Shown: positions 1 to 64,000 of the stretch, one piece after another | Layout of the letters: every line of letters starts with the position of its first letter | Position numbering within the stretch: the first letter of the stretch is position 1 | From: Phallusia mammillata | Taxonomy: Eukaryota | Direction: 5' to 3' | Assembly: GCA_965637545.1 (NCBI GenBank) | Contig: OZ281495.1 | Location: 26,474,001-26,538,000, forward strand | Length of the DNA: 64,000 nucleotides | Made by a program: the position numbers and the translations under genes | The notes under the pieces: model-generated | What the model saw: the letters and a program-made list of their open reading frames with translations, nothing else | Database searches by the model: none | What the model was told of the DNA's origin: nothing

Positions 1-13300: not shown

Positions 13301-16300
13301 CTGTTGGAATGACAAACGTGTTTTAAAAACATCTACGAAAAATCTCATTCAGGTTAATGTATAAAGTTACAAAATCGTAAAGCATGTATTGCATATAATC
13401 CATAACTTTAAATCAAAACGGCTTTTACCCTGTTATATGCCTCTATGAATAATGTCGCGTTCAGTTGTTGTATTGTTTCGCTGAGCTCAGTTTGAACTTT
13501 CCATTACAATTGGCACATTGTTGGTTTAATCCGGGTTGGTTACTACGTCGCTTTGTTTGGAAGTCCGGTTGGCTGTTGGTCTTGTTGGCCTTGCTAATGT
13601 AAACTCGCCGTGACATAGAAGGCCACCTGTGTGCTGATGACTGATCGCTGTAGAGTCAAAAAGTCGGTTAACTGTTGAAGCTATATAGTTTGAAACAGTT
13701 AACATTGTATATGCTGTTGTATATGTGGTCCTAATGAATTCCTAATGAATTATAGATTTGAAACCGCGGTTAGCTACACTCTTTCCTAAATCGCCAATTG
13801 AGAGTGCCAAGAAATATTGGAAATATATCTCCCAATTTCGCAGTTGCATTTTTTATGTTTGTTGCTTAGCAATTGCAACAGCCACCTGTAAAACTTTGCA
13901 AACATATTTTAGCTTGTCTAAATTTGATTTTAGTTGGCCATTAAAACAAATGCGTTTTTACCTATTTTTGTCATGTGGCGTCTTGAAGTCAAAACCCTTG
14001 GAAAATGAGTTCATTTATTCTTAATTATGTTGTTTTTTGTAATACTTTGACAATAAATGTTGTTTCGAATTTATTTCTACTGAAATTATATTTGCAGAGG
14101 CATCAGCAGTCACCGCTGTGAACATCGCCATTGAAGACGAAGATTGGGAACAAACTTACGGATTGTTACGTCACACTGACATCGCTCTTGCATCGCTGAC
14201 AATGGAATGCGCTCAAACTTATCACGAACAACTGAAGGAAGTTCGGACGGAAAACCTCGACGAAGGTACGATATGTTCTTGTTTCTAAACCTCGTCTTCA
14301 GTTAATTAGTGCTAGCATGGTTACTTAACTAAGGTTTGTGGTGACTCTGGTGAGTTTCAATAAGGTTACATGGACATAAATCTAGGTTCAGCTCGGGTTA
14401 CCATTGAATTTAGATGCGCTTGTTAAGTCTTATCTTCAAACGTCGTACGATGGTTGTTAACATTAGAAATGAGCATATGTCCTATTCATTGATCTGGCTC
14501 AAGGCAGTGATAATGTTTAATGTCTGAAATTGACAACACAATGTAAATGTTAGTGTGTTTAGTTTGAGATTTAAAACAGCACGCAATTTGTCAAATAAAT
14601 CGATTTGGGAACCCATGTACAATAATTCTAGTTGTAACGGGACATGGTGTTATAACCGAACGCAAGTTTGTTTCTACGTTCTTGGTCAAAAAAGATTGGT
14701 TAAAACTTACTAAAAATTGTACATGTGACAGATTAGTGTCTAAAATGTGCTATATAATTTTTGCCCATAAGTTACTAAATTGTTAACACTCACCCAGCAA
14801 ACATGACAAGAGTTTTTACATTCCCTTTTAATATAAATTTTGTTGAAAGTGCCACAATTTGCTGACGTTTTTTTTAATTTATGGCTTAGGCTTGAAAGAT
14901 ACAACCTGGGTAGCTTATAAGACGAGAGAGGGTGATACATATTACTTCAATACTGAAGAGTTGGGCGGATCATGGGACAAACCTGAAGATTTCCAACCTG
15001 AAACAGCTCAGCTTACTAAAGAGGAAATCCAAGTAAGACCTGTTAATGACCAAAGTTTTTTACCAAACGAACCATTTTCAAAAAAAAAAAAAAAAACTAT
15101 TATGTAACTGTTAAAATGAACATAAATTCATAACTGGGATCGGTCCTATAGCGTCTGTGCAGATCAGCGATCCAGGCCCCTGTAAGGCGTTATACCGAAT
15201 CAGCCGGTCACCAAGTATTTTACTAGTTTTCGTGGGTTCGAATCCCACCACAGGTTAAAATTTTCTAGACCACGCCTAGGCATACCAGAATGCTTCGGTA
15301 AAATGCCTTCAATGGGCCTGGCGTACTTTGATGTAATATAATATAACTGTGGTTGGTACCCAGTTACGTAATCTATAGATTACCATATTTATTTTACGTA
15401 GGAATGTATTAGCATGGTTTCTGCGGCATACGATCGTGCACAGTTGTGGCGCGACAACGAACCCTTGATTATTAAGCTTCAAGCCTTTTGCCGCATGTAT
15501 ATCGCGAGGAAAGCTTACAAGGAAAGGAAGAACTTCATTGCAAACCAGGTACCTAGTTCAAAAAACTCACTCATTCACTCACTTTTTCTCATACTTACTT
15601 TCTTTCTTATTGAAAGACTTATTTGTTAGTCACTCACCCATTTTCCCACTTTGTCTAACTTAACAACTTGGAATACACTTCACTCATTTTTCCGAAGTTA
15701 GTTTAATACCATTCGCTCAATTAATCATCACTTAAAGAGTTCTTAGTAAATTTTAAGCATTAACGTCACTTATGGCCACCTGCTTATATATGACCTAATG
15801 TTTACTTTTTAATGTATGATTTATCTACAGCTTCCTGCCATTACCTTGATACAAGCACAATGGAGAGGTTACCGTCAGTGGAAAGCTTACAACGAGCGTT
15901 TGAAATACTTCAGAGATCATGTCGATGCTATCATAGTGGTAAGTATTAGGGATGTGCCAAAACTGCAAATGTTCTGTTTGGTCGAGCACCGAACATCTCA
16001 CTTCAATGCTCGGTGCTCGGTCGAGCACGCTCGGTGCATTATGACGTCACAAAAAATCCCCTTTCTACGTTTTAGCTTTGCAAGGTCTCTTACGTCACCG
16101 GCGGTGTTTTATTAAGCCGTACATGCCCTTAAAGTACGCGTTTTTCCACCATCTAGTACATTTAAAAAATCATTCGTTTTTGTTCATAGACACCTATTAG
16201 AACACTAGTTACGTATGTATGCAAATTTAACGCTCGGGTCAGTTTGTACAACTGCTCGCCTGAGCACCGAGCATTAAAAACAGCGATGCTCGGTACCGAG

Positions 16301-19300
16301 TACTCGGGTTCTGGCTCGGCTCGGCCCATCCCTAGTAAGTATTACGTAATGCCGGTCTTACGTCATTGCGACAACACCCCTGCTAATCATATACGTTGAA
16401 ACGTCGGGTTCTTGATATCAATGCGAATCCACTTGAGGCACGTTGCCATATATGTATATTGGACGCTCGGAAGTGTACACAAGGTAAAATGCGCGGGTTT
16501 CACTAGGCTTAGGTAAAGGACAAAACCACACCCAAAAACCAACACTTAAATACGAAACGCTACCTTGTTGGGCAAACCGCTGACTGTGTACCACATGTTA
16601 TGTATTCATTTTATAGTGCGCAGCGGCAATGTAGTTATGCCACTATGCGTTTGTAGTATAAGTGTACGGAATTGCCACATCCAATGTCGTTGATACTAAA
16701 GTTAATTTAGGAATTACGTCACTTATTTATGACGCCATAATCTAGTGTTGTGGTTCCCAAGCCTTTTTCGACGATTTCCTTACTTACAATTCAAAACCCC
16801 TAAAATAATACATGGTATTTTGCGAAACCATACAAAATCGTTTAAAATTGCGTCTTATATCAACTTCACAGGTTATATCCCTAGAGCAGGGGTTCTTAAC
16901 CTGGGGTGCACGCACCCCCAAGGGGTGCGGTAACTGTTCCTAGGGGGTGCGGGGATGCTGAATCATTAAGGTTGGTTAGGTCTATTCTATTTAAGCAATT
17001 ACAGAAGGGGGAGCGAAAATTGGTTAGTGATTTGCAAAGGGGTGCGAAAATTGGTTGGTGAATTGAAAGGGGTGCAGCAAGGAAAAAAGGTTAAGAACCA
17101 CTGCCCTAGAGCATGTCAATTTACAAACCATATGTAAAAATTTAAGTTTTAAAATACCTCCCCGGTTGGGAACCACTGATCCAGTGTAACTAACCAGTCC
17201 ATACACGCTGTCCCGTTTAAGTAAACTGAACGTAGTAACGAACAACATCTGTGTAGTGGAAACCTCCATAGTGTGGTGTTCGACTTGGCAAAATGTCATG
17301 CGTTGTAGCATTTTATCAGCGGTTAGGTTGTGAATTATTCAGTGTTGTTCCCATTTTTTGTCGTTTCCCCTGTCACCTTAATGTGCACGTGTTGATTTCA
17401 GATGCAAAAATGGCTGCGTATGCACCAAGCCAGATCCAAGTACACCAAGCGACTGAATTACTTCAAAGATCACGTACGTACCACATGTTTTGCTTTCATA
17501 CTACGTTTCACGTATATGGTGTACGAAACAATTTCATGTTTCTTTAAAGGTTTTCATGAATATATAATTCTGCCTTAGTCAGGTCGTTTGATTTCATACA
17601 CTTTGTTAAACATTTATCTATGTACAAATTGTAAAGACGTTGTCGTTTTTTTGTTGTAGGTGAAAACTATTATCAGACTTCAAGCTTGGTTCCGATCGAA
17701 CAAAGCAAGACACGATTACAAAACATTAAGTAAGTTCAAAGAATCTTGAATAAGGTCAAGAATGCACTTTGATTAAGGCAAAGAAAATTTGTAAATAAAA
17801 ATACTGAGAAACGAAACAAACTTTAACAAAGAAAACCTTTTCGGCAATGATAAATAAAACAGAATGAGTGTGCATTTTGTTTGGCCTGTTTTTTAACTTT
17901 TAAAGCTAATTTCTTTACAATAAATCCTAATCCTGAAAGCAGTACCACACAAATGCACTCACCATGTTTAAACGCAACATCAAGCTACAGTGTAAACCCA
18001 TATTTATTGTTGTTTGTTTAATGCTGTATTACACAAATGACCAGCATAAAACCTTTGTTACCGGCATCATATATTACGTGTAACAAGTGACGAATAAAGT
18101 CACTATAGGTCACTTGCTGAAGTCGATTAACAGACGACCTGTTTACTTTCAGTTGGTGTGGAAAACCCACCACTTCCCGTCGTGCAAAGATTCGTGCATC
18201 TGCTTGATCAGCGAGCTACAGATTTTGCCGAAGAAATTGGTAAGCATGTCATCTCTCAGTCTTTTCCTATTGTTTGCATCCTGGCCTTGTTTATATCCGT
18301 GAACTTTCAACGTTTGTTTCTTCATGTCGAACAATGGAACCAAGTTCAAAAGTACAGACGAAGACAAACTTTTTCTTCGCGAATCATTAATCTTTTACCT
18401 CAGCTAGTTTTGTCAGGCGAATTTCTTTAAGAGTTCAAAAGAATAATATTTAAGTTTCAAATCGAAAATACGGTACAAAAACTAATTGCTATGTAATATG
18501 TTTCTGTACTAAAATTCTCAGTACTTGGGCAAAAACGTAAGATGTGCACAAACCCTGGAGAATGAAAACAATCACCCATCAAAATGTGTTTAGTACAGGT
18601 GTAACAAAATTCATAAACTAAATATAATTACAAAACTATGTGCGCTTTATGCATTTACTACATGTTTACTATAATGGCCACTTCGTTCTCAAAACGCACT
18701 AAGGCTACAACCAAGCCAAAAAAGTCCCAAACATTTAATTGGGTTTAGTTATATCATTGTCGACGTTGATAAGTAGCAGCGTTCTCATATTACAGAGCTC
18801 CAAGACTTGAAACAGCGCGTTGTGCAGTGCATCAAATCCAACAATGAACTGGAAGAAGCGCTCAACACAATGGACATCAAGATCGGTCTGCTGGTTAAGA
18901 ACAGAATCACTTTGCAGGTATGTTAACCTTGTTGTGGCCGAAAACCTCGACTGACAATGGCTTCATGAACTTTGACCCCGTGCTCTGTCTTTGGGCTGTA
19001 ATGGTCCGCATCGGTATTTCAGAACTGGCCAACGAAAAATAAACTCTTTTTCTGGGAATGTGTGCTTTTTTCGGTAAAATGATTTCACTAGAACTACAAT
19101 TTAGTTTTTCGAGTGGATCAAGTAATGATACCCAACGTACATGTAAAAACATCAAACCGATAAATGATAAGTTAGCTGCAGACTGTGCACACTGTTTCGA
19201 CCAATAAAGTCTTATCAATGCAGCTGGTGGCATGATATTGGCCATACATAAACTACATGACATATTACCAAAATGCTCGTTACGCGCTTGTTTTTGTTTG

Positions 19301-22300
19301 TGCCTTATTTCACTGATGATGACAATTGTTTTTGTCGAAACGTTTGCTTAATAAAATGTCTACGTTTTATTCTACATCGCTGGCAATTTTGCTTTTAGTA
19401 AAGCTATTATTCAAGTCCGTGTCTTGTGTAACAATATTACCAAAACTTGTCAAAACACTCGTAATTTCATTTCTTAGCACAATTGCAGTAAGAAGGCTAT
19501 CAAAAACTTAACTTTTCTGAACTAGTCCTTAATTTTCTGCACAGGATGTAATCAACCACAGCAAAAATCTTCGCAAAAAGCAAGGTAAGGAATCAGCAGT
19601 TAATGAACAAAACGCTGGTGGTGCAGCGGGACTGAAATCTCTCAACAAATCCAACAGAGCAAGATTGGAAGCCTACCAGCATCTCTTCTACCTACTGCAG
19701 GTAACACTTGGAAACTGTAAATTGTTACGTTTAACTGTCTGCTTTATGACGCCATAGTTGCCTTGTGATGTCATAGTTGATTTATGACGTCATAGTAATG
19801 TGTTTGCTCCTGCGCACCGAGTCTTTTGATGCTTACCTAGTTAATTTTGAACAGCTGACGGTTAATAACCAAACAGTGCTTTTAACTGAAAATTAGTTAT
19901 TTTTTCGCTAAAATTTTGAATCTTTTATTTAAAGCTATAAAACTTCGTGTTATTATCTTTGTCTATTCTCTATATCAGTGGTTCTCAAACCCGGTTTTCG
20001 GGGCCGCATGCGGCTCCCAACTACTTACTTTGCGGCTCGCACCAGACCTCAGAAAACCACCAAACATTGCTATTTTACCTTTCAAAGTCGTATTCTTTAG
20101 TGATTTTCTCAAGGTTTCGTTTTTTTTTCGGCTCCCCACACACTTAAAAACTACTTTTTGGCCCCGACAATACAAAAGTTTGAGAACCACTGCTCTATAT
20201 TTTTAAAATATGTGTCTTAAAATGACATGCTATGTAAAACTATGTCTTACAGATACCTTTAAACTTTGGACTTTAACGTTAAATCATTTTTTAACGAATT
20301 TTTGGAAGAATTTTGTTTTTCACGCGAAAGGTTACATATCAAAAACACAAATGTTTAGAAACACATACCCTTTTCAAATTAGTTTCAAATTTTCAAATTA
20401 TTTTCAAAAATGTATTTTTTACAGACGAACCCGACTTATTTCGGCAAACTGATTTTCAAGATGGCTGCCGGTCGTACGACCAACTTCATGCAGTCGGTTA
20501 TTCTGACCGTGTACAACTACGCATCAAACCAGCGCGAGGAATACTTGCTACTGAAACTGTTTAAGACTGCTCTTCAGGAAGAAATTGAGTGAGTCGGCTT
20601 GAGACATCAAAACTTGCGTTTTTTGATGATTTTTGTTTCCCTAAGTGTGACAAATTTACGTTTTTCGTGTGAGTTCAACTGGTTAAAAGCATCTTTCAAA
20701 TTTTCTTGTTTTGTTTCGAAAATGCTGCCATTGAGATTGGCTTGCGTGGTGCTTCCGATTTTTACAAGTTGACTTGTTGCGAAAAACGCGATTTTTCACG
20801 ACTACAATAGCTGTATGGTGAATATTTTTATAAACTGCATGTAAGATTTATCCACAAACTTTGTTGTTTTTGTCACTTAAGTTTTAATTTATCTACTAAA
20901 CCGAAACTAACCATTAAAAAAGGCCCAATGCCAAACCCTTAACCTTAAGCGTTCTTATTTTTGTTCATTCAACTAACTGCAAAAAAACTCCTATTCGAGA
21001 TTAAACAATTTAAGTTGATGGCATTTTTCTAGTTTACCAGCTTAAAACTGCAGCTGCCTAAAAGCGCTAGCCAAAAGCGGTCTGTGGGTGTGTGATCTAA
21101 TTTGCTCTGCATTACTAATAACCCTAACACAACTAAATTCTCAGTTACATTGCCGGAAGCGACGAGGAATCAGGGTAAGAACCTGCGTTTTGTGGCAATG
21201 TCTAGCTGTGATGTGCTTTTACACAACTAACACGGGCGACGTGATGTGCTTGTTGTTGTTGTTGTACCGCTTGGTGGTGCCCTCTTGTACTTCTTTGCTT
21301 GACTGTATGTGTCACCTGTTCACCTGCCTGACTGACTACACCAGGGGTGGGCAACATACGGCCCGCGGGCCGGATCCGGCCCGCGACGGGATTTTGAGCG
21401 GCCCGCGACGGGATTTTGAGCGGCCCGCAGACAGTTTCTGGTCTTGCATGATAATGTGGCCCACGGCCACAGTCTTCCGCAATCCCCTACTACTTGCTTA
21501 CTGCGTCAAATTGTAGTTGTAACGGACAGTAACGCTCCCCACTACCAAAAAACTTTCCCGCCGTTGTAACCATCGCACCATACGTCCATTGTTACGACAT
21601 AACTGCCAACCTTGTGGGTGTCCTGATTTCTCGGTTTTCTTTCTTTCCACACGTGTAGCCTAGTTAGTGTTTCAGCAGTACCTAAGTCTGTGGTGTATGC
21701 ATTAAATTTGCTGTGGTGAATAATTTTATGTTATATCAGTTAGATTGTTTGGACTGTATTGTAATTGCGTTCTTGATTGTATTTAGTTTAGGTGGTCAAA
21801 AATCCGTTTTAAATCACTGGATAAATACGCGATTAATATATCGATTCAGGAATCCGGCCCGCCAAGTACTTCATTTTCCCATATCAGGCCCGCCGACGGG
21901 AGAAGTTGCCCGCCCCTGGACTACACGCTACTGTTTTGTGTGTTTGATATGAGGTGAAACCGGATAACCTTTTCGATTGTCACCAAATTGACTCACTAAA
22001 AATCACCATATTGCTTCTTGATTGACTTGTCCGCTTTCACGTGACGTCACATCGTTCTGACGTCATAACCTATTACGTATAATTTCTAACTCAAGCTGTT
22101 TGCCACGAAGATATATTCAGTTAACCATTGGTCTATTATAACCAGTACTGTTTTTGATGATATAAGCGGTTATGTTTTAATAATGGTTAAAAAAACTGAA
22201 TAACAGATATAAATACTTTAATCATAAACATTACTGCCAAGGTAGTGTTGTATATAGAATACATCGTGTAGACGTTTCGACAATCTCTGTTGTCATCATC

Positions 22301-25300
22301 AGTAAAGATATAAATACGTTTTAAAACTTTGCAGCACGTTTGTGGCACGAATCGGTTTTATTATCAATATATTTTGGACCAATAACAGTAATGTGTGCCA
22401 CAAACAAATTTCCTTACTGCGTTATCTAACACGCACGTTTTAGCAAGTTAACATTATCTATACAGAAAAGCTTACTTAAGTTCTAACGCATCAAATACAG
22501 TGTATGTTTGTGGTTTTCTGTGGTTTAGTTCAAAATGAATATCCAGTTAGTGCCTTTCTCTGCACCAAGGTGTGCTTTGTGTGAAGCTGCCATCCTGGGT
22601 ATTTCTGATTGTTAAAATGTGTTCTAACACTGATTATGTGAAGTTGGGAAAATTACTTCGACCTTTTCGGTGCTGTGGTTTTCTTCCTATCTTCCGCAAT
22701 GATATAAGCCGCAATGCAACCGTTGATTGCTGAAAACGATTTCTAGTAGCCGATATCTAAACTCTGAACTGAAATTCTTACTGATTTCTCGTCTACAGTT
22801 CTGCAATGAAGTCTTATCAGTCCATAGGCAGTGCCAATGTTTAAATTTCTAACTGTTTAATCTTGATTCCTGCATGACAATTTTTGTAGCGTAGAAAGTT
22901 AACTCTGACATTGTTTTGTAACCCAATTTCCAATAGGTAACTAAACTAACACACCTAAAACTCTTAAATTATAAAAAAGCCAACATGAGTTTGTATAATA
23001 TTGAGTTTGAAATAAGGCCTATAATCTTAGCGTCCAATAATTGACGCATTTCGCTTCCAACCTTAAATAGAAATTGATTAACTCATCTTGCTACCTAAAA
23101 CCATACTGCTTTTGTAGTGTGTTAATCAAAGAAAGTTCGCTGTTGATACGTTGTGTGGTGAAGTGCTTTTTTTCGCTTAATTCAAAATCAAAAATCATGG
23201 TCCAAGTCATATTCATGCGACAAAGTCTGAATGCGTCATCTGCCAAGCATGACTCTTTGTGGACGAACCCATTACGTCACAAAGCAGAACGAGGCCGATC
23301 GCGTGACTTTCAGTGGTCACGTGATGCGAGATTCGCTGCATGATTCGCATCAGTGCTTTTTTATCCGGTGGTCAAGGACCGATTTTCAACAGTTCCTTTT
23401 CATGGCAGGTCAAAAGTGGACAAGGTGAAGGAAATCGCTACGGGGAATCCCCTCGTCATCAAGATGGTTGTGACCTTCAACCGTGGGGCCAAAGGTCAAA
23501 GTTCGCTTCGACAGATCCTGGCTCCACAGGTATAGCGTAAAAGTAGACAATATTTTTTAAAATGTAAATAATTCTACAAAAAATATTTTTCTTTAATAAG
23601 TGACAATACGAATTTACTCGACACTTTACTAATGAGCTAAACTGTGTTTGTATTTTTAAGTTAATTGGCACCTTCAATTTGTTTCTTTACGCCAAATGCA
23701 TTTTTGTGTGTTTGTATTTGTATGCGTAAAACTTTGACCTTCAGACTTGGACTGAAGACTTTGATAACAGTTGTGCATATTCTTCTTCTCACAGGTGCAA
23801 GAGGTGATGAAGAATAAGACTCTGAGCATAAACATGAGCCCGGTTGAAATCTACAAAGCTTGGATCAGCCAAAAAGAGACAGAAACCGGCGAAGCTTCGT
23901 AAGTTGACACAAAACCCTATTCATCCACAAATGTGTAAAAAAGTAACCATAATATCTTCTAAATAAAACAGAGACTTACCGTACGAGGTGTCAACCGCGG
24001 AGGCAATGAAGCATGATGAGGTGAAGAAGCGAGTTGAAGATTCGATCACTCAACTGCGGACAGTCACTGATTCCTTCATGACTGCTATCCTTAACTCAAT
24101 TGACGCTATCCCGTAAGTTGTTAACTTAACGCCTCAAAGGCGGAATTAACGCTTTAAGAGTGCGCTTATGATGGGTCCCCATCTTCTTGTGTTTTTAATG
24201 CTGTCTGGTTTCTCGTGCAAAAACTGTTTTGAAACTGTTTTGATGTAGAATATACAAATTGTAAATATATAGAATTTTGAGATTTATTTGAGTGCCTGCA
24301 ATACTATGACATGTTGTTTTTGCAGATACGGTCTAAGGTACATCGCTAAATGCTTGAAGAATCTTCTGAAGCAGAAGTTTCCAGACACACCCGAGGACGA
24401 AGTGCTGAAGGTAACAGCAAACTAAACGAGCACTTTTTTGTAGCAAAGCCCTAAAGCTGTGGCCCATAATCATTTTGCTACTGCTGCCTATTTGCGATTT
24501 CATATATCGGCCTCCATTCTTTCCACTAAACCCGAATAAAATTCTATTAGCTGTGTATCTTTTTAGACCCAAAACTCTTTTTGACATCTGCCAGTAGATA
24601 TGTTTTTTAAACATGCGCGCGATCATTTTTTGGTATGCGCTTCACAGGTTTCAAGATTGAAAAATAAAATAATAAAATGAGACAAGAATAAAGATTTGAC
24701 TTTCTGCTAATATGCCAACGCCCTTTTTTGTGTTTTACTTCTAAACTTACTCCATTACCATATTTCCATGTCTTACTTGTGACAGATGGTGGGCAATCTG
24801 ATCTACTACCGATACATGAACCCAGCCATCGTGGCACCAGATGCTTTCGACATTATCGATGTATCTGCCGGCGCATCGGGTCTCAATAACGACCAACGAC
24901 GTAATCTTGGTTCAATCGCCAAAGTCCTGCAATTTGCCAGCACTGGAAAAACGGTAATTTGTTTGTTTTTTGACCACGGTTCTAGATTAGTTATCGGGTT
25001 TTAGTAGGCGTAGTACCGATTCGTATTGTGATACCCGGTACGAAATTGCTTTTTGTGACGCTTGTTTGACGGAATATCTTATTGCAAAGAATAAAAGGTT
25101 AAAAAAGGCCAAGTTAAGATTTTAAATGCATTATTCATAAGGTCAAAACTGAACACTTCTGTCCAAAACATGCCGACCATTATATCTATACGCCACAATG
25201 CTATAAAGTTACATAATACATTAACACAATATTTTCAGCTATCAAACAACTGCTGAGTTAGTAGCATATCCTTTTTTACTATTGTGTATGAATGTTACTT

Positions 25301-28300
25301 CCCAATATATCTGGTTAAAGAAACTTGGGGTGTTTGTTTTGTTGGGTTCAACAGAAAGTCATGCAGGAAGAACTGTCACAAATCAAATACACATAACAAT
25401 GGCATATGTTCGATAGTGTTTGTATTTGAATCTGACTGTCGTTTTGTTTCAGTTTGCTGGAGATATGCAACATCTTCGATCAATCAACAATTACTTGATG
25501 GAAGCCTACCAACGTTTCAAGTGAGGCGTCCACTATTAAATTATGTTCGTTTTTCCAGTAAACTTAAAGCACATACCTAACCATACACTGTAAATGCACA
25601 GGCAACCCTATACAAGTGAAACAATATAGGATGCAATCAAATTTAGGTCATATGCAGCAATAGACACCAAACTAGGTCAATATGAATGCGTTGTATAAGC
25701 TGTTTCTGCCGGGCATAATATCAACTTTATAGACCTCTACATATGAAGGAGACCTGTATAGGACGTCGAAACGTCGGTGCAAAAATACAAATGCAAGAAG
25801 ACCTCTGTAGAGTTGATCAATGCGTTGTGTTACTTTCACAGAAATTTTTTCGTCGCTGTTTGTGAAGTGCCGGACCCGGAGGAAAAATACAACATGGACG
25901 AATACAGTGACGCAGTGCTCCTTGTCAAACCCGTCATATTTATCACTATCAAGGAAATCTTGGACACGCACAAAGTTAGTTTTTGTCTTGAGAGTTTCGA
26001 ATCAATAGTATCAATTGTAATGTCTGCCCGTTTAAGGAATTTTACAGTTGTTAAAATGACTCCGATTCTGGGTTTTGACAAACTTAGGAGTATTTTTTGG
26101 ACTTTTATTGACAGACTTAGAACTTTAAAGTGCTCTGAATTTAAACTTTTGAAGACCACATTTAACGGTGTAATTCAGAAGTAAATTGCATTTAACGAAT
26201 ACAAAACTCGAAAACCAGTTGTTGCATTGAAACTGCCAAGCTTTATTTTTGAGATCGTTATGTATTTTGCTGACCTCTCAAACTTTTGCACAGTTGCTGC
26301 TGGAACACGCTGACGAAATTGCACCCGACACTACCGACCCACTTCACGACACACTCGAAGAACTGGGGGAAGTCCCCGACTTGGCAGCGCTAGTCGGTAT
26401 GTCACGTGACTCATTTGCAATTCGGGCGCATATTCAGCTTTTAATGCAACCGTTATACAAATGTGTTTATAAGCGCTTCAAATAAGCGCGGTGGCTTGGA
26501 TGCGGGCATAGGCTGCTACGCACATTTAATAGTTTTCTTCAGAAAAAGGCGCCAAACGGTTATTTCAAGTTTTGGACGCATACAATTTGCTCATCAAAAC
26601 CATTGCAATTGAAGAATCACTAAACACCTAAAATTTGTATTGAATGCTACATTTTCTTATTGAATACCGAAACCCGGTCATTACCTTGTATAATAGTTGT
26701 AAACGGGCCCGAAATTCGAATCCTAACTCGAAAAAACAAGCCTGAAGCTCGACTCGAAACCGAATTGTTTTTTGAGAAGCCCGTTTAAGCCTGAAACTTT
26801 GATTGCCAGGCCCATACATTTTTTAAGCCTTTAAAAAGTATGGCACCAATAACGTAGTAAAGAATATAATAAAGAAGCCATGCACAATAGACAATTAAAC
26901 CCTAAACCCTGATCTAACCTCAACAATCACCAAGGTACGACCATGGCAAAGTCACCGAAGAGAGGTAACTATAAAGTAGTTGCTTGCAACCCTGGTGCAT
27001 TTTAGTGGTGCTACTGGCCTCTAGTGGTGCATGTTTCCATGACTGGTGCCTTTGCAGCATGTATCAACTATTTCGGGGTTTGTACCCCGAACATAACAGG
27101 ACTTTTGAAGTGATGCTTACTGGACTTGTGTAAATTTTAGTAGGACACTAATATCTAGCATGCTGGTTTAGAAGTTTACAGTTAAACTGTGTTGTATTTT
27201 TGGTATATTTAGTGAAAAATATTTTAAACTTACATATGGATGTAAAGGTTTGTGAAGTATTGATAGAATCTTATGAAAATTCTCGTACAGTAGTTGTTAT
27301 CTGTTTGGTAGCTTTTACTAACACAAGAAATGTGGTTTTTGATGCCGGTAGACGTCTAACTTCTCATATTGCATGATGAATGCCGTTTCAATACGTTTCT
27401 ACGGTGTGTTTAAATATTTTCGTGCCCGCATTTTGCCTCGTCAAGATGTGTGGTGTATGGTTTGTGTCATTTCACCCCCATGTGTCAAGTGCAGACCTCG
27501 AAATGAGATCTGGTTTAAAGTGTTGTTGAAATGTTACTCCCTTATTACTTGAGGTCTGGTTTAGGTTGGTACGCTTGTAGGCTTAGCTGCGATTCAAATA
27601 AACCTGAAAATATGGACAATTACGAAGCAATTTGTGATTTTCTTATTATAAGATAAACAATTTGTCTCAGAAAATATATCTTTTTTCCTTTTAAATTCGA
27701 CTCTTTGGAAAAACTAGTCTTACCAACCAACCGTACCTTGAGGCCGCGACTTAAAATAAAGGTCATTTCTGACAAATAAGAACAATGACAGTACTTTATC
27801 GTTTAAAATAAGGTCTCATCTTGTTTTAAATAGACTCTATGGTAGCCCTGATTTTAGAGCTTTTGTCGTAATTGTTAGAAATTTGTTTGCGTTGTATAGC
27901 TCTGAAACATGACATGTACTGCCAAAATTCGAGTACAAATTTTGACCAAACATAAACTTGACATACTTGCTTTTCTTTGTGCACCGTTGCCCTACTACAC
28001 CAGTTTTCATGTTAACTACTACAATTTGTGCGCTGAATAACGTTTCAAAGACTGTTTAACCTACACATCGCCTGCTTGTGATATGTTCAATCCTCGCACG
28101 TTTCTGTACAAACTTCTTTAAGAATGTCATCTACAAACATTCCTGCCTTTGCTCCAGCATTAAATACAGCCTGTGCATGTCCCTGTCATTGACATTTTGC
28201 ACTACTTTATGCACAACGCCATCTTCCAACATACATTTACGACCTGTTATTGCTACTTGTGTAAAATGTCCAACTTGTGTTTTTAAGAGGCCTTTTGTAT

Positions 28301-31300
28301 TTGAATTGTTTGTAACAACTATTTTTTTGGGTTGAAACAGGTGAACAGGAGGGTGGAAAGGGCGATGGAGATCAAATGGATCATATCGTCAAGACTGAAG
28401 TTTCTCTCACACTTGCGAGTCGTGTTGAAGTAAAGGAAGACGACGATTCTGACATTAAGAACCTCCTGCTCAGGTAAAAGTGGCAAATCAGGATTTTTCC
28501 AACCCATCATACTGCAGTTGTTGTGTGAGCTATGTCATTCTATTGAAAACGAATGAAGCTCATTGAGCAATTGGACCTGTGTTTTTAAACCTTGTAGGTG
28601 CTGCTACCTTAAGGGCGCTGTACAAAGTTAGATAGGTGATAAAAAATCATCCAATAAGTTAGATTTACTTTTAGTTTTATTCAAAAAATGGTTGGTGGAG
28701 TAAAAAGGTGTAAAATCATTTGGTTGGACAAACGCGTAGAAGATAGCATAGGGTTTCGCTTAGCGTGTATGCAAATGTGAAGATAGGCCCATGTACTCTA
28801 GTAGAAGTCGTTTTGGTGGTTTGTTTCTACACATCAACATCTTAATAAAGTTCCCGTTTTGTTGCCGCAGGACGAAACGAATGGTGATCGACATCATTAG
28901 AGTGCAGGTTGGCGAGAACTTGACAGATGTTCTTGACACTGAGGCAACAGATCAACAAGTAAGAGCGGAATTTGTGTGTTGTAATCAATCACTTGGCATA
29001 GGGATTTGAGAGCTGCAATACTATAAATTTGTATTTCTCAGAATTATCGATAGCAGGTTAACAAAATAGTGTCTGGTTTGAAGAGTTTGTTGCATCCAAA
29101 AGTTTGCCGACTTGTGTCATATCTCAAATACAGTCACTTGAATAGTATATTTATTACATAAAAGCACATAGCTTTTACATAATAAGTAAGATACAGATGG
29201 TGTACATTCTTCAGACCTATAATAAGGTCTCAGTGCTGCTTATGACAAGGTATTGGCCGTATATATACTATAGCCTTGTGTATAACCACATTGCGACACT
29301 CCAGTTTGTTGGGAGTAACAGGTTAAAAAGCCATGCCTCGCCAATTCTCTTCGATGTCACAACTGGACATAAACCCAAAATTAAACTGTTTTGTCACTTA
29401 TCTTTAGGAAGAGGAGCACATGCGCAACGTGGAGAAGCTGGAGGAGAGGAAGAAACAGGAGCAAGCTGATGATAAGGACAAGGATGAGTCGATGCTCCGG
29501 ACTCGATCTCTTCTCAATGAGAACAAGCTCCCGCTGGAAGACATGAAGAGAAGAGTAAAGAGAAACCTGGAAAAACTTGAATCACATGGCATCGTTTCGA
29601 AGGATGATCATTACCAGGCTATTGTGAATCTCATAGCAAGGGTAAGTACTGGTTTGTAATGACTTCATTGAAGTTATAAGGGGCTGAACTTAATCGAGTA
29701 ACATTATGCGAGATCAAAATACTTGATTTGACTCGGAAAAGCTGTTTGTAAAAAAAATCGAGTTATATAAACGTTTGTGACGAAAAAACGGTTTTGAATT
29801 ATTTACCGAAATAGATAGTTACCGAAAATTAGATGAGTGTTTGAAAAAAATACAATAATGGCTTCTATCGTTATGTGACTTTGTTATACCTCGAGTCACG
29901 AACAATTGCAAACTCAAACTAGATTTGAACTCCAATTTAGATTCCAATTGTCTTGTGACTCGGGTATAGCGGCTTACATTCAAAACTTTCTGCAAGTGTA
30001 CGTTTTGTTAATCAAGCTTGATCGGTCAGTGCAATTTTCAATACACTAATCAATGTATACTGTTTGGTTAAAGCGGTGTAAATCTTAAATGTAGGTTGAA
30101 ATACGATTACAACGAAGCGTTTTCATATTTTAACCTACTACCTAAGTCAGTCGTCTCACCCAGATATCCTACACCAGGGGTCGGCAACCTTTTTTGCCCT
30201 GCGGACCCGATTTGAAACTGAAATTTTATCGCGGACCGGCCTTCAAAAAACTCCAAATATTCAGGAATAAAAAAAAATCATAAATTACTTTATAATCCCC
30301 GGGAAGCACGGACAAAATGTTTCAAAGCATCTGACCTGAAAACGTATACGGCCCGGTTATAAACTCTTCGCGGACCGGCACCGGGTCGCGGACCGACGGT
30401 TGCCCACCACTGCCAAATCATGTTTCGCAAAAAAATATTTTTCTTGCTTCGATTACAGGATATTCGCAACCAACGTAGATACAGACAGCGCCGTAAACAG
30501 GAACTCACAAAACTCAAGCAGAATATGGACCGACTTGATCAGAAGGCCAAGTTCTTCGAGGAGCAATCCGATTATTACAATCAATACATCAAGAGCTGCC
30601 TGGCTAGTTTGGCAAACAAGAGCAAGAAGTATGTTTTTCATTTGTTTCCATTTTTAATGCCGGTGTAAATATTACCTGACATCACGCTTTAGAAAAAAGT
30701 TGCTGACTAGATAAAAGGAGTAAATGGCAGATTGTTACCAAACTCTAAGGTAGTAGACCAGGAATCTTTAACACGCAGTACCAGGTTATAAAATGAAATA
30801 TATATATTTTTACAAAGTGACTGGATTTACACATGATTAGTCGCGCAGCTATTAGTGATACGCTTCGTTAAGAATGTTGCTCTACTTCGTTTAACCGTTT
30901 AACGTAATTTGTTGTTTTCATTTTAGAAACCAAAAGAAAAAGCGCAAGGTGCAGGCAGTGAAATACACAGCATCCGAACTACACCGGAAGAAAGTTCTAC
31001 TGGAAATTGAAGGCCTCGAAACATCACAGTAAGTCGCTCTTTTTAATTGTTTGTGCATATTTTTTGTACAAACACCAAGCATTACTACTAGTGATTATTT
31101 TTACCGAGCACGTGTTTTGCGTATAACGTCATACGACTTACAAGGGCTATTAATACGTTACATACATTAGCTGAATTTCCGATTTTGATACTTCGTAGTT
31201 GTACGTGTACGTTTTTGTGTAACTTGCCAGCTAACAGGCAATGTTTAAATGGCAGAAACTGTTGTATTGAACTGAAGCATTGTTTTCGAATTCTGTCTCA

Positions 31301-32134
31301 TCTGTACATCACTGGGGTGAATTTCAAATATTGTCCAGTACTGAACTTCATTTTTTCGATATGACGCTTGGATGCTTAACTACATGTTTTGCGAAACAGA
31401 TTCCGCAACGTAATGTTTGAGATCGCTCAAACGGAGGAAGACGTGGGTCGCTTCGATGTCTCAGCCAAGTTCCTTGGAGTTAACATGGAAAAAGTCAACC
31501 TCGTTTTCCAGGTAGGCGATTGGTAAAAACGCTTTAACACGAAACTCCGTTCGACATAATATCGACTCGCATACATTGCAGTTCGCCACACTGCAATAAT
31601 ATATAAAATTAATCTAAAAAAGACCATAAACAAAATCTAAAGTACTTCCCGTTTGGTATTTAGGCAATTTTAGTTTTCTGGTTGTCATTATGCACATTAA
31701 GTCTGATTGTATGCTTAGCCCAATGTAACGTTTTTCGATTTTGCATTTTGATTGGCTTTTAAGCGCTTGTTTGGGACATCGTACTGGTAAAATAAACAAT
31801 GACGGCATCACAGAATATGTTGCAAGATTTTTTCGCCAACAAAGGTTTGTTACAACAGACAGTATAGTCATTCAATATTGCACCTTCGACTTTTATGTAA
31901 GTTTTAACATGGGTACTATTATGTAGTATTGGACGAAATTTCTTCCCAGTGGCTTCCTGAAATCCCTGTTGCCAGTCCAATATCAGTGGATTAAATCGTG
32001 TAATCTTCTTTTACCAGGATTTGCTTCAGCTCCAGTACGAGGGTGTGTCAGTTATGAAGATGTTCGACGGGAGGGCGCGAATCAACGTCAACCTTCTCAT
32101 CTTCTTGCTCAACAAGAAATTCTTTGGGAAGTAA
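3851..32134 (+). CDS. IQGAP1: IQ motif-containing GTPase-activating-like scaffold protein (IQGAP family; CH - coiled-coil repeats - WW - 4xIQ - RasGAP-related domain - RGCT), 38 exons, 1665 aa
   Basis: Exons chained by GT-AG sites and phase: 3851-3935, 4231-4330, 5232-5466, 6087-6231, 6759-6872, 7949-8127, 8689-8776, 8930-9084, 9755-9845, 10757-10923, 11445-11609, 11792-11894, 12328-12582, 14098-14265, 14890-15032, 15402-15548, 15831-15938, 17402-17473, 17660-17729, 18153-18239, 18796-18917, 19545-19700, 20425-20588, 23409-23529, 23795-23898, 23972-24112, 24326-24410, 24786-24953, 25453-25520, 25842-25974, 26294-26396, 28341-28473, 28871-28958, 29408-29641, 30459-30628, 30927-31028, 31400-31511, 32018-32134 (sum 4998 nt, in frame). 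Diagnostic motifs: AEEMD..AYEYLCHLEEAK, ELEEGLRNGVYL, FYPETTDIYDRKNMPK, WW exon, four IQ motifs, NLIYYRYMNPAIVAPDAFD, C-terminal DLLQLQYEGVSVMKMF..NVNLLIFLLNKKFFGK*. The symbol denotes the family; orthology to vertebrate IQGAP1 vs 2/3 is not resolved. Confidence 0.96.
6374..6458. mobile_element. Short Tc1/mariner-type MITE (CAGTAAAC...GTTTACT ends, TA flanks)
   Basis: Ends resemble the copies at 57279-57445 and 61850-61975; degenerate. Confidence 0.55.
10293..10318. repeat. (TG)n microsatellite
   Basis: About 13 TG units read directly. Confidence 0.9.
12963..13282. mobile_element. hAT-family MITE
   Basis: TIRs CAGGGGTGGGCA...TGCCCACCCCTG; perfect 8-bp TSD CATTACAG (12955-12962 / 13283-13290). 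Confidence 0.93.
15134..15347 (+). mobile_element. tRNA-derived SINE-like element
   Basis: T-arm GTGGGTTCGAATCCCAC (B-box 15235-15245), acceptor-like CCTGT/ACAGG, upstream hairpin ctgggatcg..cgatccag, (ATAAT)n-like tail. Confidence 0.55.
15947..16334. mobile_element. hAT-type MITE inserted at the IQGAP exon-17 splice donor
   Basis: TIRs TAGGGATG(T/G)GCC...GGCCCATCCCTA; 8-bp TSD GTAAGTAT (15939-15946 / 16335-16342); internal GCTCGG/CCGAGC subterminal repeats. Confidence 0.92.
16748..17178. mobile_element. Older hAT MITE (outer) containing a nested MITE
   Basis: Ends ttGTGGTTCCCAA...TTGGGAACCACTG; TSD ATCTAGTG / ATCCAGTG (1 mismatch). Confidence 0.75.
16887..17103. mobile_element. hAT MITE (inner, nested)
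   Basis: TIRs CAGGGGTTCTTAACC...GGTTAAGAACCACTG; perfect TSD CCCTAGAG. Confidence 0.93.
19303..19355 (+). ncRNA. Minimal type-I hammerhead ribozyme motif (Penelope/retrozyme-like)
   Basis: CTGATGA 19313-19319, stem II GACAA/TTGTC (19321-19336), GAAAC 19337-19341, GTT cleavage triplet, helix I ttatt.ca / tg..aataa. Confidence 0.7.
19976..20192. mobile_element. hAT MITE
   Basis: TIRs CAGTGGTTCTCAAAC...GTTTGAGAACCACTG; perfect TSD CTCTATAT. Confidence 0.93.
21342..21918. mobile_element. hAT non-autonomous element (577 bp)
   Basis: TIRs CAGGGGTGGGCAAC...GTTGCCCGCCCCTG; perfect TSD GACTACAC; internal 22-bp tandem duplication cggcccgcgacgggattttgag. Confidence 0.93.
22260..22313 (-). ncRNA. Minimal type-I hammerhead ribozyme motif (same family as 19303-19355)
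   Basis: Minus strand reads tatatcttta-CTGATGA-t-GACAA-cagaga-TTGTC-GAAAC-GTC-tacacgatgta: intact core, GUC triplet, helix I pairing. Confidence 0.75.
30175..30412 (+). mobile_element. hAT MITE (same family as 47140-47356, opposite orientation)
   Basis: Ends CAGGGGTCGGCAACC...GGTTGCCCACCACTG; internal ttgaaactgaaattttatcgcggaccggc matches the reverse complement of the 47-kb copy; no clean TSD. Confidence 0.85.
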
Positions 32135-34261
32135 ACCCCCCACAACGAGCCCCACACATCAGAACGGGACGATAGCGTCGCTATGAGGGAAATACCCAAA
32201 GTCCCCTTTCATACTGTGACCTATCAGTGTCCATTGAGGTTCGCGTTCGACAAAAACGCATCGATTTTAGCTGTATTCTTTAACTCGCGTTTCTTGCATA
32301 CACTATCCAGGTCTCTGCCGCTTAATATGTATATTATATAAATATATATTGGTATGCATTTAAGTGACTGCATTACCGGGCTGACAGCGTTTTCTACATT
32401 GTACACCACTGCTCATAGCAGGTGATCTTCTACTTGTGCATTGTGATTTTATGCGTCCTTGACTATGGGTGGCGACTTACATAACCTACGCTATAATACT
32501 TGAACTCGCATATATTCCACTTACAAACAACAGCATTTTTTGTGCCATTCCGTACAGTAAATGAATCTGATTTATCATTCCACTAACTTAACACTGCTCC
32601 ATTCCACACCCGAACCAACCTTAATGTACTACAAATATGTATTTTCTCAGTGTAAATGTAGTTGGACTTTTGCTACGCGTTTTTAACATTATTCCCCGGT
32701 AGAGCTATCAGTATGCGTAGAAGGCATCGCGTATTAGACTGGCAGTATTTTAAAACAGCGTTAAACCTTAAATACTTCCAAACGAAATTTGCACGAAATA
32801 CCTGGAGCCTATAAAACACCCCCTTTTTTGCTGTATCAATAAGCACAATTTGTAACATATCAAATTTGCACTGCTACTTGGGATATACACCACAGCGCGA
32901 ACTGCTTTAGCCTTGCAATCATTCTTTGTGTTTTCTTATGTGGCCTAATTTTGTGTAGTGCCCGCGTTATAACTTTAATATCGCTTGTGCCTGGTTGTCG
33001 CTTTTGCATCGTCCCTTTTCTTTTTCCGCGTCTTGTTTTAACTTTGCCTTGACAACGATTCGCGCCGTGTCAGCGCCCCCTATCGCTCAGAGGAATGGGA
33101 ACTCGAAAAACAAACGTTCCCCTAAAAAAAATTGTCAAGAGTGTATGTGGCAGAATAAAAAGGAAGCAGAAAAACAAATCAAAATTAGAAATGCTACAGC
33201 GCATTCATTTCTTTTTTAAATCCGTTCAAACATTTAAGTCTAAAACTAGTCGAGACTGCAAATTAAGCCTTGTTTTTTTAGAAACTTGGTCACACTTTAT
33301 GTCTTCGATGCCGTTTTGGTAGATTAAACAAAATGTTAGAACCGAAATGTTATCAGGATTTTGTATCGACCAGCCGTACATCACCAAAAACACATTATCA
33401 GCCATCAGTTAACCAAGAGGACTTCCCGCTATTCTAAACAGCAGTCTTACTGTAGCATAAAACTTTTTAAGGGGGGCGTAACAGATCCTCCAACAGAATT
33501 GTGCAACATCATTTCCTTGGCATGTGAAAATCAAAAAATTCGTGCCATTTTTACGGATCTGACGTTGTTTACTTGCCAACGTGACTTTAGATCAGTGGCT
33601 TTCATACGTTTGAGGCTTGCGGCACACAAACCTTTTCTTTGCGTGGGACGCTTTGCAGACTAAAACACTGGTTCCATCATTTGGCAGGGATTTAGGCCTT
33701 CGTTATGAGCCTTGATTGCAGAGTCTCAAGCCTTTCGCATAATTAAATGAGCAGTCTCGGGTTTGAGATCAGGTTATAACAGGTTCTTGGGTTTGTTGGC
33801 AAGGTTAATAATACCACACAATTACTAATTCCCGTACTGGCAAAAAAAGTGTGAAACACTACCACGTCCACCGAATTCATGATCTAGCTAGGCCTGTGCT
33901 TAATTGTGCTGTTATGTTTCTCGAAGTTGGTCGACTAAAAAGTCTTATACATCGCGTATTTTGTTGCAAACATTTTAACCATTTGACTTTGTTATGCGGC
34001 CTTTTTAATTCTTACGAATTATACCAGCAACTTCCAAAAAGTTAACTGGATTTGCGATGATTCACAATTCACAAAATCAAATGCAATGCAATCTAAAAAG
34101 CCGATTTGTTTATCTTTTAAGTTCGTTTGCACATTATATGCCCGACTCCAATTAGTAAGATAAAGAAGAGAAAATCACAAATTATCGACAAACTTTTGCA
34201 ACCAACATCCGTCTTCTTGTGCTTGGTTTCTATGAACTTGCCTTTTTTCTATTTCACGTAA

Positions 34262-34306
34262 TCACGTGACAAAGCGCCAGATGTAAATGAATGTTTCTTC
34301 TTTCTT
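34262..34306 (+). promoter_or_regulatory. Core promoter: E-box TCACGTGAC plus TCT/5'TOP-like pyrimidine initiator
   Basis: TCACGTGAC at 34262-34270; ttCtttctt with C at 34300 fits the TCT initiator YC+1TYTYY; followed by a good donor AAG|GTAGGT at 34363/34364. Confidence 0.55.
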
Positions 34307-35647
34307 GACCTTTCGGAGCTGGTGTTGACATCTCGTTGGAGCTGTGCGCGAATCTATGAAAAGGTAGGTGAAGCGGTTTTGTTGAAATTTAATTGCAAAA
34401 TTTGTGTAAGAAAGGCATTTTACCTGGATTTAAACGATTGGAGAACGCTGTAATTTTTAAGTAAAAAATATATTTTGTATTTTAAGTAAAAACACTTGTG
34501 AACGCAATAAAAGTTTGCTTAAGATTTGTCAGAAACAAAGTATTTTTAGCGCGGTTATAATAATAACGTTAGGGGATGTTTATACGTTGTCAGTCAAAGA
34601 TTGGTAAGCAGTCATAGCCCACATTTTTTCCGAGCAAAATCTAATCAACCAGAAAATCAAGCTTTTAATTACAGTTTCGTTGCGTAACATGTTGTCGTAA
34701 AAATTAAATGATTAACTGAATATGAATCTTGTAAAATAGCTTCTTCGGTAACATGGGTAATGCTTTAGCAAGATCTTATCAAATCAAGCTTTCAACAATA
34801 GGCAAGTTCTACATTTCGTTCCTCTGTGACATAACAATGCCACGTTGTAAACGCAATTCCCGATGCGTGCTGTTTTCAGGCGATCGGCGCTTTTTGCTGA
34901 TAACCGCGCCAGTTGCGTTCCTAGCCTTTCAGAATTCAGTTGTTATAGTTTTGTTGTCGGCAGCATAGAAAAAAGAAAGAAAACCTAATTGCTTATCCAC
35001 AGTTACTTGAACTGTTTCAGATTGTGCTGGTATCAGAATGCTTCTGAATTTAGGCTGCACAAGATCCGAGTTTTTCAATGCTGATGGCCCAACTACAATG
35101 AACGGCATTTGCTGTATGATTTGCATGCCATCAATGTAAAAGTAAGTTGTTTTACTTATTTTTAGACGTTCTAATTTTTGTGACAAGTCTTTGTCAGCTT
35201 AAAAACATGTGCGTTTGCAAGCATGCTATTTTTTCAACTTACGTGCAGTTTATAACTTAAGTATGCCAACTGAAAATAGTTGTATAAATAGTTGATGTTT
35301 TGTGTTTTTGTTAGGTCAATTAGTAAAATTGGCAAGAATTCATGTAGGCCTACCTTTTGTGTTTCCGCTATACAGCCTTGTCTGCATTGTTGTAAAATAA
35401 ACATCAGTCGAAAAAAATTGAAGAAATAGTTAAATTGTTAGTTGTGGGGTTAACTTGACAATGGTCTTAAGTTTAGACATCAAGTATCAATTTGGGGAGT
35501 TGTTTAGTACATTATAGATTTGAAGGATGTGTTTTTACAGAATGTGCATTAAAACATTATTTGTGTGTATAAAGTGGTTGTAAACAAAAACTTACAGGGG
35601 GGGAATTACTTTAATTTAATCAACAACGTCAGTCAGGCCCCAACATT

Positions 35648-35822
35648 TCTTGCGCAATAATCGTCATCCAATCCACGTGTTGCATAAATGACGTAACGAT
35701 TCCTGGTATGCGCAGGGCAGTCACGTGACAAATTATGCCAATCATCTGATTCTATTTGCTCACGCAGAAACAAGCGCTGATTGAATTTTTTGTAATCCAG
35801 GTTGATTGCGAGACTTTTGCGT
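35648..35822 (+). other. Conserved intronic module, copy 1
   Basis: Shares ordered motifs with 37015-37181, including the identical 25-mer TGGTATGCGCAGGGCAGTCACGTGA. Confidence 0.85.
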
Positions 35823-37014
35823 GCCTTCGGTGTTAGCTACCGATTAAATGTGATCATGTTGGTCCCTTTTATTCTAAACTGAGTAATGTACATCGTGGGT
35901 TCGTGGCTATGCATTTTAATAAAAACAAACAAAAGCAAACTAACGTTAAAAATTATGTTGCGCACCGAACTTCCTATCATTAAGGTGGTTTAAATAATTT
36001 TGTGATCAAACATTGTATGTAGGCTACTAAAAAGAAATAATACATAATAAAGTTGCTTATCCTTTTGATGATTTCCCGGCGGTTTCTCTTTAAATGACTT
36101 TGATATTTTGGTGCTTAGTAGGTAAATAGCACCATTTTGCAACTAACGTTATTATTATTATTTTTTCAGGTTAAGCTTCTTCAATGGAAGTGCTTCGAAC
36201 GATAAATCGACATAAACGTCAAGTCGCGTATACATTCTACTGCTCCTGGCAAAGACTAGCTACGACATCTATAATAAAGGTAAGCTTTCGTTTGCCTGTG
36301 CAGTATCTGTCGTTTTGATGTGTTACCAACTAAGCCGTAATATTGTTTCGGGAATCAGATAATTGTTCAGCGATTTGACATTGCCCACAGCTGCTTTATG
36401 TTTTGTTTTGTTAACAGTAAAAATACTGGATGCCGGTATACTGGATTTTGTCGTGTGCTAAACCAAGCTTTAAAGCTTTGTGTTTATCATTGTAGTTAAT
36501 CATACCACAAAACAGGTAAAGTGTATATTGGTCAGTGTGTTGTTGTCGATGGTCTTCAAGTCATTGGTGCCGAGTTTTCATATTTGTCCGTTTGGTAATT
36601 GCATTTCTTTATGTTAAGAACATTATTTTACTTGTAAATGGTGCTAAGTTGACTCTGAAAACTAGCCGGCCGCAACGTTTAAGTCATGTGGTTTTTGCTT
36701 AGTTTGGATAAAAGTAAGAATTGTCCGAAAACTGGATGCTTAAGCTTTTGTATGTTGTTCGCTAACGCTTTGTTTTAACTATAGCAGAAAGTAATTAAAA
36801 CTTATGATTATAAGTAACTAAAGTAGTTAAATTGTTAATTGTTTGTTGGAATTGCAGTGTTGTTGAATTCGGGCACTTAATATCAATTTTAAAGTTGTTT
36901 TGTTATGTTGGGCTTAAATGTTTGGCACTCTGTCTGACCATTAGAACAGATTTTGTGAAAAAATATATCGGGTGGCTTTATTTAAACCAATAACTCTATT
37001 TAAACGTCAAAAAG

Positions 37015-37181
37015 TCTTGCGCAATCTTCTGCAATTCACGTGTACCTTAAGTGACGTAACGAAGCTTGGTATGCGCAGGGCAGTCACGTGATAAATTAAC
37101 CCAATCATCTGATGATATTTGCTCACTTAACTCGCTGATTGCTGTATGCACATATTTCGGACTGATTGCAAGATTTTGCGT
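37015..37181 (+). other. Conserved intronic module, copy 2
   Basis: Paralog of 35648-35822: motifs conserved, spacers diverged. Confidence 0.85.
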
Positions 37182-40100
37182 CTCCTGTGTGACCTACTAA
37201 TCATAACAGGTCACCACGTTTGCGTGCGTCTTCTCGTTCTTGAGCATTGCAAGTAGATCGTTTATTTATGCTTTAATTGCCAATTCCCAAGTATGATGTA
37301 CCGAATTTAAACCGTTCTGAAGATGGCAAAATGACTGCTTTGCTTTAAAAATTAGTCACTGTATTACCGTAGCAAAATTGTTAACAAGTCTATTTTGAGA
37401 CACTTGCTGTTGTAAACTTTATTTCAAACACTATCTCGCTAAACGTTTAACGTATTGCATCACAGTTAAAAAGAATGATAAAAAACTGATGCCATCTATA
37501 AAAAGTTGTCTTGTAAAATAACGATATGTGAATTCTAACTTACCACATTGTTTACAGAATACACCTGTCCTCGTCAACAAAATATGCACCAGATGCGGAT
37601 CACCATCATACACCAAGGACAGTCGAAATGTGATTGCCATACGTACATGCGCATTTTTATGAACTTAGACTGCAAAATCACACCTTAATTTCAACTGGAC
37701 CTTCAGAGCGATTTCATATGCGTACCGGTATTATCGTGGAAGACTTGAAATCACGACGTTACCACGGTCAACCAACACCCACATTCATGGACAGCCATAT
37801 ATCGGCATTATACGCAGTAGACTGACACCATGATGTGGACGCATTGTGGACGGCCAAGTACAATGCATTGTGGACGGTCAAGTAGTTGCCGTACGTGCGT
37901 CGGCATTACACGCCATGGACTTGGACTTCTTGCGCTTGACATATTGACTTATATTGTACGCGGCGGTTTGTTAGTTACGAATTGTAATTGCAGTCGCACA
38001 AGTTACAAGTTGGTCAAGCAGTAACAGAAACAGCTCGAATAAGTGCAGTTGAAAACTGTTAAGGTAGCCTAACTCTTAGATTGAGACAAAAGTTATTAGC
38101 AAAGCTGGAATTCAAATTTAGAAATAAAACAGTAGCCCAGAAAGGAGTTGCGCATTCAGTTGATTTTTCCGAATATTGAGTAGTTTGTGACGTTCATCGA
38201 TTTTGGTGTTGCGTGATGTTTCTCGATCACTGAAACCAGTGCATGGTTTCGGCGTTTGGGAATTCCCCTCTACATGTTAACTTGCGCAAATGCCCCCAAA
38301 CCCCCAACACCTGGTTGTTCAACGTTGTACCTGCGTATTCGTGTTACAAGACTGTGCACAGTTCTGTAATGCGAACGGTATTCCGAAAAGTTGCTCTGTT
38401 TGTGCATAGTTTTAGACAGTTCGGTTGAGTTGAAGTAAGAAAGAAGGCAATAGTATAGTGAGGTATTATTAACAGCGGTTTTAGTTTATTTGTGTGATTG
38501 CAATTTGTTTTCTTGTGAAACGCTTCTTTGTAAAACCCTAGAGAATCCTAATGGTAAATTGCTTTGCATATTAGTTCCCGCTTTGATCATATTGTTGTTA
38601 CAATGTTGATATGGTATATTTTAAAATGCAACGCCTTTTGACGGTTATTGCCTTCAAAGCAAGTGTTTGTCTGTGCTGGACTGTATTGGGAAAAAGCCGT
38701 TTACCGTTGACTGGAAATGAATTGGATTTATAACAAGCTTTTACAATCATGTAACGACTGAAAATAATTTACATAACGTAGTATTGTTCATAATTACGTT
38801 ACCGGGTCTGAAAATGCATAATATTCTGTTTGATTTTTGTATTACAAAAACATTATATTTATTACGCAGCGACGGCTGACGAAAAAATTTGTATACTGAA
38901 AATTTATATTGATTTGTGGTGCTGTATTTTGTTTTCTTGGCAACCCTGCGATTGCTGTTCTTAAAGCAACGAACCTAAAAATTGTAATATTGTGAAAATT
39001 GGCCCTTTTACCACCCAGCGACGGCTGGAGATAGTTTTTAAGACGCAGCGATTGCTGACGATAAATGGACGCCCCAAAATGCACGTCGCTATTTTATTGT
39101 CATTTGAATTCGTCATGAAGCTGCTGTAGTTGAATTGTAAATATGTCCGCTTTCATAACTCCCCGTCGACTGGATATTACTCAAAATGCAGCGTTTATTA
39201 GCTGCATATCATTGTATTGTGTTGATTTGCTTTTTCGAAAGGCACATTTCACAAAAACTGCCTTTTTGCCAACGACGTTAGGAAATAGTTTTCAAACTCA
39301 GCAACAGCTGACGTAATAGTAACAAACCTTAAAAGTGCACGTTTGTATTTTGTGCTGCATAAAACGGCTTTTTGCTACCCAGCGACGGCTGGACGTAACT
39401 ATACGCTCCCCTCGTGTGTTTTTGTGTTCGCAATAACCTGTTGCTATTGTCGCATTATGAATCAATCGGTGTCGTGCATCACACTTAAAAGTAAGTACCC
39501 GTGTTGCAAGTCAAAAACCCTGGGCATTTTTTTATTTGGCTATTTTTACCTTCAGGCAGATGCACGATGGAAATGACGTCACCAACGGTTGCCATGGGAA
39601 CCTGTTGACATTCGGCCGGGAGGGTGGGTCCTTTCGATGAATCGCAAACTTCGGGTGGTAAGTTATGTTTTTTGTTGTTTTCACAGCTCGTGTCTTGTTT
39701 GCTGTTGCCTTTGATCAAAAGAGAAATGATGTCAGAATGCATTTGTTTCTTTGTTGTAAATATAGTCCTTTCTGCCTCAATCAAATCTATCATACCAAGA
39801 TAAATTCATAAATTCGGCCGTACATGACTTCGGTTTCAAAATTAATTCAATTTTCTATCTCCAGAGAAAGCTGTCTGATGCATCGAATGCCGTACTCCTA
39901 GAAACCGGAAAACATCAGCTGAAATCCTGATCCGCAGCACATGGCCTCCTGTGATGCAGCAATTACAAAACAGGTTTGTAAATTTCACTTTTTTGGAACA
40001 AATATTACCCAACTCGCTGTAACACTAAAGAGCACATTAACTCACAGCGTTATTTAAGACTGTAATCACTTTCGCAAGTCTTAGTGAAATACGCATCTTT

Positions 40101-42442
40101 ACTAAGGCGGAATTTTCGAATAAAATGCTACTCCAGCACTTTTCTAAAAAAGTTTTATCGAATCCAGAGTACTGAATCCTATTCTGTTTAATCCTATCAT
40201 CGAGTTGGACTTTTTGGATTTGTATAGTTAAGGAATTAAATCCCCACTTAGATGTTCCAAATTGCACTTTTCCAAAAAGTAAACTTGTCATTTTTTTCTA
40301 CAGGTTACCACAATAACACGAACAGACAAAAGCACGTGACATGACGTACCACGGTTTATTCGTTCTCTGGGTGAAGATGATGGAGGCTAAACGTAAGTTT
40401 ATAACAGCACACACTCCTATTTCTGTTTAACAATAGCTTTGTTCAGTACAAAGTAGATGAAGCAAACAGTAAAATATTTCTATGTAGGTTTCCATTTTTT
40501 CATTGTAGTTTTCCATTTAGTTTTGATAAACGGCAATTTAAATTTCGTTGGACTAACTGGTTTGTTTTGTGCAGGCGAATCGGATTTTCCTGCTGTTGGG
40601 ACCTTAGTACGTCTACATCGACACTGAAAACACCCACCCCAAAAGCTTCAAGGTACGAACTACCAAAAATAATTCTGCGCAATCTTTTTCCCAAGTTGAA
40701 AGCCAGCATGCAGTTCAAACGATTAGCCGTTTTGCAGTTTCTTCTTTTTTTTTGCTTATCTGATACAACTTTGGCTGCAAAACGATTCCTTAAAAAACTG
40801 CATCGTCAAGGGCCATACAATCTTCTTAACAAAACAGTTGTCTAACACAACTATCACACCGAAGTCGTTTAAAAGTGTTTAATCACATAAACCCCAGCTG
40901 GCTGTAATACAACAGTGTAACAAAACGTTGGCATTTTCTAATTTTCTTCTCTGTTTCAGATTCTTCATATCCATCAACTCGCCTTCAAGTCTCCGTCCCG
41001 TTATCATCTACAAAAATACGGGATGTCAGTTATTGGTAGGAGGCTGCTGCGTTATAGTCAACATTGAATGCGAGATTTTCACCTATAGGCCCATAACTCT
41101 ATGCTAACTTGCGCTGGGCCTCCATTCGTCATGGTCAGGTCCAGCGGATTGGAGGCCCACGTCATTTTTGTTTTTTTTGGTGCTACAAATTAAGTCGCAA
41201 TTAAGTTTATATGTAGTTGTAGCACCGATAACTAGGGGTAAGAATAGTTAGGCTGGGGCATTTTTGGGTTAGCGCGCCGCATTCCCCCTTAGTTATGGGT
41301 TTAGTTAGGCGCGGCGCGTTAAACTTTAGCGTTAAAACCTAGGGATAGAAACACGTCGCCCTCACCCACCCAGGCCCGCTGGGGGTCGATTCCACCGGAG
41401 TTTGATCCCCAGGAGTCAAAATTCCACCGGAGACTGGTACCGGTGCAGGCGGCCTCAGTCTCCCCTCATTTTTGGGCTGGAGAGGAAAGGTTCGCGAGCA
41501 CGCCGGCTAAAAATACCGTAAGGATGTTTTCAATTCCCCCCTAAAACTGTCTGAATTTGGGAGGGTCCGTCTTTGATGATGTCTTTTTCTGACCCTCTTT
41601 GATGATGATGTTGTTTGTCACAGTGTCCTAAATTTGTTTGCGGTCGCCTTTTTACACGTGGCACTTTCTCTGTCTTCCCTTGTCGTTATAAGCTTGAGCG
41701 CATTTTAACTGAGGGATTGTCGCTTGTTGTTGCACTGTTCCGTCGGTGCCGTGCATCTGTATTGGCTGAACGACCCACTCGCAGTTTATTCTTCCCTATG
41801 AATACCCTGGACTGCGGCTGGATTGCGATGTCATGCAGGTGCACACAATGTTCTTCGGTTGTTGTGGCAAAGCCTGCCACCCAGCGGATCTTGCAGCTCG
41901 TGTATTTTTCCACAGGTACTTTTATTTGCAGGTACATTTTTCCACAGGTTTTGTTCGTTTTTTATTCCATATGCTGTCTGCATATGTTATATTTTATTAT
42001 TAATATTATATTATATTATTACCTAACTACCCAAATCTCGCATTCCTTGTTGACTCGGTCGGATAAACCCATCTAAAAGCTCTGTTTGTTTCATAACTTT
42101 GCTTTTCGTGAGGTTTAAACTGCCAGGCGCGGCAGCCTCACATTTTACTTTTATAGGCTGCTGTTGAGAAGTCCAATAGATAGCGAGCTCAGAAGCTGTT
42201 TTTTCCTTGTTTTTGTTTGTGATCTAGTTGCGGCGGCATTATAGGGGCGCGCAGGACGATGGCGGTTCCACAAGTATGTTTGTGAGTTAGACTTAATAAC
42301 GTTAGGTGCAAATAGCACTGAAGAAGATGAACAACCAATCGTGTACGATTTGATAGGAGATCAACCAATCGCGTACCAGATGAACGAAGAACAATTTTAT
42401 AACTTAATTGAACACACGAGTGGCTTAAGCTTACTTTTATTT

Positions 42443-42968
42443 GACCACAACTAACCATTGGTGGTTACAGTTGTCCACGACTACATTTTAGTGGCAACAT
42501 GGTTACACAGGATTCAAAATAAAGTGACCTATAGGATGCTTTTGTGACTACAACTAACCATTGGTGGTATGGGGGAAATTGATATTACTGTTGTCCACGA
42601 CTAAATTTTAGTGGCAACTCGGTTTAGCTAAGATAAACGAACTACAACATTTACTCTGACAACAACTAACCATTGGTGGTTGCTTTTGCGAAAATGATAT
42701 TTTAGTTGTCCACGACTAAATTTTAGTGGCAACTTTATTTAGCAATCTTGAAAACAACATGAACGTTTTCTGTGACCACAACTAAACTTTGGTGGTTACT
42801 TTGAAACCTTTACTTAGTTGTCCACGAAAAACTTCTGGTGGCAACTTGGTTTAGCAGGTTTAAAAATAAAGTAACCGAAGTAATATTTCCATGACCATAC
42901 CTAAATATTGGTGGTTATTTCATGCAAAATGACATTTTAATTGTCCACGACTAAATTTTAGTGACAAC
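42443..42968. repeat. Array of 10 alternating palindromic repeats (A/B) with variable spacers, period 103-123 bp
   Basis: A = GACCACAACTAACCATTGGTGGT at 42443, 42546, 42658, 42774, 42893; B = GTTGTCCACGACTAAATTTTAGTGGCAAC at 42470, 42590, 42705, 42817, 42940. Confidence 0.92.
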
Positions 42969-43064
42969 ATACTGAACTGAAGTTAACAAACTAACCATCC
43001 TTTATTTATCACAGGAAACCAGCTTGTTTGAACTTTTACGCAGTTTAATATGCTGCTTGAAATA

Positions 43065-43178
43065 AGTAGTTTAGTATACTACTTGGATTTTGAACCTAAA
43101 AGTAGTTTAATATACTACTTTGAAATTAGAACCAAAACAACAAGGTAGTTTGATATACTACCAGAAAATTAGAACCTG
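43065..43178. repeat. Three copies of a hairpin-containing unit GTAGTTTRRTATACTAC...GAACC
   Basis: Copies start near 43065, 43101 and 43144. Confidence 0.8.
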
Positions 43179-43350
43179 ACTATTATAAAATTGTTTGTTT
43201 ATTGTGTAAAATCTTTCTAGGTTTAATTTGTTGTGTAATACACGTCGCGGTATAGGCGTTAACTCTTCCTTCCTTATTTGCTAAAAGTTGTTTAAAATTG
43301 GCAACCTAACTTAGATTATATTGATGTGAATGGGATGTGTTTGGATTTAT

Positions 43351-44673
43351 ATTCTCTCTAAATCGGCGCGGCGAATTTAGATCCAGTTTAGTTAATACTG
43401 CGAGCTGCTTCGTGGTTAAGTCAGCCAGGCAAATCGGGCCGCCATCGTCAGATGCTAGCATTTACAAGTACAGGGTCATAGTTACAGAGGCTGCTTGCAT
43501 AAGATCAAGGAATCTGATTTTGGAACGAGTTTTGAAGTTGAGCATTGTATATTGTTATGTGACGAACTAACACTGTTGTTTTGTTTTGCAGATGTATGGA
43601 AGATTGCAAAGGGGAAGCTGGTTATTTTGTATTCACGACTTTTTTTTTTTTTTTAGGTACGGCCCAAATGGCGAGGAATTTTGATGGAAAATTAGAAGGG
43701 TGAATAATAGTATAGTTTAAGCTCAAAAATTAATCCTATTTTTTATACACGATTGACACAAAACAAAAAACAAACAATGGAAAATTGTAATGGAGTATCT
43801 AATTATATCAAATGGAATCACAAAACAATAGTCAATCATATGGAGTATATATTGCTACGTAAGTGCACAGGTATCAAGTAGGCGCCCATTTGCAGAGATT
43901 TTTTTGGCAAATGGACCAGTGTTGTCTTCCTCGTCTCGGCCTGGTTCTGCGTCAGACGAGGGTCTCTCCACTGCCAACCAACGAGAGACCCACTGCGAGA
44001 GTTGGCACCTCGACGTGGTTCAGTGGCCTGATTTAGAACTAAGACCAACTCGCAGAACCCAAAATAATGCTTTAGAATTTCAATGTAAACAACAATAACG
44101 GATACCCAAAATTGTGCACAAATTAGTGCCCAGTGCTAATTGGTAAACCTGAAATTTGAACATGAAAAATGGTTTGTTTTGCAGAGTATTGAAGATTGTG
44201 TGGTTTGAAGGGAGGGTTATGCGTATTATTCAGTACAAATTGTGTAGTTTCACTAAATAAACTGAGATTTGTTAGCTGGGTTATAGTTTTATAAACCCAA
44301 ACTTGCTTACAACACCTTTCTGATCACATAAAACGGAAAATTGGACACATAAACTGACCTCCACCGTGTAATGAAAGAAATATGTGCAATATAGTCTTTA
44401 CGACTAATTCAAAAACGGATAAACAACAATTAGTTAAGACAGGTGGCTACATTAGGATTTAGTAAATCATTGGCGGGCTGCAAGTCTCAAATGATTGAAT
44501 TTGCTATTCTGATTGACCTCTTGTTTTGGGACCGAAATAATATGACCACAAAGTGCCGATATTTGCAAAGAGAAAGAAATCAACGCGATTATGTCGTCAC
44601 AAAGAGCGCAAAAGTCCTTGTTCATATCGACAAGTATTTTGATGATGAATTTAGGAATGTGACTACTGCAATC
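43351..44673 (+). repeat. Direct segmental duplication, copy 1 (~1.3 kb)
   Basis: Colinear with 45628-47025 (e.g. ccaggcaaatcgggccgccat, gagagacccactgcgagagttggcacctcgacgtgg, ggacacataaactgacctccaccgtgtaatgaa). Confidence 0.9.
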
Positions 44674-45627
44674 GGTTAGATGATTGTGTGCAGAAAGTTT
44701 TCGCGAGCCGCCCAAAACGTACCGACAGGACGCATGCGGCACGCGTGCCAGGATGAGTTATGACGTCATAAATTACCCGGTCTTGTTTCTTCATGCCTGC
44801 GCCCATGTAGTTTATGCTAGATTTGCACAAGTCAAAAATGATGCAAGGGCCACAATTAATGAACTGATTGTCGCAGGTTGCACGATATTATAGCTTGTAA
44901 AGTTTGTGCTATGAAATATCGTCTACATTCGACAGTGACTTAGAACTAAGAAATCCATTGATATGCCAGTGACAAAATCGAAATAAAATCATAAACTTCA
45001 AAAATTAAGTTTAGAGAAATGTCGACTCCCAAACAAACGTAGCTTATTAGTCACAGGATTAACAGATTCTACCAGACAATTACATATTGTGCGGAAACAA
45101 TACTACACAGTTGGAATGTTTTCGATAATACGTTATAGCTGTAAAATAATACCGATTTAAAATCGCAGTAACAAACCGAATAAACTTAAATCCTCTTCGC
45201 GGGTCGCATAAAGACAATACTCTGTAGAAAAGAGGCATGCTTCTATGAACGATAAAGAACCACAAAACTCGAAAATTCGAAAAACTGCTGGCTCATTGAG
45301 AAGTACCATTTTCGAAAGAGAAAAAGTATAGATCAGGCAGTGCATGTTGCCGTGGCGGTGGTTATTCCGCCGAATGAATGAGGCTGATTTGTGACATGAA
45401 GTTGCTGGTTTAAACACCACAAATCGACCCTGTTGGCTATGGCGTGTTAGCTCATGAGAAACTCTGTACCCAGGAAGGTCGGCACATTGTTCTCACCACG
45501 CTTGACTATCACTTAACTAAGTGCGGCGCAGTTTTATGGTTAGAAAGCTAATCTAGGTAATCTGCTTGCAAAAAGGTGCGTTTTACAGATAAAAAAGACA
45601 TAACCCATGGCACAAAGCCTTGATGCA

Positions 45628-47025
45628 ATTCCCTCTTTAAATCGGCGCTGCAAACTCAGATCCACTTTAGTTCTACAGAATACCGTGAGCTGCTTCGTGG
45701 TTACGGCAACCAGGCAAATCGGGCCGCCATGGTCAGAAGCTAGCATTTACAAGTACAGGGTCATAGTGACAGAGGCTGCCTGCATAAGACCAAGGAATCT
45801 AAATGCTGATTTTGGAACAAGTTTTCAAATTGAGCATTGTATATTGTTATGTGAACTAACACTGTTGTTTTGTTTTGCAGATGTATGGACGAAGATTGCA
45901 AAGGCGGGACTGGTTATTTTGTATTCACGACTAACGTTTGTTTCTGTTTTTATAGATGCGGCCCAAACGGTGAAGGATTTTTTATGGAAATTTGGAAGGG
46001 TGAATAATAGCATAGTTAAGCTCACAAATTAATCTTATATTTTTGTACACGATTGACACAAAAGAAAAAACAAACATGGAAAATTTTAATGGAATATAAA
46101 ATTAAATTGAATCAATCGGAATCAAACAATTGACATTCATTGGGATCATATGTGTTTACACGTAAGTTCAGAGGTATGATCTAGGCGTCCATTTGCAGTG
46201 ATATTTTTTTGGCAAATGGACCAGTGTTGTCTTCCTCGCTCGGCCTGGTTCTGCGCCAGACAAGGGTCTCTCCACTGCCATCTAACGAGAGACCCACTGC
46301 GAGAGTTGGCACCTCGACGTGGTGCAGTGGCCTGATTTAGAACTAAGACCAACTCGCAGAACCCAAAATAATGCTTTAGAATTTTAAAGTAAACAACGAT
46401 AAAGGATACCGAAAATTGTGCACAAATTTAGTTCCCATTCACTTTTAAACTAGCAAACCTGGATTTTGAACATGAAAAATGGTTTGTTTTGCAGAGCATT
46501 GATAATTGGGTGGTTTGAAGGGAGGGTTATGCGTATTATTCTACACTAATTGTGTAGTTTCACTTAAAATTTGTAAGCTGGGTTGTAGTTTTTTTAAACC
46601 CAAACTTGCTTACTACAGCATTCTGATCACATAAAAGGGAAAATTGGACACATAAACTGACCTCCACCGTGTAATGAATGAAACTGTACTTTTGTGCAAC
46701 CTCTTTTTTCTATTCTTACATTGGGAGCATTCGCAATGTGTGCAATATTGATTCTTAACAACTAAAAAAATGATAAACAACAATTAGTTAAGACAGGGTG
46801 GTTCAATACTTTAAAATAAAGGACTACATAAATATTTGCTAAATACTCGGCGGGCCGCAAGTGTCAAATGACTGAATTTGCTATTCGGATTGACCTCGTG
46901 TTTTGGGCCCGAAAAAATATCACTACAAAGTGCCAAAGTTTGCAATAAACAGAAAAAAATCAATGCGATTTTGTAGCCACAAAGAGCGCAAACGTGTTTG
47001 TTCTCATGTTTTGACTACTGCAATC
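45628..47025 (+). repeat. Direct segmental duplication, copy 2 (~1.4 kb)
   Basis: Colinear with 43351-44673, with small indels. Confidence 0.9.
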
Positions 47026-47139
47026 TGCAGCCGTATCAATATTTTTGTGGGTGTTGTTTTGTACCATTGTTGCCTTTTGCAATGTGTGTGCATGTTTTTT
47101 CTATTCTCTGTAAATTTAATAAAGTCATGTTATTTAACA

Positions 47140-47356
47140 CAGTGGTCGGCAACCGCCGGGCCGCGACGAGTTGGTTACCGGGCCGTATAATTTTTCAGGT
47201 TAAATGTTTGAAAACATTTTACCCATGTATCCCGGGTATAATAAACTCATTTAGGCGTTTTCGGTGGTAAATATTTGTAGTTTTGTGAACGCCGGTCCGC
47301 GATAAAATTTCAGTTTCAAAAACGGTCCGCAGTAGATAAAAGGTTGCCGACCCCTG
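47140..47356 (-). mobile_element. hAT MITE
   Basis: TIRs CAGTGGTCGGCAACC...GGTTGCCGACCCCTG; perfect TSD ATTTAACA. Confidence 0.93.
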
Positions 47357-47510
47357 ATTTAACAGATATATGGTTTATTGGTGCCAGACATAATATAAAT
47401 GTAATAGGTATCCTGCCCCCTTTTCTTTGTTTTTGGTATTGTTAAAAGTCTAAAAGTGGTATAAGTGTGCCTATAGCTTGGGCTCATGTTCATGCTTTCT
47501 TTATCTACAC

Positions 47511-48063
47511 CAGTGGTTCTTAACCGGTGGGAAATTTCCCACTAGTGGGAAATTTAATGTTTTTGGAGGGAAATTGTGTGAGTCAGAAGTCACCAAACTG
47601 GGGGGCCGTGGGTTGAAACTAACCGTTGAAAGTTAATTTAATACACAATTTTCCGCAACAACATGTAAGATTTACTTCACCTAGTTTTACAAGGCGCATA
47701 AAAATCCAAAAAATCGTTTGTTACGTCACAGACATTACTAAAAGTATCAATGACTTTGTTATTGTTCGCGAATAAATGCATTTGATCTGTTGATTGTGAT
47801 TCAATAAATGACTAATGCAAGCACATGGGATTTTTCAAAATTCCACCTGATTTTACTTTCTCACGAAATCACTATTTAAACCCAATAAGATTGCAGTATA
47901 CCTTTAAGGTCCCGACAAAATCGCTTCACAAAATTGTTTCGATTAAAGAATGTTTTTGTTAATGTTGGGCACAAAACATCATTATAAAAATAGCAGAGGG
48001 GGAAATTCGAACTTGGTGATTTACTTAAGTGGGAAACCACACCAAAAAGGTTAAGAACCACTG
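47511..48063. mobile_element. hAT non-autonomous element (553 bp)
   Basis: TIRs CAGTGGTTCTTAACC...GGTTAAGAACCACTG; perfect TSD ATCTACAC. Confidence 0.93.
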
Positions 48064-48544
48064 ATCTACACACTTGTGTTTATGTTCGTTTTTTGTACTT
48101 TTGGTTTAGTATGCTGATGTATTCAATATCTGAATTTTCATGCACGTTTTATTACTGCTTCTTGTTGTTTATTTCTTTATCGTGTTCTGTCTGATGGGGT
48201 TTAAATACTTGTATGTACAACACATGCATGTGTCTACAAACTAACCAAGCCATTAAGTTTTTTTCTTGTAAAACAGTTGTTCCTCAACGGGTGATCCATA
48301 ATGATTTTGTATGTAGTTCACAGGACGTCCATTATGTTTGATGATAAAAAGGAGATAGTTTTATACTGTGTATTGAAAGAGCGTTAAAATGCAAGCTGTC
48401 AATAACCTTGTGTCACTTCATAAAATTCAGTTTTTCAACGAGTCAAAATTCTTGATGTGCATGCTTATACTTACTCAAAATTAGATTGGGCCAAGAGATT
48501 CTTTTAATTGGGACAGTGATCCTATGTCTGAAATAAGTTGAGAA

Positions 48545-50408
48545 CTGCATCCGAATTTTAATTGCGCGAACCTGTATATCTAAATACACTGTATGACACA
48601 GATGCCTTTGTTAAATATTTGTTGCATTGATTGTTTTCACGAGAACATGAATATAAAGTGAAATTTGATTTTTTTATGATTGTGTAATAAATTAGATTGA
48701 GATAAATGTCAAGTGAGGGGGCATGGTAGGGTTATAACATGGGTCGTTTATTTCGAGTCAGATTAGGGTAATGTTGAAACAAATTCGTATTGAGGTTTAA
48801 TTTCAGGCTTGTATACTTTCAAGTTCAAGGCTCACAACTTTTAGTCTGTTTCTGTAAACTTATTTTTTCACGGGGTTCGAACCCAGGTCACCCCCGGGGA
48901 CGACTCCCCATCAGGGTTTTTATATCTGTATATGGGTCAGGCGCGCCAGACCAATTGCTATCACTAAGGGGGCGCTGAAGTATAATTGTGCGATTAGGGA
49001 GTTCTGGGAGAAGATAGAGCAGTTAAAACGAAACAAAACGACAAGTCATTTTGTCGGGCATTAAATATAGCAAAAAAACAACAAACATTACGATGAGCTT
49101 CAATAGGAACGGTGTTTGAACGTCACAATACACCGAGCGTTAACGTGAGATGCTAGGTGCTCCACTTAACAAAACAATTGCAGATTTGGCCCATTCCTGG
49201 TACCAAATTATAAAGCAAATGAGTACTTCCAGTAAAACATATAACAGAGAAAAAAAAACTGCTGTTTCAGGCGTTTATATTTGGTATACTTTTAACACAG
49301 GACAATGTATATGTTAACATTTTTGTCATGACAAAATAATTCACGTAACACAGTCTTAATGGTTACAAGCACCGATCACAAATTTTAGGATTCTTTAATG
49401 GAGCCAAGATGACTTTCGAAATTTGAAAAAAGGCCTCATATTTTTTTTTCGAAAACCGTGTCAAAATTTCGGGTTTTCGATTCCGGTTTAAACCGGTGTG
49501 GAGGTTCGCTAGGAGGCAAAAACCGACCAGAACCAGTTTGAAACTGGAATATTTCGTCGAAAACTGACCCAAAACCGGATTTTTCTTCGATTTTTTGACC
49601 CCGAAAATCGAAAAAAGGAAAGGCTATAGCCTTAGGGTTTTTTCGAAAATCGGGTCAAAATTTCGGGTTTTCGATTCCGGTTTAAACCGGTTTGAAGGTT
49701 CGGTAGGAGGCAAAAACCGGCCAGAACCAGTTTAAAACTGGAATATTCCGGCGAAAACCCACCCAAAACCGGATTTTTCTTCGTTTTTTTTACCCCGAAA
49801 ATCGGAAAAAGGGAAAGGCTTTTTCGAAAATCGGGTCAAAATTTTGGGTTTTCGATTCCGGTTTAAACCGGTTTGAAGGGTCGGTAGGAGACTAAACCGG
49901 CCAGAACCAGTTTGAAACTGGAATATTCCGGCGAAAACCCATCCAAAACCGGATTTTTCTTCGTTTTTTTGACCCCGAAATTCGAAAAAAGGGAAAGGCT
50001 ATAGTCTTTGGGTTTTTTCGAAAATTTCCCACCCAAAACCGCATTTTTCTTCGATTTTTTGACCTCTGAAATTCGAAAAAGGGAAAGGTGATAACCTTAG
50101 GTTTTTTTCGAAAATCGGGTCAAAAATTCGCGTTTTCGATTCCGGTTTAAGCCGGTTTGGAGGTTCGGTTGGAGGCTAGAACCAGTTTGAAACTGGAATA
50201 TTCCGGTTTGAACCGGTTCAAACCGGTTTGGAGGTTTGGTAGGATTATAAAACCCTACTTTAAGTTGAACTCCGTCTGATTTATTCCATAGCTATAAATG
50301 ATGGGTCATTTCGATGTTTTCGCGACAAAATTATGTAATAAATATTCAACAAAGGGGCATCAAGTTTGTTTAGACATGCAGGTTGGTGCAATTAAAATTC
50401 GGATGCAG
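48545..50408. mobile_element. Long-TIR (foldback-like) non-autonomous element
   Basis: CTGCATCCGAATTTTAATTGC at 48545 is the exact reverse complement of the 21-mer ending at 50408; imperfect inverted similarity extends ~100 bp; no TSD identified. Confidence 0.75.
49445..50245. repeat. Tandem satellite, ~180-195-bp unit, about 4 copies
   Basis: Recurrent tttcgaaaatcgggtcaaaatttcgggttttcgattccggtttaaaccggtt...agaaccagtttgaaactggaatattcc near 49445, 49640, 49820 and 50105, plus a partial unit at ~50015. Confidence 0.93.
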
Positions 50409-50939
50409 AGATTTCTTTTACAGAACACTGACAAGTGATAGCATCTCTTACAACACACTACGCTAAATAAGCATACACAACAAGCATTTTGATTTGGAAC
50501 ATACTTGGGTATGTTTTATATTTCAATTAAGTTCGCTTCTGACAGATTATGTTGTTGTTGTTGTTTTAGTTTTTGTCCAATCGTTGGAACCCTGGTAAAG
50601 TGCTTTTCTTGCAATACCGGCGATTTAAATATAAACTCGATCTATTTATCATATGAACAGCAAGAAAAGGCTTGGAAAAAGAATAAAGAGCCATCAATAA
50701 TGTGGCACGGCGCTACGGTTATAAAATTAAAAGATGGAAAATGGCGGTAAAAAAACAGAAAAACCAAAATCACCCACAAGACGAAATTACTACAGTATTA
50801 CACATCGTTTGTCAAAAATAAATAGTTTTCTAAATTGAATGTAGTTTTATTCTAAAAAACTGTTGCGTACGAAGGATTAGTTTCTTCACCATTGTCGATG
50901 CCTTAGAATAGTGCGAACGGGCATGCTTCGTAGTTTTTC

Positions 50940-53900
50940 TTACAATTGAGTGCTTTCGACCACGCGCTGCTCAATAACATCTCCAAGCTCAAAAGACCTG
51001 GTGCTAAACCCGCCGTCCAGCGATATGTTTCTGATTGCTATGAGTTCAATATTGGCTTCCAGCGGTTCCACTGTGGTGGTAGCTTGCTTAAATCTATGTT
51101 GTAGCGAGCCAGTGACGTACAGCTTGCGGATATGACCTCTGCACCGTCGTGTGACCTTCAATAACGTCTCCCAGAGGAAATTGGAGTAAATCCACGGATT
51201 GACAGCGCTGTTGACTGGAATTAGAAAGGCTGCTGTAACGCCGTACATGATAGAAGGAATTTCGACGCCAGCAAAAGACACGAACGATGTGATGCATATC
51301 GGGACCCAGCACACCAGGTTGCTGGCAATCAGTCGAACTATCCTGCCCCAGATTGCGTCGTTTTCTTTTGCTCGTTTGTCCACATGAACTTTGTCGTTGT
51401 GATTTCGAGGCGTTCCTATTGCTGAAACAATATACTTTTATTTACATTTCACTTAAGAAAACCTAATAGCCATCTTCGCTACTTAAAACAACAAGCAACC
51501 TATTGAGTAGTAAAGTAAAAAGTAAAGCCCAAAACAATAATTTTACTGTGACTCGTGAATATTTAGTATACTACTAGTCTATAGAAATGAACAAATGCGC
51601 ATAAGTGGTAAAAATGACCAACTGCAGTTTACAAATGAAATATTCCAAGCGAACATCCTAATTGAATACTGTGTTTTGTAATTCCACACCCACACCCAAA
51701 CAGGGAACTATGAAAAATTCCATTAGTTTTTGCTGTAATTTGTGCTTCAGTTTCAAACAGAGTATAAAACGGTTGGATGCCATGTATACCCGGTTGCATC
51801 GCCGAAGCTGTTTCGAAGTAAATCACGGAGTAGGCAATGATCATAAAGACGATGGCAACACTATCGAAAACCATGATAGTGAGGGTGTACGTTGCATTGG
51901 GTTCATCTAAGCTGCCGTAAAATCTGCTAACAAGAGTAAACAGTAAAACAGAAGTGTATGCATCACTTCGTTAATTTTTCCACCAGAAGGCACTACTGAG
52001 TTATATCAGGTGTCTTAATACAAGTAGGGACTTCTAGGTTATGATGGACTTTTGTTTGTTTTAGGTTATGATGGAAAAAAGGAAGTTTGTGACCGAAAGC
52101 GATGTTTCCCGTTACATGATAGTTTCTGAACAATCTAATTTTGTAAACTCTGTGTTTATCGCAAGCCGAAAAGCAATGACCTGCAAAACTCACCGTGGCA
52201 GACAAACACCGTCAGAACCATAATACCCGATAGAGCGAATTTCCTGGTTTTTACAAGCCGCGGGAAAAATGTTGCAGAATTCTGCTGGAAGATCGTTGAT
52301 GTTCCCGTCAACGTTGTATGCCACATTGCTTAGATTTGAGGCGGAGGAAAGTGACCGTGCTCTATCTACGACCATGTGTAACTGATGAACTGTTAATATG
52401 TTTTTGGTGATGTACGGCTGGTCGATGCGAAAACCGGATATCATTTCGGATCGCATGACCGGCAAACTTCCCACTCCGAGCGAAGCAATCCACATGACAA
52501 TCATGGAAACGGCAATGTATCTACAACGTATTACTTTGGCCTTGAACGGACTGATAATGCCGTACAGACGATACGCCGTCATTGAAGCCATCACCAGTAC
52601 AGATGACTGGCTCGACACGTTGGCCAAGACGCCCAGAGTCTGGCAACGTCTTCCTGCCAGCCATTCCAGCTTTTCTTTACAATAGATGTCGCCAAAGCCT
52701 GCATTATAGGATCCAAGGAGTAGCAAATAGATTCCCATCATGAAATCTGCTAAAGCTAAGTTGAGGACAAGGATCTTATTGCCAACTAGTATCCTGTCGG
52801 ATGCATGTCCATAGCGTCGTCGCATTTTCGAGGCTAAGTCATATGCCATGTTGCCTATCACTGCCGAGTTCCCAAACAAGGAGAACAGACACATAATCCA
52901 CACCCAAGCGACCATTACATTCCAGGCTATAAGGTGTGTTGGAGAAGATAGGATGTCGTTATCTTGCGAGCATTCGTCTCTGAAGTCTTTGCAGTCAAAT
53001 TTACCATCTCCAACCTGGTATAGTCTGATATAGCGCTCACTGATGTCCGTTCGGTCACAGTAGAAGTGGTCACTGCAGTCCATCTCGTCGGCCGAGTTAT
53101 CACAATTTGCGTTGAAGTCACATCTAAGAAAATGGTGTTTGGAACTTTGTGTGTTATATATTGTACGTTTTTTGAATAAATTGATTATAGCCTATTTAAA
53201 GTAAGGTATTTTATAATTGATCTGCTTTGAATTTTATTAAATTTAAGGTAACTGTATTTACGCTAATAAAAATGCACTTGGAATATTTTTTTTCTATTTA
53301 TTTTTATTGGCAACAGGATAAACCTAAAAGTCACATAGCCACGGCATTAAAGATGTCGAACTGTCATTTATTGCCGACATTTCAGTGGTGTCTTCCCATT
53401 AAGAGGTAAAGCCATTTGGATTTTGTTAGTTTACACTCAATACATCAAACCGAAGCAACAATACATAAAATAATTCATCTTTCACCGGTAGGAAGCATCA
53501 AGTCCAAAGTGTTTAGGGCCACTCAAAGGGTTTATTCAGGCCTTGCTTATAGAAAATGTTTTTATTATTATTATAGATCTGTTGTCAGTTCCTTATTCAA
53601 ATAGAAACTATTTATGTTGTTTAGGTAATAAAAACATATCACCGGAAAACCTATTGTTGAAAGGGTTGATTTCAATACAAACGGCACTTATCCTAGTATC
53701 AAATCTACATCTTCTCAAACCCAAACATGACTTACTGAAATTGTTTATAAAAGCTTTGAGTTGAATCTTTTCCACCACAGGCAATTTTTTTCGAGCATAG
53801 CTCCAAGGATTCATCCGCACCGTCTGTACAATTAGCCTCGTCTTCCCGGCAAAAACAATCAACCTGGCCGTTGCACAGATACCTGAGGTCCAGCGTAGAG

Positions 53901-55775
53901 TCGCATCCTTTCAAAATGAGCGATCCGTGTTTTGTGATATTCTTACAGAAAGCTGGTTCATCTGGACAAATAAGTAAATAAAAGCTAAAAAAATGACAAT
54001 GGTCTGTTAGTCACAGGGGTTGTAAAATGGCGGTGTAGCAAAACTTTCACGCTTTAACTATGGCGGGCCTATAAATGGACATGGTAAGTTGTAAAGGGCG
54101 ATAAAATGCAATCGTGTACGATTTTTTCCAAACTGGTGTGCATTTGAAAGGCGATATGCAATGGCTTCTATTTAAGTCAAGAAATAATGGGTTTGTTATC
54201 GAAGCCAGAAATCTCTTTTAAAATACCCAAAAAAGTTGTAATCAATAAACACGCATGAAGTATGTGGCTTTAAGCCTTGATACTGGTCCATGGTCTTTGA
54301 TTGCTACTAGATCGTGAAGAAACAGTTCTTAAACTACATATACGACCGCTACTTTACCAAGTTAGATTTAAATTGTTTTATTCGTCTCTATTTCTTCATA
54401 GCCAAACAATTATACGATGGATGCTTTTGGTACCCATCGAAAGTTTTTTTGTATTCAAACTGTAGAGGTTATGTTCTTGTCGGCGAAGTATTACGTGTAC
54501 AAAAACACGTCTTTCCTTCAAAAGACAACATTTACATGTTTTGCTACATTAATCTGTTAAATATGGGCAGTTGGAAACAAGGCCTATATTTAATAAGGTA
54601 AAGTTCGCTGCCCTAAATGTCATAAACTCTATACTATTTTAAGAAACTCCCGTCAACAACTTGCACAACCAACCTAAACAACCACATTCGTCTTCAGCGT
54701 TTCGGCATTCCGGTATTCCATTGCAAAAAGTCGCCGATCCATCATTGCTGTTAAAAGAATGCTTTCGTTAACAAACTATAGGCTACTAATCCATCGTTAT
54801 TATCATTTCGGTGATCAATACATTATACTCAAATAATTATTTTTATAAACGACAGTTATAAGTAACCAGAGGTATGTAATTACTGTTGCTTAGAAATATA
54901 GAAGCAAGAGACCATCCCCTTATCCCATATTTTTTCACACATGTAGGATAGACTAAGGAGGTTTTAACCCTGACCCTACGTGTGTGATAGAAGGACTGTT
55001 TTTACACTTTGTCCTTAACATGAGCAAAGAAAGTTTGCAGACCAAAATATTGTAATAATAAAATCGAAGAATCTAACCTTGTACATCTACGTCGCTTCTC
55101 TGCAGAAAAACTCGTTCGATTTACTGTTTTACAATCCACAAACGAGTCATTACGAAAACATAGGCATTCATCTGTCAAGTCGGGACAGTTAATCTCGCCA
55201 TCACAAACTTGTTGACGCTGGATGAGCGTGCCGTCTGTGCACGGCCAACACTTTGAAGTGTCCAACACCGGTCCGGCTTCCGTCGATATAAAGCAACGAT
55301 CAGCGTCTTCAGCGCAAACGGTAAAACTCGGTAAATTGGACGTCTTGTTCCATCTGGTTAGGAACTCTTGAGGCAAAACACACTGGGAAGACTTAATACC
55401 CAAGATCTGGCGTTTCAACAGGCATTTGAAGCCGAAACCATCAATGATTTCATCGGAACTATCTTTGCAGTCAGGTATGCCATCGCAAAATGATTGACAT
55501 GGTTTACGGTTAAAGCTACAGGTACGGTTTTTAATGCCAGGAAATGGTAAACAGTCGCTTGTTCCAGCACATTGGAAGAAGAGACTGTTTTCACATCCCT
55601 GCTCGTCCTCACACTTGTCACAGTCTTTTACTTCGTTGCATTGTTTCTCAATGGGAATCGAATATGGTATCCCTATCGTCATGGTGCAATTGAAAACGGT
55701 TTCATCGGTGAAAGCCGGCCTGATTTTGAGGACGATTATGCAAAAACCAACAACAAAAAAGTATACACACTGCAT
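50940..55775 (-). CDS. LDLa-repeat rhodopsin-type GPCR (GRL101/RXFP-related 7TM, no LRRs), 6 exons, 847 aa
   Basis: Exons 55775-55078, 54747-54674, 53961-53736, 53123-52194, 51923-51790, 51421-50940 (2544 nt, phases consistent). Signal peptide MQCVYFFVVGFCIIV; about 7-8 LDLa-like modules (CDGIPDCKDSSDE, CDGEINCPDLTDE, CDFNANCDNSADE); LGR-type TM motifs GN..V, NLALADFMMGIYL, GVCLP, SNLVCWVP, PVNSAVNPWIY. Confidence 0.9.
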
Positions 55776-57048
55776 TTTCCTAATCTTATGAAATCTAACA
55801 CTGAAAATAAAATGCATGGTATGGGATACAACTTTACCAAGTTTATTTCTTTTGGACCTTTGCTAAATTCTAATCTGAAAACTGAATTCTGTTGGTGACA
55901 AAATCTGTAGCTAGTGTTCAATATTACAAATTAGAAGGCTCAATAAAGGCAGGAAATCCACTAGAAACCGCAGGATTTGTATACCGTGACATGCAAGCTG
56001 CTATGTGCGCCTATACGTCCTACAAAATCAAAATGAGTTGCTCACAATGAATCATCCAAGGTACATGTGTTAACAAGTCATGTTCCAAAACGTATAGGCT
56101 TACGCACATTGTCCTACTTTTACATGAATCTGACTTTTGTGTGTGAGAACGTCAATGAAATAAAACCGTAGAAAAAAAAGTAAAGTGCATGTAAATTGTA
56201 AGAACATTTTTATCTTAAACACATTTTTTCAAAACCTAAATCCTACAAGCTTCGGTATTTATATTCTGGCTTTAGCGTAAGTTCCAGCCACTGATTGTTT
56301 CCAGTTGACTGTAAAGCATTTGTACTATGCATTGGCACTACGCTTTTTTGTCCCCATTAGTGTCGCACCTATTAGATACGCTAACGCTTTATCAAGGAGA
56401 AGCTATTTATACACGTCAATGACAACAATACGTTGAATTGGCAGTGGTTTCGACTCATCTGATTTTGCCCACTTCCTGCTATGAATGCGGGTTATATTTT
56501 GGGAACGTAACCGCAGTTGATCCGAAGGGTTTTCAATTTCGCATGTTTAAGCATGGGAAATGCATGGTCTGACGCATTTTAACCCTTGTATTAGCATGAT
56601 TTGGTACGCGAAAAGGGTTTGGGGTTAGTTGTGATTTTAATCATGTGTTTTGCTTTCAATGATTTACGTCAATGATGATTGAAATTCCTTGAACACAGAA
56701 ATTGCTCATCGCTAAACAGGGCAAACAACACATTTACATACTATGTGTAGATGCGATGATCTTAAATTTAAATTTAAAGTTAAACATATATTATAATAAC
56801 GTCGAATTGTCAATTAAGATACTTAATTTGAACAAGTATTGCTTTAAAGTGAATTGCAATTCTAAGGTAGCCATTTTTCTGACATATGCATTATTTGTGT
56901 GCCAACTTTTTATGCCATATTCAGGTGGTCTTTGTCTGTGCAACGTACACCCCAAAGACCGAGCATATTATTTTTATACTACCTGACATTTACAATTCAT
57001 ATCTAACTTAAAAGTACAAAGTGCAAGTGAGTGATAAAAAATGTTCGT

Positions 57049-60000
57049 TTATTTGCATTTATCGGGAAGATTTGACAAAGTAGAAATTCCAATAATCGCT
57101 TGAATCCAATACCGGTAGGCTGTCACTTTGGTGTAGACCGCTTGTTGCCCAGGCGTCCTACAATCACGTGACCCGTATGACGTAATACCGATGACGTACC
57201 AGGCACATGACTCGCACAACTGACACATGAGCGGCCCACCACTCTCCATCTATAAACATGAAATTTTATCACAGCATATAGTAAACCTTGGGTATACCGA
57301 AATCATTCACCCTGGATCTTCCCCTTTGCTTATTCGGACAAAACTCTAGGTAGAAATGATTTGTAATGTGGTAAGACTTGAACTAAATCGGATCTTCGCC
57401 GAATTCGGACAAGTTTTTTTGATCCAATCGGTCCAAGGTTTACTGTACTTGAGCAGGCCATAAAATTGCATTCTTTATGCCAAGTCGCATATTATAATGC
57501 AAAAATATCACCGAATTTACATAGGGCCCTGCTCTCGGGGAAAGCATATTCAATAAATTTGTTTGAAATAAATAGTCGAGATGTATTTTTTTGTGTAAAG
57601 TTGCGTGAGTCAATTATGGAGTCTATAAATCAAAACAATAAGCAAAATCAACAATTCCTTTACTCATTGAAAATGTTTGCCACCATTCATTTAACATTTC
57701 AAAAACAATTATGCCACATGCGTTTTGCTAATATTATACCCGCTGTATGATGGCGCAATTTCAAATTGTAATCAACTTACAAGGCAAGTATTGGTGTTTG
57801 TGTCGTTGTTAGATTCCGCGCACAGAACATAATTCGACAGGGTGGGGTAATTCAAGTTGCATTGTTCTTGTGTAACAACTTGCATGACAACCTCGTTAAG
57901 GTTTTGAGATTCCACTGAAGTAGATAATAGATCTGCGAAATACAAATGTATCAACACAATGAGGTTTGACCTTTTAATTTGGGATCATAATTGTGTAACA
58001 ACATCAACGTTTTACACAGCTTGGTTGAAATTGAAGACCGAGGTTACTACAAACAGAATGATTACAAACAATCATAAACAGAACAATAACAATGTAATCA
58101 TCGTTTATTAAATTCCATCTGTCTGTACTCTTCTGTTCTATAGTTTTCAAAGTCAAAAAATACAATATAAGTTACTAAATAGCGACGTTTGAAGGTCTGT
58201 GATTTTTTAAATTCATGGACCGTTTGTGACGTTTAGTGAAATAACCAACCAAAGCTCTTTAACAAATTTTACAGGTACTTACTTTTTCTCCAACCCGCAG
58301 TGAAACAGGTTTGACCGCTGAGGTCTGTTTCTGTGAAAGACAAACAGATTGGACGAATGTATGCTGTGATTGGAACATCATCCGAAAGCTAAAGCAATAA
58401 AAAACGTTTTAATTTGCAACGTAAGAAACTCTCAACATTTTCTCGAGTTTTTTACCTTGGTCGCTCCAAGCTAAGAATCCTGACTATTTTTGTACATACA
58501 GCCCAAGCACAATGTTTGTTACCTGCAATAAGGCTATGTCGTGCTCAATAGTGCCATCCAGTGGATTTTGTCTGTAAGTAGGATGAGTGATTATGTTCTG
58601 GATTCGATAAGTGTGAGAATATGAACCGGTTTCTTCGTATTTTCCACCGAGCGTGGCTGTGACATTGCTAAGGTCGATAGGACTGAAAATTGAAGAAGTT
58701 TGTGTTATACGTGTTAGTTGTTTCACTTGCAGAAAAAGCTTACTCGAAGCAGTGGGCTGCTGACATTACCCATCTTCGGTGTATTAACGTTCCTCCACAC
58801 ACTAAGAATCCAGACCTGAGGTAAACCTAAACCAATAGCAGATTTTATTGCGTATATGTAAGATATCCATAATTAAAAATAATATTTTTTTATTTGAAAA
58901 CAAAAAGGAATTTTCCTACTTTGCGTTAACCCAAAACTTATCAACGTAGCTCTAAATAGGTTCTGCCTAATGTTGCTGCAATATCACAAGCTATGTTTTG
59001 AAATTTTGGCACTATACGACACTTTTCCACGCCACAAACGTATGTACCGATGCTCAATCAATTGATTTTTCATTTTTTTGAAAAATACGACCTGGAAAAG
59101 ACCAATTTGGGTACATAAGAAAACGTGCCAATGAAATGATTAATTCTGGCATCATTGAGGTGCAATAAGGCCAGTCGCGACTGTCGCGAACCCAGCCGCA
59201 GTGATGAGATCAGATAACCACCAGCAGAAAACTTTTCGTGCTTGACAAAATGTTCAAAAGTTTTGGTACCTAATAAACCTACTTACCATCCAAGGCCAAG
59301 TCGTTTGATTTCCGGCCTCTCCTTCTCCGATTCCGTAATTTGCCAAATTTTGACCACACGTGACGTTTCGGTTGGTGACGCAACACTTTGTTGAGTTTCT
59401 CCGAAGGGTTTCGCCTTCGGGACACGGTGGTTCTAAATAATGCGATTCGCGATACATTTTGTAATGCATGACAGATTTTGGGGAGGTTAAAACAAAGTTG
59501 TGTTCTTAAGTACTAGAACTTATTAATTAATTAAAGCATAAATGGTTTATATTTTAACTAAATAGAGTTTTCTTGGAACAAAATGCGTTTATTTTAATGA
59601 ACATTTGGCCAAAAGGTTGTAAAACACTTCGTTTATCAAGTTTTATTTCTGTTTGTTCTGTTTTTGCGTGCCAGATGCAAAACCTACCTTCACATACGCA
59701 AGCTGCGCACATGTCGCAAGTGTTTGGGCAGTATTCACTGGCGTAGGTCGGAATTTGCGAACAGTAAGGTTTGAATTGATCGCAACCCGCCCCTTCTCTA
59801 TCTTCGCACTTACACTCGTCGCAGACTCTGCAAAATGAATTTCGATTTTTTTAATCAAACTGTTCATCCGGCAGAAATATTTGTTGTGATTTATTATATG
59901 TTGGCAAAAAATGAGATTCACTGAAAAATGACAAGTACTGTTAACTAAATAGCACAGGTACAGTCAGCAAGATATATTTTATGAAATAGAATGATTTCGG

Positions 60001-63000
60001 TCAACTTACGGACATGGATTTGTCACGCAAATACCCGATTCAGTGTTAAGCCCTTCGCATGATTCACCAAGGCAACGTCTTAGTCGATACACTGTTCCAT
60101 TTCCACAGCTTACAGGGCAATTGCTCCACTCGGACCATTCGCTCCAGCCTGACAAAAAAAATGCAATGCATCAACCAACAGTAACTCCTGTGTCATAAAC
60201 TTAAGCTAGTATAGCCGCTTTAACATTTTCGCGTTTTACAGGCTGTTGGGAAAGCTGGATTGACCAAGGTCAAGAATTACATTGACAGATTTCGTTTATG
60301 TTTATACCCCTTCAGTAAGTTTAACGCACTTTTTTTACCAAGCGGGGACAGTAAAAAGGGAAAAAAATGGAAAAAAGTAAAAACGAAAAGGGAAAAAACT
60401 TACAAAAACGAAAAGCTTTATTTTCAAGGAAGTGAACCCATAAATGTTGAAACTTAATTTGAAATAATCAATTAATGACTTTAAATGCTTAACCAATGCG
60501 ACAACAAGACAGAAAATGCATCTATAAAACAGGTAAGCTTATTCCATCGCTAAAATGCTATCAAAAAATGGGAACATGGGTTTTGTTTCTTTCACATTTT
60601 TTTTCGTTCACGACGAAATAGTTAATAGTTTTCAACAAATATCGTCCTCTTTGACAATTACATTTCTTATTTTACCGAAGAACACATAAAATCTAGATAT
60701 GTTTTTACCCAAAGGACACGGATCTTCAGTGCAGGGTAAAATCTCAACCGAACCGTCTCCGCAATCTTCAATGTTTCCTGAGCTGCAGGATCTGAGTCGA
60801 GTTTTTGTGCTCTCGCCACAAGTGGCAAAACAACTCGACCAATTGCTCCATTCTTCCCACGAATATTCTAAATACCATTGCGAAAACTCACTGTGGTCCT
60901 TTAGCATAGCGAGATTTCACAAGGGCTATCCTTATCTCTAAGAATACTATGCCCACCATGCAGTTATAACTTATTTGTGGGGTAGCGTTTCAAAACCACA
61001 GTTTTCAAATCATGATTTTACTTAAGGACTAAATCTGGGTATACATGTTTGCATTAGATTAGCAGCGTAAGTGGTAGTTCGGTAAATCACCACTAAGCAT
61101 GTTCACAATAATATCATATTGTAATCATATTGTTATTTTGTAAATCTATTTGTAGCCCAACTATATCTCCATTAACGTGTCAAATCATGTAGTGTGGATA
61201 CGATTTGTTATTCACGACTTATCATTTATTGAGATCAACGAAAATTTTCCTAGTTGCACACGATCGACCGATCAGTAAAAATTTAAGTTGTCCACTTGAA
61301 AAGCAAATACGCTATTTGGGTGCATTGTTTCGTAGTTTCCATATTTGTGTTCCTGAATTGTACTTTTCTATTTCAGTTAGGTATAACTATGAGGTTTCTT
61401 AACTAAGTATGTTTCTTTGCTGTGAATAGCTTTGTGCTTCAAATTTTTACATCAACAGCAAATGTGTAATTAACAAAATCACACAAATTGTAGTTGTTAG
61501 GACATACGTGACGTCAAAGTCAAAATAAACCATTGATTTGTTAATGGAGAATTCAGTTGGCCAGTCGAAACTAAACGTTTGGCCGGTCTATTGCGATCAA
61601 ATTTTTTATGTCCCATCAAAAACGAATCAGTGACCCGGTGAACCTACCAGGTTGGCATGGATCTGTGTTGCATGGAAGAGTTTCCCTTGAGCTTTGTCCA
61701 CAATCGAGAATATTTCCCGAACTACACAATCGGTTTCTAGTTCTGCTTCCACCTGCGCACGATTCCGTACAGTCGGACCAGCTGGTCCACGAACTCCAAG
61801 TATAAACTATAAAGTAAATCTACATTAAATCTAATTAAAAGTGTATGTACAGTAAACATGGGTTACTTCGGACCCGTTTGGACCAAAAAAATACCACATT
61901 ACAAACCATTTGGAAATTTGTCCGAATTAGGCGAAGATCCGGATTACCCGAATCTGGTTTAACCGAGGTTTACTGTACATATTATTTCTGGACAAATAGT
62001 CACTTAGTTGTGTCCAAGAATTTATAAAAATTCTAAACTGAGTTTTACATACCAGGCGGACACTCCTCAGTGTTACACGGCAAGCTCTCGAAGTTAGCTT
62101 GTCCGCAGTCGCTAGTTGTTCCTGTACTGCATAATCGTGCTCTCGTCGTCTGTCCTGTTGCGCAGACTTTACTGCACGGTGACCATGAATCCCAACTAAG
62201 CCAAGTTGTCACTGCAACAAAATACCATTTAAAAAGGACACGTTGAAAGAGTCAGCTTGTGTCGCCTAATAAGGCAACCTAAAGATCATACCTGGACACA
62301 AAATTCTTGTACATGATTCAACATTAATTGCAGATCCTTGACAGTCTCGAGCATTACCGGTGTTACAACTTCTCGTTCTGCGGCGATCTCCAGGCCCACA
62401 TGACGCGGAACATGATTCCCAGTTATTCCACTTGTTCCAGGCTTGCAGAAAGAATGACTAAGTGATCAATATTAGCAATTCCTGACCCTCAAACATACAA
62501 AATGATTTAGTTTAAAATATAAAACGTATAACATATTTGAGAATACCGAAATTATAGTAACTTTCGCTGAATGATATGTTCCCAGTTTTAGGTTTGAAAA
62601 GGGCGGTTAAAAAACAAACTTTATTGCATTGACTGATTTATTAACAAATATGTGGCTCTTTCAGTAGTTTTTTTATACAATATTAGCCGACGTTCCGACG
62701 TACCATACGAGACAGCTTCATCAGGGTAGTGACATAATTTAAAACTCGAAGATAACGAAACGTCGGCTTGTTATAATAAAAACTAATGGAAGAGCCAAAT
62801 ATTTGTTAATACATTATTCCTGACAGCAACAATCATTGACTGATGTGGTTTCAAAATAAGTTACCATCGGTGGTATGTTTTGTCACAGAATTCCTACAAA
62901 ATGTAAACCTATATAGTAAAATGATTAACAGTCATAAATCACAAGGATATGTTTCCTTTTTTGTGAGGTATCCCTGAGGTTACTCAATGATAATTTTCAA

Positions 63001-63925
63001 AACTTCGGCAAATTGTACACACCAGGACATGCAAACTTGTTGCACGATAAAGTTTCCTTAGAAGTTGTCCCACAATCCGAATTCCGTCCAGTACTGCAAG
63101 ATCTTGTTCGGGTACGCGATCCGTCTCCGCAGGTTTTTGAGCAAGTTGTCCAACCGTTCCACGCGTTCCATTGACCAACTGTATCATGGAAAACAACGTT
63201 TGTATGATAAAGGCAATTAAACACAATTACACAACTTTACTTTGAGTCAGTAAAAGTTACATTTTAGACATAGTATTGCATCGAGTAATAGGATTCTATG
63301 TTACCATATGGGTAGTAATAGTAACAAGTTTCACGGGTAAAAAGGATTGGATAGCACGTAATAAAATCATATAGTATTGTAACGAGTCTACTTTTGCTCT
63401 AAATAAGTCTAATCCGGTGTTTTTTTAGCTTTGGGTAACGTTGGGAGCATACATGCTCAAGAATCTGGCTGTCTTTTGTATATTTTGTTTTCTTTCTTTG
63501 ATATTTTGAAGCTTGTTTTAAACAATATATTTACACTTTTAAACTTTTTAGATGTAAAAATGAAAAGATAGAATCGTTATGTTGAGGAATAACTTACAAT
63601 TTCAATGTTACAAAATGGGTAAAATAGTTGGATAGCTCTGATTTCAATCGTATGGTTCCTTAGACAACTCATTCGATCGCTAAAAAGGCTATCCTAAAAT
63701 GGGAACAGAAGTATTGCTCCGTTTTTATTTTAGACCAAATAGTTTTTACTCTACTTTTACGTGACGACCCACTAACCTCGGCACTTCTCAGTATTGCATT
63801 TCCATTTCTGTCTCCACTGGGTTCCACAATCAGCATTTTGTCCAGTGGAACACGTCCGTGTACGGGTCCTTGTTCCGGAGCCACAGGACTTGGTACAGGG
63901 ACTCCACTGAGCCCAATTGTTCCAT
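57049..63925 (-). CDS. Multi-TSP1 - ShKT - trypsin-like serine protease (homolog); 5' part lies beyond the window
   Basis: Seven TSP1 exons (63925-63777, 63178-63023, 62441-62292, 62211-62053, 61806-61648, 60867-60709, 60148-60010; WxxWxxWxxCSxxCGxG..R.R.C), ShKT exon 59827-59688, linker 59432-59287, and protease exons 58826-58744 (CGGTLI..WVMSAAHC), 58682-58523 (HDIALL), 58388-58283 (IRPICL..GW), 57932-57781, 57249-57049 (ESGGPL..GITSYG..VYTKV..WI). Confidence 0.9.
57279..57445. mobile_element. Tc1/mariner-type MITE
   Basis: Ends tAGTAAACCTTGG...CCAAGGTTTACTG, flanked by TA. Confidence 0.8.
61850..61975. mobile_element. Tc1/mariner-type MITE
   Basis: Ends CAGTAAAC...GTTTACTG, flanked by TA. 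Confidence 0.78.
62640..62810. mobile_element. Inverted pair of Penelope-like terminal fragments with a degenerate hammerhead core
   Basis: Arms 62640-62694 and 62759-62810 are imperfect reverse complements; minus strand reads CTGATGA...GGAACGTCGG and plus strand has CGAAACGTCGG. Confidence 0.65.
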
Positions 63926-64000
63926 CTGTAACCTATTATATTAAAAATAGTGTGACTATTGAAACATTCTCAAATCTGTTACTCGAACTTAGTTCACACA

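Follow-up and report, generated by a model that had tools for sequence, protein, structure and literature searches.

Two related copies of a module of about 170 bp lie in successive introns of one locus of the tunicate Phallusia mammillata, which raises the question of whether they encode an RNA or serve as control DNA. The window, i.e. the whole stretch of DNA analysed, comprises 64,000 nucleotides of contig OZ281495.1 (assembly GCA_965637545.1, positions 26,474,001 to 26,538,000 of the forward strand), and all coordinates below refer to it. A sequence-only reading had left the choice between a dense, duplicated, stress- or nutrient-responsive cis-regulatory module, or alternative promoter, and a structured intron-encoded RNA with conserved CTGA boxes, and had named a high-copy transposon fragment as the outcome at odds with both. 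The module is real and constrained and, as far as can be judged from sequence, most likely a cis-regulatory cluster of a known kind. Taken alone it is an ordinary kind of element; the unit that hosts it is stranger and matters more.

Module copies in the window and in the genome

Module copy 1 (35648..35822, + strand) is located in the intron that separates exon 2 from exon 3, and copy 2 (37015..37181, + strand) in the following intron. All blocks listed in the sequence-only reading were recovered in the order and at the places given there. Copy 1 contains the C/EBP-like word TTGCGCAA at 35650-35657, an E-box at 35674-35679, the CRE/PAR-like word TGACGTAA at 35689-35696, GTCACGTGA at 35720-35728 and CCAATC at 35738-35743. 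The corresponding positions in copy 2 are 37017-37024 (TTGCGCAA), 37037-37042 (E-box), 37052-37059 (TGACGTAA), 37083-37091 (GTCACGTGA) and 37101-37106 (CCAATC). C/EBP, CRE/PAR and the other factor names used here, with the exception of USF, NF-Y and ERSE, are labels that we presume to fit these words.

The two copies share a 95-nt core of 86% identity at a spacing of 1363. Compared in segments of 100 nt, they reach 77% and 71% identity over the module (z 19 and 14 against shuffles) and 56-58% in the two adjoining segments (z 3), and the remaining 10 of 14 segments stay at shuffle level with 48-52%, in agreement with the unrelated flanks described earlier. The distance from the module to the next acceptor, put at about 350-380 nt, was measured as 348 and 377 nt. 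Contigs of all four runs, which were classed as RNA by guess and none of which is recorded as RNA, join 35141 to 36170, and contigs of three of these four guessed RNA runs join 36277(+2) to 37556, both with GT..AG borders; both module copies therefore sit within spliced introns. The paralogs possess a single module in the intron after exon 3, which is the place of copy 2 in the window, so that copy 1 is the extra one. In the tree the window copies form a sister pair (support 91/88, below the threshold of the tool) with terminal branches of 0.23 and 0.27, and derived letters are common to both.

The earlier description of a pair in two introns holds in so far as both introns are spliced in contigs, but the module is not a two-copy feature. 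The genome search yielded at least 13 matches, distributed over 10 loci and 6 contigs. When a profile was run over the DNA fetched, the same 13 copies were returned, all in sense orientation within a larger shared unit; in the genome, an exact spaced pattern matched 9 times, each time at one of the 13 (control, 0). The module always lies inside this unit of 9-12 kb, with place and orientation fixed. Neither the diverged subfamilies of the unit in the DNA fetched nor metagenome contigs contain a match to the module profile, and no module copy was found in another species. A high-copy MITE or SINE with sharp ends was rejected on these copy and pattern counts and on paralog homology that continues through both flanks; instead of the high-copy transposon fragment envisaged earlier, the block proved to be part of a low-copy dispersed unit.

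At the C3 locus (L014-L015) three tandem units of ~3.07 kb occur, the second and third of which start mid-module, at the CRE. Just 3' of the module, the paralogs L002, L003, L004, L005 and L008 possess an ETS-like word, CCAAT-N9-CCACG and a CTCF-like word, the names ETS and CTCF being our assumption. This 3' extension has been lost from both window copies.

Motif constraint and E-box-CCAAT spacing

Constraint was counted over 11 full module copies, the two partial C3 copies being left out. The 39 motif columns, i.e. those of the C/EBP-like, E-box, CRE/PAR-like, GTCACGTGAC and CCAAT patterns, show 0.51 changes each compared with 1.89 for the 125 other columns, and none of 163 shifts of the motif mask matched this constraint. 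Copy 1 and copy 2 are identical at 38 of the 39 motif columns and at 81 of the 125 others (Fisher p 2e-5). Four of the five motif classes, which were picked with the sequence known and two of which overlap, are combined within 110 nt by module copies only, in the window and 15 fetched stretches; for each window copy this was reached in 0 of 2000 shuffles. Outside the motif classes, TATGCGCAG and AAGCGCTGATTG are conserved words. Exceptions are one full copy without the CCAAT box and one with both E-boxes mutated.

The distance from GTCACGTGA to CCAATC is N=9, equivalent to a gap of 10 bp between CACGTG and CCAAT, in 11 of 13 module copies including both in the window, a count that takes in three copies altered in the E-box, the 5' flank and the CCAAT, respectively. 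One of the other two copies has a gap of 9 bp, the other has lost its CCAAT. Genome-wide, GTCACGTGA-N(6-14)-CCAATC is present at 75 sites, and its reversed control at none. After removal of family copies and near-duplicates 59 distinct sites remain, with N=9 in 22 and N=9-12 in 51 of them (p 3e-11); the 10-bp gap is the genome-wide mode. The setting of 16 non-family composite sites, for which 104 of 213 frames were scanned, is mixed: one lies 5' of a GCD14 methyltransferase domain at a distance of ~670 nt, and several lie inside reading frames. PMC4889920 gives a spacing of 10-12 bp between E-box and CCAAT for USF1/2 with NF-Y, as determined in human cells; the accessible text of PMC6389100 mentions neither USF nor CCAAT. 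The 10-bp spacing seen across the genome suggests that the vertebrate USF/NF-Y arrangement is common to tunicates, and the 13 paralogs readily provide a tunicate footprint of a USF/NF-Y/bZIP grammar.

ERSE-I is defined as CCAAT-N9-CCACG in PMC5890977. An exact match is found just 3' of the module in 6 of the 11 other copies (6/13 overall) and in neither of the two window copies. The cis-regulatory half of the sequence-only reading finds support in that constraint falls on the motifs and the spacing of E-box and CCAAT fits a genome-wide grammar; the stress- or nutrient-responsive role attached to it is a guess from motif names.

Structure and transcripts of the host unit

In the window, the host unit occupies ~34220 to 44080 and is flanked by a RasGAP_C gene, which we take to be IQGAP-like, and a 7tm_1 gene. 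It begins with a promoter-like block, short exon 1 and block A, followed by exons 2-3 and the module. Downstream of these come exon 4 with block C, then short palindromic repeats and further small exons; block H is next, and a minisatellite separates it from block I. Against the central paralog, the window unit aligns in islands only, the module among them. The unit is spliced, dispersed, SL-trans-spliced and, apparently, non-coding.

The predicted promoter block and short exon 1 (34220..34363, + strand, donor GT at 34364) were aligned over 11 loci and contain a conserved TGATTTCTATGAA-like word and TCACGTGAC. One contig (run X2) joins letters matching the exon 1 of a paralog to the next block. 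At the window locus, contigs cover neither exon 1 nor the module, block H or block I, which speaks neither for nor against transcription there. Block A (34780..34910, +) is conserved and has an alternative acceptor near 34878. Exon 2 (35021..35141, +) bears a spliced-leader trans-splice acceptor; its acceptor AG and donor GT are kept at 11 of 11 loci, and the exon itself has frameshifting gaps. The 16-nt ascidian spliced leader (PMC1488885, Table 1) is found at the AG of this acceptor in one contig (X12) from one of the four runs, and the host transcript is therefore trans-spliced. Exon 3 (36170..36279, +) is the homologue of the exon located 5' of the module in the paralogs. Exon 4 and the stretch downstream of it (37558..39194, +) are covered by contigs, as is block C (38139-38453, +), which is conserved in 9 loci. 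Block C contains GGGAATTCCC, which we presume to be NF-kB-like, and TTGCGCAA.

Repeats of the form CAGC-N4-GCTG, often paired 30 nt apart, are located at 38858-39399; in a C6 copy (L037) they are expanded to an array of several kb with units of ~108 bp. Small predicted exons at 39557-39660 and 40305-40394 possess conserved splice sites and words presumed to be CRE-like and RFX X-box-like, as if several alternative start blocks preceded block H. Block H (40961..42400, +) starts at a conserved acceptor and is the most conserved part of the unit, mostly with 85-99% identity between paralogs whose introns are non-alignable and with 66-83% in diverged subfamilies. It is considered non-coding because its indel pattern breaks the frame, 53 of 66 indels not being multiples of three. 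Its folding z ranges from -0.27 to -2.34, which gives no clear sign of a structured RNA. A block-H word had no match in viral or metagenome contigs, and Pfam matched none of the 56 frames of at least 75 aa in three unit copies.

A 194-bp satellite occupies 49444-50115 of the window. At several paralogous loci its arrays reach from 1 to >20 kb, start 10-11 kb after the module and occur in either orientation; because of the latter, and of its absence after the C3 copy, the satellite was not counted in the unit. Beyond it, no homology common to most unit copies was found. Right after the satellite of one paralog (L026, 326-1819, - strand) lies a frame of 498 aa with a hAT dimerisation domain, which was not found beside other unit copies. 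An LTR or TIR element was rejected, as terminal repeats are absent from the four loci anchored out of seven tried, a test limited by the fuzzy ends of the unit, and as no frame of the 56 matches Pfam. Comparison by eye with the usual consensus features led to four more readings being dropped, namely a group I intron, a hammerhead, telomerase and a Helitron.

Block I at the 3' end of the unit

Block I occurs twice in the window. The first copy (43880..44060, + strand) is a predicted HDV/CPEB3-like nested pseudoknot with P1 from 43990 and one broken P1 pair; the second (46185..46365, +) lies inside a local duplication, with P1 from 46294 and all pairs intact. Of its 18 matches in the genome, five lie in tandem units on C6; in the DNA fetched, the matches include diverged subfamilies without the module. 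Over 9 copies, 96.3% of 162 cells are paired, with 7 double changes and 0 of 500 shuffles reaching the observed values, although these shuffle controls ignore the relatedness of the copies. In 9 chosen sequences including 2 metagenome contigs, 125 of 126 pairs of P1 and P2 are held, a figure calculated without the C7 copy, which is degenerate, and without the first copy of the window. A 21-nt core pattern was found in four metagenome contigs, three of which (two distinct; L094, L096) possess the fold with further changes in P2. The fourth, L095, was rejected as a chance match with neither P1 nor P2.

The elements of block I are a 7-bp P1, a 7-bp P2, a 3-bp P3, an L3 of 7-8 nt and a one-pair P1.1. 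L3 has U first and G sixth, and C-N-A-A precedes the 3' strand of P2, in 9 of 9 sequences; the C7 copy has G in place of this C. The first P1 pair is C-G in 9/9, and P1.1 is G-C, i.e. of reversed polarity. The start of P1 is overlapped by an upstream hairpin, a possible competitor of P1.

Proposed function and alternative explanations

Judging by its motifs, the module is probably a USF/NF-Y/bZIP cluster of DNA motifs that would drive the transcription of its host unit from within the intron. NF-Y and USF would bind cooperatively and open the intron, factors of C/EBP and CRE/PAR type would add input, and the target of the module would be a start site that lies 5' of exon 2. At the window locus, intron DNA would later have been duplicated to give the second module copy, after which selection is likely to have kept the motifs in both copies as the flanks decayed; gene conversion between the two may also have played a part.

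The other half of the sequence-only reading, in which the module would specify a structured RNA of the snoRNA or scaRNA sort, freed from an intron of the non-coding host transcript, is very improbable, despite a snoRNA-host-like anatomy of short non-coding exons, conserved intron islands and constant sense orientation. Hallmarks of C/D box snoRNAs are the 5' C box RUGAUGA and the D and D' boxes CUGA. RTGATGA is absent from all 13 copies, and the CTGA block CATCTGAT listed in that reading is restricted to two of the 13, the window pair. One CTGA, within GCTGATT, is kept in most copies, and this word also reads as an inverted CCAAT-like one. Sense-strand folding z over the 13 copies extends from -2.1, in one copy, to +1.0, with the window copies at -0.78 and -1.57 and antisense values of about -3 in two partial copies, in what is a weak test here, as block I itself yields only -0.97. 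The consensus fold has an unfavourable covariation term (+1.21). The covariation score of the module is reached by 30 of 500 shuffles and its double changes by 104 of 500, whereas block I under the same test is matched by 0 of 500 on both. Pairing between the 5' and 3' ends, as noted earlier, is possible but lacks compensatory change, the terminal stem having 0 double changes in either register and 7/66 or 10/66 broken cells; the complementarity may derive from C/EBP-like half sites at both ends. Rfam gave no match to the module and nothing relevant in the window, in 33-40 kb at E up to 10 or in six paralog stretches, and a conserved two-hairpin H/ACA fold was found neither in the consensus fold nor by an Rfam match. 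The module is very unlikely to be an intronic RNA and is no piece of a high-copy transposon. Equally improbable is a neutral remnant with copies alike through gene conversion or a locally low mutation rate. Tandem copies can convert, and the derived letters of the window pair would agree with this, but conversion would not single out motif columns (38/39 versus 81/125), and these columns also evolve slowly in unlinked copies, which lie on five other contigs.

Somewhat less likely is that, instead or in addition, the same sites form an internal TATA-less promoter, in which case RNA would start a short way 3' of the module and receive the leader at the acceptor that follows. This reading shares much with that of a cluster acting from within the intron and differs from it in the position of the RNA start. 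Clusters of E-box, CRE and CCAAT are typical of promoters. They count as promoter-type in PMC4889920, and the CRE lies 480-532 nt from the next acceptor in 7 copies, including the window pair with its different acceptor exons, which is close to the outron lengths given for Ciona (mean 438 bp, PMC4691747; median 458 bp, PMC11155486). However, the sole leader seen is joined to exon 2, which precedes the two copies, and contigs show cis-splicing past each of them; the equal spacing may be plain inheritance, two copies are at 706 and 749 nt, and the mixed settings of the 16 non-family composite sites also speak against a promoter. The unit might further be a selfish low-copy mobile element with the module as an internal control region conserved by selection on spreading copies rather than through any gain to the animal, which we consider unlikely. 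Its copies are dispersed, partly truncated and set among unrelated neighbours, internal minisatellites are present, subfamilies have different 5' parts, many copies end at block I, and HDV-like ribozymes occur in many non-LTR elements according to PMC3774820. Against this, none of the 56 open frames matches Pfam, introns are retained, the module is doubled at one locus only with the motifs kept in both copies, and no terminal direct or inverted repeat was present at four of four anchored loci (7 tried), save one AT-rich match of 27 nt.

Significance and comparison with known systems

Tentatively, and as a possibility that we would not yet favour, the module may act as the switch that controls a tunicate family, hitherto undescribed, of long non-coding units that retain their introns, are SL-trans-spliced and have an ultraconserved core as well as, at their end, a variant HDV-like ribozyme that would cut the RNA 3' end without polyadenylation. 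Such a family would spread as whole units of 9-12 kb, swap 5' regulatory arrays between subfamilies and be selected copy by copy. For the host family neither an Rfam match nor a published description was found in the literature on tunicate ncRNAs, ribozymes, enhancers and elements, subscription papers being mostly outside the scope of this search. The host is of interest as a dispersed non-coding gene family with constraint at the level of motifs and a covarying, ribozyme-like 3' fold.

Non-coding snoRNA host genes of the GAS5/SNHG type resemble the unit in that their exons are short, non-coding and poorly conserved, whereas splice sites and intron islands are conserved. Unlike in these, the islands of the unit possess neither snoRNA boxes nor Rfam matches, and the unit is present in at least 10 dispersed copies and SL trans-spliced. 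With the USF/NF-Y composite element described in PMC4889920, the module shares CACGTG followed by CCAAT 10 bp on in 11/13 copies, together with the genome-wide spacing bias; that element rests on human ChIP data, whereas the module is a tunicate intron sequence identified by its letters. A further difference is that the module includes, at fixed distances, C/EBP-like and CRE/PAR-like sites and a second E-box.

Block I resembles an HDV-like ribozyme in its predicted fold, but was not filed as one because of the C-G first P1 pair, in place of G-U, and the reversed P1.1. The polarity of P1.1 in HDV-like ribozymes is C22-G38. Their further features include a U20.G25 wobble, a catalytic C in J4/2 and G1.U at the cleavage site (PMC4836649). 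The nested P1/P2/P3/P1.1, the wobble letters of L3 and C-N-A-A are alike in block I and in the HDV-like ribozymes CPEB3 and R2, as presented in PMC4836649 and PMC3774820. Unlike the HDV-like ribozymes compared, block I stands at the 3' end of a conserved unit with no reverse transcriptase frame nearby. If block I cleaves, the HDV-like class would be widened to a C-G pair at the cleavage site, and to a ribozyme that ends a long RNA.

Follow-up and report, generated by a model that had tools for sequence, protein, structure and literature searches.

The window, by which we mean the whole 64,000-nt stretch of Phallusia mammillata DNA analysed here, contains an array of ten palindromic repeats in which two motifs, A and B, alternate strictly five times, each at the position given by an earlier, sequence-only reading of this DNA (Table 1). 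That reading had also described spacers alternating between short and long, which holds for the array as a whole (A-to-B spacers of 4, 21, 24, 20 and 24 nt; B-to-A spacers of 47, 39, 40 and 47 nt), except that the first A-to-B spacer measures 4 nt rather than 3 nt. Both motifs fit CCAC-R-ACTAA-N3-T-(T/A)-R-GTGG, and the common core proposed for them is borne out by six occurrences of CCACRACTAA in the window against 0.39 expected. All motif copies have an identical orientation, on the plus strand, which is also the strand of the structured terminal module located downstream. Tandem Repeats Finder did not call the array in the window, since its units are too diverged. When the five ~115-nt units were aligned in MAFFT and the motif and spacer columns were scored pairwise, the motif columns were 88.3% identical (459 of 520 pairs), whereas the spacer columns were 48.7% identical (269 of 552), with 144 gap pairs. 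Divergence is therefore clearly unequal, which is not the pattern of a plain decaying satellite, and the spacers are, as had been claimed, far more diverged than the repeats. The same alignment confirmed that the traces of shared ancestry among the spacers are real and, along with the comparison of paralogues, supported the view of an old tandem array whose ~115-bp unit is a dimer of A and B. The further suggestion that only the palindromes are constrained agrees with our observation that the motifs are held much more strongly than the spacers, both within the window and between paralogues. Judged from these alignments, the array is genuine, and selection acts on its motifs.

Table 1. Features of the array and its surroundings (window positions), and array loci in the genome.
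Feature	Position	Strand	Remarks
Pyrimidine-run (TOP-like) start and first exon-like block	34294..34363	+	followed by GTAGGT donor-like site
46-nt exon-like block	42228..42273	+	pyrimidine tract-TAG before, GTATGT after; contains GACGATGGCGG
Two 30-bp direct repeats	42329..42388	+	each with CAACCAATCG (CCAAT-box-like)
Array	42443..42968	+	5 x (A 23 nt, spacer, B 29 nt, spacer)
A copies	42443-65, 42546-68, 42658-80, 42774-96, 42893-915		
B copies	42470-98, 42590-618, 42705-33, 42817-45, 42940-68		
AACTAACC branch-site-like word, pyrimidine tract, CAG	42989..43014	+	acceptor-like end of the array-bearing interval
Hairpin mini-array	43040..43161	+	four copies of G(C/T)AGT-loop-ACT(G/A)C
Second ACTAAC word, pyrimidine tract, CAG acceptor-like site	43566..43591	+	in 7/7 copies
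Short intron-like interval	43859..43919	+	GTAAGT to CCAG; U-rich tract inside stem
Structured terminal module	43920..44063	+	terminal-exon-like; conserved more strongly than any other part of the unit
Partial second copy of 43320-44083	45628..46388	+	includes second terminal module 46171-46364
Array loci	C1:30.52M, C1:34.03M, C2:26.516M (window), C3:26.794-26.805M, C4:19.578M, C6:3.30-3.33M, C6:21.489M, C8:17.77M, C8:18.115M		

A degenerate A pattern matched 116 times in the 240-Mb genome, while a reversed-pattern control gave 0 matches, and all 116 fall in ~10 paralogous loci on six chromosomes and nowhere else. In its usual form, found at seven loci, the array comprises 10-20 copies of a 41-42-bp unit (A plus a U-rich spacer of 18-19 nt, with a consensus close to TAYTTTGGGATTTTTGGT; hereafter the 41-bp form) and closes with a single A and a single B, separated by a 24-nt spacer. 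The window copy is atypical, in that this terminal A-B dimer has been amplified five times, and the arrays at C1:34.0M and C3 represent intermediate forms. The loci hold from 5 to 21 motifs each, with higher-order repeats and array-specific variants, and variant units are also common to different loci. At the paralogous loci the array always sits between the 46-nt exon-like block and the acceptor-like site at 43014. Head-to-tail units of 41-42 bp, a copy number that differs between loci, higher-order repeats and homogenisation within arrays are found here as in other minisatellites located in genes, and the array is a variable tandem-repeat (minisatellite) segment of a multicopy plus-strand unit that lacks a conserved ORF. 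It differs from ordinary minisatellites in that a 20-nt core is nearly invariant across old paralogues as the remainder decays, and in that the position and orientation of the array are fixed within a conserved unit. Between paralogues, identity amounts to 0.87-0.93 in the motifs versus 0.75-0.78 in the spacers (0.92 versus 0.78 when 41-bp arrays are compared between loci), and the A consensus is unchanged at loci whose flanks share only 66-91% identity.

The spread of copy numbers, the higher-order repeats, the variant units common to several loci and the well-kept spacers of the 41-bp form would all be expected of a functionless minisatellite, the similarity of which stems from recent amplification and gene conversion with no selection. 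We consider this explanation quite improbable, since conversion or recent origin would homogenise motif and spacer alike, whereas in the window the motifs stand at 88% against 49% for spacers with many indels. Moreover, the last B is 93% identical across paralogues, exceeding the average of the unit, and the C6 paralogues keep the motif core although their terminal module is only 75% identical. On the sequence comparisons, the array can be described as a minisatellite internal to the gene copies of a small paralogous family, with a putative function at the level of either RNA or DNA.

The composition of the motifs bears on both of these readings. Among 108 A copies, CCA, A, CTAA and TTGGTGG are invariant, with A at position 8 in 74% and C at position 13 in 71%, and complete ACTAAC occurs in only ~70% of the A copies; among 26 B copies, CCAC, ACTAA and GTGG are invariant together with the outer GTTG/CAAC, and the word reads ACTAAC or ACTAAA. 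The invariant TTGGTGG thus lies outside the branch word, whereas positions 8 and 13 vary. As RNA, the stem of A measures 5 bp and closes a loop of 12 nt, that of B measures 8-11 bp, and the hairpin loop opens with R-ACUAA-C/A, the same word as the branch-site words of the neighbouring introns. The array folds better than shuffled sequences on both strands, slightly more so on the plus strand (z of -3.5, versus -2.7 on the minus strand). Changes inside the stems yield G.U over A.C at about 2:1, which is weak evidence, and the motif stems display almost no compensatory change, their conservation being one of base identity. A U-rich tract without AG comes after every motif of the 41-bp form. A-type arrays as a whole are nearly AG-free (3-9 AG dinucleotides observed, 23-45 expected), a scarcity that does not count as independent evidence because it results largely from the copying of one AG-free unit; the first AGs of these arrays appear at the closing A-B pair, and the window copy itself is AG-rich. 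Since each 41-bp unit presents a branch word and then a U-rich tract with no AG, it resembles a 3' splice site minus its AG.

That the motifs can fold, and that the array folds better than shuffles, would also suit a cluster of small-RNA hairpins or a CRISPR-like memory of repeats and spacers, and the sequence-only reading had indeed called the array CRISPR-like and had thought of hairpins processed into small RNAs. Both ideas now appear extremely improbable. Drosha and Dicer substrates require far longer stems (~22 bp or more in miRNA-like hairpins) than the 5 bp of A and the 8-11 bp of B, and Rfam yielded no gathering-level match in the window and nothing relevant at E up to 10 in 40800-44300 or at E up to 1 in 33500-42300. 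The array does share with CRISPR arrays the alternation of partly palindromic, conserved repeats of 23-29 nt with less conserved sequence. However, two repeat types alternate here, the spacers (4-47 nt) are mutually related and recur in paralogues, and the host is a 240-Mb animal genome with contigs of chromosome scale, in which we found no cas-like genes, no adjoining protein genes and no long ORFs within several kb of the array. Since the 18-19-nt spacers are themselves repeated in the paralogous arrays, which are 41-42-bp minisatellites, no resemblance to CRISPR is left.

What the sequence-only reading had lacked is the multicopy, apparently spliced, non-coding host gene of the array. At all the array loci, the homologous flanks correspond to window positions 40916-42433 (left of the array) and 42968-44083 (right of it). 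The paralogy with C1:30.5M is patchy and reaches 34227-34369, which includes the TOP-like start and the first donor-like site; homology with C8:18.1M reaches 34754, and C3:26.80M has matching upstream patches. The paralogous segment, fullest at C1:30.5M, therefore measures ~9.8 kb, from the TOP-like start to the terminal module. The 46-nt block is identical, together with its flanking splice-like signals, in seven of seven aligned copies, and is represented genome-wide by nine close copies and one diverged copy. The paired CCAAT motifs noticed earlier beside the array are present as CAACCAATCG boxes at 42332 and 42362, the first kept in 6/7 and the second in 3/7 paralogues. The acceptor-like site at 43014 is found in 7/7 copies, with a degenerate branch word in C1:34.0M, and a third acceptor-like site of the ACTAAC type, near 43661, is retained in the seven copies as well, save that the window copy has lost the branch word; at the 43014, 43591 and ~43661 sites, all on the plus strand, 20-25 nt separate the branch word from the AG. 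The donor-like GTAAGT at 43859 is likewise kept in all seven copies (as GTGAGT in one of them, so that the donor consensus is preserved), and a donor-like GTAAAT near 43282 is kept in six of the seven and lost from the window copy. In diverged relatives the short intron-like interval at 43859-43919 retains its donor and acceptor words, and the letters of its stem change yet still pair. In a distant family member we found a comparable layout, in which small A/T-rich exons are combined with GTAAGT donors and the ACTAAC branch word again stands before an acceptor. Conserved splice-like signals were found on the plus strand only.

The second hairpin mini-array reported near the array is also there (Table 1), with two to four copies in paralogues; between its copy 1 and copies 2-4 we observed a compensatory change from C-G to U-A (GCAG/CUGC to GUAG/CUAC). 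Its first hairpin (43040-43056) resembles the stem-loop IIa region of U2 snRNA, with an identical run of 11 nt; a U2 snRNA gene or pseudogene at this position was rejected, as Rfam gave no U2 match at E up to 10 in 40800-44300. Within the same unit, the 11-mer GACGATGGCGG at 42255-42265 (plus strand) has its exact complement at 43439-43449, 1.2 kb downstream with the array between them; the two are invariant in seven copies, and one inverted 11-mer per 3 kb is expected by chance. Additionally, a 23-nt inverted repeat (41056-41078/42033-42055, 91% complementary) spans ~1 kb of the conserved left flank, and its right arm is kept in 7/7 copies.

Across the paralogues, no conserved ORF was found on either strand of the unit. 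A 51-aa minus-strand ORF at 43306-43461, conserved-looking and with an in-frame 6-nt indel, was discarded since it is broken in four other copies by stops, frameshifts or loss of the ATG. The partial second copy of the 3' part of the unit (Table 1) was considered as a 5'-truncated retrocopy, an idea that we rejected, because it belongs to a local tandem duplication of ~2.3 kb (43320-45627 and 45628-~47930), which takes in the 3' part of the unit together with downstream non-unit DNA. Taken by their sequence signals, these features suggest that the unit is probably a spliced, non-coding gene on the plus strand with the array in an intron between 42273 and 43015, and we infer that this host gene starts at the TOP-like promoter at 34294 and ends in the structured terminal exon.

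Dispersed copies on six chromosomes, with kilobases of shared flank, and hAT-like ORFs 3-8 kb from two of the array copies might instead point to the internal or subterminal repeats of a non-autonomous transposable element, in which the motifs would be sites for a transposase or recombinase, as proposed in the sequence-only reading. Several observations make this very doubtful. No terminal inverted repeats join the ends of the unit, the only long inverted repeat (41056/42033) being internal; no transposase-like ORF of at least 110 aa lies inside the unit at any locus; and the array occurs at only ~10 loci. Where upstream sequence is available, homology starts at a promoter-like position and extends to a terminal exon-like module; beyond 44063 it fades gradually over tens of bases with no sharp end. 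Conservation along the unit is also very uneven, ranging from 68% to 100% within one copy, which would be impossible under the neutral decay of a transposon and argues for selection, or for conversion confined to functional parts. The hAT-like ORFs in question, which are long and on the minus strand (L040 826-2319 and L046 5939-7164), look by eye like relics of hAT/ZBED-type transposases.

Copies of the terminal module are 91-100% identical, versus 66-91% in their flanks (43860-44063 compared), and three copies are identical across the module even though the flank of one matches those of the other two at only 68%. When 12 diverse copies were folded to a consensus, 96.9% of cells paired and seven pairs proved to be altered on both sides; 0 of 500 shuffles attained the covariation score, and slid controls were far lower. 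Several helices need G.U pairs, which on the other strand would be A.C, and so are compatible with the plus strand only. Since the helices of the module both covary and need G.U pairs, transcription of the plus strand is supported. The covariance-model match in the window spans 43868-44060. Two other proposals for the module were dismissed: a coding exon is ruled out by indels of 1, 3 and 4 nt between subfamilies, and the changes in a long-range helix of GGTTCTGCG with CGCAGAACC are uncompensated.

Genome-wide, the covariance model recovered at least 56 strong full-length copies of the module (140-205 bits), a lower bound, as 150 of many first-look candidates were scored. The 46-nt block and an array go with only ~10 of these copies; the remainder are mostly found within ~1.5 Mb of a contig end. 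On the five contigs of known length, and at the left end of every contig, about 25 of 30 copies face the nearest end. In four diverged copies, the shared sequence is limited to the module and to the short intron-like interval that precedes it. Rfam, searched with 40800-44300 at E up to 10, contains nothing similar to the module. GCCATCGTCAG was noted ~170 nt before a distant copy of the module (L064 ~1330), and in L065 (1800-2050, minus strand) more than 12 tandem units of 18-19 nt, each reading as a pyrimidine tract and CAG followed by GT in the manner of splice sites, lie upstream of a diverged terminal module.

The array family appears to sit in satellite-rich, subtelomere-like neighbourhoods. 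A satellite of ~196 bp follows the terminal module at a distance of 2-5 kb in four paralogous loci (the window, at 49443-50204, L039, at 690-6434, L040 and L041), and occurs also in L042 (1207-1735, upstream of the array) and L044 (162-370). At C6:3.296-3.326M (L044, L045), a 5.2-kb tandem unit repeats a truncated array, the terminal module and an ORF whose translation has, by eye, the look of a fibrinogen-related or intelectin-type domain; just one unit of this tandem retains the 46-nt block. The window also holds, at 50943-51437 on the minus strand, an exon-like ORF of 165 aa with a C-terminal motif of the seven-transmembrane-receptor type (NPxxY-like).

The conserved palindromic motif looks like a docking site, and the question is at which level it would act. 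Our preferred reading, held tentatively and at a probability of roughly 0.4, is that the array may be a variable repeat located in an intron and made up of pseudo-3'-splice-site hairpins, to which branch-site and pyrimidine-tract factors would bind, giving it a role at the RNA level. The motifs would act in the transcript, each as a short hairpin with a CCAC/GUGG stem displaying ACUAAC or ACUAAA in its loop, and the U-rich, AG-free tract that is added in the 41-bp form would turn each unit into a pseudo-3'-splice-site module. Such modules could bind SF1/BBP or another STAR protein, U2AF and U2 snRNP. Possibly they would titrate branch-site and pyrimidine-tract factors, or else they would equip the intron with numerous distant branch points, every one of them using the first AG downstream; either outcome would control the splicing or the retention of the host RNA. 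This reading is favoured by splice-like signals that are kept on the plus strand only, by the ACTAAC word shared with the acceptor-like sites and by the AG-poor arrays. It is weakened by the incomplete ACTAAC in ~30% of A copies alongside the invariance of TTGGTGG, which is no part of a branch site, and by the window copy, which is rich in AG and has no donor-like GTAAAT near 43282. Moreover, conservation of the motif by base identity would suit a sequence-specific DNA-binding protein equally well.

That base-identity conservation, together with a period of four helical turns, makes an array of DNA sites the main rival, even though we regard it as somewhat unlikely. Under this explanation the motifs would be phased sites for a sequence-specific protein, forming an intronic enhancer, silencer, insulator or chromatin-organising element, and the earlier proposal that A and B are protein-binding sites is plausible in itself. 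The motif is conserved by the identity of its bases rather than by pairing, CCAC and GTGG half-sites stand at a fixed 12-bp spacing, the 41-42-bp period corresponds to ~4 turns of B-DNA, as would suit phased sites, and CCAAT boxes adjoin the array. Furthermore, GACCACA in the motif fits RACCRCA, the Runx consensus, and CCAAT is present on the minus strand of A; we treat both as leads only, which favour DNA sites. However, the C6 paralogues, which retain the rest of the motif, have lost the CCAAT word of A, and B has neither CCAAT nor the Runx word. Since the motif is absent elsewhere in 240 Mb, the factor would have to be one without other strong sites of such form, and the splice-like context of the plus strand, the scarcity of AG and the identity with the branch word would go unexplained.

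Several known systems resemble what the pseudo-3'-splice-site reading proposes. In the Gomafu/MIAT lncRNA, tandem UACUAAC repeats bind SF1 better than ordinary branch sites do and slow splicing in vitro (PMC3116199). Like Gomafu, the array presents an optimal branch-site word several times in a single orientation, though complete in only part of its motif copies, within what would here be a non-coding transcript. Gomafu, however, carries a handful of bare heptamers in an exon, whereas here 10-21 copies are embedded in a palindrome of 20-29 nt that is probably intronic; they form a regular tandem repeat of 41-42 bp or ~115 bp in a multicopy gene, and SF1 is a candidate binder. Distant branch points with AG-dinucleotide exclusion zones are known as well (PMC1431707). 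The likeness lies in a long AG-free stretch with branch-site and pyrimidine-rich sequence upstream of a 3' splice site; the examples described so far involve a single distant branch point or a few of them, in contrast to up to ~20 putative branch-site-like modules in tandem here. A third relative is provided by the sno-lncRNAs, which act as a sponge. Our array has in common with them the intronic RNA of a non-coding host-like gene and many copies of one short word, and differs in the binding word, in a putative accumulation of the intron and in the lack of snoRNA ends, none of which was found in the unit by Rfam searches of the window and of the regions covering 33500-44300. Sno-lncRNAs are intron-derived lncRNAs with arrays of Fox-family sites (PMC4234469).

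Arrays of DNA sites offer parallels of their own, also for the side-by-side occurrence of different short repeats that is seen here. The gypsy element has 12 Su(Hw) sites, and human subtelomeric promoters carry 61-29-37-bp repeats. With these the array shares evenly spaced copies of a conserved site, arranged as a short tandem repeat close to a promoter or 5' region; it differs from them in having no known factor or transposon context and in a motif that is confined to one gene family.

Returning to the RNA-level reading, a more far-reaching version of it may be considered, in which the array is a sink or timer for SF1, U2AF and U2 snRNP inside a multicopy lncRNA with a TOP promoter, or else an intron with up to ~20 alternative distant branch points, and is in either case linked to subtelomeres; we judge this version unlikely. 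The terminal exon, previously undescribed, would then be common to at least 56 telomere-pointing loci near chromosome ends, and the family could couple the capture of splicing factors to a subtelomeric RNA system. If the RNA reading is true, the array would represent an independently built invertebrate counterpart of the lncRNAs with arrays of splicing-factor sites, of unusually regular architecture (one motif in one orientation, 5-21 copies, ten paralogues), and would provide a natural system in which to see how one intron with many branch sites is handled. If the DNA reading is true, it would point to an unknown factor whose 20-bp site serves the array-bearing gene family alone. Either way, a false lead to an 'animal CRISPR' is removed, and a family of structured RNA modules with a striking subtelomeric, telomere-pointing distribution is uncovered.
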